From the IMG/VR virus record IMGVR_UViG_3300034107_000273, positions 1 through 64,000 of that record: a DNA stretch of 64,000 bases; one strand, 5' to 3'. How positions within the stretch are numbered: position 1 is the first letter of the stretch; the number at the start of each line of letters is the position of its first letter. Made by a program: the position numbers and the translations under genes. The notes below the pieces were generated by a model. That model saw only the letters and a list, made by a program, of their open reading frames with translations. It made no database searches and was not told where the DNA came from. This DNA comes from a virus. Shown here piece after piece: positions 1-64,000 of this stretch.

Positions 1-2
1 CA

Positions 3-200
3 AGCTCATCAGTTGATTTTCCAGTAGGATCACAAATTACAGTTCTACAAACTGGAGCAGGTCAAACAACAATTACTGCTGGATTAGGCGTTACTATAAA
101 TGGAACACCTGGATTAAAGTTACGTGCCCAGTGGTCATCAGTAACATTAATTAAGCGTCTTACAGATACATGGGTTGTAGTCGGAGACTTAACAGCATAG
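3..200 (+). CDS. 3' end of a virion/fibre-type protein (partial)
   Basis: Open frame from the window edge, ...FPVGSQITVLQTGAGQTTI...GLKLRAQWSSVTLIKRLTDTWVVVGDLTA, stop TAG 198-200; resembles a C-terminal domain common in actinophage virion proteins. Confidence 0.65.
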   Translation, partial: SSSVDFPVGSQITVLQTGAGQTTITAGLGVTINGTPGLKLRAQWSSVTLIKRLTDTWVVVGDLTA

Positions 201-242
201 TACTTATAAAATAATAGAGTGCTAACTCTATACTAAAGATTT

Positions 243-270
243 ACACGCTCTTTATGAGCGTGTTTTTCTT
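243..270 (+). terminator. Intrinsic terminator
   Basis: ACACGCTC-TTTAT-GAGCGTGT followed by a T tract. Confidence 0.75.
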
Positions 271-279
271 TTTAAAGTA

Positions 280-288
280 TGTTATACT
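280..288 (+). promoter_or_regulatory. Extended -10 promoter for nrdJ
   Basis: TGTTATACT just after the terminator. Confidence 0.6.
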
Positions 289-348
289 TAGGTACTACTT
301 CAGAAAACATGAAGTACTCATCTAATTTTACTTTGAAAGGTATATAAA

Positions 349-2382
349 ATGTCAGAAAGCGTATTTTCTTTTCGTCTATCAGAAGAATTTGTAAATAAAT
401 ATCAATTAACTCCAGCACCATTTGGATTCTCAGATGCAGGATCTAACTCGTTAGGAGAAATAACATTTATTCGTACATATTCTCGTGTTAAGGAAGATGG
501 GACTAAAGAACGCTGGCATGAAGTTTGCCGTCGTGTAATTGAGGGTATGTATTCAGTTCAAAAGAATCATGCTAAAGATAACCGTCTACCATGGAATGAT
601 AATAAAGCACAGAAGTCTGCACAAGAAGCTTTTCAAAGAATGTTTGAATTAAAGTGGACTCCACCAGGTCGTGGTCTTTGGGCATTTGGTACTCCTATGA
701 CTATGGAGAAACGTAACTCTGCCTCCCTTCAAAATTGTGCAATGGTTTCAACTAGAGACCTTGATCGCAATGATCCTGGTGCATTATTTGCTTGGGTAAT
801 GGATGCTTTAATGTTAGGCATTGGAGTTGGATTTGATACTCTTGGACAAGACAAGAAGATGGCAATTTATGCTCCAACTGAACCAGCATCAACTTATGAT
901 ATTCCTGATACCCGTGAAGGATGGGTAGAATCAGTTCGTCTTTTAATTAACTCATTCCTTCGTCAAAATCAACCAATTCAATTATTTAACTATGACCTTA
1001 TACGTCCTCTAGGAGCACCTATTAAGGGCTTTGGAGGGGTAGCCAGCGGTCCAGCACCACTTATTGATCTCCATACACGTATTCGTAATGTAATTGGTTC
1101 TAGAGCTGGAGAATTTCTAGATAGTCGTGCAATTGTTGATACCGTAAACTTAATTGGTACATGTGTTGTTTCTGGAAATGTTCGTCGTTCTGCAACTCTT
1201 GCTCTTGGAACTCCAGAAGATGATGGATTTATTAATCTTAAGAATCCAGAAGTATTTCCAGAAAGAAACTCATATGATCCAGAAAAGCCAGGCTGGGCAT
1301 GGATGTCAAATAATTCCATTGCTGCTGAAATTGGAACAAAATATGAAGACTATGTAGATTTAATTGCAGATAATGGAGAGCCAGGATTTATTTGGCTTGG
1401 AGTTGCAAGAGATTATGGTCGCCTTGCAGATGCACCAGACTATAAGGATTCCCGTATTATGGGATTCAATCCTTGTGCGGAGCAGCCATTAGAGTCATAC
1501 GAATTATGTACACTTGTAGAAGTGCATTTAAATCGTCATGAATCTAAGGAGGACTTCCTCAAGACATTGAAGTTTGCATATCTTTATGGAAAGACTGTAA
1601 CTCTTATGCCAACACATTGGCCAATAACAAACGGTATTATGCAACGTAATCGTCGTATTGGTACATCTTTAACAGGTATTGCTGCATTTGCTGACCAATA
1701 TGGTTTGCCAACAACACGTGAATGGATGGATGATGGTTATAACACAATTCGTAAATATGATCATCAGTATTCAGAATGGCTATGTGTTCGTGAGTCAGTT
1801 CGTGTAACTACCGTCAAGCCATCAGGTTCAGTATCACTACTTTCTGGTGCAACTCCTGGAGTTCACTGGGGTCCTGGAGGAGAATTTTATTTGCGTGCTA
1901 TTCGTTTTGGTGATCAAGACCCAATGCTTCATCTTTTCAAAGCTGCGGGGTATAAGATTGAAAAAGACCTTGTATCAGCAAATACATCAGTAGTATATTT
2001 CCCTGTAGCATCTGGACATAAGCGTGCTGAAAAGCAGGTTAGCCTATTTGAAAAGATTGGTTTGGCAGCAACTGCTCAGAAGTACTGGTCAGACAATGGT
2101 GTTTCTGTAACATTATCTTTTGATAAGGAAACAGAAAAGCAGTTTGTTGCTCCAGCACTTAATATGTATGAAGGTCAACTGAAGGCGGTTTCATTCCTTC
2201 CAATGGGAAATAAAACTTATCCACAGCAACCATATACAGAAATCTCACGAGAAGAATACAACTCATACGTAGGAACAATTGGAAAGATTGATTGGTCTGC
2301 TATTTATGATGGTGTAGAGAATCTTGAGGCTGAAGGCGAGAGCTACTGTTCCACAGACGCATGTGAGATCAAGTTATACTAA
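349..2382 (+). CDS. nrdJ: Class II (adenosylcobalamin-dependent) ribonucleotide reductase, monomeric RTPR type
   Basis: RTYSR, PPGRGLW, GNVRRSA, NPCAEQ, TTVKPSG, C-terminal CSTDAC. Confidence 0.95.
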   Translation: MSESVFSFRLSEEFVNKYQLTPAPFGFSDAGSNSLGEITFIRTYSRVKEDGTKERWHEVCRRVIEGMYSVQKNHAKDNRLPWNDNKAQKSAQEAFQRMFELKWTPPGRGLWAFGTPMTMEKRNSASLQNCAMVSTRDLDRNDPGALFAWVMDALMLGIGVGFDTLGQDKKMAIYAPTEPASTYDIPDTREGWVESVRLLINSFLRQNQPIQLFNYDLIRPLGAPIKGFGGVASGPAPLIDLHTRIRNVIGSRAGEFLDSRAIVDTVNLIGTCVVSGNVRRSATLALGTPEDDGFINLKNPEVFPERNSYDPEKPGWAWMSNNSIAAEIGTKYEDYVDLIADNGEPGFIWLGVARDYGRLADAPDYKDSRIMGFNPCAEQPLESYELCTLVEVHLNRHESKEDFLKTLKFAYLYGKTVTLMPTHWPITNGIMQRNRRIGTSLTGIAAFADQYGLPTTREWMDDGYNTIRKYDHQYSEWLCVRESVRVTTVKPSGSVSLLSGATPGVHWGPGGEFYLRAIRFGDQDPMLHLFKAAGYKIEKDLVSANTSVVYFPVASGHKRAEKQVSLFEKIGLAATAQKYWSDNGVSVTLSFDKETEKQFVAPALNMYEGQLKAVSFLPMGNKTYPQQPYTEISREEYNSYVGTIGKIDWSAIYDGVENLEAEGESYCSTDACEIKLY

Positions 2383-2413
2383 TGGTTACAACTGGTTCAC
2401 TTTAACATGATTA

Positions 2414-2422
2414 TGGTATACT
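2414..2422 (+). promoter_or_regulatory. Extended -10 promoter, leaderless transcript
   Basis: TGGTATACT with ATG 2430 seven nt downstream and no SD. Confidence 0.65.
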
Positions 2423-2429
2423 TATGGTT

Positions 2430-2840
2430 ATGAGTAATACAACTAATCCATTAATTAATCAAAAGACTGGTTTACCAATTGTTGGAAATGTACGCAAAAA
2501 GGTCATTGAAAAGAACTATGACTGGGGCTTGTATGTTTACAAAAAAGCAAATGGTCGCTGGTTTACTGACGGTAATGGTAATGTTTTAAATATTGAGTCT
2601 ATGCGTAATGATATCTCTAAGATGACTGAGCTAAAGAATGCAGCAAAGCACTATGGCGATGCAGGAGATGGAGAAGTAATATTTGTTCCTGGGCTAACAC
2701 GTATTTCAGAAGAAGAACATTCAGAACAACTTGATCGTATGGTCAGTGGTTTGATACCTTCTAAAAATGACTTAGGTGCTTGGAAAGCTGCAAAAGATAC
2801 ACTTGAGACACATGGAAGAGAAGCGTACGAAAATGGCTAA
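2430..2840 (+). CDS. Hypothetical protein preceding portal
   Basis: ORF overlaps the portal start; start moved to 2430 from promoter spacing. Confidence 0.75.
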   Translation: MSNTTNPLINQKTGLPIVGNVRKKVIEKNYDWGLYVYKKANGRWFTDGNGNVLNIESMRNDISKMTELKNAAKHYGDAGDGEVIFVPGLTRISEEEHSEQLDRMVSGLIPSKNDLGAWKAAKDTLETHGREAYENG

Positions 2841-4437
2841 TGAAGAATATCAGTATATTTCTGCAAGTTTAAATACACAAGAAGAAACGGTAAACTCTTT
2901 TAAAGAGCAAGACCCGTTTAATAAATCTTGGGACATGCTTAAAGACTTTTCTGGATTAGAACAAAACTTTCGTCGTAGAACAGCAAGAAACCTTAACAAG
3001 TTTGCAGATGTAAACAATGCAGCATATCTAGATTCTGCAAATGTTACACCATCAGGTGTGGATGCTTCATCAAAGCAGATCAATCCTGGAACGGTATACA
3101 GAAATGGTTATGGACTATTTGATGTAATTACTCCTCCATATAATCTATATGAACTTGCAAATTTTTATGATACATCTTTTGCTAACCACGCTGCTATTGA
3201 TGCAAAGGTTGCAAATATTGTTGGTCTTGGATATTCATTTGAAGCAACAGACCGCACCATGCTTTCTTTTGAGGGTAAGGAACAAAGCGCTATAGATAAA
3301 GCACGGAAGCGTATGGAAAGAATGAAGCTTGAAATGCGTGACTGGCTAGAAAACCTTAATGATGATGATTCATTTACAAAGACAATGGAAAAGGTTTACA
3401 CAGACGTTGAGTCTACTGGAAATGGATACCTTGAAATAGGTCGTACAGTAAATGGAGACATTGGATATGTTGGTCATATACCATCAACTACAATTCGTGT
3501 TCGCCGTTTGCGTGATGGATATATGCAGATCATTTCACAAAAGATTGTTTACTTTAGAAACTTTGGTGCAACCAATCCTAATCCAGTCACAGAAGATCCA
3601 CGTCCAAATGAGATTATTCATATCAAGGAGTATTCTCCACTAAACACTTTCTATGGAATTCCTGATATTATTGCAGCACTTCCTTCACTTATTGGTGATC
3701 AACTTGCATCACAATATAACATTGACTACTTTGAGAATAAGGCTGTTCCAAGATATGTCGTAACCTTAAAGGGCGCAAAGCTTTCTGGAGAAGCAGAGGA
3801 CAAGATGTTCCGCTTCTTGCAGACAGGCCTTAAGGCACAGTCTCATAGAACCCTTTATATTCCTCTTCCTGGAGATACTGACCAGAACAAGGTTGAGTTC
3901 AAAATGGAGCCAATTGAAAACGGAATACAAGATGGCTCATTCAAGGAATACCGCAAGCAAAATCGTGATGATATTCTTGTTGCTCATCAGGTGCCAATTT
4001 CAAAACTTGGCGGTACTGATTCAGCAGCAATCGCAGCATCAATTGCACAAGATAGAACATTTAAGGAACAGGTTTCACGTCCTGCACAAGGGCACTTAAA
4101 TAAAGTTATCAACAAGATCATTAAAGAAAAAACAGACATACTTGAGTTAAAGTTTAACGAACTTACACTTACAGATGAAATTACTCAATCACAAATTCTT
4201 GAGCGATATGTAAAGACTCAAGTTATGATGCCTAATGAGGCTCGTGAAGCAATTGGTCTTCCACAGCATCCAGGCGGAGATACTCCATTTGAAATGTCTC
4301 CAAGACAAGCAACAGATTCTAGAGCGAATGCATCTGGCAACAGAGCAAGAGATACTGAACGAAACAATAGCCAATCTGATGGACCTGCAACCACAACTGG
4401 ACGTAATCCACAGGGTGAAGGTAGAGCGTCTCAATAG
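2833..4437 (+). CDS. Portal protein
   Basis: GNGYLEIGR, HIPSTTIRVRR, NEIIHIKEYSPLNTFYGIPD, FENKAVP, MPNEAREAIGLP; located before the protease. Confidence 0.92.
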   Translation: MANEEYQYISASLNTQEETVNSFKEQDPFNKSWDMLKDFSGLEQNFRRRTARNLNKFADVNNAAYLDSANVTPSGVDASSKQINPGTVYRNGYGLFDVITPPYNLYELANFYDTSFANHAAIDAKVANIVGLGYSFEATDRTMLSFEGKEQSAIDKARKRMERMKLEMRDWLENLNDDDSFTKTMEKVYTDVESTGNGYLEIGRTVNGDIGYVGHIPSTTIRVRRLRDGYMQIISQKIVYFRNFGATNPNPVTEDPRPNEIIHIKEYSPLNTFYGIPDIIAALPSLIGDQLASQYNIDYFENKAVPRYVVTLKGAKLSGEAEDKMFRFLQTGLKAQSHRTLYIPLPGDTDQNKVEFKMEPIENGIQDGSFKEYRKQNRDDILVAHQVPISKLGGTDSAAIAASIAQDRTFKEQVSRPAQGHLNKVINKIIKEKTDILELKFNELTLTDEITQSQILERYVKTQVMMPNEAREAIGLPQHPGGDTPFEMSPRQATDSRANASGNRARDTERNNSQSDGPATTTGRNPQGEGRASQ

Positions 4438-4459
4438 TTGAGAAATAGTTTAAAAGGTT

Positions 4460-4468
4460 TGGTATAAT
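4460..4468 (+). promoter_or_regulatory. Extended -10 promoter
   Basis: TGGTATAAT nine nt before ATG 4478; no SD. Confidence 0.65.
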
Positions 4469-4477
4469 AGAATCGTC

Positions 4478-5770
4478 ATGAATATAAATAAAGCACATTG
4501 GTCAACAGACGGCGATAATGTACGTCTGTCAATGCCACTTACAAAGGTAGATAAAGAGAAGCGTATTGTCTCTGGCTTTGCTTCTTTGGACAACCTTGAT
4601 AAGCAAGATGACATTGTAACTACTGAAGCTTCTATGGAGGCTTTTGCTAAGTTCCGTGGCAACATCAGAGAAATGCACCAGCCATCAGCAGTAGGCAAGA
4701 TGGTTTCATTTAAAGAAGAAAAATATTTTGATCCAGAATCAAAGAAATTTTATAAGGGTGTTTTTGTATCAGCGTATATCTCAAAGGGCGCACAAGATGC
4801 ATGGGAGAAGGTTCTTGATGGAACCTACACTGGTTTTTCTATTGGGGGACGAATGAATAAGTGGGACGATGCATATGATGAAAAATCAGATAAAACAATT
4901 AGAGTTATTAAAGAATATGATTTGATTGAGTTGAGTCTTGTAGATTCCCCAGCAAATCAATTTGCAAATATTGTATCCGTTGAAAAGGTTAACGGAGTAG
5001 ACACACTAACAGGATCATCAGCTAACTTAGTTGTTGAAAATGTATTTTATGACTCAGAGTCTGGCTTAGTAACTTTGTCAGCAAATGAATCAGAGATAAG
5101 TCCAGTCACTGGCGAAGAAATGAAAAACATTGGTTTTGTTGAAAAAAATGATTCAGAAAAAACAGAAATGATAAAGTTCTTAGTTGATAGTGCAAAAGGC
5201 ATTAGAACAATTAAGATAGCAAAGGAGGATAATCCTATGACAGAAAATACAGAAGTAGTTGCAGAAGCAACTCCAGAAGTTAATGAAGTTGAGGTTGCTC
5301 CAGAGGCTCCTGCAGAGGCGATTGCAAAGTCACTAGAAGTTACAGAAGAAGTTGTAACAGAAAAGTCAGATGCAGTTGTTGAAGAGGGTAGTGCTCCTTC
5401 TATTGAAGAAGTAACAGAGAAGGCTGACGAAGCAATAGTTGAGGTTGCAACAGCAACAGCAGAAGTTGCTAAGGCAGTTTCTGAAATTCAGAACTCTGTA
5501 ACTAATGCCTTGAGCGATCTTGCAGCAACAGTAAAGGCTATGCAAGCTAATGTTGATGCAATCACAAAATCTCTTGAATCCGTAACAGAGGAAGTTAAGG
5601 AAGTTAAGGGAAGCTTTAATGAATTTGGAAAGACCGTAGATGCCGTAGTTGCAGATACCGCTTTCCGCAAGTCTGGCGATCTCGGCGAGATTGTACAGGA
5701 ATCACCTAAAGTGATTCAGAAATCCCTATGGGGCGGACGTTTCCTCACAAATTCCGACCTATTTAACTAA
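4478..5770 (+). CDS. HK97-type prohead protease fused to an acidic scaffolding domain
   Basis: REMH, GFSIGG, ELSLVDSPAN catalytic motifs; E/A/V-rich helical C-terminal half. Confidence 0.9.
   Translation: MNINKAHWSTDGDNVRLSMPLTKVDKEKRIVSGFASLDNLDKQDDIVTTEASMEAFAKFRGNIREMHQPSAVGKMVSFKEEKYFDPESKKFYKGVFVSAYISKGAQDAWEKVLDGTYTGFSIGGRMNKWDDAYDEKSDKTIRVIKEYDLIELSLVDSPANQFANIVSVEKVNGVDTLTGSSANLVVENVFYDSESGLVTLSANESEISPVTGEEMKNIGFVEKNDSEKTEMIKFLVDSAKGIRTIKIAKEDNPMTENTEVVAEATPEVNEVEVAPEAPAEAIAKSLEVTEEVVTEKSDAVVEEGSAPSIEEVTEKADEAIVEVATATAEVAKAVSEIQNSVTNALSDLAATVKAMQANVDAITKSLESVTEEVKEVKGSFNEFGKTVDAVVADTAFRKSGDLGEIVQESPKVIQKSLWGGRFLTNSDLFN
5237..5770 (+). CDS. Nested in-frame scaffolding protein (internal start)
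   Basis: AAGGAGG at 5222-5228 followed by in-frame ATG 5237 (MTENTEVV) at the domain boundary. Confidence 0.65.
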   Translation: MTENTEVVAEATPEVNEVEVAPEAPAEAIAKSLEVTEEVVTEKSDAVVEEGSAPSIEEVTEKADEAIVEVATATAEVAKAVSEIQNSVTNALSDLAATVKAMQANVDAITKSLESVTEEVKEVKGSFNEFGKTVDAVVADTAFRKSGDLGEIVQESPKVIQKSLWGGRFLTNSDLFN

Positions 5771-5796
5771 AACAAAATCACTAGGAGGTGAACAAT

Positions 5797-6924
5797 ATGT
5801 CAGAAACAACAAACACAGAGCTCCAAAAGTCTTTTAATCATCCCACAGGTGATGGCGTTGCCGTATCAGGTGGAATTGGTGGTGCAGTAGCACGAGGACC
5901 TCTTGGAAATCTAACTCCAGCAGAGTCACTTGGTAACATTGCCACAGCGAACTTTGGAGTAACAACAGGCGCAAACGCAGTAAACCCATCAGGTACACCT
6001 GGTGGTATCCTTGCACCAGAACAGGCTCGTCGCTTCATTGATTATGTATGGGATGCAACTGTACTAGCCAAGGATGGTCGTAGAGTTACAATGCGTGCTA
6101 ACACAATGGAACTTGAGAAGGTCAACGTTGGAGAGCGTGTCATTCGTGCAGCAGCACAGGCACAACCTACATTCACAAATGCAGGTGCAACATTCTCTAA
6201 GGTAGAACTTACAACCAAGAAGATTCGTCTTGACTGGGAAGTTTCAACAGAAGCACTTGAAGACAATATTGAAGGCGCAGCACTTGAAGATCATCTAGTT
6301 CGCTTGATGACAAATGCATTCGCAAACGATATTGAAGACCTTGCCATTAATGGTGATGGTTCAACAGGCGACTTCCTTTCAATCATGGACGGTTTCGTAA
6401 ATCGTGTCAAGACTGATGGAGATGCTCACGAGTCAATCGTTACTGTATCAAATAACGCATGGACACCAGAAGTTATGCAGGATATTATCCTAGCAATGCC
6501 ACGCAAGTACCGTGCTATCAAGAACAACCTAAAGTTCTATGCTGGTACAGATGCATTCCAGGGAATCGTTAAGAATAACGGTACACTTGCTGATGCAGTT
6601 GCAGAAGCATTTGCAGGACAGATCGCAGGATCAACACAAGCTAATCGTCAGGCTTACCTAGATGGTGGAGCACAGACATTTGGTGGAGCACGTACAACAC
6701 GTGTTCTTGGTGTTGACGTACAGGAAGTTCCATACTACCCAGCAGGCTATGTAGATCTTACATTCCCTTCAAACCGTGTATGGGGATTCCAGCGTGATAT
6801 CACTGTAAACCGTACTTACCAGCCAAAGAAAGATACAATTGAATACACAGTATTCGTTCGTTTCGGTCTTCAATGGGAAGAGCTTGATGCAGTTGCTTAT
6901 GCAGATGCAGCATCAGAATCATAA
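5797..6924 (+). CDS. Major capsid protein (HK97 fold)
   Basis: SD AGGAGG; GGILAPEQARRFID, EALEDNIEG, FANDIEDLAINGD; follows the protease. Confidence 0.92.
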   Translation: MSETTNTELQKSFNHPTGDGVAVSGGIGGAVARGPLGNLTPAESLGNIATANFGVTTGANAVNPSGTPGGILAPEQARRFIDYVWDATVLAKDGRRVTMRANTMELEKVNVGERVIRAAAQAQPTFTNAGATFSKVELTTKKIRLDWEVSTEALEDNIEGAALEDHLVRLMTNAFANDIEDLAINGDGSTGDFLSIMDGFVNRVKTDGDAHESIVTVSNNAWTPEVMQDIILAMPRKYRAIKNNLKFYAGTDAFQGIVKNNGTLADAVAEAFAGQIAGSTQANRQAYLDGGAQTFGGARTTRVLGVDVQEVPYYPAGYVDLTFPSNRVWGFQRDITVNRTYQPKKDTIEYTVFVRFGLQWEELDAVAYADAASES

Positions 6925-6937
6925 TATTTGATTCCAA

Positions 6938-6972
6938 GACAAGGAGGGTAGAGAAATCTGCCCTCCTTTGTC
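6938..6972 (+). terminator. Hairpin terminator after MCP
   Basis: GACAAGGAGGGTAGA-GAAA-TCTGCCCTCCTTTGTC. Confidence 0.7.
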
Positions 6973-6978
6973 ATATTC

Positions 6979-6987
6979 TGATATAAT
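6979..6987 (+). promoter_or_regulatory. Extended -10 promoter
   Basis: TGATATAAT, then SD GGAGG and ATG 7004. Confidence 0.6.
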
Positions 6988-7003
6988 AGCAGTGGAGGAT
7001 ACA

Positions 7004-7342
7004 ATGTCATTAATTGAAGATTTAAAAAGTAAAACCGTGTTTGAGTTAAAGTCATATGCGAAGAAAAATAACATTGACCTATTTGGGGTAAGTACAAAAA
7101 ATGATATTTTAGAAGTAATCTTTAGCTTTGTTCCTAAAGAGTCATCAAAGATAGTAGTTAGCAAGCCAGAGTCAACAGAAAAGGTAGCAATCTATTCAGT
7201 TCGTAACCTTAGCTGGAATGGTGTTGGTGAACTAACCAGGGGGTACAACATAGTCACTAAGGAGGATGCTGATAAATGGATAACAAACAAGTCTGTACGC
7301 ACAGCTTCTCCAGAAGAAGTGAAGAGAGCATACGGTAAGTAA
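7004..7342 (+). CDS. Small head-region protein
   Basis: SD-supported start; N-terminal helical motif LKSKTVFELKSYAKKNNIDL. Confidence 0.7.
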   Translation: MSLIEDLKSKTVFELKSYAKKNNIDLFGVSTKNDILEVIFSFVPKESSKIVVSKPESTEKVAIYSVRNLSWNGVGELTRGYNIVTKEDADKWITNKSVRTASPEEVKRAYGK

Positions 7343-7345
7343 ACC

Positions 7346-8308
7346 ATGGAAGCCTTAAGAGTCCCACCATATCCTATTCTTGTTACCTATACCGTTGCAG
7401 AGCCAAACACGGATCATATAGTAGAAATCAAAGATAAAGACAGAAATGATATACTTGCAGAGTACGAAGTAGAGTCCTCTGCAGACTCAAAAATTTCTAT
7501 AGAGATTGCTGGAGATTTAACTAAGTATGATGACAGTTATTATTTAGTTGTTTATCAGGAAACAGTAGACCAAGACTCAATAGTTGTTGAAGATAATTTA
7601 GAAATAAGAAGACCATATGTAAACCCTGCTATGCTAGGAACAACAGCCTCTGAGGTTGCAGAATATGCTAAATATGAAAGAATTGCAAGAGCAATAATTG
7701 ATTCAGTTACAGGTGGATTTTATTATAAGGTTGAGTGGCTTGATCAGACTGGGCAAGGAACAGACTACCTTCCTATCTGGGAAAGAGTTTATAAGATTTT
7801 AAAGGCATATGAAAACTCATTATTAGTTTATGATGCAAGCTTAGCATCTCCTGTTCTTGGTGAATGGGTGTACGAATTAACAAAAGATAAAACTGCTATC
7901 ATGAAAAATACAGAAACTCCAGGAATGATTGGAAATAGATCTGAGCAAAAAAGCTTAACTATTAATACTGCCTCATCAGATTCATTTAATGTTTATGATA
8001 CAGACTATAGCGAAAATGCATATACATTCTCAACTGGAGCAGCTTTCCCAGAAGGATGGGACTATCTATTCTTGCTTGAATCAGGATATAAGGTTATTCC
8101 TCATGACATATATGAAGCAGCATTAATGCTTATTGACGACATTAAGTGTGGCAAAATAGATTATTACAAGAGATATGTAACATCATATAACACTGAACAG
8201 TTCAGAATTCAGTTTGATAAGACAGTTTTAGACGGTACTGGAAATATGCTTGTTGACAAGATTCTTGATAAATATAAGAAGAGTATAACAAGAATTGGTA
8301 TTCTTTAA
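7346..8308 (+). CDS. Head-to-tail adaptor
   Basis: Position; ARAIIDSVTG, GYKVIPHDIYEAA, TGNMLVDKILDKY. Confidence 0.7.
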   Translation: MEALRVPPYPILVTYTVAEPNTDHIVEIKDKDRNDILAEYEVESSADSKISIEIAGDLTKYDDSYYLVVYQETVDQDSIVVEDNLEIRRPYVNPAMLGTTASEVAEYAKYERIARAIIDSVTGGFYYKVEWLDQTGQGTDYLPIWERVYKILKAYENSLLVYDASLASPVLGEWVYELTKDKTAIMKNTETPGMIGNRSEQKSLTINTASSDSFNVYDTDYSENAYTFSTGAAFPEGWDYLFLLESGYKVIPHDIYEAALMLIDDIKCGKIDYYKRYVTSYNTEQFRIQFDKTVLDGTGNMLVDKILDKYKKSITRIGIL

Positions 8309-8754
8309 TGCAATGCGAGATAACAGACTTTGTGTACCCAATGCTTGCAGATGTCTACTATCCAATAGTGGATCAGGGAGCGTATGGAAATGTAAAAAAG
8401 CAGTGGATTATTGATAGATCTATTGCTTGTAACTTTGCTCCAACTGGACAGTCTACAACTGAAGAAGTAAAGCCAAATGTAAATATTACAAAAGAAAATA
8501 TATTATTAGGAAGAACTAAGACAGACCTTAGAGTATCTTTATCAAACAATAGAAATTCAGTAACTAACGTAGTTGTAACAAATATAAGAACACCACAACA
8601 AGAAGACGTATATCTAGAAACCTCTGGCCCAAGAAATGGAAGATCAACTATATATGAAATAGCATCAACTGAAGCTATAGTTGGACCATTTGGTAGTGTA
8701 GAGTATTACAAGGTAGTCTTGAGACGTTCAGAGAACCAGGCAAGTGATCTATAA
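8308..8754 (+). CDS. Head-to-tail stopper (putative)
   Basis: Position, size and TAATG coupling. Confidence 0.6.
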   Translation: MQCEITDFVYPMLADVYYPIVDQGAYGNVKKQWIIDRSIACNFAPTGQSTTEEVKPNVNITKENILLGRTKTDLRVSLSNNRNSVTNVVVTNIRTPQQEDVYLETSGPRNGRSTIYEIASTEAIVGPFGSVEYYKVVLRRSENQASDL

Positions 8755-9425
8755 TGAAAGTTATAATGAACAATGCTGCCTTTAAAAAGGATATGAAAAA
8801 TATAATGAACTATTCAATTGGGTTTTTAGATGGTATACAAATAGGAAAAACAAAATTTTTAAACAATGTTGGATTAATGACAAAAGAAATATTAGAGCAA
8901 TATATTGACTCAAATGCCAGGGTAAATCCAAAAGCACTACACCATATGTATGAATGGTATAAAGTGGGAAGTCCTGATGCACGTCTATATAATATAAACT
9001 ATACTATAAGCAACCTTGGCCTTTCGTTTGTGTCAACAATGAAGCAATCAACATCAATTAAAGATGGCTCATCAGTACCTTTTTATAATAAGGCTAAAAT
9101 AATGGAAGAAGGCACTCCAGTAACCATAAGACCAACAAAGGCAAACGCATTGGTTTTTGAAGATGGTGGAGAAACAGTCTTTACTAAAGGCGAGGTTGTA
9201 GTACAGTCACCTGGTGGAACAGCAACAAAAGGTTCTTTTGAAACCGTAGTAGATACATTTTTTAATAGATATTTTACTCAAGCATTTTTAAAATCAAGCG
9301 GAATGTATCAACACCTAAGCAACGCTGATGTATATAAAAAGAATATGTTAGCAGGAAAAGCTTCTGGAAAGATAAAAGGCCAGCAAGTAGGATATAAATG
9401 GATAGTGAATGCGGGGATTAGATAA
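8754..9425 (+). CDS. Neck/tail completion protein (putative)
   Basis: Position in a coupled neck operon. Confidence 0.55.
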   Translation: MKVIMNNAAFKKDMKNIMNYSIGFLDGIQIGKTKFLNNVGLMTKEILEQYIDSNARVNPKALHHMYEWYKVGSPDARLYNINYTISNLGLSFVSTMKQSTSIKDGSSVPFYNKAKIMEEGTPVTIRPTKANALVFEDGGETVFTKGEVVVQSPGGTATKGSFETVVDTFFNRYFTQAFLKSSGMYQHLSNADVYKKNMLAGKASGKIKGQQVGYKWIVNAGIR

Positions 9426-10009
9426 TGGCAAATGATTCAACCTTAAATACTCCAGTTCTTTGGATCAACAAATATTTAGAAGAAAAAATATTAGGCATGA
9501 CGGGTATTGATAAGATTCCATTTTTCCCATCAACACCATCTACTATAGATAATCTGACAGAAATGTTTCCTACAGGTGGAGTTATGGCAACTTGGGACCG
9601 ACTAATAAAAATGAATCGCAAAGGATTCCCACACATTAAGTGTGAGCAGTTGTTGTACTATTTTTATGCAACAGCAGAAAATACAATAGAAAACATGGTA
9701 CAGGTTCAAGAGTCTGTTTTAAGACTAATGGATCGCTTTGATGAAACAGCAGAAGAAATAAACAACTGGTGCTCTAACAGACAGATAAATCTAGGAACAG
9801 ATCAAAACCCAGACTTAATAGATAACATGTTCTACTTCCACAATTTTAAGGTATACCAACTTGAGGAGACCAGAGACATAATTGATTTTGGCACAGCCAG
9901 GACCTATGGCGGTAACAAGATAATTATTGACTTTGACTATCACCCTATGAAAGAGTTAACGTCCAGAGACTGGAAGCCTGAGAAGCTAGCCACAAAAATT
10001 ATCCTATAA
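9425..10009 (+). CDS. Tail terminator (putative)
   Basis: Immediately upstream of the major tail gene. Confidence 0.55.
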   Translation: MANDSTLNTPVLWINKYLEEKILGMTGIDKIPFFPSTPSTIDNLTEMFPTGGVMATWDRLIKMNRKGFPHIKCEQLLYYFYATAENTIENMVQVQESVLRLMDRFDETAEEINNWCSNRQINLGTDQNPDLIDNMFYFHNFKVYQLEETRDIIDFGTARTYGGNKIIIDFDYHPMKELTSRDWKPEKLATKIIL

Positions 10010-10014
10010 AACGC

Positions 10015-10023
10015 TGTTATAAT
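10015..10023 (+). promoter_or_regulatory. Extended -10 promoter for major tail gene
   Basis: TGTTATAAT. Confidence 0.6.
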
Positions 10024-10084
10024 TATCTTGAGGAAACACAACGCCGTACAACTAAATATCCACTTAACAGAAAGAGGTACAGAA

Positions 10085-10720
10085 ATGGCATATAATCGTG
10101 GAACGTCCAACAATATCATCGTTGGAGCAGCAGCGCTTTTTATTGCAGATACAACACTAACTCCAGCCACACTGGAGACACCAGAAGCAAGTAAGTCATT
10201 CAGAGATACATTGACTGATGACGCAACCTACACAAACGTAGGTTTCACAATGAACGGTCTTGAATTGCAGTTCCAACCTGATTTCGGTGAAGTACAGGTT
10301 GACCAACTTCTTGACGTTGCTAAGCTATACAAGCAAGGAATGCAAGTTAATCTTGCAACAGCATTCGCAGAAGCCACACTAGAAAATCTTCTATTGGCTT
10401 TGGCATATGGAGATTCACAGCTATCAGGTACAAAGAGCACATCTGCTGGACGTGCACTTGACCTATCTGCTGGAAAAATTGGCGAGTGCCCAGTAGAGCG
10501 TGGTATCGTTGCAGTAGGTCCAGGCACAGGTGACTGTGTTGACTCTGCATACGTAGAGCGAATTTACTCAGCATACCGTGCACTTTCAATTGAGAATGTA
10601 ACAGTATCTGCAAAGCGTGAAGAAGCTTCAATGTTTGAAGTTTCATTCCGTCTACTTCCAGAAGATGGTTCAGGATCATACGGTAAGATTGTTGACCGTA
10701 CTTGGACACAAGCTTCATAA
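10085..10720 (+). CDS. Major tail tube protein
   Basis: NIIVGAAALF, VGFTMNGLEL, VQVDQLLD, FAEATLENL, FEVSFRLLP; SD GAGG. Confidence 0.85.
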   Translation: MAYNRGTSNNIIVGAAALFIADTTLTPATLETPEASKSFRDTLTDDATYTNVGFTMNGLELQFQPDFGEVQVDQLLDVAKLYKQGMQVNLATAFAEATLENLLLALAYGDSQLSGTKSTSAGRALDLSAGKIGECPVERGIVAVGPGTGDCVDSAYVERIYSAYRALSIENVTVSAKREEASMFEVSFRLLPEDGSGSYGKIVDRTWTQAS

Positions 10721-10739
10721 TAACTTAATAATACAGCTT

Positions 10740-10775
10740 AGCCCATCTCATAACGAGGTGGGCTTTGTTGTTTTT
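10740..10775 (+). terminator. Intrinsic terminator
   Basis: AGCCCATCTC-ATAAC-GAGGTGGGCT followed by a T-rich tract. Confidence 0.75.
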
Positions 10776-10794
10776 GTGGTAAACTTAGTATACT

Positions 10795-11511
10795 ATGGCT
10801 ACAGAAGTATATAAAACAAAAAATATCTATTTATTTGATGGTACAGAGGTGCAAGTTATGCCTCTTAAAATTAAATATCTTAGAGAGTTTATGGATGTAT
10901 TTAATAACATAAAGAAAGCATCAAATGATGATGAATCAATGATGGTTTTATTAGAGTGTGCAAGAATTGCAATGAAACAATATTATCCTCAAATATCTAA
11001 AAACATAGAAGATCTTGAAGATAACATAGATTTGCCAACGGTGCATGAAATTTTAGAAATTGCTGCAAATATAAAAATAGGTGAAGACTCAGAAGAAAGT
11101 ATAAAGACTCAAGCACAAAGCAGCGAGGCTGGTCCAACATGGGAAGATTTTGATTTAGCAAAACTTGAATCAGAAGTATTTTTGCTGGGTATATGGAAAG
11201 ATTATAGTGAACTAGAAGCATCAATATCTTTATCTGAGCTATTATCAATAATAGCAAGTAAAAGAGAGTTAGACTTCCAAGAAAAGAAATTTTTTGCAGC
11301 AATTCAAGGTGTTGATTTAGAAGGCGGATCAGAACCTGAAAGAGGACAAAAGGAATGGGAAAACTTAAAGGCTAGAGTATTTAGTGGTGGTGCAACATCT
11401 GACAGCAAGGACATTTTAGCATTACAAGGACAAAATGCTAAAAATGTAGGATTTGGAATTGGCATGGGTCTTGATTATGAAGACGCAAGAGACCCCTCAG
11501 TCATGGTATAA
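10795..11511 (+). CDS. Tail assembly chaperone, long (GT-like) form
   Basis: Lies between the tail tube and TMP genes; N-terminal ~105 aa paralogous to 11539-11862, plus a C-terminal extension. Confidence 0.75.
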   Translation: MATEVYKTKNIYLFDGTEVQVMPLKIKYLREFMDVFNNIKKASNDDESMMVLLECARIAMKQYYPQISKNIEDLEDNIDLPTVHEILEIAANIKIGEDSEESIKTQAQSSEAGPTWEDFDLAKLESEVFLLGIWKDYSELEASISLSELLSIIASKRELDFQEKKFFAAIQGVDLEGGSEPERGQKEWENLKARVFSGGATSDSKDILALQGQNAKNVGFGIGMGLDYEDARDPSVMV

Positions 11512-11538
11512 TTGATACGAACCTAGGGAGGGATCAAA

Positions 11539-11862
11539 ATGGCAACAACTGTGCATGAAGCGCATAAAGTCAAACTAATTGATGGTACAGAAATAACCTT
11601 AAGACCGCTTAAGATTTCACTTTTACGAAAGTTTATGAAAAAGTTTGAGGGTATTGCAGCAGTGGTAGATGATAACGATAAGTCAATCAATCTACTAATG
11701 GAATGTGTACTAATCGCAATGGAACAATATAAGCCAGAACTAGCAGCAGATATTTCTGCTCTTGAGGAAAATATTGACTTACCTACAGTATATGAAATTG
11801 TTGAAACTGCATCAGGAATTAAGCTTTCTGAAGCGTCATCAATTTTCAGTTCTGATGAGTAA
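11539..11862 (+). CDS. Tail assembly chaperone, short (G-like) form
   Basis: DGTEITLRPLKI...LEENIDLPTVYEI; own promoter TGGTATAAT 11504-11512 and SD GGGAGG. Confidence 0.75.
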   Translation: MATTVHEAHKVKLIDGTEITLRPLKISLLRKFMKKFEGIAAVVDDNDKSINLLMECVLIAMEQYKPELAADISALEENIDLPTVYEIVETASGIKLSEASSIFSSDE

Positions 11863-11888
11863 TATAACTAAATAAAGAGGTGTAGTGA

Positions 11889-14800
11889 ATGGCTGATGTT
11901 CAGTCTAATATTAAAGTAAGTATTGATACTACTGACGCACTAGCCAGTATCAAAAACTTACAAAGACAGATATCAGCCTTTCACACATCAATGGCTAAGG
12001 GTGGTGCTGCTGCTAATGCAGTCACTAGCCAATTACAGCAAAACTTAATTAACTCAGTTAATGCTACAGGCAAGTTCTCTGCCCAAATGAGAACCATTAA
12101 AACAACAACTGAATCTTTTACAAGTTCTTTAGAAAAGAACAAGTTCTCCATGGGAGAATACTTTAGGTATGCTGGTGGTGCATCAAAAACTTTTGGTAGA
12201 TTATTTAAAACTGAGTTTGAAACAATAAATAAAGTAGCAAGAGAAAATGTAAAAGATCTTCAAACACAATACATCAAGATGGGCCGTGATGCAAACGGTG
12301 CAATGAAGGCAATTGCCGTAAGACCACTTTCTCTTGATATGAATAATCTTGCAACAAAAACTATGGTTGCTGCTCAAAAACAAGCAATCCTTAATCAGCT
12401 ATTAAAACAAGGATCAACCAATCTTTTAAACTTTGGTAAAAATACACAGTGGGCTGGTCGTCAGCTTATGGTTGGTTTTACAATACCACTTATGGCTCTT
12501 GGAGCTGCAGCATCAAAAACGTTCATGGATATGGAAACACAGGCTATACGCTTTAAAAAGGTTTATGGAGATTTATTTACTTCAACAACAGAAAGTACTG
12601 CAGCATTAGATGCAATAAAAAATCTTGGTAAAGAATTTACAAAGTATGGAATTGCAGTATCAGATACAGTTGGTCTTGCATCAGAAGCAGCTGCAGCAGG
12701 TTTTAAGGGTATTGACCTTCAAAGACAAACAGCAGCAGCAACAAGGCTTTCTATTTTGGGACAAGTTGAAAGTCAAAAAGCACTTGAAACTACCATTGCA
12801 TTACAAAATGCTTTTGCAATGTCTTCTGAAGATTTAGCAAAAAATATTGACTTTCTTAACGCAGTAGAAAACCAGACAGTTTTATCTCTTGATGATATGT
12901 CAACTGCTATTCCAAAAGCAGCTCCAGTTATTCAACAGCTTGGTGGAGATGTTAAAGATTTAGCATTCTTCATGGCTGCAATGAAAGAAGGTGGAATCAA
13001 CGCATCAGAAGGTGCTAACGCACTTAAGTCTGGTCTTGCTTCTATGATCAATCCTACTGCAAAAGCATCAGCAATGCTTCAAGGTTTTGGAATTAATATA
13101 AAGAAAATTGTTGTAGACAATAAGGGTGATTTAAAAAAGACTGTAACTGATTTTGCAACAGCATTAAATAAGCTTGATCCACTTAACAGAGCACAAGCAA
13201 TTGAGCAGATGTTTGGTAAATTCCAGTTTGCTCGTTTGTCTACACTTTTTGCAAACGTTACAAAAGAAGGTACTCAAGCAGCTCGTGTACTTGATTTAGC
13301 TGGGGCATCAATTCAAGAACTTGCAGCTCTATCTGAAAAAGAATTAGGACAAACATCAGAGTCTGCAATGAACAAGTTTAGGTCATCTATTGAACAGTTA
13401 AAGCTAGCTTTAGTACCAGTTGGAGAACAGTTCTTAAAGGTTATAACACCAATTGCTGAGTTTATTACAAAGATTTTAGATAAGTTCAATAGCCTTGGAG
13501 ATGGAACAAAAAAGGTTATTGTTGTATTAACAGCTGTAGTTGCTGGCCTTGGTCCAGTATTGCTTATGACATTTGGTTTGCTTATGAATGGACTTGCAAA
13601 TATAATTAAAGGTTTTACATTCTTAAAGTCTATATTTAATAAAGCAGGAAGAGCAACTGGAACTCTTGGCGATGAAGTCAAGTATATGACTACTGAACAG
13701 AGAAATGCTGCAGCTGTTGCATCTTCACTTGATCAAGTTCATAGAAAACTTGCACAAACATTTAGCTCTGAAGCAGCAGCAGTTGATGGACTAACAAGAG
13801 CCTATTACAGAGCAGTTGCAGCCCAATCACAATTTATGCCAATTAGAGTACCACTTCAAAGAGGCGCAGTTAAAAAGAGAGCAAAGGGAAAGCCTGCAAG
13901 AGTTGGCGGTACAGGAAATCAAGATACAGAATTAGCATTACTAATGCCTGGAGAAACAGTAATTCCAACTAAGATGAGCAAGAAGTATGCCTCAATTATT
14001 AATGGAATGATTTCTGACACTATTCCTGGCTATAAGGTTGGAAGAGATCCAGGATCTGGTTCGGCAGGAAGAGTTGGTAAAGTTATTCCAACAGTTCTAA
14101 GGCCTTACTCAGCAAACGTTAGTGCAACATCTGGTTTGGTTGATTTCTTAAATATTGATCCTAGCAATACTGCCGATGTTGCTAGCCTATACACTAAGCA
14201 AATTATGGACGCAGCAGGTGTTTCAGCAAAATCTGTAGTAACTGAAATTAACAAATGGCGACAAAACAATATGGCTGCTTTGCAGAAGGCTGCTAATGCA
14301 GTTAATGCTGGAGCAGATGCAACAACAGAGTTTGGACCATTAGTAGAAAAATTTAATGCAGATATGAAAAAAGCAGGGGGACCTTTTTCTCAGTTTGCAG
14401 CAACAGCAAAAAGAATGGTTCCAGAACTTTCAAAAGATTTAGTTCAAGCACAAACAAAAGCAAGAGAATTAGGCTTAAATATTAAAAGGGGTGCAGATGC
14501 TGTTAGACTGTCAGAAGCGCTACCTGGAAATATGATTGCTGGTGATTTATCAAAACCAGGTAATTTTTCAAAATTTTCAAAAATTAGAGCAGGAGCAGGT
14601 TCATTATTTGGAAAGACTCGTGGAATTAAATATATGGGAATTCCTAGATTTATGCTTCCTGATATGCATCCAAGTGAAAGAGCTTATAAGTTAGGAACTT
14701 CACAAGAACATATTAGCTCGTCTCTTCAACAAGAAGCACAAGCAATAAGTTTAAGAGCAGAAAGATTAGCAAGAAAGTCAACAAGTAAAGAATCTGCAGA

Positions 14801-17800
14801 CACTGGAGCCAAAGATGCAAAAGCATATAGTGACGCAGTTGAAAAGGGTACAGAAGATATTTATGTAAAAAGCAGAAAGCGTAAAAGTCCACATCGTTTA
14901 GTACCACAAGACGGAAGAGACGATGCACGAGCATATAACAGAGCAGTAGATAAAGAACTTAATAGGGGTGGTAAGAAACGTCGTGTTGCTTACAGACCAC
15001 AAGGTGCACCTGTTATTCCACCTGTTATTCCACCAGTTATTCCACCAGTTGTTCCACCAGTTATTCCACCTGTTATTCCAACAGATTATGTTCCAGATGA
15101 AGGACCAATGCATGGACCTAGAAAACCAACTAAATATGATAAAACAGTTGGAAATGCAGTAGGAAAATTTAGAGGTTCAAAGATTGCACGTCTTCCAAAA
15201 TCTGGAATGGGAATGGGATTATCTTCAGCTTTAATGATGGGATCGTACATGATTCCTGGCAAAACTGGAGAGATAGTTCAAAAAGTTTCTATGGCTGCTT
15301 TTGCACTTAGCAGTTTAACAACACCAATATCTTTACTTGTTAAAGCCTTTGGTGTTGCAGCAGTTGCACTAGGTTCTGGAATCGCAGCTGCAGTTGTAGG
15401 AATTGGTTTAGCAATGTATCTGTTTTCTAAGTCTTCAAAGAAATCAGCAGAAGATATTAAAGAAGCAGCTAAAAGAGAGTCAGAGGCAAGGATAGGAAGC
15501 GCTAGAGCGGTAGAACAATTTGCAAAAACATTTAATAAAGCACTTCCTAGTCAAAGAGAATTTAGTAGATCCAATAGCCAAAAAATTAAGGGAAGTGGTA
15601 CATTAGTAGATCAATATGCTAAAGATTATGCTACTGAAGGAAACATTTCTACACAAATTATTAATCAAGCAGCAAAAAAGGGTCAAGCTGAAGGCATAGA
15701 TGCAATAGCAATAGATGTTGCAAATAAAGCAGCAATTCTTGGATTGTCTCCAGAAGAAATCGCTGCAAATATAAAAGCAGCATCAAGGCTAATTGAGGCA
15801 GACGAAGTAAAGGTTACAGCTAAAATACAACAACTTCTAGCTCCAGGTGGTAAAGACATTCTTAAAGAACCACTAACCATTGATGCAAGACTAAATTATT
15901 TAAATAAGCAAAGCACACCTATAATTAAAAATATTGATAAAAGTATTAATGAAATATCTAAGATTAGGTTTGGTAAAGTAAATCCTCTTCCTGGATCTGA
16001 GACTTTTGATTATAAATCATTAGAATCAGCAGCTGGTGATTGGAGTTCAATTACAAATTCATGGAAGGGTGATTTCTGGGATAAAGCTTTAGCTGCTGGC
16101 AAAACATGGGTTATGCTTCAAAAGAATACCATTAAAAGTGCAATAAATCCATTACTAGGTGCTGGAAGCGCTCCAAGTATGGTTTTAAATTTCACAACTC
16201 CAAGTGCTGTAGAATCATATGATGCTGTACAAGAGCGTATACAAAATGCAAGCACAAGAGTTTCTATTGCATTTATGCAACAAAAAGAAGCACTTGCTCT
16301 TTTAAACGGACAGTATGCTGATGGTCAAATTTCAGAAGAAGAATATAACAAACAAAAACAAATTTCTAGCAACAATCTTAATAGTCTTGAAAAATCATCT
16401 ATTAAATTAGTAAAACAGTTAAATAGACTAGATGACAGCGGTGAGTCTGCAGCAAATGTAATCAAAGATTTAGCAGATCAATCTTTATCTGCTTTGAAAG
16501 CAGCCAATCCTGATAAATTTAATGAAATAACAAAAGCAATCTCAGCTTTACCTGATGATGCCGAAGTTGGTATATATATGGGGTACACAAGAGGCAGCTT
16601 GACACTTATGGATTTAGCAATAATTCCAGAAGTTCTAAAAAAGATAGAAGGCCAAGAATATTCAGCAGCTATAACAATAATTGCTACATCTGGTTTAAGT
16701 AATGAGGGAGTGATACTAAAAAAACTGAAAGCAGAAGCTGAACTTGCAAAATTACAACAAATGGCAGCAACTCGTCCTGGTCCTGATAGAGATCTAATTA
16801 GAGCAATATCATACTACCAATCTCAAATTACTGAATTTGATAGAATAATTAAAAAAATAGAAGGTGTAGATCCAGTTGGAAAACTAGATACAGACTTTAA
16901 TCCTTATCAAGATCTTGAGGATGGAACAGATGGTGCAAAAACCGCTTCAGAAGAATACGCTGATGTTCTTGAAAAAGAAATTGATGCTCTTAAAGCAAAG
17001 CGTGATGCACAAAAAGATGCAAACGATGAGGTACAACGAGAAATAGATTTAAAGATGAAGTTGCAAGACCTTGCCAATGAAGCAATAGAGGCAAAAATAT
17101 CTGGTAATTATTTAAAGGCTGCGATTCTTACCCAACAAGCACAAAACGTACAAATGAAGTTCAATCAAGAAACAGAATTAAAAAAGAAAGATGATCAAAT
17201 TGCCAAACTTGAAGCACGCCTTAGAGAAATTGAAAATGGAGCAGCATTAACTCGTGCTGAAAGTGAAAAGCTTAAAGCAACAAAAAAGCTTAAAAAAGCA
17301 AATGGTGGAGCAGTAAAGGGATTTAATACAGGCGGTAACGTACGTGGTGCAGGAACAGCGACCTCTGATTCTATCCCAGCATACCTTTCAAATGGTGAAT
17401 ATGTAATTAAAGCAGACTCTGTAAAGAAGTATGGAACAAAAACTTTTGATGCCCTTAATGCTGGTAAGTTTGCAGAAGGTGGAATTATACAAGGTTTTAG
17501 AACTGGTGGACTCAACAGGATTGTTAAAAGTGGTATATCTAGTGTAAGTAAACTAATTGGTTCAAAACTTTCTGGTTCAAAATCTGGAGTCAGCGCTTCA
17601 GTATTAACTTCAAGTCAGAAAAAGCAAGAGTGGATGGATGCCATGGTTGCTGCTGAAATTGCCAGGAACAAGGCTAGAAGAATACAGGAATCTTCATCTT
17701 ATGAAAACATAGTGTTTCCAGAAATAATGGATTACTCAGATTTTGCACATTCACAAAATTTTATGTCGTCATTAAATTCTGTAAACAAGGTAGAACATAT

Positions 17801-20800
17801 ACCAACTGGACAAAAAGGTTATCTAAAGTCTTTAAAAGAAATGACTCCACAAGAAGCAAGAAGAGAAGTTTTTGGTTCACTTTTTGCAAGACGAGCTGAT
17901 TTGCTTGCACCAACTAATACTGCTGTTAAATCATCAGTATTTGAGCCACCAAATGACATTTCAGTTTTTAGTGCAGCATTAGAAGATTTATCTCCAGGCT
18001 CAATTAGTGAGAGAACATTATATAATAAGTTACAACTAAATCTTACAAGAAAACCTGATGTACATGATTTATTGCCTGCAGATATTTACGCTGCCTTAGA
18101 TATGACTTCTGAAAAATCTTATAGAGATACAATATTATCTGCAATAGGATATTCAGATCTTCATGGAGGTAACTTATATCTAAATCCAAAAACAAAACAA
18201 TCTGGAGCAATTGATTTTGGTAGGATTGGAGACTCTGAATACTCAATGCCTATGTTTGCAACAGATAAATCCTTTGATAGTATAGTAAATAAGCAGTACC
18301 AAAAATATGTGCAACTACCAGATTCTGAAAGACCTGCATATTTAGAAGGGTTAAGAAGAGCAGAAGCAACGCTATCTAGCATAACAGATTCTGAGATTGC
18401 AGAAATGCTATTTCAATCTGGGTATGACAAAACAGATATTATATTACCAATATATCAAAAATATATAGATAACGTTAGAAGAGCAATTGCTTATAGATTA
18501 TCTGCTAAACCAATCCAAGGCTGGGATGAAAACATAGCAAAAATGCCTATTGATGAAGATTGGTTTAAAGAAACTGTTTATAAACAGACGACAGACTTTG
18601 CCAATGGTGGAGCTGTAAAAGGCTTTAGAACTGGTGGACTCAATAGAGTTGTCTCAGGTTTTGCTAAAAAAATAGCATTTTCAATTCCTAATAAAATAAA
18701 TCAAATTAAAAATTATTTAAAGGTAAGATCTCTTATCAAAGATGGAATGTATCATGGCTCACAACCAACTGGTTTACGTGGAGAAGAATACTTACAAGGT
18801 AAAAATATTTTAGAGGGTGCAGAAACCTATGATCCACATTATGGAATGGGCTTCTTTGGAACAAGTTCAAAATCAGAAGCAGAGATGTACGCAGCTGGTT
18901 ACAACTCACCTAACAATTGGTCAGAATCTTTTGGATCAATGAACAAGATTACAAAGGCTCCTTTTGGAAAATATGTAGACTTTACCAGGGGAACCAATTC
19001 AATTAAATGGCAAAATTACAAACTATATCAAGCATTAGGTATGGAAAAAGACGGGTACTTAGGAAACTATCTTACTGAAAACCTTGGCGATATTATGGCT
19101 GGCCAAAATGTAACTGGAAGCATAATGAATAGAATTAATGATGGTATGGTTCCAGGAGACATGGCTTCAGCAAAATGGTTAGCATGGGCAAAGCCTAAAG
19201 GAGTACATACAGAAGAATACATGGGAAGTTTTGCACCTAAAAAACCAGCCTCTCTTTTAGATAACTTAAAGTCTAAGTTCTCCATACTTAATAAGCCTAA
19301 AAAATATAATACAGGTGGACATGTACTTGGTGCAGGAACTGCAACCTCTGATTCTATTCCTGCAATGCTTTCAGATGGAGAGTATGTAATTAGAGCATCT
19401 TCTGTAAAGAAATACGGAACAGAAACATTTGATGCATTGAATGCTCAGAGATTTAGTGAAGGAAGTCCTGGTGGTGTTAGCCCTACCTCTGACCTTGGAA
19501 AACTTTCAAAAAAGCAAATGTTTGGTATTGGTGCCAGATCAGCAGCTGCATACCAAGCAATGGAAGAGCTAGAAAAAGCACTTTCATTAAGATGGGGTGC
19601 AAATAAAAATGCATCTGGATTCTCTAAATGGAGCAGAGCACTTGGTAGAGTTGGATTTAATGCATTACAAGGTGGTTTTTCAGGAGTATACACAAGTGCA
19701 AACCCTTTTGGTGCTCTTGTTGGTACAGCTTATGGTTTGGGAGAAGGAATAGTTGGTCTTGCTCAAAGCGGATCTGATTATGGAGTAAAGGGCGGAACGT
19801 ACTCTAACGTAAAAGGTTTTAATCCTAACGCACAATTAGACAGTATGAATCCTCTTGATTCATTAATTAATATGGGAATTTCTACATTAATTGGAGGTGG
19901 CCTTGGAGTTGGGTTCGGAAAAATTGCTGAAAAATTAGGGCCATTACTAAAACCAAAAGCTATTGAAATAGCAAATAAAATTCCAGAATCTATAAGAAAT
20001 AAGGCTACATTAAAGTTCAATGCTTTAAGACCAAAAATTGAACAGTTATCTCAACCATTTGGTAATCCATTTAAAAAGAAGCCTCCTGTAGCAAAAACAC
20101 CATCATTAATTGGAGCAGCAGCAAAAAGAGCTGCACAACAAACACCAGCATTTGGACAAGAATTATTGCAAGCAGGTGTTTGGAATACTTTAGGAAAAAT
20201 AAAAGGAATTAATAAATATAATTTACGTACAAGAATACCTAACCCATACATGATGCATGGATTAAAAAAAGGATTTGGTTATAGTTATAGAACTGGTGAA
20301 TCATACTATGATGAAGTTGTTAATACACAATATAAACGTGATAAGTTTGCAGCAGAACCAGACCCAGATGATCTATTTGCCAGTACATTTAAAGACAAAT
20401 TTTATTATGGATCGGAATCCTTTGGAGAACTTTTTGGCTTAATTGCAAAACGATCTAACGATAAAGTTTTACAACCTTTAGTAATGAATCCAATTAAGGG
20501 TGGAACTAGATTAATTAAGGCTGGATATGAATCCTCTAAAAATCTTTTTTCCAATATGAAAAACAATTTATCAAAAGACAATATAGATAACTTCCTATAC
20601 AGATATACACCATTTGGTACCATAAAAGCTTTACGTGCAGGGAAAAATATTAATCCACCACCTGGAGCTGACCCTTGGTCAACTTCTGTGTCTAAGATTC
20701 CAAAAGAGTACGACCCTTCATTGCGTGATTTATTTACAATGCCAACTTTCCACGGAGGTGCGCTTCCAGATACCCTACTTAATAGATTGAAGCCTGGAGA

Positions 20801-21800
20801 AATAAAAAGCCTGAAGGGAAACATAATGAATTTTGATTTATTTACAACAGTAGATAAAACAAAGGCATTAGAATACGCTGTAGGTAAAAATTCAGAAGAA
20901 GCAACAGTAGCGCTGCAGCAAACTATATGGAATAAACCAAAAAGTCTTTCAAAAATTTGGGATATGCGAGGAGGCAGACCATCTCTATGGTCACAAAATA
21001 AAAAAGGCTATGCTGCACTAGAAGATTACTATATCAATGTACTAGGACACTCAAAAGCAAAAGCTAGAGAGTTGTTAACTGGTGAACGAGTAGCAGGTAC
21101 AGCAATGACTCGTGGAGGTAGAGATAGAGTACAACATTATACTAATATAGAACTAAATGAGGCATTTAGTACAATGGGTAAAAAAGGTCCACAATGGGTC
21201 GTAGATACTATAGCTCATGCTGGTGGAGCTCTACAGGGAGGCTCACAACATTCAGTATTAACAACACTAGATCCTGAAAAACGTATTAAAGAAATTATAA
21301 ACATTTTGCCAAAAGATATATTAAAAATAGCTTTGACTCCAGATTATATTGGGGGTAACTATGAACAAACGATGACATTAGCACTTGAAAGATTTATACG
21401 TCAATATCAAAAATATGGAAAAATTTTTCCATTGTTAGGTGAAGGACAACTGACACCTAGCCATCTACCAAAAACAAAAGCATCAACCATGGCAGCATCT
21501 GGTGGATTAATAACACAGCGTGGATTAATAAACCAAAAATCAATTAGTGATATGTACAACCTTCCATCATTCGCTACTGGCATAGACTATCTTCCAAATG
21601 ATATGATTGCACAACTTCACCAAGGTGAGCGTGTTCTTACTAAGGAAGAAAACAAAACCTATTCATCTTCTGCCCCAACTACTAATATTATTAATATCAA
21701 CGGTAGCGATTTAAATAAAAAAGAAATAGCACAAGCCGTTATGGTAGAATTAGATAGAGCACAAAAGAAAAACAACAAGACGAATATGGTGGGGAGATAA
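11889..21800 (+). CDS. Tape measure protein (3303 aa) carrying inserted kinase-like and ADP-ribosyltransferase-like domains
   Basis: TP901-like N-terminal core (GINASEGANALKSGL, AIEQMFGK), hydrophobic segments, position after the chaperones; repeated SDSIPA linkers; DLHGGN/DFG and YHG/FHG modules. Confidence 0.92.
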   Translation: MADVQSNIKVSIDTTDALASIKNLQRQISAFHTSMAKGGAAANAVTSQLQQNLINSVNATGKFSAQMRTIKTTTESFTSSLEKNKFSMGEYFRYAGGASKTFGRLFKTEFETINKVARENVKDLQTQYIKMGRDANGAMKAIAVRPLSLDMNNLATKTMVAAQKQAILNQLLKQGSTNLLNFGKNTQWAGRQLMVGFTIPLMALGAAASKTFMDMETQAIRFKKVYGDLFTSTTESTAALDAIKNLGKEFTKYGIAVSDTVGLASEAAAAGFKGIDLQRQTAAATRLSILGQVESQKALETTIALQNAFAMSSEDLAKNIDFLNAVENQTVLSLDDMSTAIPKAAPVIQQLGGDVKDLAFFMAAMKEGGINASEGANALKSGLASMINPTAKASAMLQGFGINIKKIVVDNKGDLKKTVTDFATALNKLDPLNRAQAIEQMFGKFQFARLSTLFANVTKEGTQAARVLDLAGASIQELAALSEKELGQTSESAMNKFRSSIEQLKLALVPVGEQFLKVITPIAEFITKILDKFNSLGDGTKKVIVVLTAVVAGLGPVLLMTFGLLMNGLANIIKGFTFLKSIFNKAGRATGTLGDEVKYMTTEQRNAAAVASSLDQVHRKLAQTFSSEAAAVDGLTRAYYRAVAAQSQFMPIRVPLQRGAVKKRAKGKPARVGGTGNQDTELALLMPGETVIPTKMSKKYASIINGMISDTIPGYKVGRDPGSGSAGRVGKVIPTVLRPYSANVSATSGLVDFLNIDPSNTADVASLYTKQIMDAAGVSAKSVVTEINKWRQNNMAALQKAANAVNAGADATTEFGPLVEKFNADMKKAGGPFSQFAATAKRMVPELSKDLVQAQTKARELGLNIKRGADAVRLSEALPGNMIAGDLSKPGNFSKFSKIRAGAGSLFGKTRGIKYMGIPRFMLPDMHPSERAYKLGTSQEHISSSLQQEAQAISLRAERLARKSTSKESADTGAKDAKAYSDAVEKGTEDIYVKSRKRKSPHRLVPQDGRDDARAYNRAVDKELNRGGKKRRVAYRPQGAPVIPPVIPPVIPPVVPPVIPPVIPTDYVPDEGPMHGPRKPTKYDKTVGNAVGKFRGSKIARLPKSGMGMGLSSALMMGSYMIPGKTGEIVQKVSMAAFALSSLTTPISLLVKAFGVAAVALGSGIAAAVVGIGLAMYLFSKSSKKSAEDIKEAAKRESEARIGSARAVEQFAKTFNKALPSQREFSRSNSQKIKGSGTLVDQYAKDYATEGNISTQIINQAAKKGQAEGIDAIAIDVANKAAILGLSPEEIAANIKAASRLIEADEVKVTAKIQQLLAPGGKDILKEPLTIDARLNYLNKQSTPIIKNIDKSINEISKIRFGKVNPLPGSETFDYKSLESAAGDWSSITNSWKGDFWDKALAAGKTWVMLQKNTIKSAINPLLGAGSAPSMVLNFTTPSAVESYDAVQERIQNASTRVSIAFMQQKEALALLNGQYADGQISEEEYNKQKQISSNNLNSLEKSSIKLVKQLNRLDDSGESAANVIKDLADQSLSALKAANPDKFNEITKAISALPDDAEVGIYMGYTRGSLTLMDLAIIPEVLKKIEGQEYSAAITIIATSGLSNEGVILKKLKAEAELAKLQQMAATRPGPDRDLIRAISYYQSQITEFDRIIKKIEGVDPVGKLDTDFNPYQDLEDGTDGAKTASEEYADVLEKEIDALKAKRDAQKDANDEVQREIDLKMKLQDLANEAIEAKISGNYLKAAILTQQAQNVQMKFNQETELKKKDDQIAKLEARLREIENGAALTRAESEKLKATKKLKKANGGAVKGFNTGGNVRGAGTATSDSIPAYLSNGEYVIKADSVKKYGTKTFDALNAGKFAEGGIIQGFRTGGLNRIVKSGISSVSKLIGSKLSGSKSGVSASVLTSSQKKQEWMDAMVAAEIARNKARRIQESSSYENIVFPEIMDYSDFAHSQNFMSSLNSVNKVEHIPTGQKGYLKSLKEMTPQEARREVFGSLFARRADLLAPTNTAVKSSVFEPPNDISVFSAALEDLSPGSISERTLYNKLQLNLTRKPDVHDLLPADIYAALDMTSEKSYRDTILSAIGYSDLHGGNLYLNPKTKQSGAIDFGRIGDSEYSMPMFATDKSFDSIVNKQYQKYVQLPDSERPAYLEGLRRAEATLSSITDSEIAEMLFQSGYDKTDIILPIYQKYIDNVRRAIAYRLSAKPIQGWDENIAKMPIDEDWFKETVYKQTTDFANGGAVKGFRTGGLNRVVSGFAKKIAFSIPNKINQIKNYLKVRSLIKDGMYHGSQPTGLRGEEYLQGKNILEGAETYDPHYGMGFFGTSSKSEAEMYAAGYNSPNNWSESFGSMNKITKAPFGKYVDFTRGTNSIKWQNYKLYQALGMEKDGYLGNYLTENLGDIMAGQNVTGSIMNRINDGMVPGDMASAKWLAWAKPKGVHTEEYMGSFAPKKPASLLDNLKSKFSILNKPKKYNTGGHVLGAGTATSDSIPAMLSDGEYVIRASSVKKYGTETFDALNAQRFSEGSPGGVSPTSDLGKLSKKQMFGIGARSAAAYQAMEELEKALSLRWGANKNASGFSKWSRALGRVGFNALQGGFSGVYTSANPFGALVGTAYGLGEGIVGLAQSGSDYGVKGGTYSNVKGFNPNAQLDSMNPLDSLINMGISTLIGGGLGVGFGKIAEKLGPLLKPKAIEIANKIPESIRNKATLKFNALRPKIEQLSQPFGNPFKKKPPVAKTPSLIGAAAKRAAQQTPAFGQELLQAGVWNTLGKIKGINKYNLRTRIPNPYMMHGLKKGFGYSYRTGESYYDEVVNTQYKRDKFAAEPDPDDLFASTFKDKFYYGSESFGELFGLIAKRSNDKVLQPLVMNPIKGGTRLIKAGYESSKNLFSNMKNNLSKDNIDNFLYRYTPFGTIKALRAGKNINPPPGADPWSTSVSKIPKEYDPSLRDLFTMPTFHGGALPDTLLNRLKPGEIKSLKGNIMNFDLFTTVDKTKALEYAVGKNSEEATVALQQTIWNKPKSLSKIWDMRGGRPSLWSQNKKGYAALEDYYINVLGHSKAKARELLTGERVAGTAMTRGGRDRVQHYTNIELNEAFSTMGKKGPQWVVDTIAHAGGALQGGSQHSVLTTLDPEKRIKEIINILPKDILKIALTPDYIGGNYEQTMTLALERFIRQYQKYGKIFPLLGEGQLTPSHLPKTKASTMAASGGLITQRGLINQKSISDMYNLPSFATGIDYLPNDMIAQLHQGERVLTKEENKTYSSSAPTTNIININGSDLNKKEIAQAVMVELDRAQKKNNKTNMVGR
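15009..15080 (+). repeat. Six 12-nt tandem repeats encoding PV(I/V)P
   Basis: ccwgttrttcca x6 inside the TMP gene. Confidence 0.9.
17292..17520 (+). repeat. TMP linker copy (ANGG-FNTGG-GAGTATSDSIPAYLSNGEYVI-FAEGG-FRTGG)
   Basis: Near-identical copy at 19305-19475; partial or diverged copies at 13878-14043, 18597-18647 and 21490-21660. Confidence 0.85.
19305..19475 (+). repeat. TMP linker copy (YNTGG-GAGTATSDSIPAMLSDGEYVI-FSEG)
   Basis: Clear protein and DNA similarity to 17322-17480. Confidence 0.85.
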
Positions 21801-22273
21801 TGGCATATTTAATTAATGCAGGAATACAGATTTCTATTGACGGCAATACTTGGTATAAGTTAACAGATCACAATAGAGAGCCTATTGATATTTCTACAGA
21901 GTTAATTGAAACACAATCCCGCATGGCCAATGGCAAAATGAGAAAATATGTTGTTGCTCAAAAAAATAATATTTCCTGTTCTTGGAAATATGTTCCTTCA
22001 AAGCAGTCTGAGTGTGTTGATGGTTTTTATAGTGCTGCTTGGCTTGAGTCATTTTATAAGTCTAACGCTGGACTGCCTATTTACTTAAAGGTTGTATCTT
22101 CAGGACTTAATGCAGACTCAGGCTTTGGATCACAGCCATTAGGAGTATTTGTTACAGCACAGAATAGATCTAAAATATATAACGTATACATATCTGATTT
22201 TTCTAAAACTATAATTAATAGAACAAGTCTTTCAGACTACGTTGATATGAATATTGATTTTACGGAGATCTAA
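21800..22273 (+). CDS. Distal tail (Dit-like) protein
   Basis: Directly follows the TMP; SRMANGKMRKYVVA motif. Confidence 0.7.
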   Translation: MAYLINAGIQISIDGNTWYKLTDHNREPIDISTELIETQSRMANGKMRKYVVAQKNNISCSWKYVPSKQSECVDGFYSAAWLESFYKSNAGLPIYLKVVSSGLNADSGFGSQPLGVFVTAQNRSKIYNVYISDFSKTIINRTSLSDYVDMNIDFTEI

Positions 22274-25200
22274 TGCTAAATGTAGGGGCACTAACACAAA
22301 CTCAAAGTACTGATATATTTACACAATCAGATTCAATTGCCTTACTTCCAGTAGTATCTGCTGAGTGGAACCATAACTTATTTAATCCACCATATATAAC
22401 AACTGCAGGAGCAGGAACAAAGATCTCTGGAACCCTAATACCTGGAACAACAGTTACTAATGTAACTTCTGGAGGAAAAGAAAATTTTGTAACAAAAAGT
22501 TTTAATATGTCTGACGGTACTGGATCAGTCGGATATGCAGTTACTGGACTATCTGGCAAAGCATATAAGATAATTACATATATAAAGACTAACAATGCAA
22601 TACCAGTAATGATTACGGCATTTGCTAAAGGATCAAAAACACAGTATGGAACAATAAGTATAGAGTCTGACTCACTTGGTTGGACAAAGGCTGTTACTTA
22701 TATAGGATCTTCTGGACCAACAGATACTATATCTTCATTTGATTATAAGATAACTGCCAATGCTTTATCTAGTACAGATTCAGAAAATTCAAATCCTACT
22801 GTATTTTTTACATTACCAGAAATTTATGAAACAACTCAGTTTGATTTTTATAATAATTCTCTGTTTCCTACTGAAAGTCCATTTACATATTTTAGACCAG
22901 GTGAGTCATATGTACCTTCTGGAGATTCAAAATATTCTTTTCCATCTAACCATAGAAGAATAGCCTCTAAGATTTTAAATAGTGAGTCTGAAAGTGGAGG
23001 ATTTTTTGGAAACAAATATTCTCCAGTTAGTTCTATTCTTCAGAACCCAACATTTTTTCTTGCAGCATCACCAATACCAAATGTAAAAACTGCCTTAGTA
23101 TCAGATATTGCACCTTACAAATATTTTGTTTCTGATTCAAATTCAAGAAACATAACTGCTATATATGAAAAGGGCATTCCAACAAATAAGGTTGTTTTAA
23201 AGTTTAATACATTAATGACTATTCCAACAGTTAGCATTTCTATAACTACTATATCTGGTAATACTGAGTCAACAAGTTCTCAATCAATAGTTGTAAATAG
23301 TAGTGGGGTTGTTGTTTTATATTGGAATGGATCTGCTTGGACTGACAAAAAGTGGGGAGACCCTACAGCATCTCCAGTAACAACAATGCCAAAGTTTAAT
23401 GATGCTGGAGCACTGTCTCTTTCAATAAATGTAAAAAAAATAAAAGTAACTCAAACATCAAGTGAACCTAAGTCAGAGCTTACTGGAACTACTGGTATAT
23501 CAACTCCAACATCTAATATTGCACTAGATCTAAAAAGAATGCATTTAATTGAAGTATCACCAAGACTTGAGATAGACTTATCAGATTTTGTACAAAATAT
23601 ACAAATAGATAAATCTCTAGATTCTAAACAGGTAGCATTGCCAATTTCTTCTATAAATACTAATGATGCAAAAATTGATTTGTCTGGTATACCAGCAATG
23701 AGTGGATCAACATTAGTACCAATTTTTTCTAGTCAAAGTAATCAGGCATCAACAATACTTGCTAACCTTTTAAGAAAAAACATTAAGTTTTATGTTAACT
23801 TTAACCTTATTAATTATGTTACTGCTGGATCAACACCAACCATTAACTCAAGTTCATATATTCCAGGTGGAGTTTTTTATTCAGACTCTTGGGAAGAAAA
23901 TGATATCAGCAATATAAACGTTCAATGCTTTGATATTTCACGGTATTTACAGTCAACACCAGTCCCAGACTATGTAGCAAATCTAAAGGGTGTATTTGAA
24001 GTTATAACTAACATACTAGACCTTGCTGGGTTTACAGACTACGACTATGATTCTTTATATAAAATCTGCAACAATAAGTCAGCACCATTAGATCTTTCAT
24101 ACTATTATTGTAATTCAAAAGATACTACAATACTTGATGCACTAAGTCAAATATTTATTGCATATCAAATAGGTGCCTACATTGATGAGTATGGAATTAT
24201 GAAGTTTTTGTCACTTCAAGATATTCTTTCATCAACAAACTCAAGTATTACAATATCAGACTCAAACATTGTAGAGGGTGGATTTTCTATATCAAATAAT
24301 GCAAAACCAGGTAAGATATCATTGAGGTATCAGACACCTAAAATTAAGCAATCTCCCTCTTTGCAAAATATAGAATCTTTAGATATAAAGAATTCACCAT
24401 CATTTATTTATACAACCTCTAATGATGTTGTATGGCAACAACAGACAATAGACTCTGTTGGTTTTAATTATCTTAATGCTGATATGTCAGAAGACCAAAA
24501 TGTGTTTGAAATTAACAATAATGATTTACTAGATATTTTTCATACATTTAATATGAACAATGAGGGATATGCATCAATTGAAAATGAAATTGTATCTTTT
24601 GTTTATAAAGAATATGAACTAGTAAATCTTAAAACAAATGAATCAAGAAAAGTTTCAATAAAAAATAACCTTGAGCTATCTTCAGAAATAAATAAATTTA
24701 TTAAAGAGTATGATGTTGGGTTAAAACAAAAGTCTGCAACAGTTACAGATGCAGAAGGAGATGGCGTAATAAATACATACTATGCTGAAAATAATTTTTC
24801 TACAGGCGATAGGGTAAGTATTAGTCGTATGTATCCAACTCAATTTAATGTTTCTGGAACAGTTATGGATGAGCCAACACCTACTCAATTTCAGATCTTA
24901 TCAACCTCATACTCTGATGATCCAGTTACTAAATTTGGTGTTGCATTGACTGCATCAACATCAGATGTTATGATAACTCCTACTAGTAAAATAACAAATG
25001 TAAAACGTGGAATGTTTGGAACTGCACCAGCAGAACATGCACGAATAACTTCTTTAGCAAGCAAGGGTCTATCTGAAAAAAATATGTTTTATGATTATTC
25101 AAACATATTTTCATATAGTGCTGCATCTATAATCAATAGCAAAACATCAGACACTGGTGAATTAACCGATAGTTTGCCAAGCATTGATAAGATTAGAGTT

Positions 25201-26682
25201 CAAATATCCTCAGATAATAAAAGTATCATATATCCAACAAATGAGACTGATGAAGGATATCAAACATATTCTGTTAAGTTTGAGATGCCAGAGCAGTCAG
25301 TAACAACTGCAGGATTATTCTTTAATATGAAAAATGACGTATCAACAGACTGGGCATACTTTGTTGAACTTATTAGATATAATCAAACAGTTCCAGGAAC
25401 TATAAATCTCTATGATCCACCAAGATATAAGTATGCACTTACAATTAGAACAGATGGAGAATTAATTGCTTGGTCAGAAGTAACTGGAGAATGTCAAAAC
25501 ATAGTTAATAATTTTTCTAAAATAGTCAATAAGACTTTTGTTGATAATAAATATCAATACGACTATGTAACTGATAATGCTTTTAATCTTAAAGTTGTTA
25601 GATATCTTTCTGATGGATCAGATGGTGAAGATGGAACAGAAGAAATTAATAAAAACATTCTATCTGTATTTTTAAACAATGTTGAAATCTCTAAGTGGCA
25701 AGTTCCTGGAGATCCCTCAGATCCTGAGACTGGCTCAACAGGATATAAGCCAACAAGCACTAATCCACTAACAGGTATGAGAAGAAAACCATCTGTAGCA
25801 AATAATATTGTTCTTGGTACAAAGTTTGGATTTGTATCATCTTTAGTACCAAATCCTATAGATGATTTATCCCCACAACTTGCATATCCAGTAGCTTCTT
25901 CACAATATCCTTCTTATCTTAGAGAGATACATGCAACCACTAAGGCTTTAAAAGAAAGAAGTGTAAGCTATTTTTATCAAGATAGAGAATTCCTTAATGG
26001 TCTAATACAAAATCAAAGCCTAGCAAACAAATCTCCAAGCTATATTATGCAGACAACTCCAGAAATTTCAGGAATAAATGTATATGATGTTCAGTATACA
26101 ACACCTGCTGCAGTATCTGTTGATGTTCTGCCAATTGAATACATTTGGTATTATTTCCCAGGTACTACTCCATTAGACCAAAAAAATTATCAAAAGAAAA
26201 TGATTGATGAATATTCTTTATCATACTCAACACCTATTAATACAGGATTTAGAGCTAAGATAGCAATTGCAAATAACTCACCACATATGGTTTTCTTACG
26301 TAAAGAATCTGATGAGCTCAATCAATTTACAATTAACTTCAACCTATGGACACATGAAATTGTTGCTCCATCAGATCCAGAGATTATTGAAAAGGTTATT
26401 GATCAATCTAATATATCAGAGGTATTGCAACTAGACTCTCAATGGATTCAGTCTAAAGAGTCAGCATATAAAATGTTAAAGATTGTTGAAATGGGTATAG
26501 ATGGATTTTCAAAAAATGTTAGTCTAAGTATATTTGGAAATCCACTAATTCAGGTTGGTGATATAGTAACCTTAAATTACTCACTAAATGGAATTAGTAG
26601 TCAAAGGTATATGGTTCATTCAGTATCACACTCATTTGATTCAGGGCTTTCTACATCATTAACAATGAAAAGGCTTCAATAA
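22273..26682 (+). CDS. Tail tip / baseplate hub protein
   Basis: YIDEYGIMKF and GNPLIQVGDIVTL hub motifs; 1469 aa. Confidence 0.75.
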   Translation: MLNVGALTQTQSTDIFTQSDSIALLPVVSAEWNHNLFNPPYITTAGAGTKISGTLIPGTTVTNVTSGGKENFVTKSFNMSDGTGSVGYAVTGLSGKAYKIITYIKTNNAIPVMITAFAKGSKTQYGTISIESDSLGWTKAVTYIGSSGPTDTISSFDYKITANALSSTDSENSNPTVFFTLPEIYETTQFDFYNNSLFPTESPFTYFRPGESYVPSGDSKYSFPSNHRRIASKILNSESESGGFFGNKYSPVSSILQNPTFFLAASPIPNVKTALVSDIAPYKYFVSDSNSRNITAIYEKGIPTNKVVLKFNTLMTIPTVSISITTISGNTESTSSQSIVVNSSGVVVLYWNGSAWTDKKWGDPTASPVTTMPKFNDAGALSLSINVKKIKVTQTSSEPKSELTGTTGISTPTSNIALDLKRMHLIEVSPRLEIDLSDFVQNIQIDKSLDSKQVALPISSINTNDAKIDLSGIPAMSGSTLVPIFSSQSNQASTILANLLRKNIKFYVNFNLINYVTAGSTPTINSSSYIPGGVFYSDSWEENDISNINVQCFDISRYLQSTPVPDYVANLKGVFEVITNILDLAGFTDYDYDSLYKICNNKSAPLDLSYYYCNSKDTTILDALSQIFIAYQIGAYIDEYGIMKFLSLQDILSSTNSSITISDSNIVEGGFSISNNAKPGKISLRYQTPKIKQSPSLQNIESLDIKNSPSFIYTTSNDVVWQQQTIDSVGFNYLNADMSEDQNVFEINNNDLLDIFHTFNMNNEGYASIENEIVSFVYKEYELVNLKTNESRKVSIKNNLELSSEINKFIKEYDVGLKQKSATVTDAEGDGVINTYYAENNFSTGDRVSISRMYPTQFNVSGTVMDEPTPTQFQILSTSYSDDPVTKFGVALTASTSDVMITPTSKITNVKRGMFGTAPAEHARITSLASKGLSEKNMFYDYSNIFSYSAASIINSKTSDTGELTDSLPSIDKIRVQISSDNKSIIYPTNETDEGYQTYSVKFEMPEQSVTTAGLFFNMKNDVSTDWAYFVELIRYNQTVPGTINLYDPPRYKYALTIRTDGELIAWSEVTGECQNIVNNFSKIVNKTFVDNKYQYDYVTDNAFNLKVVRYLSDGSDGEDGTEEINKNILSVFLNNVEISKWQVPGDPSDPETGSTGYKPTSTNPLTGMRRKPSVANNIVLGTKFGFVSSLVPNPIDDLSPQLAYPVASSQYPSYLREIHATTKALKERSVSYFYQDREFLNGLIQNQSLANKSPSYIMQTTPEISGINVYDVQYTTPAAVSVDVLPIEYIWYYFPGTTPLDQKNYQKKMIDEYSLSYSTPINTGFRAKIAIANNSPHMVFLRKESDELNQFTINFNLWTHEIVAPSDPEIIEKVIDQSNISEVLQLDSQWIQSKESAYKMLKIVEMGIDGFSKNVSLSIFGNPLIQVGDIVTLNYSLNGISSQRYMVHSVSHSFDSGLSTSLTMKRLQ

Positions 26683-26693
26683 TGTTGTGGCTG

Positions 26694-26702
26694 TGGTATA
26701 AT
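26694..26702 (+). promoter_or_regulatory. Extended -10 promoter
   Basis: TGGTATAAT, then SD AGGAG. Confidence 0.6.
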
Positions 26703-26721
26703 TGAAATCTAGGAGATAATA

Positions 26722-27243
26722 ATGGCATATATTAAAATATCAGATCCAAACGTTATAGACCTTGCTGCTTGGCAACAAGTTATTAATGTTGTTAACCAGC
26801 ATAGTGATAGCATTTCTGCAATTACTAATAATTTTGGATCACAGGGTACTGGTGAAACTAACTGGAATACTGGTACTGACATTTCACATGAATATGACCC
26901 AGGATCACAAAAGGTTGTATATGGAAAAAATAAATTTGATCCAGCTTCTGATGAAATAGATTTTGAAGTAGCTGCAAACAATGCAAAATATATATATCAC
27001 GGAAATGTTGTTTTTGCAGACGAGGTATCTGGAGCATCATCATTTGATGCAACTCCAATAGTTACTGCAACAATTTCTTTAACACAATCAGTAACAGCAA
27101 ACGTTAATATTATATTAACTGTTACTCAAGTAACACAGGATGGTTTTAAATATAGGGTTACAAACTCAAGAAGCACTTCTGCTGTTGGAATACCTATAGT
27201 TGGAGCATTTTTTATAAACTGGATGGCCATAGGGCCTAAGTAA
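26722..27243 (+). CDS. Minor tail protein (H-type lectin/gp53-like C-terminal domain)
   Basis: FDATPIVTAT...INWMAIG. Confidence 0.65.
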   Translation: MAYIKISDPNVIDLAAWQQVINVVNQHSDSISAITNNFGSQGTGETNWNTGTDISHEYDPGSQKVVYGKNKFDPASDEIDFEVAANNAKYIYHGNVVFADEVSGASSFDATPIVTATISLTQSVTANVNIILTVTQVTQDGFKYRVTNSRSTSAVGIPIVGAFFINWMAIGPK

Positions 27244-27256
27244 ATAAGAGGCCACA

Positions 27257-30200
27257 ATGGGTTTCAATTCAAAATACAAAAGTGGCAAATCCGTTGGTAA
27301 AAACCAAACGGTACCAATTGCTGTTGATGATCCAAGATTAAAACCAGGAAAAAGAGGACAAACATATGCACGTCAAGGTGCAGAAATTCAAGAGATTGGT
27401 CTTGATGGTAAGTCATTAATCACTGGTGGAAGAAACATAAATAACCCATCTGGTACACAAAACATAACACAAGCACCTTCAGAACCAGCTCCAGTTATAC
27501 TTCCACCAATGGGGAATCAACCACCAAAGACATATCCTGGTGGTTCAGGTCCAATAGTAATTATTCCAACAGATCCAACAGATGTTTCTGTTGTATGGTC
27601 TAATGAAGATTTAGTAATCAGTTTTAATTGGGATTATGTTAATGAGGTAAATGACACAATTTCACAATTTATAGTAGAGTTAACATCTGATGGAGTAACA
27701 AAAAGAACAACAGGAAATACTTTTACTCCTAATAAAACACAAACTGCACAAACAATTACTGTAACAAAATCAATGATTACTTCTATGTTTAATGTGTTTA
27801 GAACAAATATATCTGCAGTATGTGTTCTCACAGCAGATCCACTAAATAATATAAGTAATACTATTTGTGCACCAACTGTTCCAGCATATGTGTTAAGTTT
27901 ATCAACACCATCAATAACTGTTACAGCAATCAATAATGGATATACTGTTGCATTTACAACACCAACACAAAGTGTATATGATGCAATTGAAATTGTTGAA
28001 TACGAATCTGATGCAACAACAGAACCAACTGGTGTAGATTATATAAGAACATATTTTAATACAATTAATCCAGCAGTAATTACAGTATCTAATTTTAACT
28101 ATAGATGGGTAAAAGCAAGGTTCTCATCTGATGGCGGTACTTATACATCCTATTCTACTGCTCAAAAAGTTAAACCAACTAGTCCAGTATCAGTAGATTT
28201 AACACCACCAAATGAAGTTACTCAACTTTCAGCTGTATGGTCTGGAGATAACATTATTGTTTCATACAAACTTCCATTAGAAGTAGATACAAGAGCAGCA
28301 AGAGTTCAAATAGAGCTTACTGCACCAAATAGTTTAGTTGGATATTTCTATAGGTTCCCTGATGGATCTGGAAGAGATCAGACTACTACAATTACTAAAA
28401 AAGATTTGTTTGATCAGTTTGGAGAACACTACGGTATTTTTACTGGAACATTAAGAAGTATTGATACATCTGATAATAGAACTGCAGGTGTTTCTTTCAA
28501 TGTTCCACAAAGAGCAAACCCTCTTAATGGTGTAGTTCCAACATTTACAACTCTTGCATTGTCTAATGCTTATTCTGTTAACTTTACACTGCCAACAGGT
28601 GCAGCATTTGCAGAAGTTTATGCTAAACATACAGCATGGGTAGGCGATCCAACTGATGATACATATTTAGTTTATGCAGGTCTAAGTCCAGCAGTTATTG
28701 TTGATACAGACTATACGCCAGTATACTTAAAGCTTCACTACTATGATGATTTTGGAAATACCTCTAGTTATTCTAATCAATCAAACAATAGTGTAACACC
28801 TGCTAATCCAGGTGAGATTACTTCCTTTGAAAATCCTATATCATTTGGTCCAGATGCAGTCATATATGCTGGAGATAGTGCTACATCTGGAACAAGAACT
28901 TTATTTAAGACTGGTGGTATTTTTGCATATGATGCAACAAACGCATCACCTTCAACACAAATAGTTTCTAATGCTTCAGCAGGTAGTCCAACATTTATAA
29001 CTAATCAAGCAAGCATAGGTGGTTGGACAGTAAGTGCAACAAAAATTGAAAAACTTGCTAGCGGTAAATACACTGGTATGGAAAGTGGATCAACTTATTC
29101 TTTCTATGCTGGAAGCACAACATCTGGTGGAGATGCTAATGCAAAATTTATAGTAACACCACTAGGTGAAGTAACAGCAAGAGAAATAACAATTATTGGT
29201 AATGGTGGTACAGGTAATTTAATTAGTGCAGGTGGATTATTTACTGTTAAAAATGATGGAACATTTACTGCAACTGGTGCAGACATACAAGGAAAAATTA
29301 CTGCAGACTCTGGAGAATTTAGTGGAAATGTAAAAATTGGAACAAGTGGTTCTCTATTCTCTGGAGCTATGTCTGGTAATAATTTATCAGGACTTGGTTT
29401 CATACTTAACAAAGATGGAATTTTATTTCAAAATGTCAGTGGTAGTGCAATTACTCAAATTACATCATCTGATGGAAAACTTATAACAAAGTCTGCAGAA
29501 ATTGGTGGATGGGCAGTAGATTCAAATAAGATATTTAAAACATCAGCAGGAGGACAAGGAAATCTATCTCTTGATTCTTTAAATGGATATATATATGTTT
29601 CTAGCGATAATATTTCTACGTATACTGCAGGAATAAACAGTGCATCTTCATCTACTAGCGTAGCATTTTGGGCAGGCTCAGCGGTAACTAATAGTTTGCC
29701 AAATCCTAGCAAACAAACAGATGGAGTATATGATAATAAATTTGTAGTACGAATGGATGGAAAAGTATTTGCATCTGGAGCTGAAATTAGAGGCGGTACA
29801 GTATCAAGCATAGGAGCATTAGGATCAGTAATAATTGATGGAGATAAAAGTTTAATATCATTATCAACAAATTCTAAAACTTCATATTTAATACCACGTA
29901 ATGGAAATATTTATTTAATTGCTCCAAGCTCTTCAACAACACCTCTTTGGGGCTCATTAGATGGAGCAGGAGCAGTTAATACTGTTGCACCTAATGCTGA
30001 ACCATATTTTGTAGCGGGATCTAATTTCAAAGATCCATGGAACAATACAACCCCAGGTATTGGTATGTATACTGGAAGCTGGGATTATTTTACTAATGGA
30101 GTAAGTGATCCATTTGTAACTGTTTCAAAAAGTGGAACTATACAACTTTCTGCTAGTCCAGATATTGGTTTGATTGTAGAAAAAGGTGGAGCAACAGGAG

Positions 30201-30778
30201 ATGCATTTACTGTTCCTACTATTATGATGTATACAAGTAAGGCTGGAACTGCGCCCTATAAACCTTCTACTGCATACGGTGCATGGGCAACATTCCAAAA
30301 AGGATATATAAATTTAGCAGCAAGTACAGGTGCATTTATATCTATTTTTGGAGATTCTACAAATGGTGGAACTTCAGCATGGCCTTCATGGACTAATACT
30401 GCTCCTAATACATATGCATCTGTTTCAAATAGCATATTTCTTCGTTCTGGAAAAACAACAAATACAACAAGTGATAAGAGTGCTTATGATGGAGCATCTC
30501 AAATTCTTATTAATGAATCAAAAGTATCTATTACTGGTATTCCAAGAGCATCAACTTTTGATATGAATGATTATAGAATTGGAACAGAGGGTGATGGAAA
30601 TTATAGAAATTTACCATCCCTTGGATATCCACCAAGACAAAGAATAGTTATTGAAGATCCAGAAACTGGAGAAGCACAACTTGGTTTTGCTGTATACTAT
30701 CTTGATACACAAAAAATTAATGGAACTGGACCAGGAGCTAATATGGGTGCGCAAGGAGACATTGCGGTGGTATTCTAA
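27257..30778 (+). CDS. Tail fibre / minor tail protein
   Basis: Ig/FN3-like T/S-rich domains, IGGW fibre repeats, C-terminal GAQGDIAVVF. Confidence 0.75.
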   Translation: MGFNSKYKSGKSVGKNQTVPIAVDDPRLKPGKRGQTYARQGAEIQEIGLDGKSLITGGRNINNPSGTQNITQAPSEPAPVILPPMGNQPPKTYPGGSGPIVIIPTDPTDVSVVWSNEDLVISFNWDYVNEVNDTISQFIVELTSDGVTKRTTGNTFTPNKTQTAQTITVTKSMITSMFNVFRTNISAVCVLTADPLNNISNTICAPTVPAYVLSLSTPSITVTAINNGYTVAFTTPTQSVYDAIEIVEYESDATTEPTGVDYIRTYFNTINPAVITVSNFNYRWVKARFSSDGGTYTSYSTAQKVKPTSPVSVDLTPPNEVTQLSAVWSGDNIIVSYKLPLEVDTRAARVQIELTAPNSLVGYFYRFPDGSGRDQTTTITKKDLFDQFGEHYGIFTGTLRSIDTSDNRTAGVSFNVPQRANPLNGVVPTFTTLALSNAYSVNFTLPTGAAFAEVYAKHTAWVGDPTDDTYLVYAGLSPAVIVDTDYTPVYLKLHYYDDFGNTSSYSNQSNNSVTPANPGEITSFENPISFGPDAVIYAGDSATSGTRTLFKTGGIFAYDATNASPSTQIVSNASAGSPTFITNQASIGGWTVSATKIEKLASGKYTGMESGSTYSFYAGSTTSGGDANAKFIVTPLGEVTAREITIIGNGGTGNLISAGGLFTVKNDGTFTATGADIQGKITADSGEFSGNVKIGTSGSLFSGAMSGNNLSGLGFILNKDGILFQNVSGSAITQITSSDGKLITKSAEIGGWAVDSNKIFKTSAGGQGNLSLDSLNGYIYVSSDNISTYTAGINSASSSTSVAFWAGSAVTNSLPNPSKQTDGVYDNKFVVRMDGKVFASGAEIRGGTVSSIGALGSVIIDGDKSLISLSTNSKTSYLIPRNGNIYLIAPSSSTTPLWGSLDGAGAVNTVAPNAEPYFVAGSNFKDPWNNTTPGIGMYTGSWDYFTNGVSDPFVTVSKSGTIQLSASPDIGLIVEKGGATGDAFTVPTIMMYTSKAGTAPYKPSTAYGAWATFQKGYINLAASTGAFISIFGDSTNGGTSAWPSWTNTAPNTYASVSNSIFLRSGKTTNTTSDKSAYDGASQILINESKVSITGIPRASTFDMNDYRIGTEGDGNYRNLPSLGYPPRQRIVIEDPETGEAQLGFAVYYLDTQKINGTGPGANMGAQGDIAVVF

Positions 30779-33700
30779 TGGCACTTCATATAAAGAAATC
30801 CACTGGGTGGACAGAAGCATTGGGATTCTATGTAAAGAGGCCAAATGGTTGGACAATTATAAAAAAGGGTTTTGTAAAAAAAGCTACAGGTTGGAAACAA
30901 TTCTGGCCTCTTGCTGGACCAAATATAGATTTTCCCTTAGAAATATCTAGAAGTTCTGCATCTTGGCCATCAACACTAACTGGTACAAATTATCATTGGG
31001 AGGATGCAGATACATTTTTTTATAAGTTTCAATCTTCATTAACAGATTCAACAAATCCAGCAGACTGGACAGATCTAATAAGCTATACAACAATATTAAA
31101 CCCAATAACTGGTAGATCTAATACAAAGACTTATTCAGTAACAAGTAGTTTATTCAGTCCAACTGTTAGAAGCAAATGGTTTAGATTTGTAGTCAAAGCG
31201 GTAGATACAACAAACAATATAACAACAATAGAGTATAGCAATACAGTTAATATATCAAAAACAGATCTTGTAGGAACTCCTGGTACTGTTGTAATTGAAA
31301 GACAGTCAGCATCATCTTATGTTTATTCTGTTATTAATAATGGTACATGGTCAAGCACACCAGAAAGTTATCAGTATCAATGGTTTCAAAACCTGCCTGG
31401 ATCATCCCCATCACCAATAACTGGAGCTACAGAAAATACATATAATATGCAATCGTTTATAGATAGAGAAATAAAATGTCAGGTTAAAGCAGTTGATGAT
31501 CTTGGTGCAGTAGCAGAAATAGCAATTGATTCAAATACTTTAACTGTAAATGCAGCACCCGCATCAATTAACTCATTTACAGTCATTGGTGATGCTATGC
31601 AAGCTTTTTATTCTTTTGATGTATCAAGTGTATATAATATAGGAAGTGGACTAACCATTGAGATAGTTTTTCAACAAAAACTAAATAACGGTACTTGGCT
31701 TACAACTAATACAATATTTCCTTCTTCAAAAACTGGAACAAACGTTACTGTATTATTTAATGATGGTGGAACATATAGAGGAACAATATATGTTAGAGAT
31801 AACATAAACCCAGAAATAAGTTTTACTACTCCTGAGTTTTCTGTAGAAAGAATGCTTTTTAGAAATGTAGCAATTAACGAAACTCAAACTGGGTTTACAG
31901 CACCATCTAACATTAACTTTGCCAATACCTGGCTTCCTGGACAATCAGTACAGACTGGTGCTATTGGTTGGACAAATGGTGCCAACATGAATACAACAGA
32001 TGTTTATTGGAGCGGAAATTACAATGGTAGTGAGATTAATAAACCAGTATCTGGACAAGGACAATATGTAGAATTTGACTTAAGTGAATCAACTGGAAAT
32101 GCATCAATTACTGCAACAGTTGAGCAGACTGGTCTTGGACAAGCAACAATATCTTGGGAGCAACAAGGATCACAAAGCTACAAAATAATTTATAGGGTTG
32201 ACTCCAATGTTAGCCCTGGATATACTGATATTCCTGTAACTGGAAATGATTCAAGTACGTTTCCATCAAAAATTGTAAATGCAACAGATTCAGATGTGTC
32301 TGTTAGAGCACTTTATTTATATTCTCTTCCAAATCAAGCTGGAAGAGAGTTTGGAAGTACAATAACTTTTCCACCAACAGTAACTCTTGGAGCTGGCACA
32401 CAACTAGAAACAACAGCATCAGGAACCATTAATCTTATTACTGCACCAACTGCACCAACAGGACTATCTAAAATTGCAGAAAATAATGGAAGTATAACAT
32501 TTTCTTGGTCTCCACCTATAAATGATGGTGGAACACCTATAACAAGATATGATGTTATGGTTATTCAAAATGGAGTTGGATCATATATTTCAAATGGATT
32601 ATCAACAACATATACTGCAACTTTTAGTACTGGTAATACTGGTGTGTTTTATGTAAGAGCTGTAAATGCTTGGTCAGTAGGCCCAGCTGCTTTCACTGAA
32701 AACTTATATATACCAGCAATTTTAACGGGACCAGTAGGCACATCAACTACAGCAACAACAACAAGAGCAAGCTGGACATCATACTATCAAAGTGGTTATA
32801 GCCTATCTCTTCTTGGAAATTCTACATACACAGGAACAAGTGCAACACATAGAGATATATCTGGGCTATCTCCTTCAACACAATATCCTGTTGCACTTTC
32901 TATTAATTCTGTAACTGGAAATACTGCAACTCAAAGTCTTTCTTATACAATAACTGGTGCTTCTACAACAGGATCTGTTGTTACATATATTACCAATAAT
33001 CAATTACGTGCAGGACAAAGAGTAGTTATAACTGGAGTTAGTCCAAGCTCATATAATATGAATGCAACTGTTGCATCGGCTACAAAAACATCTTTTACTA
33101 TTAATACGTTTGTGACTCCAGGTACTACATATTCATCTGGTGGAACAGCTTCTGCTATTATTAATACTCTTGCAGAAGTTCCAACAATTACTACCTCAAA
33201 TATTACAGCAGGTGGATTCACAGCAAATTGGTCAGCATCTGGTGCATACAAATATTATGTTGATATTTATAGATCAAGTACTGGAACTTCAATTGCTGGT
33301 TATCCAACTTATACTACTTTGACAACCTCTGGAGCACTTACAGGACTTGTTCAAGGTGCTTTATATAGTATTTCTGTAAGATCAATAAATAATATTGATC
33401 AACAATCTACTACTGCTATACAATCTGTTACAACAGGATCAGCACCTTCTGGAGGATCTGTTTCAATTTCTACAAATACTGGAAACTATAATGTTGGAAG
33501 TATAATAACTTATTCAACTACTGGTTGGTCTAACTCACCTACAAGTTATGACTTAAGGCTATACAATGGAACAAGTCCAGTATTAACATCAGATCCATTA
33601 AGAGCAAGTACTACTTCTTCAAGTGGCACATATACAATTACTTCAGCAGATCAAAGTAAGTACTTTAAAGCATTTGCTACAGCAACAAATATCTATGGAA

Positions 33701-34266
33701 CTTCAACAGAGGCTAGCTCATCTCAAGTAGGTCCAGTTCCAGCACCTATATTATATACGGTTACTTTTACTACAAACGGAGCAACATTTGGAGCTCCTTC
33801 AGTTAGTTCAGTAACACAAGATTCATCAGGAGCATCAGTAACTTTAGCTACTGTAGGAACAATGGGTAAGCCACCGTTTGTATTTGGTGGATGGACAATA
33901 GATGGAGTAAGTTATCCTTCTGGAGGAACTTATACTCCTACAGCAAATGTAAATGCATCTGCTATTTGGAATGCATCAGGATCTGCTCCATCTACACCAA
34001 GTGGATTAACAAACTCATATTCATCAGGACCAACTTGGACTGGATCCTGGGCAGCCTCAAGCGGTACTGCTCCTATAACATATTATTGGACACTTTATCA
34101 ATCTGCAACAGTTGGTGGAACAATAAATGCTACAGCATCAGGAAGTACAACTTCAACGTCATTTACAAAAACAATGTTATCTGCAGATGGCCTATGGGCT
34201 CAATTTACAGTATACGCTTCAAATTCAAGTGGAACTTCAGGAACAGCAACGTCAGGATGGGCATGA
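30778..34266 (+). CDS. Distal tail fibre / adhesin with FN3 and Ig-like domains
   Basis: N-terminal xVKxxxGW repeats; FN3 motif SWSPPINDGGTPITRY; B-repeat-like YTVTF...FGGW. Confidence 0.75.
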   Translation: MALHIKKSTGWTEALGFYVKRPNGWTIIKKGFVKKATGWKQFWPLAGPNIDFPLEISRSSASWPSTLTGTNYHWEDADTFFYKFQSSLTDSTNPADWTDLISYTTILNPITGRSNTKTYSVTSSLFSPTVRSKWFRFVVKAVDTTNNITTIEYSNTVNISKTDLVGTPGTVVIERQSASSYVYSVINNGTWSSTPESYQYQWFQNLPGSSPSPITGATENTYNMQSFIDREIKCQVKAVDDLGAVAEIAIDSNTLTVNAAPASINSFTVIGDAMQAFYSFDVSSVYNIGSGLTIEIVFQQKLNNGTWLTTNTIFPSSKTGTNVTVLFNDGGTYRGTIYVRDNINPEISFTTPEFSVERMLFRNVAINETQTGFTAPSNINFANTWLPGQSVQTGAIGWTNGANMNTTDVYWSGNYNGSEINKPVSGQGQYVEFDLSESTGNASITATVEQTGLGQATISWEQQGSQSYKIIYRVDSNVSPGYTDIPVTGNDSSTFPSKIVNATDSDVSVRALYLYSLPNQAGREFGSTITFPPTVTLGAGTQLETTASGTINLITAPTAPTGLSKIAENNGSITFSWSPPINDGGTPITRYDVMVIQNGVGSYISNGLSTTYTATFSTGNTGVFYVRAVNAWSVGPAAFTENLYIPAILTGPVGTSTTATTTRASWTSYYQSGYSLSLLGNSTYTGTSATHRDISGLSPSTQYPVALSINSVTGNTATQSLSYTITGASTTGSVVTYITNNQLRAGQRVVITGVSPSSYNMNATVASATKTSFTINTFVTPGTTYSSGGTASAIINTLAEVPTITTSNITAGGFTANWSASGAYKYYVDIYRSSTGTSIAGYPTYTTLTTSGALTGLVQGALYSISVRSINNIDQQSTTAIQSVTTGSAPSGGSVSISTNTGNYNVGSIITYSTTGWSNSPTSYDLRLYNGTSPVLTSDPLRASTTSSSGTYTITSADQSKYFKAFATATNIYGTSTEASSSQVGPVPAPILYTVTFTTNGATFGAPSVSSVTQDSSGASVTLATVGTMGKPPFVFGGWTIDGVSYPSGGTYTPTANVNASAIWNASGSAPSTPSGLTNSYSSGPTWTGSWAASSGTAPITYYWTLYQSATVGGTINATASGSTTSTSFTKTMLSADGLWAQFTVYASNSSGTSGTATSGWA

Positions 34267-34267
34267 T

Positions 34268-34465
34268 ATGACTAATGAAGAAAAGATAATCTTGTTAAAC
34301 AATAGGATTGATAATTTTAATATACATATAGGTATATTAGAAAAAGATATCTTGGACAATCCAAATGATGATCATCCAGACAAACCTTTAAGGCAAGATG
34401 TACTAAATAATTTTTATGCTATGAGGCAGGCTATTGTTCAAGAAATAGAAGAACTAACTGCCTAA
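34268..34465 (+). CDS. Small helical protein (possible fibre chaperone)
   Basis: MTNEEKIILL; follows the fibre stop codon. Confidence 0.6.
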   Translation: MTNEEKIILLNNRIDNFNIHIGILEKDILDNPNDDHPDKPLRQDVLNNFYAMRQAIVQEIEELTA

Positions 34466-34474
34466 TCTATGGTA

Positions 34475-34483
34475 TGATATAAT
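34475..34483 (+). promoter_or_regulatory. Extended -10 promoter
   Basis: TGATATAAT, then SD AAGGAGG. Confidence 0.6.
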
Positions 34484-34501
34484 AAGACAAGGAGGAAAAA
34501 A

Positions 34502-34717
34502 ATGGCATACGTACTAACAAATGAAGAAAAGATCGGAATTGTTGAACAACACTTAAGAAACCTAGAATATTCTAAGTTTAATGTTTCAATATCATTAATT
34601 GAAGAATCATCTATTACTCCAGTAAAGCAGGACTTAATTGATGATCTTGAAAAGCAAATATCAGATATTAATGCAAAAATTGAATCACTAGTGGCTGAAT
34701 TAGCAACACTTAACTAG
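34502..34717 (+). CDS. Small helical protein, probable paralog of 34268
   Basis: LTNEEKIGIV; strong SD. Confidence 0.7.
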   Translation: MAYVLTNEEKIGIVEQHLRNLEYSKFNVSISLIEESSITPVKQDLIDDLEKQISDINAKIESLVAELATLN

Positions 34718-34744
34718 CAATAACTAATTAATCAGGGGGTAATT

Positions 34745-34936
34745 ATGGATAAGGCTGAATTAATTATTACAGCTTTGCAACAACGTATTGGAGAACTAGT
34801 CTCTAATTATGAAACACAGGTAGCTATTCTTAGAGCAGAAATTACAACTTATGCTCAAGAAAAAGAAGCAGCAGAAAAAGAAGAAGCAGAAAAACAAAAT
34901 GCTTTATCTGAGTACTCATCTACTCTTGAAAAATAA
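34745..34936 (+). CDS. Coiled-coil hypothetical protein
   Basis: ORF with SD GGGGG. Confidence 0.7.
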   Translation: MDKAELIITALQQRIGELVSNYETQVAILRAEITTYAQEKEAAEKEEAEKQNALSEYSSTLEK

Positions 34937-34948
34937 ATAAAGGAAATA

Positions 34949-35140
34949 ATGTTAAATTGTAATAGATGCTCTGGACGTGTATTTGTAGATAGACAATATA
35001 GTAACTCTGATCATATAGAAACTTCTTGCATTACGTGTGGTAATAGAAAATTCTATCATCCACCTTCAGCAACTAAAGAGGGAGCATGGATACTTCAAAA
35101 GGAAAAATCCAGAGCCAAGCATACAATAACGAACCTGTAA
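34949..35140 (+). CDS. Zinc-ribbon protein
   Basis: CNRC...CITCG. Confidence 0.7.
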   Translation: MLNCNRCSGRVFVDRQYSNSDHIETSCITCGNRKFYHPPSATKEGAWILQKEKSRAKHTITNL

Positions 35141-35628
35141 TAAAAGGTAAAGTTAAAGTATGGTTTGTAAATGGTGATCTTGTAAAGGTCTACCACAGCT
35201 CTCGTTCTACTGGAATGGTTACGTTTTATAATATAACTAAAGATCGTTTAGAGACATGCTTGCTTGCTGATTTTAAAAAAAGTCGTGAGCGTGCATATAG
35301 TGTAGCAGAAACTGCAAAACTTGTCAATAGACATAGAAAGTATATTCCAAGTTTAATTAAACGAGGAGTTATTCCTCCACCAATTGGTGCATCACTTAAT
35401 GGTGAAAGATCTTTTAAGGTAAGAGCTTATTATTCAGAATCTCATGTCAGAGAGATTCGTGCTATACTTGCAAGTATACATATTGGACAACCAAGAAAAG
35501 ACAAATTAATAACAAACAACATGACTCCTACAAGCCAAGAGTTGACACGGCGTATGGGAGACGGTATACTTACATATACGAGAACAGAAGATGGACGATT
35601 TATTCCAGTGTGGAGTGAGTCTATATAA
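35086..35628 (+). CDS. MerR/excisionase-like HTH DNA-binding protein
   Basis: AYSVAETAKLVNRHRKYIPSLIKRGVIPPP...RAYYSESHV. Confidence 0.65.
   Translation: MDTSKGKIQSQAYNNEPVIKGKVKVWFVNGDLVKVYHSSRSTGMVTFYNITKDRLETCLLADFKKSRERAYSVAETAKLVNRHRKYIPSLIKRGVIPPPIGASLNGERSFKVRAYYSESHVREIRAILASIHIGQPRKDKLITNNMTPTSQELTRRMGDGILTYTRTEDGRFIPVWSESI
35542..35570 (+). promoter_or_regulatory. SigA-type promoter for replication genes
   Basis: TTGACA-N17-TATACT. Confidence 0.7.
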
Positions 35629-35647
35629 TTTAGAAATGGGTGGGGTA

Positions 35648-35854
35648 ATGGAAAACGATTCAACAAAGGTAAATGTAACACTAGGATATACACTTAATCT
35701 AGGAAATTTTCAATCACTAAGGCTTGATCTTGGAGTTGTAGATAGCAAGCGTGATGGAGAAACTACAAGCGAAGCTTTTGAGCGTGTTTATAAGTTTGTA
35801 GAAGATAAGTTAACTGATAAGATTAACGAAGCAAAGTCTGAAATCAACGAGTAA
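35648..35854 (+). CDS. Hypothetical protein
   Basis: MENDSTKVNVTLGYTLNLGNFQSLRLD. Confidence 0.7.
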   Translation: MENDSTKVNVTLGYTLNLGNFQSLRLDLGVVDSKRDGETTSEAFERVYKFVEDKLTDKINEAKSEINE

Positions 35855-36162
35855 TGGCTGAACGCAAAGACCGTATGGCTTTGCTTAGTAGATACTCAAA
35901 ATTGCACACAGCAAGGTATGAGCAAAAGCCATCTCTAAATTTAAATGTTGAACAATGGGCAGCAGACGGCCTAGTTGAATCATACGGAATGTCTCAGTGC
36001 TATGACTTATTAGACTATTATTTTTCTGTTGCACAAGATCCAACTTGGAATTACTTTGCTTATAATGCAGAAAAAATTCTTAATGGTAAACTAGATGTAG
36101 AACAAGATATAAAAGATAGAAAAGAACGCAGGGCTAAAGCAAAGGAGTGGCTAAGTGAATAA
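35854..36162 (+). CDS. Hypothetical protein preceding helicase
   Basis: Coupled ORF overlapping the helicase start. Confidence 0.7.
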   Translation: MAERKDRMALLSRYSKLHTARYEQKPSLNLNVEQWAADGLVESYGMSQCYDLLDYYFSVAQDPTWNYFAYNAEKILNGKLDVEQDIKDRKERRAKAKEWLSE

Positions 36163-37378
36163 TACAGAGGCTAAAGTAATTTCAGCGGTATTACAGGATA
36201 AGCAACTTCATGTCTTATTACAGGCAAACGTAGAAACATTCCTTAGAACACACAATGACGTATGGAATTTTATTCGTCTGTATGCTGAGAATAATGGAAC
36301 TGTTCCTCCAGCATCATTGGTAGTAGAAAAGTTTAGAGACTTTGAAATTATTAAAGAGGTTGGAGCAACCAAGCACCACCTAGAAGAATTACAAACAGAA
36401 TATTTAAATGATACATTAAAAGATATTTTAAGATCAGCAGCAACTGAGGTGCAGGGTGGTCAGGGATCAATAGCACTTGAAGATCTTATCACCAAAACAT
36501 CTACCCTAAAAAAGAATACATCTTCTATCCGTGATATTGATGCTACAGATATTGATTCTGCTATTGCATACTTTGAAAATGTAAAAGAGCAAATGGCTTT
36601 AGGTCATCGTGGTATTAAAACAGGATTGCCAGGATTTGATAACTACCTACCTTCTGGAATTATGCCAGGGCAACTAGGAGTCTTTTTAGCTTATCCAGGT
36701 ATAGGAAAGTCATGGATGGCTCTATACTTCGCTGTACAGGCCTGGAAACAGGGTAAGACACCCCTTATTATCTCCCTTGAGATGAGTGAGACAGAGGTTC
36801 GTAACCGTGTCTTTACAATTATGGGTGAGGGTCTATGGTCACATAGAAAGCTTTCTAATGGTGAAGTAGAACTTGACATGATGAAGAAGTGGCATACAGA
36901 TAAAATTGATGGTCGTCCACCATTTCATATTATCTCAAATGATTCTGGTGGAGAAGTAACACCTTCTGTAATCCGTGGAAAGTTAGATCAGTATAAGCCT
37001 GACTTTGTTGTGGTTGATTATCTACAACTTATGTCTCCAAATCAAAAGGCTGATAACGAAACGGTAAAGATGAAAAACCTTTCACGTGAACTTAAACTAA
37101 TGGCTATTAGTGAAGAAGTACCTATTATTGCTATCTCATCTGCTACACCTGATGATGTTAAAGATATGTCTACTGTTCCTACACTTGCACAAACTGCTTG
37201 GTCAAGACAGATTGCCTATGATGCTGACTGGGTTTTAGCATTAGGTCGTGGACTTAATAGCGATATTATTGAGTGTGCATTTAGAAAGAACCGTAATGGT
37301 TTTATGGGAGACTTCTTAGTTCAGTGTGACTTTGACAAGGGTTACTATCGTTATAAGGATTTTGAAGATGGCAAGTAA
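36155..37378 (+). CDS. dnaB: DnaB-like replicative helicase
   Basis: AYPGIGKS Walker A, ISLEM, VVVDYLQLM, AYDAD, KNRNG. Confidence 0.93.
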   Translation: MNNTEAKVISAVLQDKQLHVLLQANVETFLRTHNDVWNFIRLYAENNGTVPPASLVVEKFRDFEIIKEVGATKHHLEELQTEYLNDTLKDILRSAATEVQGGQGSIALEDLITKTSTLKKNTSSIRDIDATDIDSAIAYFENVKEQMALGHRGIKTGLPGFDNYLPSGIMPGQLGVFLAYPGIGKSWMALYFAVQAWKQGKTPLIISLEMSETEVRNRVFTIMGEGLWSHRKLSNGEVELDMMKKWHTDKIDGRPPFHIISNDSGGEVTPSVIRGKLDQYKPDFVVVDYLQLMSPNQKADNETVKMKNLSRELKLMAISEEVPIIAISSATPDDVKDMSTVPTLAQTAWSRQIAYDADWVLALGRGLNSDIIECAFRKNRNGFMGDFLVQCDFDKGYYRYKDFEDGK

Positions 37379-38294
37379 AGAGATATATACAGAAGAACAG
37401 ATTCGTCGTGTACTTAATGGTGCAGGACTAGATATTGAAGCGGAGTTTGGTAATGACTTCATTATCTATTGCCCATACCACAACAACACTAGAACACCTG
37501 CTGGAGAAGTAGCAAAAGACAGTGGTTTGTTTTTTTGTTTTGGATGTCAAGTTACTAAGAATCTTGTTGAGTTAATCATGTTTACTTCAAACAGATCATA
37601 CTTTGAAACTGTCAGATATATTAAAGGCAAAGAGCAGCAATCTGATATCCAAACAATAGTTGGAAAAGCTTTATATGCACCACCTGATTTTGTTCAGTAT
37701 GATGAACTGCTTATTAAAAGATTAAATAAGCAAGCACTTGATACGCCAATAGCAATGAATTATTTTAATAGTCGTAGAATTAATAAGGAATCTGTAATTA
37801 AGTTTGATCTTGGTTATTCAGAAAAGCAAGGTTCTGTAACTATACCAATTCACTCACCTGATTCTATGTGTATTGGGTTTGTTGCTAGAACAATTGAAGG
37901 AAAAGAGTTTAAAAATACACCAGGACTTCCAAAGAGTAAGGTTCTTTTTAACTTGCACAGAGTAAAGAGTTCTAGTATAGTATATGTAGTGGAATCATCA
38001 TTTGATGCTATCCGCTTAGACCAAGTAGGTTTTCCAGCAGTTGCAACGCTGGGTGCTAATGTGTCTGTATCTCAGATCAGACTATTAGAAAAGTACTTCA
38101 ATAATGTTGTACTTATTGCAGATAACGATGAGGCTGGTAGCATTATGAAAGATAAACTAATTGAAAAATTAGGAAGTCTTGTAACAGTTATTAGCCTAGA
38201 TAAAAAATATAAAGACATAGGAGACATGGATGATGATGAGATTAGAAAATTGGAGTTCCAGTTTGACAATTCAATCATATCTATGCTAAAATAG
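37368..38294 (+). CDS. dnaG: DNA primase
   Basis: CPYH...CFGC zinc finger; TOPRIM VVESSFDAI, ADNDEAG. Confidence 0.9.
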   Translation: MASKEIYTEEQIRRVLNGAGLDIEAEFGNDFIIYCPYHNNTRTPAGEVAKDSGLFFCFGCQVTKNLVELIMFTSNRSYFETVRYIKGKEQQSDIQTIVGKALYAPPDFVQYDELLIKRLNKQALDTPIAMNYFNSRRINKESVIKFDLGYSEKQGSVTIPIHSPDSMCIGFVARTIEGKEFKNTPGLPKSKVLFNLHRVKSSSIVYVVESSFDAIRLDQVGFPAVATLGANVSVSQIRLLEKYFNNVVLIADNDEAGSIMKDKLIEKLGSLVTVISLDKKYKDIGDMDDDEIRKLEFQFDNSIISMLK

Positions 38295-38321
38295 AAAAAA
38301 CAAACAAGGAGAAAAACAAAA

Positions 38322-38978
38322 ATGGCAATTGTAAAAGGATTAAAAAACATTAACGCATTAGTAGATAAGCCAAAGTTTGAAGGCACAGGTACAAAGGTTC
38401 GTTGGTTTAAGATCGCTGACGGTCAAGCAGTAAAGATTCGTTTTATTGAAGAGCTTGATGAAGATTCAGCAAATTATAATGAGGCTCGTGGTCTTGCACT
38501 AGTTGTATCAGAGCACACAAATCCAAAGGACTATAAGCGTAAGGCTGTAGATACTATGGAGTCAGAAGGTCGTGACTGGGCAGAAGAAATGCACCGCAAG
38601 GATATGAAGGCTGGCTGGCGTGCACGTCTTCGTTTCTATTGCAACGTTCTTGTAGATGATGGCATTGATGCACCATATGTTGCAATTTGGAACATGGGTG
38701 TTAGCAAGCAATCTGCATTTAATACTATTCGTGAGTATGCACTTGAAACAGGTAGCATCTCAAATCTTACTTGGAAGGTAAAGCGTAACGGTCAAGGTAC
38801 TGAGACAAGTTATACACTTATTCCAAGTTCTCCAGATGCTGCTCCATTTGATTGGACAGGAATTGAACCATTCCCATTGGAGAAGGCACTAAACAAGGTT
38901 CCATACGCAGAACAAGAAGCCTTTTATCTAGGCTTTGATACTCCTTCATCTTCATCATCAGCAAACATTGACTGGTAA
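38322..38978 (+). CDS. Single-stranded DNA-binding protein
   Basis: KVKRNGQGTETSYTL; short acidic-aromatic tail ANIDW; between primase and polymerase. Confidence 0.7.
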   Translation: MAIVKGLKNINALVDKPKFEGTGTKVRWFKIADGQAVKIRFIEELDEDSANYNEARGLALVVSEHTNPKDYKRKAVDTMESEGRDWAEEMHRKDMKAGWRARLRFYCNVLVDDGIDAPYVAIWNMGVSKQSAFNTIREYALETGSISNLTWKVKRNGQGTETSYTLIPSSPDAAPFDWTGIEPFPLEKALNKVPYAEQEAFYLGFDTPSSSSSANIDW

Positions 38979-38981
38979 TAG

Positions 38982-41900
38982 ATGAACTACGTTGGCTTAC
39001 ATGTCCATACACACTACTCCTTAATGGATGGTGTTGCTACTCCAGAAGAATACGTGAACCGTGCAGTTGCGTTAGGAATGCCAGCATTGGCTATTACTGA
39101 CCACGGTACTTTATCTGGGCATAGGGAACTGCACCGTATTGCAAAAGCAAATGGAATTAAGCCAATACTTGGTGTAGAAGGCTATATGACGACTAGTATG
39201 GCGGATAAGAGAGCAAAGGCAGATCGCCAAGATCCTCTTGACCTCAACTATCATCATATAGTCCTTCTCGCTAAGAACCAAGTTGGTCTTGAAAATCTTA
39301 ATAAGATTAATGAGATTGCATGGACAGATGGTTTCTTTAGTAAGCCAAGATTTGATTTTGAAACACTAGCAAAGTATAAAGAAGGACTAATCGTAACTTC
39401 TGGATGTTTAAGTGGATGGATTGCAAAAGCTGTTGAATTAGGTGAACTTGCAACAGCAAAGCGACACATGCAATGGTTTAAAAATGAATTTGGTGATGAT
39501 TACTATATTGAGGTAATGCCACATAACTCTGCTGAAATTAATAAAGGAATTATTGAGTTAGCAGATGCAATGAAGATTAAGATTGTTGTAACACCAGACT
39601 GTCATCATGCTGACGTAGATCAAAAAGAAGTTCAAGAACTAATGCTTCTTTTGAATACACACGCAAAGTTAGAAAAAGATGTTACATATGAGAAGTCAAA
39701 AAAGTATAATACTTTTATGGAGAGACTAGATTATCTATATGGTGCAGACCGTATGATGAGTTTTAATAAGTTTGACATTCATTTGCTTTCTTACGAACAG
39801 ATGAAGGATGCTATGCTAAAGCAGGGCATTGATCGTGAAGATATGTTTACTTCTACGATTGAGATTGCTAATAAGGTTGAAGATTATGATATTAAAGAAC
39901 ATTTAGACTTGCTTCCTGTTCAATATAAGAAGCCAATGAATGAACTTAAAAAGCTTGCTCTTGAAGGTTTATCTGAAAGAGGTTTAGAGTCTAATGAAGA
40001 ATATCTTGCAAGACTTGATGAAGAGTTAGAGATTATTGGACAAAAGAATTTTGGTCCATACTTCCTTGTTGTAAGAAATATGCTTAACTGGGCAAAGAGC
40101 GAAGGTATCATGGTTGGTCCTGGTCGTGGATCTGCAGCAGGTTCATTGCTTTGCTATGCACTTGGAATTACTGACATTGATCCAATTAAACATGGACTAC
40201 TGTTCTTCCGTTTTATTAATCCAGAACGTAATGACTTCCCTGATATTGACTCAGATATTCAAGATACTCGTCGTGATGAAGTTAAAGATTATCTAGTTAG
40301 ACAGTATCGCCATGTTGCATCTATTGCTACATTCTTACAGTTCAAGGATAAGGGTGTTGTGCGAGATGTTGCAAGATGCTTAAACATACCGTTGCCTGAT
40401 GTCAACAAGGTTCTAAAGGTTGTTGATACATGGGATGATTACTGTAACTCTAAGAATACTTTGTGGTTTAGAGAAAAGTATCCAGAGGTAGAACTGTACG
40501 GAGATCAACTTCGTGGAAGAATTCGTGGTACTGGAATTCACGCAGCAGGTGTAGTAACAAGTAAAGATCCAATCTTTAGATATGCACCAATGGAAACACG
40601 TTCAGTAACTGGACAGGATGAGCGCATCCCAGTAGTGGCAGTTGATATGGGTGAAGCAGAAAACATTGGTTTGATTAAGATTGATGCTCTTGGACTAAAG
40701 ACACTGAGCGTTCTTAAAGATTGTATTGATATTGTTAAAGAACGTGAAGGCACAAAGATTGATCTATTAAAGATTGATATGGATGATGCAAATGTTTATA
40801 ACATGCTATCTGATGGATACACCAAGGGTGTGTTCCAGTGTGAAGCAGCACCATACACAAACCTTCTAATTAAGATGCGTGTTAAAAACTTATCAGAACT
40901 TGCTGCATCAAATGCACTTGTTCGTCCTGGTGCTATGAACACAATTGGTAAATCTTATATTGCACGAAAGCATGGAAGAGAAAATATTGATTATAAGCAT
41001 CAAGTTATGAAAGCATTTACGGAGGAAACCTATGGCTGTATTCTTTACCAAGAGCAAGTTATGCAAGCATGCGTACAGCTTGGCGGTATGTCCATGTCGG
41101 AAGCAGATAAAGTTAGAAAGATCATTGGAAAGAAAAAGGATGCTAAAGAATTTGATGTTTTCAAAGATCAATTTGTTAAGGGTGCTTCACAATACCTTTC
41201 GCCAAATGATGCGTTAGATTTGTGGCATGACTTTGAGGCTCACGCAGGGTACTCATTCAATAAGTCTCACGCAGTAGCATATTCAACACTTTCATACTGG
41301 ACAGCGTGGTTAAAGTATCATTATCCTCTAGAGTTTATGTTTGCATTACTTAAGAACGAAAAAGACAAAGACGGAAGAACGGAGTATTTAATTGAAGCAA
41401 AACGTATGGGTATTACTGTTAAACTTCCGCATCTTAATGATTCGGAAATTGATTTTAAAATTGAAGGTAAAGGAATTAGATTTGGGCTTACGGGTATTAA
41501 ATATATCTCTGACAAAATTGCAGACAGATATATCGCAGGCCGTCCGTTCACATCATATAAACAAGTAGAAGAATTTACTTTTACTAAGGGTAATGGAGTT
41601 AATAGTCGTGCACTTCAAGCAATGAGATGTGTAGGAGCATTAACATTTCCAGATAATCCAGCAAATCCGCAGGAAGTTAAAGAAAATCTATATGAGTATC
41701 TTAACTTACCTGAGTTCAATACCTCTATTCCTCAACACTACTATGCATATATAAATGATGTAGAAGAATATGAAGAGACTGGATCTTTTGTATTACTTGG
41801 TATGGTTAAATCAATTAAGCGAAGCAAGGGTTGGTCACGAGTAGAGTTGCTTGATAAGACTGGCAGTGTTGGAATCTTTGATGAAGAAAATACTACAATT

Positions 41901-42257
41901 GAAGCTGGTAAAACTTATCTGCTTCTTGCTTCTGATAATAGAATTGTGTCTGCAATTCCAGCAGATGAAATCAAAGAATCAAAAGACTCTTTAATTAAGT
42001 TTTTAAATTATAAGATGCTTCCATATAAAGAAGGAGAACACTTTGTTGTTTCCTTTAAGCCAAGAGTTACAAAGGCTGGAAAGAAGATGGCTTCTCTTGT
42101 TGTTGCAGATGCAGGCAGAGAAATGCATTCAGTTGTTGTATTTCCAATGCAATTTGCAAAGGCATACATGAAGATTGAAGAAGGTAGTATATATAAGTTT
42201 GAGTTTGGAAAGACAAAAGATGGTACTATTATAATGAATGAGGTAGAAAATGTTTGA
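38982..42257 (+). CDS. dnaE: DNA polymerase III alpha subunit
   Basis: PHP domain LHVHTHYSLMDG, TDHG; GRGSAAGS; PDIDSD; YSFNKSHAVAY. Confidence 0.95.
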   Translation: MNYVGLHVHTHYSLMDGVATPEEYVNRAVALGMPALAITDHGTLSGHRELHRIAKANGIKPILGVEGYMTTSMADKRAKADRQDPLDLNYHHIVLLAKNQVGLENLNKINEIAWTDGFFSKPRFDFETLAKYKEGLIVTSGCLSGWIAKAVELGELATAKRHMQWFKNEFGDDYYIEVMPHNSAEINKGIIELADAMKIKIVVTPDCHHADVDQKEVQELMLLLNTHAKLEKDVTYEKSKKYNTFMERLDYLYGADRMMSFNKFDIHLLSYEQMKDAMLKQGIDREDMFTSTIEIANKVEDYDIKEHLDLLPVQYKKPMNELKKLALEGLSERGLESNEEYLARLDEELEIIGQKNFGPYFLVVRNMLNWAKSEGIMVGPGRGSAAGSLLCYALGITDIDPIKHGLLFFRFINPERNDFPDIDSDIQDTRRDEVKDYLVRQYRHVASIATFLQFKDKGVVRDVARCLNIPLPDVNKVLKVVDTWDDYCNSKNTLWFREKYPEVELYGDQLRGRIRGTGIHAAGVVTSKDPIFRYAPMETRSVTGQDERIPVVAVDMGEAENIGLIKIDALGLKTLSVLKDCIDIVKEREGTKIDLLKIDMDDANVYNMLSDGYTKGVFQCEAAPYTNLLIKMRVKNLSELAASNALVRPGAMNTIGKSYIARKHGRENIDYKHQVMKAFTEETYGCILYQEQVMQACVQLGGMSMSEADKVRKIIGKKKDAKEFDVFKDQFVKGASQYLSPNDALDLWHDFEAHAGYSFNKSHAVAYSTLSYWTAWLKYHYPLEFMFALLKNEKDKDGRTEYLIEAKRMGITVKLPHLNDSEIDFKIEGKGIRFGLTGIKYISDKIADRYIAGRPFTSYKQVEEFTFTKGNGVNSRALQAMRCVGALTFPDNPANPQEVKENLYEYLNLPEFNTSIPQHYYAYINDVEEYEETGSFVLLGMVKSIKRSKGWSRVELLDKTGSVGIFDEENTTIEAGKTYLLLASDNRIVSAIPADEIKESKDSLIKFLNYKMLPYKEGEHFVVSFKPRVTKAGKKMASLVVADAGREMHSVVVFPMQFAKAYMKIEEGSIYKFEFGKTKDGTIIMNEVENV

Positions 42258-42567
42258 TAATCTAGCAGAACAAATACATACAAATGCAGTAGCAAAAGGA
42301 TTTTGGGATCGCCCAGCAGATGAAATTTTTGTAACAAAACAAATGATGATGATAGTCTCTGAGGTTGTTGAAGCAATGGAAGCATTGAGAAAAGACATGG
42401 ACCCAGATCATATGTCAGATGAGTTTGCAGATATAATCATTCGTACATTAGATCTATATGCAGGAATGGTAAAAGCAGGGTACATGACTAAATCTTTAGA
42501 CTCTGCAATCAAACAAAAGATGGACAAGAACTCTGATAGACCAAAGAAGCATGGGGTAAGATTCTAA
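42250..42567 (+). CDS. MazG-like nucleotide pyrophosphohydrolase
   Basis: SEVVEAMEALRK...DEFADIIIR. Confidence 0.85.
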   Translation: MFDNLAEQIHTNAVAKGFWDRPADEIFVTKQMMMIVSEVVEAMEALRKDMDPDHMSDEFADIIIRTLDLYAGMVKAGYMTKSLDSAIKQKMDKNSDRPKKHGVRF

Positions 42568-43580
42568 TGATGACAGTAGAAGAAGTATTAGCACAACTTA
42601 GTCCAAAGCTAAGAAAGACTGTTATGGCTGGAGATACTATTCCAGCAACACAATATGCATCTACTCCTAGTTTCGGTTTAAACCGTGCTCTCAATGGTGG
42701 ATTACCATATGGTCGTCAGGTACTGGTCTGGGGTTCAAAATCGTCTGCAAAGTCTTCTCTATGCCTTCAGATGATAGGTCTAGCACAGAAGGAAGGAAAG
42801 ATCTGTGCATGGATTGATGCAGAAATGTCATATGATAAAAAGTGGGCAGAAGGTCTTGGTGTAGATTCATCAAAACTTATTGTTTCTCAATGCCGTACAA
42901 TTAATGAGATGGTTGATGTTGGAACTAATCTTATGAATGCAGGAGTTGATATTATTGTTATTGACTCAATTACATCGTTATTGCCAGCAATATATTTTGA
43001 AAAGGATTCAGATGAACTTAAACAACTTGAGAATACAAAACAAATCGGTGCAGAGTCTAGAGACTTTAGTAACGCTTGGAAAATGCTTAACTATGCTAAC
43101 AATAAGGTTAAGCCTACTATGCTTGTCCTTATTAGTCAGTCTCGCAATAATATTAGCGCTATGTATACTAGCCAGCAGCCTACTGGTGGTCAAGCTACTA
43201 AGTTCTATTCTTCTACCGTTATTAAATTATTTTCATCGGAATCCGACAATCAAGCAATTAAAGGAAAGATTCATGTTGGAGATAAACTTATTGAAGAAAA
43301 GATTGGTCGCAAGATTCGTTGGGAACTCCAATTTTCTAAGACCTCTCCTGGCTTTCAGTCTGGCGAGTATGACTTTTATTTCAGGGGAGATAATGTTGGT
43401 ATTGATAGCATTGGTGATCTTGTTGATACGGCTGAAATGATGGGAATTGTTGAGCGCACAGGTGCTTGGTATGTATTGCCAGACGGTACAAAGGTACAAG
43501 GTCGTGATGGCTTTGTCAATAGGGTAAGAGAAGATTTAAACCTACAAGATACAATCAAGAATAAGATCCTAGATGTCTGA
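42567..43580 (+). CDS. recA: RecA-like recombinase
   Basis: LNRALNGGLPYGR, GSKSSAKS, WIDAE, VIDS, PTGGQATKFYSS, GAWY. Confidence 0.92.
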   Translation: MMTVEEVLAQLSPKLRKTVMAGDTIPATQYASTPSFGLNRALNGGLPYGRQVLVWGSKSSAKSSLCLQMIGLAQKEGKICAWIDAEMSYDKKWAEGLGVDSSKLIVSQCRTINEMVDVGTNLMNAGVDIIVIDSITSLLPAIYFEKDSDELKQLENTKQIGAESRDFSNAWKMLNYANNKVKPTMLVLISQSRNNISAMYTSQQPTGGQATKFYSSTVIKLFSSESDNQAIKGKIHVGDKLIEEKIGRKIRWELQFSKTSPGFQSGEYDFYFRGDNVGIDSIGDLVDTAEMMGIVERTGAWYVLPDGTKVQGRDGFVNRVREDLNLQDTIKNKILDV

Positions 43581-43755
43581 AAAATTTAAAGTATTTCCTG
43601 GAAAGTTTCCATGTAAGACTTGTGCAGAAGAAGTTACATCTTTAAGACTATGGAAAGAAAGTGCAGACTTGACTTGGATGTGTTCTAACAAACACCTGTC
43701 AAGGGTACCAATTATTATGACAAGGAAAGACTTTGAGCGAAAGAACGGAAAGTAA
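43573..43755 (+). CDS. Small zinc-binding protein
   Basis: CKTC...CSNKH. Confidence 0.65.
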   Translation: MSEKFKVFPGKFPCKTCAEEVTSLRLWKESADLTWMCSNKHLSRVPIIMTRKDFERKNGK

Positions 43756-44023
43756 AAGGATTGGTGCTAAGCAGCACAAAAACTCAGGTCGTAATACCCA
43801 TAAGGGAGATGCAACCTGGAAAAACTTTACGGTTGACTTTAAGGAATGCTCTAAGTCTTTTACTTTAAATAAAGATGTATGGGCTAAGGCTGTTACGGAT
43901 GCTATTAGGAATGGTAACGATCCTGCTATCTTGGTTGTACTTGGAGAAGGAAATACAAAAGTAAGATTAATGATAACTGAGTTTGAAATAATGGAGCAAT
44001 TAATAGGAGAAGAAAATGAGTGA
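43733..44023 (+). CDS. PD-(D/E)XK Holliday junction resolvase-like protein
   Basis: NSGR...KGDA...VDFKE. Confidence 0.7.
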   Translation: MSERTESKRIGAKQHKNSGRNTHKGDATWKNFTVDFKECSKSFTLNKDVWAKAVTDAIRNGNDPAILVVLGEGNTKVRLMITEFEIMEQLIGEENE

Positions 44024-44318
44024 ACAAACAACGATAGAGATGGTAGATGGATTATCTGAAATAGCAGACTATATGAAAGATGAGGAGTTGACGGCAGCCT
44101 TAACATTTATTGCTAAGATCATTATCAAGCCTGACATTCCTCTTAATGTGGCAACTATAGAGATTGTTAGACTTCAGGCAATCGCAGCAAAAATGGCTTT
44201 CAAGGCAACTTGGATGGCCAATGTTGACAAAAATGACAGGGCAAAGAAGAATATTTATTATACGGCAGCAGAATCAATCAATAACTTGGTATCAGCACTC
44301 AAATACATTATGCGCTAA
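44016..44318 (+). CDS. Hypothetical protein
   Basis: ORF with SD AGGAG. Confidence 0.7.
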   Translation: MSEQTTIEMVDGLSEIADYMKDEELTAALTFIAKIIIKPDIPLNVATIEIVRLQAIAAKMAFKATWMANVDKNDRAKKNIYYTAAESINNLVSALKYIMR

Positions 44319-44320
44319 CC

Positions 44321-44329
44321 TGGTATACT
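44321..44329 (+). promoter_or_regulatory. Extended -10 promoter
   Basis: TGGTATACT. Confidence 0.6.
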
Positions 44330-44350
44330 TATATAGACAAAGGAATAGTT

Positions 44351-45136
44351 ATGACAAAAAACTTACTAAAGCAGATAATGATTAAAGAGGTTGATACTCC
44401 AGCACAGATAGATGCACAAGAGCTTGTGAAGGCTATTGAGGCAGGATATCTTGTTGGGCGTGAACCTAAGCATACACAAAAGAAAACTTTTGGTCCATCT
44501 ACTATTGCATATGGGCATGGAGAATGTCCACGTTATTGGTACCTTGCATTTGAGGGAGCGGTATTTGAGGATAACTCTGACCCATACGCAGTAGCAAATA
44601 TGACTAATGGAACTCTTGCTCATGGAAGAATTGAGACAGCGTTTAAGAACTCTGGTATTTCAATTGATTCAGAGTTTAAGATTTTTAATGATGATCCTCC
44701 AATTTTTGGTTATGTAGATAACTTTATTAATTGGAAGGGTGAAGAGGTTGTTGTTGAAGTAAAGACAACCAATAACGAAGTGTTTGAGTATCGTAAACGT
44801 ACAGGTAAGCCTAAGATGGGTCACGTTGTACAGATACTTATTTACATGAAGATTCTTAAGAAGGCAAAGGGTGTTCTTATTTATGAAAATAAAAACAACC
44901 ATGAACTTCTTGTAATTCCAGTTGAGGTAAATGATCATTACCGAAAGTGGATTGATGAAGCTTTTGAATGGATGAGAGTTGTTCGTAAGTCTTGGGAAGT
45001 AAAAGAACTTCCAACAAAGAACTATAGATCAAACTCTAAGATTTGCAAGAATTGTCCAATTAAAAAAGCATGTGATGAAGCTGGAGCAGGTGTTGTGAAG
45101 ATAGCATCTCTGGAGGAACTGAGTGAAACTTTGTAG
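44351..45136 (+). CDS. Cas4-like PD-(D/E)XK exonuclease
   Basis: CPRYW, GTLAH, GYVD, VEVKT, QILIY, CKNCPIKKAC. Confidence 0.85.
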   Translation: MTKNLLKQIMIKEVDTPAQIDAQELVKAIEAGYLVGREPKHTQKKTFGPSTIAYGHGECPRYWYLAFEGAVFEDNSDPYAVANMTNGTLAHGRIETAFKNSGISIDSEFKIFNDDPPIFGYVDNFINWKGEEVVVEVKTTNNEVFEYRKRTGKPKMGHVVQILIYMKILKKAKGVLIYENKNNHELLVIPVEVNDHYRKWIDEAFEWMRVVRKSWEVKELPTKNYRSNSKICKNCPIKKACDEAGAGVVKIASLEELSETL

Positions 45137-45413
45137 CAGATGTGACAACAGGTTTGATCCAAAGGTCAGTTATCAAATTTACTGCAGCCTTGAATGTCGT
45201 GACCTTGCTACAAAAGATAAGATTAAAGAAAGATATCAAGTAACTCGTAGACAAAAGAGGAAGGGGAAGGATCGCAGATGTTTAGGCGGATGCAATACTT
45301 CTCTTTCCATCTACAACGATTCTGGATTTTGTGCAAACTGTAATGTAAGCAAAAAGTCTGTTGATAAAATGTTAAAAGATCTGAAAGGTTTTTTTGATTA
45401 TGAGCAAGAATAA
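45123..45413 (+). CDS. Zinc-finger protein
   Basis: CSRC...YCSLEC...CLGGC...CANC. Confidence 0.7.
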   Translation: MKLCSRCDNRFDPKVSYQIYCSLECRDLATKDKIKERYQVTRRQKRKGKDRRCLGGCNTSLSIYNDSGFCANCNVSKKSVDKMLKDLKGFFDYEQE

Positions 45414-45996
45414 GTGGGGTATGGAAGTTACCCCAAAAAGAATATGTGCTATTGATGCTAGTACTAATAGTCTTGCTTTTGCTATTTTTGATACCTTCAC
45501 AAAAGATCTTATAAGTGTTGGAAAGATTAACTTTGAAGGTAAAGACACCTATGAAAAAGTAATGGATGCTGGTAAAAAGGTAAAAGCTTTTCTAGATATA
45601 TACGGTGGGTTTGAGGCAATTGTTATTGAGCACACTGTATTTATGAATAGTCCTAAGACTGCAGCAGATTTAGCCTTGGTTCAAGGAGCTATCCTTGGAT
45701 CAGCTGGTCAGTCAGGAACTACAAAGATTGGAAAAGTATCACCAATAACTTGGCAAAATTTTATTGGAAACAAAAAGATTTCAAAGGACGAGCAACTTTT
45801 TATTCGTGCACAAAATCCTGGTAAATCAGTATCTTGGTATAAGACTTATGAAAGAAACCTTAGAAAAGAAAGAACTATAAAGTTTATTAATATTAATTAT
45901 GATAGAACCATAACAGATAATGATGTAGCAGATGCCTGTGGAATTGGTCACTGGGCACTAAAGAACTGGGATAAGGCGGTTGGAAGTAATGAGTGA
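45400..45996 (+). CDS. RuvC-like resolvase
   Basis: AIDAST, IVIE, LALVQGAI, DNDVADACGIG. Confidence 0.85.
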   Translation: MSKNKWGMEVTPKRICAIDASTNSLAFAIFDTFTKDLISVGKINFEGKDTYEKVMDAGKKVKAFLDIYGGFEAIVIEHTVFMNSPKTAADLALVQGAILGSAGQSGTTKIGKVSPITWQNFIGNKKISKDEQLFIRAQNPGKSVSWYKTYERNLRKERTIKFININYDRTITDNDVADACGIGHWALKNWDKAVGSNE

Positions 45997-46165
45997 AAGA
46001 AAAGCCAAAACATTTAAGGAAGAAAATGCTGACGTTATACTAACAGTTAGAACTCTTGCCCCAACAAAATGGTTGCTCATGGATCGTGAAACTGGTCAAA
46101 TGTATCAGGGTAATGCAAGTGGTTACTGGGATAAACTAAAAACAGTAGAAAGAGATAATAAATAA
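45989..46165 (+). CDS. Hypothetical protein
   Basis: Coupled ORF. Confidence 0.6.
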   Translation: MSERKAKTFKEENADVILTVRTLAPTKWLLMDRETGQMYQGNASGYWDKLKTVERDNK

Positions 46166-46809
46166 TGCCAGAGTTAAATGCAAACATACCACCTATTGAA
46201 TGCTATGTACGTGGTAATTTCTTAAGAGATCAATTAGATAGTCATGATAAGTATTTTCCATGTGTAATTTTTGGAGTGTCAAGCATTAAGGCTAGAAGCC
46301 CTTTGTTCCATTTTATGATGGAAGATGGTGGTATTTGGTGGCGTATGCCGATAAATGCTTTTTGTGCTAAGCCAGGAGTTCCAGAAGAACCAATCCATAA
46401 TCTTGTTTTATGGAATTCTTTTAGTTCACATATTTCTGTTACAAAGTTTCAAGCATTAAGCAATATGAGAATGTCTTATCTTGATAGAAGCAAAAACACT
46501 ATCCCTGGAACATATCTGTTTACTTTAGATTGGCATAGCCCAGAAACCAATATACTAGATGACGGGTATTCTGAAAACCCAGGGCAGCATAAGTGTGGTC
46601 ACGTTATTCAAAGAGATGACGGAAATTTTGCGGTACAGCCAAATAATAGGGTAAGAATTAAAGAGCCGTCATTTGTCACCAAGAAAGACCTAGTGATAAA
46701 TAGATTAATTAACACAAATAAATGGGATGTTGAAAGTTACGATAAGTGGATACTTGAAGACTCCAATGCCTATAATTATGATGTTATTGATACCGAAGTT
46801 GACAAATAA
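46165..46809 (+). CDS. Hypothetical phage protein
   Basis: LNANIPP, WRMPI, YLFTLDW, QHKCGH, QPNNR. Confidence 0.75.
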   Translation: MPELNANIPPIECYVRGNFLRDQLDSHDKYFPCVIFGVSSIKARSPLFHFMMEDGGIWWRMPINAFCAKPGVPEEPIHNLVLWNSFSSHISVTKFQALSNMRMSYLDRSKNTIPGTYLFTLDWHSPETNILDDGYSENPGQHKCGHVIQRDDGNFAVQPNNRVRIKEPSFVTKKDLVINRLINTNKWDVESYDKWILEDSNAYNYDVIDTEVDK

Positions 46810-46827
46810 CGCTATGGCTGGTAAACT
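46799..46827 (+). promoter_or_regulatory. SigA-type promoter overlapping HTH gene start
   Basis: TTGACA-N17-TAAACT with extended TG. Confidence 0.6.
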
Positions 46828-46969
46828 ATATACATCAGAAGTTTGGTTAAAGAAAAGATTTCTTATTGATAAGAAGTCACCAGAAGAGATTGCAAAAGAG
46901 TGTGGGGCAAGCGTAGAGACTGTCTATGTTTACCTTGCTAAATTCGGACTAAGGAAGTCAAGGCGATGA
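46814..46969 (+). CDS. Small HTH protein
   Basis: KSPEEIAKECGASVETVYVYLAKFGL. Confidence 0.75.
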   Translation: MAGKLYTSEVWLKKRFLIDKKSPEEIAKECGASVETVYVYLAKFGLRKSRR

Positions 46970-47100
46970 ATAAATTACAAAAAGTTATTATTGGTCTAGG
47001 AGTTGCTGGTGCAGTAGGATTAACCTATGTCATTACAGCTCTAAAGGGTATGCCAGAAGCATTCACGTGGGAAAATGATGAGGAAGAAGAGTATGAGTGA
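46966..47100 (+). CDS. Small membrane protein (44 aa, not in the ORF track)
   Basis: ATGA overlap; MNKLQKVIIGLGVAGAVGLTYVITALKG plus an acidic tail. Confidence 0.6.
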   Translation: MNKLQKVIIGLGVAGAVGLTYVITALKGMPEAFTWENDEEEEYE

Positions 47101-47335
47101 TAATCTAACTATTACGGTAGATCAGGTTAATCACCCACGACATTACACTACAGATCCTTCTGGCGTTGAGTGCATAGAGATTACACGTCATCGTAACTTT
47201 AATATTGGTAACGCATTTAAGTATCTATGGCGTGCAGGACTTAAAGATGAGTCAAAAACTATACAGGATCTTGAGAAAGCAATTTTTTATATTAAAGATG
47301 AAATTAATAGGTTAGAGGGCAAATATGTCAACTGA
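47093..47335 (+). CDS. DUF3310 (SaV-like) protein
   Basis: DQVNHPRHY...ECI...GNAFKYLWRAGLK...DLEKAIFYI. Confidence 0.85.
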   Translation: MSDNLTITVDQVNHPRHYTTDPSGVECIEITRHRNFNIGNAFKYLWRAGLKDESKTIQDLEKAIFYIKDEINRLEGKYVN

Positions 47336-47867
47336 AGAAGAACTAGTAAAGCATCTTGATATAATGAATGATGTTGTAGGAGAATACCTCAAGGGTAGCG
47401 ATCCAACAACAATTTCTAAAGAATTAACAATTCCACGTACTCGTGTTGTTGCATACATTGATGAATGGAAAGAAAAGACTTCTAACAACATAGCCATTCG
47501 TGCTCGTGCCAAAGATGCTTTAGCAGGAGCAGATGCACATTACAGCAAGCTTATACTAAAGTCATACGAAGTTATTGATGAAGCATCAATGACCAATAAT
47601 CTTAGTGCAAAGACTGCTGCTATTAAACTTGTTATGGACATTGAGTCTAAGCGTATTGATATGTTGCAAAAAGCTGGACTCTTAGAAAATAAAGAGATTG
47701 CAGAAGAAATGGTTGAGATTGAGCGTCGTCAAGAAGTATTGGTTGGTATTCTTAGAGACATTGCATCAACACACCCAGAAGTTAGAGATATTATTCTTGA
47801 GAGACTATCAGCAATTGCAAAACAAGGAGAAGTATTAACAGTTATTTCTGTGAGTACAAATGAATAA
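47325..47867 (+). CDS. Terminase small subunit (putative)
   Basis: N-terminal HTH plus helical body; upstream of TerL. Confidence 0.6.
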   Translation: MSTEEELVKHLDIMNDVVGEYLKGSDPTTISKELTIPRTRVVAYIDEWKEKTSNNIAIRARAKDALAGADAHYSKLILKSYEVIDEASMTNNLSAKTAAIKLVMDIESKRIDMLQKAGLLENKEIAEEMVEIERRQEVLVGILRDIASTHPEVRDIILERLSAIAKQGEVLTVISVSTNE

Positions 47868-48393
47868 TTTACAAAAAATATCTATAATAAATATTGAAGG
47901 TATATCTTTAGATGATGTCTTATCTCACTGTGATAATAAAAATTGGACAGATGGAGAAGTTGCAAAATCTAGGTATTCTTCAGACACTGGATCAGGAACA
48001 AATAAAACAATCAGAGATGTTAATGTATCTGAAATGGATGCTGAGATTCATGTTGTTTTAAATAATTTAATTCAACCACACGTAGACAAGTATGCTAAAG
48101 ATAATAACATTAAAATATACGCTAATACATTTTATACAATAGCAAAATATTCTAAGGGTCAGTTTTTTACTGAGCACACAGATTCAACACCAGAGTTTCC
48201 TAGAGCAATATCTGCAATATTATATTTAAATGATGACTATGAAGGTGGAACTTTAACTTTTGGTAAAATTGGAAAAACCTTTAAGCCAAAAGCAAATACT
48301 CTTTTTATATTTCCATCTAGTGATGATTTTAGCCACTCAGCAGACCCAGTTATAGATGGTGTAAAGTATGTAATAGTTGGGTTTTGGTCATGA
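47860..48393 (+). CDS. 2OG-Fe(II) oxygenase (prolyl-4-hydroxylase-like)
   Basis: HTD, LYLNDDYEGG, FPS...HSA...GVKY. Confidence 0.85.
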   Translation: MNNLQKISIINIEGISLDDVLSHCDNKNWTDGEVAKSRYSSDTGSGTNKTIRDVNVSEMDAEIHVVLNNLIQPHVDKYAKDNNIKIYANTFYTIAKYSKGQFFTEHTDSTPEFPRAISAILYLNDDYEGGTLTFGKIGKTFKPKANTLFIFPSSDDFSHSADPVIDGVKYVIVGFWS

Positions 48394-50165
48394 TATTTGA
48401 TGAATTTTTAGAGGTTTTAAAAGAAAATCATTTTATTGAGAGGCCTGTTGACGCAAAGACATTTGTTGAGTCTCCAGAGTATCTTGGTCAACCACCTTTA
48501 TCTGAAATTCAGTATACAATTGTTGAAGCAATGAGCCAGATTTACCGCAAAGAAGATGTGATAGATATTCTTGGTGATAAAGGTGAGGAATACTACAAAA
48601 AATATACAAAGAATGAACTCATTCTACAACTTGGCAAGGGATCTGGAAAAGACTTCGTATCAACAGTAGCATGTGCATATGTAGTATATAAGATGCTATG
48701 CCTTAAAGATCCTGCTGTTTATTATGGAAAGCCTGCAGGAGATGCTATTGATATTATAAACGTTGCTGTTAACGCTCAGCAGGCTAAGAATGTTTTCTTT
48801 AAAGGTTTTAAATCAAAGATTGAAAGATCTCCTTGGTTTGCTGGAAAGTATAATCCAAAGGCAGACTCAATTGAGTTTGATAAATCAATTACTGTTTACT
48901 CTGGTCACTCAGAGCGTGAATCACATGAGGGTTTAAACCTATTCATGGCTGTACTTGATGAGATTTCTGGTTTTGCATCAGAGGTAGCAACAGGAAATGA
49001 ACAAGGAAAAACTGCTGATAATATTTATAAAGCTTTCCGTGGTACTGTAGATTCTCGTTTTCCTGATCTTGGAAAGGTTGTGCTTCTTTCATTTCCCCGC
49101 TATCAAGGTGACTTTATTTCTCAACGGTATGACTCAGTAATTGCTGATAAAGAGGTAGTAGAAAAAACACACAAGTTCATCATTAATGAAGAGTTGCCAC
49201 ATGACAACCCAGACAATACGTTTGAAATATCCTGGGATGAAGATCATATACTTTCATACAAAATACCTAAGATATTTGCACTGAAGCGTCCAACATGGGA
49301 TGTTAATCCTACAAGAAAGATTGATGACTTTAAGATTGCATTCTTAACAGACTTAGGCGATGCTATGATGCGTTTTCTGTGCACACCAACATATTCATCA
49401 GATGCTTTCTTTAAGCAAAAAGATAAACTTATTAATTGCATGACCTTAACAAATCCTGTAGATAGTTTTAGAAGGTTCTCAGAAAACTTTAAACCAGATC
49501 CAGATAAGATTTATTATGTTCATGCTGACCTTGCACAAAAACACGATAAGTGTGCGGTTGCTATTGCTCACGTAGAAAAGTGGGTAAATATTCAGGTAAT
49601 TAAAGATTATGAACAAGTAGCACCAATTGTAGTAGTAGATGCAGTAGCATGGTGGGAGCCAAGATCAGAAGGACCAGTTGATCTTTCTCAGGTTAAACAG
49701 TGGATTCAAAACCTAAGAAGACAAGGGTTTAACATAGGATTAGTATCATTTGACCGTTGGCAGTCATTTGATATACAGCAAGAACTTAAAGGTGTTGGTA
49801 TAAGAACTGATACTGTTTCTGTTGCAAAAAAACACTACGAAGATTTAGCAATGATGATCTATGAAGAGCGTGTTGCTATGCCCATGATCCCATTACTTCT
49901 GGAAGAAATGTCAGAATTAAAAATCATGAAGGGTAATCGTGTAGATCACCCTAGAAAAAAATCTAAAGACCTAGCAGATGCTGTTTGTGGGGCAGTATTT
50001 GGAGCTATATCCCATACTCCAAAAGAAATGAATGTTGAGATAGAGATTCATACTTGGGGTACCTCAGACAAACTTGCACGCAGGCAAGAGTCTATGGTAG
50101 AATTGGAAGACAGGCAAATGCCAGAAGATGTCAAGAGTTTTCTTGATAATCTAAAACTAATATAA
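48390..50165 (+). CDS. terL: Terminase large subunit
   Basis: LGKGSGKD Walker A, VLDE Walker B, HADLA nuclease motif, DHP...KDLADA. Confidence 0.92.
   Translation: MIFDEFLEVLKENHFIERPVDAKTFVESPEYLGQPPLSEIQYTIVEAMSQIYRKEDVIDILGDKGEEYYKKYTKNELILQLGKGSGKDFVSTVACAYVVYKMLCLKDPAVYYGKPAGDAIDIINVAVNAQQAKNVFFKGFKSKIERSPWFAGKYNPKADSIEFDKSITVYSGHSERESHEGLNLFMAVLDEISGFASEVATGNEQGKTADNIYKAFRGTVDSRFPDLGKVVLLSFPRYQGDFISQRYDSVIADKEVVEKTHKFIINEELPHDNPDNTFEISWDEDHILSYKIPKIFALKRPTWDVNPTRKIDDFKIAFLTDLGDAMMRFLCTPTYSSDAFFKQKDKLINCMTLTNPVDSFRRFSENFKPDPDKIYYVHADLAQKHDKCAVAIAHVEKWVNIQVIKDYEQVAPIVVVDAVAWWEPRSEGPVDLSQVKQWIQNLRRQGFNIGLVSFDRWQSFDIQQELKGVGIRTDTVSVAKKHYEDLAMMIYEERVAMPMIPLLLEEMSELKIMKGNRVDHPRKKSKDLADAVCGAVFGAISHTPKEMNVEIEIHTWGTSDKLARRQESMVELEDRQMPEDVKSFLDNLKLI
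50074..50103 (+). promoter_or_regulatory. Promoter inside the terL 3' end, for the surface protein
   Basis: TTGCAC-N18-TAGAAT with extended TG. Confidence 0.5.
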
Positions 50166-50180
50166 CAAGGAGAAAAAAGA

Positions 50181-51230
50181 ATGAATTCATTCAAGAAGAT
50201 CGCTATTGTCGTTGCTGCAGCATTGACATTTGCAGGTATTTCAACAGTTGCACAGGCTGCACCGTTGGTAGTAACAGTTGCTTCAGCAACTAATGCTACA
50301 ACAACAGCAAACCCTGTAACAGTTGCAGTTCCTTCAACAAACGTAATTGATGCAGGTCGCACAATTGCAATTGCAGCAACAGCAGACAATGGAACAGTTG
50401 TTTCTTTCGCAGCATCATCAACAGTTAAGTTGGTATCTGCACTTAATACATCAGATGCTCCAAAGACAGTAGCATCAGGAGTTTCAGCACTTTCAGTAAC
50501 TTCAGCAGGTACAGCAGTTACAGTATATGCATACACAACATCAACAACAGTTGGTTCAGTTACCGTTACAAATGGTGCATACTCAACAATTATTTACATT
50601 AAGGGTACAGCAGGACCTGCTTATAACCTAGCCGTTACAGTTCCTACAGCAGCAGCAGTTGGAACAGTTCCAGCAATTTCAGTTACAACAACTGACGTTT
50701 TTGGTAACGCATCTTCAGATACAGTAACAGCAACAATCGTTGGTTCAACATTTGCTGATGGCTCATCAGTCAAGTCAGTAACTCCAGATGTTGCATCATA
50801 TTCACTTGCTACAGGTGTAGCAGGAGAAGTTACAGTTATTGTAACTGGTCTAACATTGGTTACTCCAGTATCTGGATTCCCAGCACCAGTAAAGGCAGCA
50901 ATTGCTAAGTTTACAGTGTCTGATCTTGCAGCAGTAATTAATGCACTAAAGGTGGAACTTGCTGTAGCACAAGCAGAACTTGCTAAGGCAAAGTCAGATG
51001 CTTCATTGGCAGCAGCCAAGTCAGCTTCAGATGCAGCACTTGCTAAGGCAGCAGCAGATAAGGCTTTGGCAGATGCCAAGGCTGTATCAGATGCAGCAGC
51101 ACTATCTGCAAAGGTAGCAGCAGATCTAGCAACTGCAACAGCAGCAGCAAAATACAAGGCAGAGTACAACGCTCTTGCTACAAAGTGGAACAAGAAGTTC
51201 CCTAAGCTAAAGGTAGCACTAAAGAAGTAA
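50181..51230 (+). CDS. Secreted Ala/Thr-rich cell-surface protein
   Basis: Signal peptide MNSFKKIAIV...AQA; beta-rich body; Ala-rich coiled coil; basic C-terminus. Confidence 0.75.
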   Translation: MNSFKKIAIVVAAALTFAGISTVAQAAPLVVTVASATNATTTANPVTVAVPSTNVIDAGRTIAIAATADNGTVVSFAASSTVKLVSALNTSDAPKTVASGVSALSVTSAGTAVTVYAYTTSTTVGSVTVTNGAYSTIIYIKGTAGPAYNLAVTVPTAAAVGTVPAISVTTTDVFGNASSDTVTATIVGSTFADGSSVKSVTPDVASYSLATGVAGEVTVIVTGLTLVTPVSGFPAPVKAAIAKFTVSDLAAVINALKVELAVAQAELAKAKSDASLAAAKSASDAALAKAAADKALADAKAVSDAAALSAKVAADLATATAAAKYKAEYNALATKWNKKFPKLKVALKK

Positions 51231-51244
51231 TATTCTTTAAAGTT

Positions 51245-51280
51245 AGAGGACTAGTCAAGCGCTAGTCCTCTTTCTTTTTG
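51245..51280 (+). terminator. Intrinsic terminator
   Basis: AGAGGACTAG-TCAAGCG-CTAGTCCTCT followed by TTCTTTTT. Confidence 0.8.
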
Positions 51281-51288
51281 CAATAAAA

Positions 51289-51297
51289 TGATATAAT
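51289..51297 (+). promoter_or_regulatory. Extended -10 promoter
   Basis: TGATATAAT. Confidence 0.6.
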
Positions 51298-51341
51298 AGC
51301 TTTATTAGTCATATCACCACTAGGACTATAAGGAGAGATCT

Positions 51342-53423
51342 ATTAAGAAATTAACAAGGGTATTAATTGTTATATCTTTAATACTAACACCACTACTTTT
51401 AATCATAGACAAAGCTCATGCAGCAGAAGGCTTGACTGCTCAAGTCTATAATGTGCTGGGACAAAATGCTTCTCCTTACATACCCCAGGGAGCCTCTCCA
51501 GTAGTGACTACAAATGTACCCAATATTGACTTCCAGTGGGGTTCTGGCAGTGTCTTAGGTGGCCCTTCAGAGGATGTTATTGTACGATTTACTGGGTCAA
51601 TTAGAAGCGATTCTACTCAAGACATATCATTTTTAGCAACAGCAGATGACGGAACAAAACTGTATGTTGATGGCATACTTGTAGCAAGTGACTGGGTAGA
51701 CAAAGGTGGTGGAGGAACTACAACTGCCCCAATAGCCTTTACAGCAGGAGTCCCTAAAACAATAGAATTAATGTACTATGAAAATGGTGGTGGAGCAAAC
51801 GTATTTTTAAACTGGGATCAATCTGGATCAATGCAGATTATTCCAGCATCAGCATTTACTTCACAAGCAGCACCAGTAGTAAAAACAATAGGACCTCCAA
51901 GAAATTTAACTATAGCCAGTAGCGATACATCAACAGTGTTATCTTGGGAAGCACCAGACACTGGTAACACTCAACCAGAAAGATATGCAATAAGTTTTAA
52001 TTGTTCTGGATGCAATGGTTGGGGAATTGCAACTGGAAATGTTGGCGGACCAAATTCTTTAAACACAACAATAACAATTGATCATTCCTTGTTAGACGGC
52101 CTTCGTCCTGCAGGAACAGTATGGTCATTTCATATTAGATCAGATAACGACACATTTGCCCTTTACTCTGCAAATTCAAACGTTGTTACTGGGTCTACAT
52201 ATGTAGCACCAACACCAACACCTACGCCTACTCCTACACCAGAGCCAACGCCTACACCAGAAACAACAACTGTTACAACACCAACCCCAGAACCAGGACC
52301 AGTTACAGTAGAGCCAACTGGACCAACTGAGGCAGAAATTGCAGCACAAGTAGCAGCCCAGCTAGCTGCACAACAAGCGGAAGCAGCAAGAATACAGGCA
52401 GAGACAGCAGCACTGATTGCAGCACAAGCAGCAGCAGCCCAAGCAGAAGCAAATAGAATTGCTGCAGAAGAAGCAGCCAGAGAAGCAGCAAGAATTCAAG
52501 CAGAAGCGGAACTAAAAGAAAAGGCTGACCGTGAAGCAGCAGAGATTGAAGCAGCAAGAATTAAAGCAGAAATAGAAGCCAAAGAAGAAGCAGATCGTAT
52601 TGCAGCAGAAGTTAAAGCAGCAGAAGAAAAAGCAGAAGCAGAGGCTAAGGCAGAGGCTGATCGTATAGAAGCAGAGCGTATAGCGGAAGAAAAAAGAATT
52701 GCTGAAGAAGCAGAAGCAGAGGCAGAGCGTATAGCAGCAGAAGAAGAAGCCATTGCAGAAGCAGTTGCCAAGGCCGAAGCACTTGCAGAAGAAGAAAGAA
52801 TTGCTGCAGAAGAAGAGGCTAGAGCGCAAGCCGAAGAAGATGCCAAAGCGGAGGCAGAAAAGGCTGAGGCTGATAAAATAGCAGCAGAAGAAGCTGCTAA
52901 AAAAGCAGAAGAAGAAAGATTAGCAAAAATTGCTAAAGATGCCCAGGATGGAAAAGAACTATCTAAAGAAGAAGTTGCACTAGTCGTAACAGCATTAGTT
53001 GCTAACTTAAGTCCAGGTGAATCAATCTCAGCAGCAGAAGTACAATCTTCTGGAGTTTCATATTCAGATCTTCCACCACAAACACCAATTGAAATTAGAA
53101 CATCAGAGTCTGGTGAAGTTCTTGTTATTACCGCAGAAGTGGCAGCAAATGTTGAATTAGTTCAAGATCCAGGCGCATTGCTAGAAGCAGTATTTACAGA
53201 TCCAGGTGCAGCCATTGCTGCTCTTGGAAGTATTGGAGCAGATATGACTCCAGGAGAAAGAGAAGAAGCAACAGAGATGGTTGTTGCAACAGTTGTTGCT
53301 GCAGGTGCAGCAATTAATGCAGCAGCCGTTGCAGCAGGTGGAAGCACAGGAGGAGGAAATTCTGGTGGAGGTGGCGCATCAGGCTCCAATTCACCAGCTT
53401 CAAGAGGAGGTAGAAAATGGTAA
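51342..53423 (+). CDS. Secreted PA14 + FN3 surface protein with PT linker, EA-rich helical stalk and C-terminal hydrophobic anchor (probable ATT start)
   Basis: PA14 motifs IDFQWG, ADDG, YYENGGGA; signal peptide encoded from ATT 51342 after SD AGGAG. Confidence 0.75.
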   Translation: MKKLTRVLIVISLILTPLLLIIDKAHAAEGLTAQVYNVLGQNASPYIPQGASPVVTTNVPNIDFQWGSGSVLGGPSEDVIVRFTGSIRSDSTQDISFLATADDGTKLYVDGILVASDWVDKGGGGTTTAPIAFTAGVPKTIELMYYENGGGANVFLNWDQSGSMQIIPASAFTSQAAPVVKTIGPPRNLTIASSDTSTVLSWEAPDTGNTQPERYAISFNCSGCNGWGIATGNVGGPNSLNTTITIDHSLLDGLRPAGTVWSFHIRSDNDTFALYSANSNVVTGSTYVAPTPTPTPTPTPEPTPTPETTTVTTPTPEPGPVTVEPTGPTEAEIAAQVAAQLAAQQAEAARIQAETAALIAAQAAAAQAEANRIAAEEAAREAARIQAEAELKEKADREAAEIEAARIKAEIEAKEEADRIAAEVKAAEEKAEAEAKAEADRIEAERIAEEKRIAEEAEAEAERIAAEEEAIAEAVAKAEALAEEERIAAEEEARAQAEEDAKAEAEKAEADKIAAEEAAKKAEEERLAKIAKDAQDGKELSKEEVALVVTALVANLSPGESISAAEVQSSGVSYSDLPPQTPIEIRTSESGEVLVITAEVAANVELVQDPGALLEAVFTDPGAAIAALGSIGADMTPGEREEATEMVVATVVAAGAAINAAAVAAGGSTGGGNSGGGGASGSNSPASRGGRKW

Positions 53424-53599
53424 GAATAGTAAAAAATATAATCAAAGACCTAATTGATCAGGCATGGACCCTTCTTGGAATGTTTATAGCCTGGGTGGTT
53501 TTAGATGGAAGTGCAAAAACAGTAGTTGGATATGGAATTATAGCAACTACAACACTTTGGATTGTAACTAGTCCAATTAGAAATAGAGAGGAAGAATAA
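53417..53599 (+). CDS. Small two-TM membrane protein
   Basis: SD GGAGG; two hydrophobic segments. Confidence 0.7.
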   Translation: MVRIVKNIIKDLIDQAWTLLGMFIAWVVLDGSAKTVVGYGIIATTTLWIVTSPIRNREEE

Positions 53600-53601
53600 A
53601 A

Positions 53602-53886
53602 ATGGCAACTAAAAAAATAGTGGAACCACCAAAGAAAGAGCACCCACAAAAAGCAATAACAAATATCTTAATGAGAATTCTTGCGGTATTTGCAGCATCA
53701 GGACTATCAGTCCTAGGAGCAGGAGCAGTAGTAGGAATTGATACTATGCAGGCAGTATTCTTAGCAGGACTATTAGGCGTAGCAACAGTCATAGAAAGAC
53801 TGGCTAGGGCTTTTTTGGACGATGGAAAACTCACATTGGCAGAGATCAATGATGCGTTTAAGACGGTAGACAAAAAGGCTAATTAG
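53602..53886 (+). CDS. Membrane protein (holin-like)
   Basis: Two hydrophobic segments; DDGKLTLAEINDAF. Confidence 0.65.
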   Translation: MATKKIVEPPKKEHPQKAITNILMRILAVFAASGLSVLGAGAVVGIDTMQAVFLAGLLGVATVIERLARAFLDDGKLTLAEINDAFKTVDKKAN

Positions 53887-53902
53887 TCATTATTGACGGT
53901 AG

Positions 53903-53964
53903 TTGACAGCCCTCTCTGGGCAATGGTATACTTGAGTATAACCTATCTGGAGAGGGCTTTGTCA
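53903..53964 (+). promoter_or_regulatory. Promoter with flanking anti-SD inverted repeat
   Basis: TTGACA-N18-TATACT; TGACAGCCCTCTC is complementary to GAGAGGGC(TT)TGTCA, which covers the SD and start. Confidence 0.7.
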
Positions 53965-54482
53965 TGACCTGCATTGCTGGAATAATGAAAGAAGGCAAAG
54001 TATATCTTGCTGGAGAACGAGGAGCCTCTGAAGGCACCTACATAGTACCTATTGACAAACCAAAAATATGGAAATCTGGTCCTTATGTCTTTGGATTTGC
54101 TGGAACCTTTGATGGTCAAATTATTCAATATAACTTTATTCCACCTGCCTTAGAGGGTAATGTTGATAAATTTATGCATGGTAAGTTTTTAAAATCACTT
54201 AAAGCATTTTATAGTGAATGGGATATTGGTGGTAAAGATAGCGAGTTATCATTATTAATTGGAGTAAAAGGAAAGCTCTATGAGCATGATGCAGATGGAC
54301 TAACTCTGATGTCCTATGACAGAGATTATTGTGCAATAGGTTCAGGTGCAGATTTTGCTATGGGATCACTTTTTGCCACACAAACACATAAAGATCCAAA
54401 ACGTCGCCTTACATTAGCATTAAATGCAGCAGTTGCCTTTAGCACTTCTTGTATTGGCCCAGTTGACATAATTCAAGGTTAG
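53964..54482 (+). CDS. Ntn-hydrolase peptidase (HslV/proteasome beta-like)
   Basis: N-terminal MTCIAG (Thr nucleophile), KI, FGFAG, AIGSGADFAMG. Confidence 0.8.
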   Translation: MTCIAGIMKEGKVYLAGERGASEGTYIVPIDKPKIWKSGPYVFGFAGTFDGQIIQYNFIPPALEGNVDKFMHGKFLKSLKAFYSEWDIGGKDSELSLLIGVKGKLYEHDADGLTLMSYDRDYCAIGSGADFAMGSLFATQTHKDPKRRLTLALNAAVAFSTSCIGPVDIIQG

Positions 54483-54491
54483 GGGTATACT
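54463..54491 (+). promoter_or_regulatory. SigA promoter, leaderless transcript
   Basis: TTGACA-N17-TATACT with ATG six nt downstream. Confidence 0.7.
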
Positions 54492-54497
54492 TATATT

Positions 54498-54716
54498 ATG
54501 GATGAAGAATTTCAAGAAATATTAAAAAATATTCAAGATTCAGAATCAGACTATAAAGAGTTTGAAATATGGATTAAAAATGGGATTGAACGTGGATGGA
54601 TAACAGAACCATTTTGTAATACACATGATGGAGATCCATACATGAGTGAAGAAGAGTTAGAAGAGTGGGACCAAGGTGGCGACCCATGTCAGGTAGTAAT
54701 TAGAATAAAGCTATAG
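54498..54716 (+). CDS. Hypothetical protein
   Basis: FCNTHDG...GGDPC. Confidence 0.7.
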   Translation: MDEEFQEILKNIQDSESDYKEFEIWIKNGIERGWITEPFCNTHDGDPYMSEEELEEWDQGGDPCQVVIRIKL

Positions 54717-54718
54717 TC

Positions 54719-54782
54719 TGATATAATATATATGTACTGCCTGCGGGGGTACATTAACTTATTCGCTTGAAAGGGGAATAAA
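54719..54782 (+). promoter_or_regulatory. hsp20 promoter and ROSE-like RNA thermometer 5' UTR
   Basis: TGATATAAT; hairpin 54732-54754; SD-occluding hairpin 54759-54781 containing UCGCU. Confidence 0.6.
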
Positions 54783-55205
54783 ATGGTAAGTGTAATAAAA
54801 CATCCAATGGATCTATTAAATGATCCTTTTTTTATTGGCTTCAACAGAGAGTTGAATCGCCTAAATAGTGCACATAAAACAAACTCACAATCATATCCTC
54901 CATATGATCTTCTTAAACTAGATGAAGATACATATAAGATCTCATTGGCTATTGCTGGATTTTCTAGGGAAGATATTGATGTCTCCGTAGATAATAGAAC
55001 TCTTATTATCAAGGGTGAGATTGTAGAAGTAATAGATGCAGAGGTAGTTCATAAAGGTATCGCAGGAAGAAAGTTCGTAAGATCTTTTGCTCTTGGAGAA
55101 TATATGGAAGTAAGCTCTGCAGAACTAAGGGATGGCATGCTACATATTAACGTAGTCCGCACTGTCCCTGAAGAAAAGAAACCTAAGACAATTAAGATAA
55201 AGTAA
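54783..55205 (+). CDS. hsp20: Small heat-shock protein (Hsp20/IbpA family)
   Basis: SYPPYD, LAIAGF, HKGIAGRKFVRSFAL, DGMLHI, PEEKKP. Confidence 0.93.
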   Translation: MVSVIKHPMDLLNDPFFIGFNRELNRLNSAHKTNSQSYPPYDLLKLDEDTYKISLAIAGFSREDIDVSVDNRTLIIKGEIVEVIDAEVVHKGIAGRKFVRSFALGEYMEVSSAELRDGMLHINVVRTVPEEKKPKTIKIK

Positions 55206-55240
55206 TTAAAACACCTGAGCATGTGTATAAACTGCTCAAT

Positions 55241-55306
55241 ATTCACTTGGATTTAATCATAAGTTTACCAATTATAACAAAAGTATATAGTTTTACACTA
55301 TATACT
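55241..55306 (+). promoter_or_regulatory. PHO-box-like 11-nt direct repeats and -10 of pstS
   Basis: ATTCACT 55241, TTTAATC 55252, GTTTACC 55263; TATACT 55301. Confidence 0.5.
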
Positions 55307-55312
55307 ATAAGT

Positions 55313-56356
55313 ATGAAATTTAAATTCATTACTTTACCAGTAGCATTAGCCATTTTTGCTAATGCTTTTTTTATTACTACTTCACATGCTGATAACCTAC
55401 AAGGTGCTGGATCCACATTTGCTGCTAACTTTATAGACAGATGTAGGGTTGAATTTATTAAATCAACAGGAGATTCTGTTGTATATGGAGCATCTGGATC
55501 GGGTGCTGGTAAAAATATGTTTTCAAATGGTGTAACAGATTTTGCTATGTCAGATGTTCCTTATTCTGGATCAGAACTAAAACCATCAAAAGAATTTACA
55601 TATGTTCCATTAGTCGCAGGACCAATTGGAATTATATACAATCTTGATGGATATAAAATTACTATTAAGATGAGTAAGGATACTCTTGCTAAAGTTTTTG
55701 CGGGACAAATAACAATGTGGAATGATCCACAGATATTAAAAGAAAATATGATAGGAACAAGACTGCCAAAGATACCATCAACAAAGATCAGAGTTGTTTA
55801 CCGTATTGATGGATCTGGAACTTCAGAAGTATTTACGTCATACCTTAACGCAATTGCTCCAAATATATGGACAAAGCCAGGTAATAAAAATTTTATATCT
55901 GCATTTCCTGGTGATATATCTAAGCAATATATGAATAGTGCTTCTGGTTCACATGGCATTGCAATGGTACAGAGTACTACAAATGGATCTATTGGATACA
56001 ACGAGATATCTTATGCAAGAGGACTTAAAACTATTTCTGTTGAGAATGAATCTGGAAGGTTTATGCAACCAACAGTTAGTGCAGCATCTGTATTTCTTGG
56101 AGATTTTGTTCCAGATAAAAGTGGGGCAGTTAAAATAAATTATAAAAATCCTAATAAACTATCCTATAACATATCTACATTCACCTACGGTATAGCATAC
56201 AAAGAAAAGAACTCAAAGAATGATTCTGTAAAGAAGTTCTTTAATTTTATGTTGGATACATGCGGTAAAAAAGCAGAAGATCTTGGATACTCACCAATAA
56301 GAGGAGCTATGCTTAAGTTTGCAAAGTCAAAGGTAGCAGAAGTAAGTTCAAAGTAG
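55313..56356 (+). CDS. pstS: Phosphate ABC transporter substrate-binding protein
   Basis: Signal peptide; GAGSTF, GSGAG, DFAMSD, RIDGSGTS; leaderless start 55313. Confidence 0.92.
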   Translation: MKFKFITLPVALAIFANAFFITTSHADNLQGAGSTFAANFIDRCRVEFIKSTGDSVVYGASGSGAGKNMFSNGVTDFAMSDVPYSGSELKPSKEFTYVPLVAGPIGIIYNLDGYKITIKMSKDTLAKVFAGQITMWNDPQILKENMIGTRLPKIPSTKIRVVYRIDGSGTSEVFTSYLNAIAPNIWTKPGNKNFISAFPGDISKQYMNSASGSHGIAMVQSTTNGSIGYNEISYARGLKTISVENESGRFMQPTVSAASVFLGDFVPDKSGAVKINYKNPNKLSYNISTFTYGIAYKEKNSKNDSVKKFFNFMLDTCGKKAEDLGYSPIRGAMLKFAKSKVAEVSSK

Positions 56357-56371
56357 TAGTACAATATAAAT

Positions 56372-56459
56372 GTCCCCACACAGGACCTTAGTGATGGATT
56401 AGTTACCCATTGGATAGAGACCGTGGCGCAAGTCAGGTGAATTGCCTGTGTGGGGCTTT
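56372..56459 (+). ncRNA. Candidate stand-alone structured small RNA
   Basis: TACAAT -10 at 56360; 11-bp terminal stem, internal helices, GCAA tetraloop; GC-rich island in an AT-rich genome. Confidence 0.55.
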
Positions 56460-56485
56460 AATATTTGTTGATATAATTAAAGCCT

Positions 56486-56761
56486 ATGACTGACAAAGAG
56501 TTAGTGCATTATAATAAGCAGCAGTTTAAAAAAAGACTGTCAGAGATTAAAGAAGCGTCTGGCTGCACAGACTGTGGAGTTACCAATCCAATAGTATTAG
56601 ACTTTGATCATCTCAAAGATAAAAAATATAATATCTCAAGAATGATTCATGATGGATTTTCTTGGGCAGCTATTAAAAAAGAAATTGCAAAGTGTGAGGT
56701 AGTATGTGCAAACTGTCATAGAATAAGAACTCATTATCGTTTGACACACAAAGCCTCCTAA
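56486..56761 (+). CDS. HNH endonuclease
   Basis: CTDC...DFDH...CANCHRIRTH; leaderless promoter TGATATAAT 56469. Confidence 0.85.
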   Translation: MTDKELVHYNKQQFKKRLSEIKEASGCTDCGVTNPIVLDFDHLKDKKYNISRMIHDGFSWAAIKKEIAKCEVVCANCHRIRTHYRLTHKAS

Positions 56762-56800
56762 TGCTATAATAGATAGATACCTATAGGAGGGTAATATGTC
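56741..56800 (+). promoter_or_regulatory. Endolysin promoter with anti-SD in the spacer
   Basis: TTGACA-N18-TATAAT; CCTCCTA 56754-60 is complementary to TAGGAGG 56784-90. Confidence 0.65.
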
Positions 56801-57440
56801 AGTTAAAGGATCAGTAGAAGCAATCATTGAAATTGCTAAAAAAGAACTAGGAACTATTGAAGGACCAAAAGATAATGAAACAAAGTACGGTGCATGGATT
56901 AAGGTTAATTTTCAACCATGGTGTCAATCATTTGTTTCGTGGTGTGCATTTACAGCGGGAGTTAAATCATTCCCAAAGTCTGCTTCAACAGTAGCAGCAT
57001 CAGATCAGTTCAAGAAAGAAGGACGTTGGTCAGATGCACGTAATGATGACCCAATGCCAGGAGACTGGATCTATTTTGATTTTCCAGAAGATGGAGTAAA
57101 TCGTATTTCACATGTTGGTATTTGTATTAAAAATAATGGTGATGGAACTATTCAAGTTATTGAAGGAAACACTTCAGGAACTGCAAAGGGAGATCAGAGA
57201 AACGGCGGAATGTGCGTTGAGAAGACTCGTGGATACGTCAAGAACAATAAGAAGAAGTTAGTAAATGCTGTTGTTGGTTGGGGTCGTCCAGTATATACTG
57301 GTGAAGAGAATGCTCCACTGCTAAATAAGTTGGCAGCAACACCAGTTACGTCTACATCTCCAGATGCTGCTAAGAAAGATGCAAAGGCTGCTGCTAAGAA
57401 ATCTTCTGGTGGCGGAGGAAAAGGTAAGGTAGCACTATAA
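56796..57440 (+). CDS. CHAP-domain endolysin
   Basis: QPWCQSFVSW, PGD, SHVG, IEGNT. Confidence 0.88.
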   Translation: MSVKGSVEAIIEIAKKELGTIEGPKDNETKYGAWIKVNFQPWCQSFVSWCAFTAGVKSFPKSASTVAASDQFKKEGRWSDARNDDPMPGDWIYFDFPEDGVNRISHVGICIKNNGDGTIQVIEGNTSGTAKGDQRNGGMCVEKTRGYVKNNKKKLVNAVVGWGRPVYTGEENAPLLNKLAATPVTSTSPDAAKKDAKAAAKKSSGGGGKGKVAL

Positions 57441-57658
57441 TGGATTCTAGAAGAAAGTCATTACTAAAAACCATAAGCTGGCCCTTTGTACATTTTACTT
57501 TTGTTGCTGGAATAATTTATTCTTTGCTTAAGCATTTTACTGGGGAAGCAGAATGGGAATATGTTGGTCTATACGGACTAATGTACCTTACATTAGAAAT
57601 GACTTTCTTCTTTATTCATGAGCGAGTTTGGTCTAAATTTGGTAAAAAGGTAAAGTAA
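57440..57658 (+). CDS. DUF2061-like membrane protein
   Basis: SLLKTISW...HERVW. Confidence 0.75.
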   Translation: MDSRRKSLLKTISWPFVHFTFVAGIIYSLLKHFTGEAEWEYVGLYGLMYLTLEMTFFFIHERVWSKFGKKVK

Positions 57659-58239
57659 TGAAAGTTCTAGGGGATAAAATTTTTATTATAGAAAATTTTA
57701 TATCTGTTGATACTGCAAACTTTTTAGTAGATTCATTTACTGAGAATATACAGCCAACAGTTCACCCTGGAATATACAGCGGACCAGGCCAAGGAGACAA
57801 TGAAGCCTATAAAATCAGTGGTCAACACAAGATCAAGCAATATGATTCAAAAAATAACATTGCTATTGATATAATGACAAGTCTTTGTCCAAGTATGGAA
57901 AAGGTTATGTCTAATGTATTCAATAAAAACCTACAATTAAAGTCTATTTCTTATGTTCATATGAAATCAGGTGGAAAAAATGATCTTCACTATGATAACT
58001 ATAGTGAAGAATACAAGGATGATTACTCAGGTATTTTATATTTAACAGATAAATACTTAGGTGGCGCTTTAAATTTTCCTAACAATGACATAAAAATAGA
58101 GCCTAAAATAGGAGATTTTATATGTTTTGTTGGTGACAACGAACTAGAGCATGAGGTTCAAGAAGTAATTCAAGGAGATCGTGTTAATCTAGTATGTTTT
58201 TTTAATGAAAAAGGAAAAGATATATATGCCAATCTATGA
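57658..58239 (+). CDS. 2OG-Fe(II) oxygenase
   Basis: HYD, LYLTDKYLGG, HEV...GDR. Confidence 0.85.
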   Translation: MKVLGDKIFIIENFISVDTANFLVDSFTENIQPTVHPGIYSGPGQGDNEAYKISGQHKIKQYDSKNNIAIDIMTSLCPSMEKVMSNVFNKNLQLKSISYVHMKSGGKNDLHYDNYSEEYKDDYSGILYLTDKYLGGALNFPNNDIKIEPKIGDFICFVGDNELEHEVQEVIQGDRVNLVCFFNEKGKDIYANL

Positions 58240-58411
58240 ATATAAATGTTTAAATGAATGTAATGGAATAGTAAACAAACAAAGATCTATAACTGAATCA
58301 GATCCAGGATATCTCTGTGAGACTTGCAATGTTCAACTAGAACGTGTATACTCTAATATAGGAGCAGTATTCAACGGTAGTGGATTTTATTCCACTGATA
58401 ATAGAAAGTAG
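58226..58411 (+). CDS. FmdB-family zinc-ribbon protein
   Basis: MPIYEYKC...CETC...FNGSGFYSTD. Confidence 0.85.
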   Translation: MPIYEYKCLNECNGIVNKQRSITESDPGYLCETCNVQLERVYSNIGAVFNGSGFYSTDNRK

Positions 58412-58429
58412 GAGTATACTATTAACACA

Positions 58430-58678
58430 ATGATTACAGAACAAGAAGATAAAAAAGACTGGGTATTAAAGGCTACAGATCGTTGCGATTCTTGTGCAGC
58501 AGAAGCCCTTGTTCAGGTTACTGGAATTGAAGGTGTTTTAACATTTTGTGGGCATCACTATAATAAAATTATGAACAATCCAGATGGATACAAGAAGATG
58601 ATGTCTTTTGCAATAAGTATTATTGATGAAAGAGATAAGCTTATTCAGAACAAGTTAAAGGATGAAGATTATGTATGA
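58430..58678 (+). CDS. Small zinc-binding protein
   Basis: DRCDSCAAEA...LTFCGHH. Confidence 0.75.
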   Translation: MITEQEDKKDWVLKATDRCDSCAAEALVQVTGIEGVLTFCGHHYNKIMNNPDGYKKMMSFAISIIDERDKLIQNKLKDEDYV

Positions 58679-59078
58679 GTACTATGTTCGTAAAGTAGAG
58701 AATGTCGTAGATGGAGATACCATTGATGTTCTTATTGATTTAGGGTTTGATATTTTATTTCAATCACGTGTTAGATTAGCTGGCATTGATACCCCTGAGT
58801 CTCGCACAAAGGATCTTAAAGAGAAGGCTTTGGGGCTTGAGTCTAAAGAATATCTAAAGAAGCATTTAAAGGATGCTAAGTCTGTTGTCATTAAGACTGA
58901 AAAAATGGATTCCTCTGAAAAGTATGGTCGCATTCTTGGCTGGGTATATATTAATGGTGACACAGAATCTCTTAATGATAAGATGATTAATGATGGATAT
59001 GCTTGGGGATATATGGGTGATACTAAAGTTAAAGACTTTGATGCTCTTGAAAAAGCAAGAAAGAAGTCTGGTAAATGA
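58671..59078 (+). CDS. Thermonuclease (SNase-like)
   Basis: VVDGDT, RVRLAGIDTPE, KYGRILG. Confidence 0.9.
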   Translation: MYEYYVRKVENVVDGDTIDVLIDLGFDILFQSRVRLAGIDTPESRTKDLKEKALGLESKEYLKKHLKDAKSVVIKTEKMDSSEKYGRILGWVYINGDTESLNDKMINDGYAWGYMGDTKVKDFDALEKARKKSGK

Positions 59079-59326
59079 CACACGTACTTTACTTCACCGC
59101 TGACTGGTGTAATCCTTGTCAACGCACTAGACCAATTACAGATGAGCTTAAGCGTGAAGGAATAATTGATTTTTTATATGTTGATGTAGATACAGAGATA
59201 GAGTTATCAGAAGAGTTTGGCATTAAATCTATACCAACCTACATATTAATTGAAGATGGCATAGAGGTTAAAAGAATGAATGGTGCAAAAACTCGTCAAG
59301 AATTCTTGGACTTCATGGATGTTTGA
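59075..59326 (+). CDS. Thioredoxin
   Basis: FTADWCNPC, IKSIPT. Confidence 0.88.
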   Translation: MTHVLYFTADWCNPCQRTRPITDELKREGIIDFLYVDVDTEIELSEEFGIKSIPTYILIEDGIEVKRMNGAKTRQEFLDFMDV

Positions 59327-59663
59327 TGATGATGCCATAAGTCAGATAATAGATGACTTAATTCTTGAGGGTGGATTAGAGGTTGCAGGTATTGATCCTG
59401 ATAGTGGAGAAATGTTATATTCTTTTACTCCAAAGGTTAAAGAACTAATGCCTGAACTATATGAAGATCACTTAAATTTTGTTAATGCTGAACTTATGGT
59501 CCTGTGGGAAAAAGGGTATGTTAATATAGACTTCTTTAAAGAAGACCCATTAATCTCACTAACAAATAAGGCTCATGATCCAGACGAGGTAGCCAAGCTT
59601 TCAAAGCAGGAGAAATGGTCTCTTCAGGAGCTAAAAAGAGTTGTAAAGTCTCAAGAATTCTGA
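59319..59663 (+). CDS. Hypothetical protein
   Basis: Coupled ORF LILEGGLEVAGID...LWEKG. Confidence 0.7.
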   Translation: MFDDDAISQIIDDLILEGGLEVAGIDPDSGEMLYSFTPKVKELMPELYEDHLNFVNAELMVLWEKGYVNIDFFKEDPLISLTNKAHDPDEVAKLSKQEKWSLQELKRVVKSQEF

Positions 59664-59675
59664 TATAATCATTGT

Positions 59676-60734
59676 ATGCCATATCGTGTAGGTGCTAAAG
59701 GAAGTTACGGTTGCTCAGGATACCCTGCGTTAAAAGAGGGTACCAATGAAGTAATGGGCTGTCATACCTCTAGATCAGAAGCAGCAGCACAAATATATGC
59801 AATTAATCGTAGCGAAGGAAACATAGGTAAGAGTATGCCAAATCTAAAAGAAGGCGATTACGCCATGACAGCACACGGATCTGATGAAGAGGTCCACATT
59901 GGTCAAGTAATTCATGTTATGCGTGAAGGCATGCTTGGTGTTCCTGGAGGAGAGTACTCATTAGAAGCATCCGCAGAAAACCCAGCGGTACTAATTCAGT
60001 TATTTGAACAAGATGAAAATGGTTTATGGGAAGCAACCAACCTATATACAGGATGCATGATGTCGCTCATGGTTGCAATTGATCCACTACCACAAGAACC
60101 AACTGAAGAAGAAGTTGCAATGGGTATGTACGATGCATCAATTGGAAAATCAGAATGTTGCCCAGAAGATATTTCTAAGCAAGCACCTTGTTGGGATGGT
60201 TATGTACAACGTGGAATGAAGCCAGGAAAAGATGGCAAGAAAGTTCCTAACTGTGTACCTGCTGCAAAGGCAGATGATTTATTTGAAGATGATGACACAG
60301 TTGAATATGAGACTGATACAGTTTCTAAGGCTGAAGGCTACTCGCCACCAGCAGGAGCAAGATCTGCTGCTCGCAGAGCAATTAAGTTTAAAGAAGATGG
60401 TAAGGCAACTGGTGCAGGAACTGCAGTTGGTTGGACTCGTGCAGGCCAGTTAGCAAGAGGAGAAACTATTTCTCTCAGCACTGTTAAGAGAATGTACTCA
60501 TACTTCTCACGCCATGAGGTAGACAAAAAGGGCAAGGACTGGGGTAACTCAGCAAATCCTTCTAATGGATATATCATGTGGTTAGCATGGGGTGGAGATG
60601 CAGGATTCTCTTGGTCAAGAGGAATTGTTAATCGTGAAAAAGATAAGGCTTTGTTTGCTGACTTTGGTAAAGACTACACAACATCTCAGTCATTGACGCA
60701 TATATTTAAGCCAAAAGAAAATGGTAATCAATAA
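59676..60734 (+). CDS. Multi-module protein, probably head-associated
   Basis: Four discrete modules joined at Lys-Ser/Ala/Gln sites; leaderless promoter TGATATAAT 59661. Confidence 0.7.
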   Translation: MPYRVGAKGSYGCSGYPALKEGTNEVMGCHTSRSEAAAQIYAINRSEGNIGKSMPNLKEGDYAMTAHGSDEEVHIGQVIHVMREGMLGVPGGEYSLEASAENPAVLIQLFEQDENGLWEATNLYTGCMMSLMVAIDPLPQEPTEEEVAMGMYDASIGKSECCPEDISKQAPCWDGYVQRGMKPGKDGKKVPNCVPAAKADDLFEDDDTVEYETDTVSKAEGYSPPAGARSAARRAIKFKEDGKATGAGTAVGWTRAGQLARGETISLSTVKRMYSYFSRHEVDKKGKDWGNSANPSNGYIMWLAWGGDAGFSWSRGIVNREKDKALFADFGKDYTTSQSLTHIFKPKENGNQ

Positions 60735-60865
60735 TGCCAAAAAAGAAGGCTGGATCATTTAATGCAACACAAATTAAAGATGGAAAGGTTGTTCGTTTAA
60801 ATAAAAACGGTACAATTAAATCTATTATTAGTGACTATATTGTAAAACATCCTAAGAAAGATTAA
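60734..60865 (+). CDS. Small basic protein (43 aa)
   Basis: TAATG coupling; MPKKKAGSFNATQIKDGKVVRLNKNGT. Confidence 0.55.
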   Translation: MPKKKAGSFNATQIKDGKVVRLNKNGTIKSIISDYIVKHPKKD

Positions 60866-60884
60866 TCTATTTAACGGGGAGAGC

Positions 60885-61304
60885 ATGACATATATATTAG
60901 CCATTGGCTTGACATTGCTGTCTATATCCTCTATAATTATAATAGCAGTAAAAAGAAGTAAAAAGTATTTTACTAAAGTTGTATATACACAAAGTGATAT
61001 ACATCAAATAGTAAAAAACTTTATTCCAAAAGATCTTTTTGAAATGCCAAAACCGCTTTCTCAAGCAAGAAAGCATATACGTAATAATACAGTAAAGGTT
61101 TTGATAATAGAAGATCAGGCATATTGGGTACATAACAATATGTTTTATGTGGCTGATACAGTTGAAGGACTAGTAAGTCCAGAAACAGTCAGGCCAGTTG
61201 ATACAAACAATATGTCAAAGCGAGATATTGATAAGATGCTATTCATTTTGGATAGCTTAAAGAATGGGAATTCTGATGATAGTAGCAGTACATGGAACAA
61301 CTGA
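60885..61304 (+). CDS. Membrane-anchored hypothetical protein
   Basis: N-terminal TM segment; SD GGGGAG. Confidence 0.7.
   Translation: MTYILAIGLTLLSISSIIIIAVKRSKKYFTKVVYTQSDIHQIVKNFIPKDLFEMPKPLSQARKHIRNNTVKVLIIEDQAYWVHNNMFYVADTVEGLVSPETVRPVDTNNMSKRDIDKMLFILDSLKNGNSDDSSSTWNN
60909..60937 (+). promoter_or_regulatory. Consensus SigA promoter inside a CDS
   Basis: TTGACA-N17-TATAAT. Confidence 0.6.
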
Positions 61305-61626
61305 CTTTGATGATTATCAAGTCTTTCTTCGTGCTATGGGTGTTGCTCTTTCTGGAATGCAAGACGGAGAAAAAGAGTTTATAGTTTATTCAGCAGGTCC
61401 AGCATCTGTTAATTCTTTCGTATCTGAATTCTGTAACCTTTCTGAAAGAGGAATGAAATCTCGTGGCCGTAAGATTAAATTTATGCAGGTACCTACATGG
61501 TACATTGAAGAAAACATTAATAGTGTAAATTATCTTGTATTTCTTAGCAAGCCTAAGCAGCCTGTATCAAAACTTGTTACAACTGCTGAACAAAATAACA
61601 TTGAAGTTGGAATTTTCCGATACTAA
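61276..61626 (+). CDS. Hypothetical protein, YspA/SLOG-like
   Basis: MIVAVHGTTDFDDY. Confidence 0.55.
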   Translation: MIVAVHGTTDFDDYQVFLRAMGVALSGMQDGEKEFIVYSAGPASVNSFVSEFCNLSERGMKSRGRKIKFMQVPTWYIEENINSVNYLVFLSKPKQPVSKLVTTAEQNNIEVGIFRY

Positions 61627-61636
61627 AGGGGTAAAA

Positions 61637-61846
61637 ATGATAGTAAATAATTTAGAAACAATGGAAAAGATTGTGTCAAAGAACTACAATCTTCATTGGG
61701 ATGGTTGGACAGTAGTAGAAACAAAACAGTCTGATATGGCAAAGACTGCAATTAATGGAATTTATCGTAAAGGTAAGTGGTTCTTAGCAAAGAATTTTGT
61801 ACCTGATCGTAAAGGCTGGGATATTCCAAACAGATATAAGGTATAA
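61637..61846 (+). CDS. Hypothetical protein
   Basis: LHWDGWTVV; SD AGGGG. Confidence 0.7.
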   Translation: MIVNNLETMEKIVSKNYNLHWDGWTVVETKQSDMAKTAINGIYRKGKWFLAKNFVPDRKGWDIPNRYKV

Positions 61847-61848
61847 AT

Positions 61849-62136
61849 ATGAAGCAACACTTATGGAAAGATGAAGGTGCTTGCTTTGATATGGACACAA
61901 ATTTATTTTTTGATAAATATGAAGACGATGAATTGATTAGACCAATAATAGATAATCTTTGTCAATCATGTCCAGTTCAAAGAATATGTTTTGCCAATGG
62001 TGTATCTGGTAAAGAGTGGGGAATTTGGGGCGGTATTTACCTAGAAAATGGTGAAATATCTAGAGAGTTTAGTAAACATAGAACAAAAGAAAAGTGGGGT
62101 GAAGTATGGAAATCTCTAACAATGGAGAAGAATTAA
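61849..62136 (+). CDS. whiB: WhiB-family transcription factor
   Basis: W...AC...FF...CQSCPVQRIC...WGIWGG. Confidence 0.9.
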   Translation: MKQHLWKDEGACFDMDTNLFFDKYEDDELIRPIIDNLCQSCPVQRICFANGVSGKEWGIWGGIYLENGEISREFSKHRTKEKWGEVWKSLTMEKN

Positions 62137-62408
62137 CAAGCTTTGAAGCAATGTCTTCTATACTTGGTGAGCTTTGGATGGACTATAAGTCTGACAAATA
62201 CTTCAAAGACTTTATTGAGTATAATGATATTGGATTACCAATTGCATTTTTAGTTGATAATGAACTTGTAGAACCAACACAATTAGCTAAGCAATATGTT
62301 TATGAAACTTGGAATATATTTTTAGCAGCATTAGAAATTACAGAAGATCTTGGCTGGGAATCTCTTGAAGAGATTTTTAATTTTGTAGAAAAGAAAAATC
62401 AAAAATAA
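62106..62408 (+). CDS. Hypothetical protein
   Basis: ILGELW...YNDIGLPIA. Confidence 0.7.
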   Translation: MEISNNGEELTSFEAMSSILGELWMDYKSDKYFKDFIEYNDIGLPIAFLVDNELVEPTQLAKQYVYETWNIFLAALEITEDLGWESLEEIFNFVEKKNQK

Positions 62409-62638
62409 TGTATACAGATACTATGCGTAGAGCAGTTCGTTCTATTACTTCTCCTAAAAATTTTGGAGTAGAGATTATTGATAATGAACATTTTTTAACT
62501 ATTAAATTAAACGAATATGACTTTATTACAATGAATCATGATGAAAAAATCCAAGCATTACAGTATGTTGTACAACTTAAAAGTGCATTAGAGATGGAAG
62601 GTGCTATAGTGTTAGTTACAAGGGAGCCTATAAAATAA
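62408..62638 (+). CDS. Hypothetical protein
   Basis: Coupled ORF. Confidence 0.7.
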   Translation: MYTDTMRRAVRSITSPKNFGVEIIDNEHFLTIKLNEYDFITMNHDEKIQALQYVVQLKSALEMEGAIVLVTREPIK

Positions 62639-63048
62639 TGACAACTGTAGAAATAATCTTAAGTATACTATCTGTATTTTTGTTTATTGTATCTATTAGA
62701 TTAACCTTCAGAGTATATAATCTAATAAATAGAATAAGTATATTGTCTGTGGCTTATGCTAAAATTGAATCATTAACTTCTTTAAAAGACAATAATGATA
62801 TGAATAATGATGTTCATAAAGAGAACTTTATTAAATTCTTATCAGATTCTCGTGATTGGGCATATCAATATATCAAAGATGTTCAAGACAGTTTAGAAAA
62901 GTTTGTAAACGAAGTTGAGCCAGAGATTGCATATTTTGATGAGTACGGACTTGTTGGTGATGCATACCCACATTATCACTCAATGAAAAAAATATCATCA
63001 GAGTATAAAGAATTAAAGAAGTTGTTACCAAGTGAGGAAACAAAATGA
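62638..63048 (+). CDS. Membrane-anchored hypothetical protein
   Basis: N-terminal TM segment; FIKFLSDSRDWAYQYI. Confidence 0.7.
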   Translation: MTTVEIILSILSVFLFIVSIRLTFRVYNLINRISILSVAYAKIESLTSLKDNNDMNNDVHKENFIKFLSDSRDWAYQYIKDVQDSLEKFVNEVEPEIAYFDEYGLVGDAYPHYHSMKKISSEYKELKKLLPSEETK

Positions 63049-63203
63049 AAGATATTTTATTATCAACATTAACAGGTTTTGGATGTGGTGTCGTGTTTGC
63101 TGCATTCAAATTACCAGTCCCAGCTCCACCAGTTTTTGCGGGAGTCGCAGGAATTATTGGACTATGGATTGGTTTTACAATACTAACACGAATTATATCC
63201 TAG
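63045..63203 (+). CDS. XapX/DUF1427-like small membrane protein (not in the ORF track)
   Basis: GVVFAAFKLPVPAPPVFAGVAGIIGLWIG. Confidence 0.75.
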   Translation: MKDILLSTLTGFGCGVVFAAFKLPVPAPPVFAGVAGIIGLWIGFTILTRIIS

Positions 63204-63211
63204 GAGGAAAA

Positions 63212-63514
63212 ATGAATACAACACAACTAAAGGCACTACTTGCATCATATGGACGATCAGTTCTTGCTTCAGGTCTTGCCCTATATATGGCAGGCGTTAC
63301 AGATCCAAAGGATCTATGGACAGCACTAGTTGCTGCACTAGCACCAGTTGCAATTAGAGCAATCAACCCTAACGACAAGGCTTTTGGTATCTTGCCAGAT
63401 GCTAGCGCCGTAGAAGAGGCTCTGAAGGCTGCTAAGGCACCTGCAAAGGCACCTGCAAAGAAGACTGCTAACCCAAAGGTTGCAACAAGAGCAGATAAGA
63501 AAGCTCCAAAGTAA
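63212..63514 (+). CDS. Holin-like membrane protein
   Basis: SD AGGAGG; two hydrophobic segments, NPNDKAFG, basic tail. Confidence 0.6.
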   Translation: MNTTQLKALLASYGRSVLASGLALYMAGVTDPKDLWTALVAALAPVAIRAINPNDKAFGILPDASAVEEALKAAKAPAKAPAKKTANPKVATRADKKAPK

Positions 63515-63529
63515 TTAATAAAAAATAGA

Positions 63530-63560
63530 GGGGCCAGTCTAGAAATAGGCTGGCCCTTTT
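63530..63560 (+). terminator. Intrinsic terminator
   Basis: GGGCCAGTCTA-GAAA-TAGGCTGGCCC-TTTT. Confidence 0.8.
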
Positions 63561-63579
63561 ACTGCTATAATTAAAACAT

Positions 63580-64000
63580 ATGTCAAAAACAGCTCTCATA
63601 ATGTGTACTTATATAAGGTTTGAAAACCTTAAAATGACTTTAGGATGCCTACAAAGGCAAACTAATCAAGACTTTGATTTTTATATAGTTGATAATTCTA
63701 ATAGACATGATAAACTATTAGGGTATATTAAAAAATTTGGCAACGGAATTGATGTAACTGTACATAACTACCAGAATGACTTTAAACAATTTGCTAGGTT
63801 CTTGTTAGCAAGAGAACTGGCTGAACAAGGATATGAAAAGATAATCTTTATTGATGATGATGAGATTATTCCAGATACTTTTATACAAGAGTGTCATGAT
63901 CAGTATGAAGAAAATTCTGTTAAAACATTTTGGGCTCATTTTGTAGATAGTATATACAATAAAAAAATAAAATTAGAACATAACGAAATAGGAAACTATG
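63580..64000 (+). CDS. Family 2 glycosyltransferase (partial)
   Basis: IMCTY, IVDNS, IFIDDDE; leaderless promoter TGCTATAAT 63563. Confidence 0.8.
   Translation, partial: MSKTALIMCTYIRFENLKMTLGCLQRQTNQDFDFYIVDNSNRHDKLLGYIKKFGNGIDVTVHNYQNDFKQFARFLLARELAEQGYEKIIFIDDDEIIPDTFIQECHDQYEENSVKTFWAHFVDSIYNKKIKLEHNEIGNY

Follow-up and report, generated by a model that had tools for sequence, protein, structure and literature searches.

Exchangeable kinase-like and ADP-ribosyltransferase-fold cassettes in the tape measure protein of a lake phage

Tape measure proteins (TMPs) are usually seen as rulers that carry a wall hydrolase at most. Here, we report that the TMP of an uncultured lake phage bears several unrelated effector-type modules on one 3,303-aa open reading frame, i.e., a kinase-like module, one of the ADP-ribosyltransferase (ART) fold and at least two more, and that such cassettes are exchanged between near-identical phages, with the breakpoints at joints. 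In related phages, modules are gained, lost, and rearranged at a single conserved joint peptide, so that, judged from the sequences, the tail probably supplies the host with a variable stock of enzymes made beforehand. The window we analyzed is a 64,000-nucleotide stretch (positions 1 to 64,000) of the 108-kb IMG/VR virus record IMGVR_UViG_3300034107_000273; the TMP features given with positions below are on its plus strand.

The TMP reading frame (11889..21800) is intact, without an internal stop. PhageMin_Tail (Pfam PF10145, the TP901-type TMP) matches aa 241-443 (12609..13217) with an E-value of 1.7e-25, passing the cut-off, inside a conserved N-terminal core (aa 1 to ~716), and of the PHROG TMP families about ten have matches in the first ~700 aa, phrog_10030 with an E-value of 1.5e-101. 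An Ig-domain tail protein and two small phrog_10504 paralogs are encoded upstream and a phrog_10359 minor tail protein downstream, neighbors that fit a tail gene module; the two paralogs are in the chaperone position, and from this position alone a chaperone function is putative. The original prediction had taken 11889-21800 as a TMP gene, which is borne out by the single open reading frame, the Pfam and PHROG matches, and the tail-module neighbors. Behind the core are a proline-rich PPVIP repeat visible in the sequence (aa 1041-1065, 15009..15083), two adjacent hydrophobic, transmembrane-like segments found in the hydropathy scan (aa 1133-1167, 15285..15389) and then, up to aa ~1800, a ruler region that is helix-rich by composition. 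The protein ends in a terminal plug of ~40 aa (21675..21797), conserved in cargo-bearing and cargo-free relatives alike, confirming the typical TMP C terminus that had been proposed. In Douge and T5 the equivalent of the plug (the last 35-42 residues) is in the baseplate hub, and lambda gpH also has a motif and terminal pattern like the C terminus of our TMP.

The exchange of cassettes is best seen in the relatives. Across 80 related loci or contigs, the TMP core is 67-100% identical, while 61 complete related TMPs are 1,691-3,983 aa long and one further TMP reaches 4,557 aa. In the shortest, cargo-free relatives (~1,700 aa), the motif is directly followed by the plug; in the others, cassettes differ, are reordered or are duplicated next to a near-constant core, e.g., the ART cassette precedes the kinase cassette in one locus (L012) and the kinase cassette is present in two copies in another (L004). 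Aligned with the near-identical locus L003, the TMP gene shows 98.5% nucleotide identity in aa 1-716, none in aa 717-968, 74% in the kinase cassette, 89% in the ART cassette plus the glycine-rich module, again none in aa 2730-3210, and 97% in its last part. The breakpoints of nucleotide identity are at joints, namely at aa ~716 (a degenerate copy) and at aa 2227-2269 (a half joint). That core and linkers are constant and the cargo varies, as had been anticipated for related phages, is thus strongly supported by the alignment, TMPs of 1,691-4,557 aa being found with cores that are 81-100% identical. The lineage is large and abundant, with 569 relatives in IMG/VR. Streptomyces phages were considered as relatives and rejected, their megablast matches being a 70-nt conserved TMP stretch; Methylococcus was rejected as a host, because the one contig in a metagenome-assembled genome so labelled (genome scan) is probably a binned phage contig, and we therefore make no host call.

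The joint is a motif of ~65 aa, flanked by glycines, that reads [FY]xxGG, GxGTxTSDSIPA..GEYVI..FDALN, and FAEGG. With a linker HMM built from the joint motifs of the TMP family, two full copies were scored in the window TMP (aa 1806-1869 and 2467-2531, E 1e-31 each), L2 extending over aa 1806-1881 (17304..17531) and L3 over aa 2467-2537 (19287..19499); the two are identical at 42 of 58 residues (72%) and at 127 of 174 nucleotides. A half joint that combines the opening and closing portions of the full one is located at aa 2237-2257 (18597..18659), a degenerate copy at aa 658-718 (13860..14042; E 1e-3), and a C-terminal variant at aa ~3222-3262 (21552..21674), the last missed by the linker HMM and visible by eye only. 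The original prediction that every cassette is bracketed by the repeated linker is therefore right in spirit, given that the full motif occurs just twice and the other borders are half, degenerate, or variant copies. The joint motif is present in 186 phage records, and it was the sole match when the TMP cargo was searched with tblastn against 50,697 phage records. L2 matches the TMPs of Douge (8zdo_S, twice) and 8rk3_A, and in the TMP of mycobacteriophage Bromden two copies flank an NlpC/P60 domain. Lambda gpH carries the motif at aa 704-787 (a weak match to the linker HMM, E 1.4e-3 and 4.4 bits), directly after the Gly-rich region in which gpH is cut. T5 pb2, undetected by the linker HMM, is cut directly before an AEGG joint, the likeness being a few residues seen by eye. 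We infer that the repeated motif is a recombination joint. It may also be a maturation-cleavage or hub-docking element, since it starts the cleaved fragments gpHC of lambda and pb2C of T5, and by this analogy cleavage of the window TMP at its joints is predicted.

The kinase-like cassette (aa 1886-2236, 17544..18596) was inspected for a β3 lysine, an αC glutamate, a DxHxxN loop, and DFG, and all of them are present as K1980, E1993, D2090-x-H-x-x-N2095 (with H2092), and D2109-F-G, invariant in seven sequences down to 25% identity. The window cassette itself is below every Pfam threshold; its best match, ABC1 (PF03109), has an E of 0.11 and 12 bits against a cut-off of 22.9 and falls on the catalytic loop. 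Three homologs (P0037-P0039) pass Pfam APH (PF01636) with 25.5-26.5 against 23.2 bits, and the window cassette is linked to P0039 by BLAST (E 4e-12). The kinase alignment profile gave no meaningful match against PDB sequences. The invariant catalytic residues and the BLAST link to an APH-passing homolog support an APH/ABC1-type kinase-like domain, as had been proposed for this segment. Separately, Atlas gave PI3_PI4 (38% of members) and HipA_2 (21%) as leads for this cassette, with a score of 0.92.

The first ART cassette (aa 2262-2466, 18672..19286) is supported by its predicted fold. The AlphaFold model made with 28 sequences has a pLDDT of 82.4 and a pTM of 0.82 (with eight close sequences the pLDDT was 36), and about 45 of the 50 listed Foldseek PDB matches are of the ART fold or the ART-like RES/NAD+-toxin fold, among them AcrIF11 (probability 0.84), diphtheria toxin, ParT, PARPs, and Arr, and further NatT, MbcT, and Xre-RES. 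About 19 of the top 20 VIA matches (Z 5.0-7.4) likewise have ART or RES/NAD+-toxin folds. Please note that single scores are modest (best PDB E 0.018, best VIA Z 7.4); our argument therefore relies on the uniformity of the match lists. In BFVD the matches are named ART-PolyVal, PolyVal ART, MuF fusion, and vRNAP (best E 4.9e-4), with the ART-PolyVal-like and PolyVal ART ones at E 1.8e-3 to 8e-2 and probabilities up to 0.9, and in the nearest Atlas clusters PF18760 is found in 22-24% of members. By sequence, PF18760 (ART-PolyVal) had no match at E ≤ 10 in the 14 ART family members or the window cassette, the Pfam scan of all 14 members gave no match, and the ART alignment profile had no meaningful match against PDB sequences. 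Candidates for the catalytic His, aromatic, and Glu that the H-Y-E clade of ARTs has on strands 1, 2, and 5 are present. H2289 (of H2289-G-S) is nearly invariant in the family, F2322 (of G-F2322-F2323-G-T, which is followed by a helix) is invariant, residue 2323 is either F or Y, and E2443 is conserved except in one relative, P0009; in the model, the histidine, the aromatic residue, and the glutamate are each on a predicted strand, with 33 residues from histidine to aromatic. A metagenome scan added three further ART loci and no more. The cassette is under purifying selection (dN/dS 0.14-0.23). Taken as a model, these data support an ART fold structurally closest to ART-PolyVal proteins, in keeping with what had been predicted; segments lacking a kinase or ART fold, an outcome that would speak against the original prediction, are not what the catalytic signature of the kinase-like cassette and the modeled fold of the first ART cassette indicate. 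The single best VIA match is the ejection protein of cyanophage A4, which we treat only as a lead because the A4 paper makes no mention of an ART domain.

The other cassettes are less easily named. Variable site 1 (aa 719-968, 14043..14792) has no nucleotide similarity to L003 or L004, although its flanks are 96-98% identical, and it has no family match; the unassigned cassette previously noted behind the first linker is a variable site, replaced in near-identical relatives (the comparison is with the 99.8%-identical L003), but its start had been put at 14044, one base out of frame, whereas 14043 is in frame. The glycine-rich, glycine-zipper-like module (aa 2546-2730, 19524..20078) also stands as described, with 15.7% Gly and recurrence in eight relatives, directly after a joint in all five checked; it has no family match. 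The large, rare 485-aa cassette (aa 2731-3215, 20079..21533) is found in seven clusters among 1.8 billion representatives, all of them TMPs or TMP fragments, and has no family match. It contains a possible ART-like core (H2955 and F2982-DLFTT) and aligns weakly to the ART1 profile (hhalign P 0.002, probability 16%, 124 columns), the aligned columns including the HG and aromatic-helix motifs; a conserved Glu candidate was not found, LDPE being lost in P0007 and P0008, and the sequence thus only weakly suggests the second ART that had been proposed here. An NCBIfam search of five cassettes returned noise only.

Our best explanation, toward which we lean without great confidence, is a TMP of a freshwater, siphophage-type virus that has a C-terminal cassette rack, the cargo of which is injected and acts before phage expression. 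The ancestral form would consist of the N-terminal core, membrane segments, helical ruler, one ~65-aa motif, and the ~40-aa plug docking in the tail-tip hub, and would persist in the relatives with ~1,700-aa TMPs. In our phage, cargo of ~1,350 aa lies between motif and plug, fenced by motif copies or halves, and comprises the APH/ABC1-type kinase-like, the ART-PolyVal-like ART-fold, the glycine-rich, and the rare 485-aa modules. If the motif is a cleavage or hub-docking element, the cargo would be located distally in the tail lumen and be the first out at ejection; it would enter the host cytoplasm, the only place that can supply ATP and NAD+, and its enzymes would modify host or defence proteins ahead of phage gene expression. 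That most cassettes change rapidly in protein sequence and yet keep their catalytic residues is suggestive of an arms race. It is the need for ATP and NAD+, the conserved catalytic residues, and the published precedents (P23-45 gp96 and polyvalent proteins) from which we infer injection of the cassettes and host reprogramming or a defence block before phage transcription. The swappable chassis of the original prediction is accordingly upheld as far as constant core and linkers and varying cargo are concerned, its takeover function being the part that depends on this reasoning.

The closest precedent is gp96 of Thermus phage P23-45, a 5,002-aa TMP fused to a virion RNA polymerase and found also in P74-26, G20c, and TSP4 (Chaban et al. 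2024, PMC10770324). There, as proposed here, a giant TMP bears an enzyme acting in the cytoplasm, and relatives without the enzyme part exist; the entry of the enzyme with the DNA is experimentally proven for gp96, whereas the window TMP is known from sequence and model alone. Gp96 has a single N-terminal enzyme, an RNA polymerase, in contrast to the C-terminal array with kinase-like and ART-fold cassettes of the window, and neither a repeated joint motif nor cassette shuffling, both seen here, is described for it (PMC10770324). Polyvalent proteins carry several effector domains, including ARTs and kinases, on one huge polypeptide of variable composition thought to be delivered with DNA (Iyer et al. 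2017, PMC5512222, in which tape measure proteins are mentioned zero times). The window TMP shares with them the several effector-type domains on one large phage polypeptide and the variable composition, but polyvalent proteins typically use MuF or other head or conjugation anchors and zincin self-processing, whereas here the chassis is a TMP and no HExxH, no peptidase or MuF match, and no protease was found in it (HExxH cargo is present in seven relatives, where zincin hints are below threshold). A non-ruler enzymatic segment embedded in an actinophage TMP is known from the peptidoglycan-hydrolase motif mt3 of mycobacteriophage TM4, where the embedded cargo counts toward tail length (Piuri and Hatfull 2006, PMC1796659), and from NlpC/P60 of the Bromden/Douge type; these mycobacteriophage TMPs have a single wall-directed hydrolase rather than a multi-cassette kinase/ART-type array, and exchange at joints, as in the relatives of the window, is not reported for them. 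Lambda gpH is cleaved to gpH* and gpHC and T5 pb2 to pb2* and pb2C, the cleaved C-terminal fragments (PMC12617516, PMC10038345). The window TMP shares with gpHC and pb2C the order of a Gly-rich stretch, GE[FY]V, and a terminal hub plug, but lambda and T5 each have a single copy of the motif, followed by hardly any cargo or none, while in the window it is repeated and the cargo is large. An eCIS tape measure/cargo preprint was rejected as a precedent, as it concerns signal-peptide lumen loading and not TMP fusion. Polymorphic toxins such as Rhs and CdiA likewise have exchangeable, hypervariable C-terminal modules that are set off by a conserved boundary motif from an unchanging delivery part. 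The likeness is an analogy only: the delivery machine of the window TMP is another one, its modules are serial, a constant plug follows the variable part, and no immunity genes were seen.

It is conceivable, but in our judgment improbable, that the cargo is an envelope-penetration toolkit opening wall or membrane for the DNA and not a set of cytoplasmic takeover enzymes. TM4 mt3 and T5 pb2C are wall-directed, the joint motif flanks a hydrolase in Bromden, the glycine-rich module of the window looks membrane-active, and the TMPs of some relatives contain OmpA-like and LysM cargo, which binds peptidoglycan, so that not all cargo can be for host takeover. However, both recognizable enzymes of the window need ATP or NAD+, absent outside the cytoplasm, searches of the window TMP gave neither a hydrolase nor a wall-binding domain, and the nearest structural neighbors of the ART cassette are intracellular protein- or nucleic acid-modifying enzymes and phage polyvalent-protein ARTs. 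We consider it quite unlikely that the extra sequence is mainly structural, i.e., hypervariable filler tuning tail length or tip, with the enzyme-like domains as decaying, noncatalytic relics. This would agree with the dN/dS of 0.7-1.5 for the kinase cassette, the glycine-rich module, and the 485-aa cassette (0.85 for the last), values near 1 that are also an outcome of relaxed constraint, with the finding that most cargo in relatives matches no recognizable family, and with TM4, in which cargo length becomes tail length. For the cassette rack, TM4 is a difficulty: were embedded cargo to count toward tail length here as well, close relatives would have tails that differ about two-fold in length, which is physically awkward. 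Against filler, many independent contigs keep all reading frames open, over as many as 4,557 codons, the same cassettes return in different contexts, the kinase catalytic residues are invariant, and the ART cassette combines purifying selection with a confident fold. A chimeric contig or gene-calling artefact fusing unrelated genes in frame, to be thought of because the source is a metagenome-assembled virus record, is scarcely credible given the same architecture in dozens of contigs from different samples, including the near-identical L003 and L051, and matching protein fragments from independent sources.

The cassette rack could be taken further, and here we are doubtful. The joint might be a general TMP maturation site at which cassettes are cut free singly, the lumen then being a reloadable magazine of rapidly diversifying anti-defence or takeover enzymes. 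It is possible, if somewhat unlikely, that this extends to many actinophage-type TMPs with the joint motif, reloading being by recombination at the joint. Only tentatively would we call such a magazine a polymorphic-effector system borne by the tape measure.

For the biology of this lake-phage lineage, the finding means that close relatives differ mainly in exchangeable TMP cassettes, kinase-like and ART-fold ones included. If the cargo is delivered, TMPs would offer a second general route for pre-made enzymes, beside head-packaged polyvalent and ejection proteins; some very long TMPs would be explained without very long rulers, and the TMP cleavage of lambda and T5, so far unexplained, would acquire a function. 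The natural, motif-delimited slot could then be used to load proteins into phage tails, and the numerous cassettes without a family match would be a source of new host-directed or anti-defence activities.

A single open reading frame (3,303 codons; window 11889–21800, + strand) encodes the tape measure protein (TMP) of this phage. Pfam PhageMin_Tail is hit by residues 241–443 (E = 1.7e-25), and some ten PHROG tape-measure families are hit by the first ~700 (top E = 1.5e-101). An Ig-domain tail protein gene and two small paralogous genes in chaperone position lie upstream, and a minor tail protein gene lies downstream. These TMP matches and tail-gene neighbors establish the frame as a genuine TMP gene within a tail module. 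The two paralogs (10795–11511 and 11539–11862, + strand, both phrog_10504) occupy the position expected for the tail assembly chaperones G and GT, and the first carries an additional C-terminal phrog_10474 part. The source virus record is 107,956 bp long with ~35% G+C. A perfect-looking, proline-rich PPVIP repeat is found at TMP residues 1041–1065 (window 15009–15083, + strand), immediately before hydrophobic segments. A 70-nt stretch (window 12435–12507, TMP nt 547–619) is 87–91% identical to the TMP genes of ~130-kb Streptomyces phages (Kenrey, Annadreamy, Jay2Jay, and others) whose genomes are otherwise unrelated at the DNA level. When 185,579 species genomes were searched with the TMP core, the sole match was a 31.7-kb contig (L117, CAYQOJ010000012.1; 63% identity) in a MAG labelled uncultured Methylococcus; it probably belongs to a phage and ended up in the MAG through binning, and it was therefore not counted as host evidence.

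The original prediction held that the core and linkers of this TMP stay constant among relatives while its cargo, i.e., the modules between the helical ruler and the terminal plug, varies, and the alignments agree with it. An IMG/VR scan with the N-terminal 665 residues returned 569 relatives; in the 80 loci fetched for comparison, the core is 67–100% identical, and the breakpoints fall at a repeated glycine-flanked motif, here called the joint. The architecture is evident from the 61 complete TMPs (1,691 to 3,983 aa): in the shortest (1,691–1,797 aa), the helical ruler is followed by one joint copy and a terminal segment of ~40 residues, and in the longer ones additional sequence, interspersed with more joint copies, is placed between that joint and the terminal segment. 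The cassettes of the window reappear in relatives with changed order and number, e.g., the ART cassette precedes the kinase cassette in locus L012. Two overlapping loci, L004 and L083, are one contig (IMGVR_UViG_3300032220_000267) with a core 96% identical to the window in nucleotides and 98% in protein; its TMP of 4,557 aa has two kinase-like cassettes and a copy of the last cassette of the window (73–75% identical). Exchange at the joints is seen directly in locus L003, whose core is 99.8% identical in protein. Nucleotide identity to the window is 98.5% over the core (aa 1–716), disappears over site 1 (aa 717–968), is 88% over the ruler (aa 969–1888), 74% over the kinase (~aa 1934–2227), and 89% over the ART and glycine-rich modules (~aa 2238–2729), disappears again over the last cassette (aa 2730–3210), and is 97% at the end (aa 3211–3303); these switches coincide with joint copies. 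The sequence comparison supports the TMP as a constant chassis with exchangeable cargo.

A joint profile (HMM, ~65 residues) built from the TMP family itself finds two strong copies in the window TMP (aa 1806–1869 and 2467–2531, E = 1e-31 each), which are 72% identical to each other in protein and 73% in DNA, and a degenerate copy at aa 658–718 (E = 1e-3). A half joint at aa 2237–2257 combines the opening part of the motif with its closing part, and a variant at ~aa 3222–3262 precedes the last 40 residues. Of the last 1,500 residues of the TMP, only the joint has matches among 50,697 phage records; it was matched in 186 of them, mostly Gordonia and Mycobacterium phages, and is not peculiar to this phage. 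Mycobacteriophage Douge has two copies in its TMP and another solved TMP has one, all in stretches that are unresolved in the two structures. The TMP of mycobacteriophage Bromden is about the same size as that of Douge, with the joint at the same positions, and an NlpC/P60 match above threshold lies between its two copies, so known cargo flanked by the joint already exists in cultured actinophages.

Joint-like sequences also occur near where known TMPs are processed. Lambda gpH is shortened at its C-terminus by ~14 kDa, the piece coming off in "the glycine-rich region" (PMC12617516). Directly behind this stretch, gpH 704–787 matches the joint profile (E = 1.4e-3), and its order FATGG, GEFVF, YATGG is that of FNTGG, GEYVI, FAEGG in the window, with a similar terminal pattern following. 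T5 pb2 is cleaved after R1127, and the 92-residue pb2C remains in the tail tip (PMC10038345); the cut is followed by AEGG and, ~15 residues on, by GE-x-x-x-E-V-V, which by eye is a short joint look-alike and was not detected in pb2 by the joint HMM. We conclude from these resemblances that the joint is probably the conserved start of the C-terminal TMP fragment docking in the hub, and the copies in the window TMP may be cut as well. A search of the window TMP for a protease motif gave none. HExxH in a zincin-like context occurs in seven distinct cargo segments of relatives (L006–L009, L011, L012, L013, L022, L028, L037; TMP fragment P0006), for which Pfam gives sub-threshold hints only (Peptidase_M90 0.035, M10 0.06, Zincin_1 0.13); these may be peptidases of the kind that typically process polyvalent proteins.

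The predicted kinase-like cassette (aa 1886–2236) is borne out by its signature: K1980 (GYLK), E1993 (REVFG), D2090-x-H-x-x-N2095, and D2109-F-G are invariant in a seven-member alignment down to 25% identity. Pfam places ABC1 over the catalytic loop at a sub-threshold E of 0.11. The kinase family profile finds TMP fragments P0037–P0039 (E ~1e-53), which exceed the Pfam APH gathering score, and BLAST links the window cassette to P0039 over 269 residues covering both motifs (E = 4e-12). Its protein atlas neighbors are unnamed ~290-aa clusters (0.96) and, at 0.92, clusters where less than half of the members have PI3_PI4_kinase or HipA_2; these neighbors serve as leads only. A putative domain of the kinase superfamily whose active site is intact is well supported.

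For the first ART cassette (aa 2262–2466), sequence methods (Pfam, NCBIfam, and profile searches) recognized no family. AlphaFold reached a pLDDT of 36 with eight close sequences, and 82.4 (pTM 0.82) with 28 sequences from viral and metagenome contigs down to 41% identity. Foldseek of this model against PDB gave nothing at E ≤ 0.001; of the 50 rows listed, ~45 have the ART fold or an ART-like RES/NAD+-toxin fold: anti-CRISPR 6kyf (the ADP-ribosyltransferase AcrIF11; prob 0.84), diphtheria toxin and homologs, ParT, NatT, MbcT, Xre-RES, tankyrases, PARP1, and Arr. A second, independent structural aligner (48,161 representative chains) placed ART or ART-like folds in ~19 of its top 20 rows (Z 5.0–7.4). 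The top match (Z 7.4) is a domain, PDB 9k3a_B residues 1419–1610 of the cyanophage A4 pre-ejectosome, that belongs to a podophage ejection protein; it is not described as an ART in the structure paper and may be another virion-delivered ART-fold domain. Among predicted viral structures, the model matched ART-PolyVal-like, PolyVal ADP-ribosyltransferase, MuF fusion, and N4-type virion RNA polymerase proteins (best E 4.9e-4), the ART-PolyVal matches being consistent with the protein atlas lead. Candidate catalytic residues, each on a predicted strand, are the nearly invariant H2289 (HGS), the invariant F2322 followed by F/Y2323 and a helix, and the nearly invariant E2443; the His-to-aromatic spacing of 33 residues matches that of H21–Y54 in diphtheria toxin. 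A dN/dS of 0.14–0.23 indicates purifying selection. The modeled fold and its structural matches thus bear out the first ART-like cassette.

A second ART-like domain, also predicted, is no more than possible. Among 1.8 billion representative proteins, only seven clusters are related to the 485-aa last cassette, and every one consists of TMPs or fragments of them; among the fetched loci it is in the L004/L083 contig only. In a profile-profile comparison with the ART family, 124 columns aligned (P 0.002, probability 16%), including an HG motif and an aromatic-plus-helix motif; no conserved glutamate was evident. The glycine-rich module (aa 2546–2730, 15.7% Gly) recurs in eight relatives, directly after a joint in five of five checked, and a family search with it gave no match. 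Site 1 (aa 719–968) has a helix-rich composition, and NCBIfam assigned no family to it.

Selection was compared in one genome pair, the window and the L004/L083 contig (dS 0.024 to 0.185), in which dN is 0.009 for the core, 0.030 for the kinase, 0.037 for the glycine-rich module, and 0.158 for the last cassette. The dN/dS of the core is 0.07, versus 0.85–1.5 for these three cassettes (window 17544–18596 and 19524–21533; substitutions are few in close pairs). Values near 1 fit either relaxed constraint or diversifying selection; by argument we favor the latter, since the frames stay open over thousands of codons and the kinase active site is invariant.

[quoted passage not shown] A TMP-fused enzyme, P23-45 gp96, functions in the cytoplasm, as seen by ChIP 5 min after infection (PMC10770324), and polyvalent proteins join ARTs and kinases for delivery along with DNA (PMC5512222). 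We infer the function and delivery of the cargo as follows: it would lie in the distal tail lumen, leave first at ejection, and, given that ATP and NAD+ are cytoplasmic, enter the cytoplasm, where its enzymes would modify host or defense proteins. A purely cytoplasmic role is argued against by the peptidoglycan-binding domains carried as TMP cargo by relatives, i.e., OmpA (L012, L013, fragment P0004) and LysM (L033, fragment P0030), with which the repertoire is not exclusively cytoplasm-directed. It is also argued against by phage TM4, in which loss of 114 embedded TMP residues cut the tail by ~20 nm (PMC1796659); by that result, either tail length differs largely among these phages or the cargo is packed differently.

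As a published case, gp96 comes closest, and as a concept, the polyvalent protein does; tape measures are not mentioned in the polyvalent-protein paper (PMC5512222), and full-text literature searches for TMPs joined with ART domains found no paper. Compared with both, the C-terminal rack of multiple cassettes on a TMP and the reuse of a gpHC/pb2C-type motif (the cleaved C-terminal fragments of lambda gpH and T5 pb2) as the cassette joint are new, and so, as judged from sequence and model, would be the kinase and ART cargo carried by a TMP.
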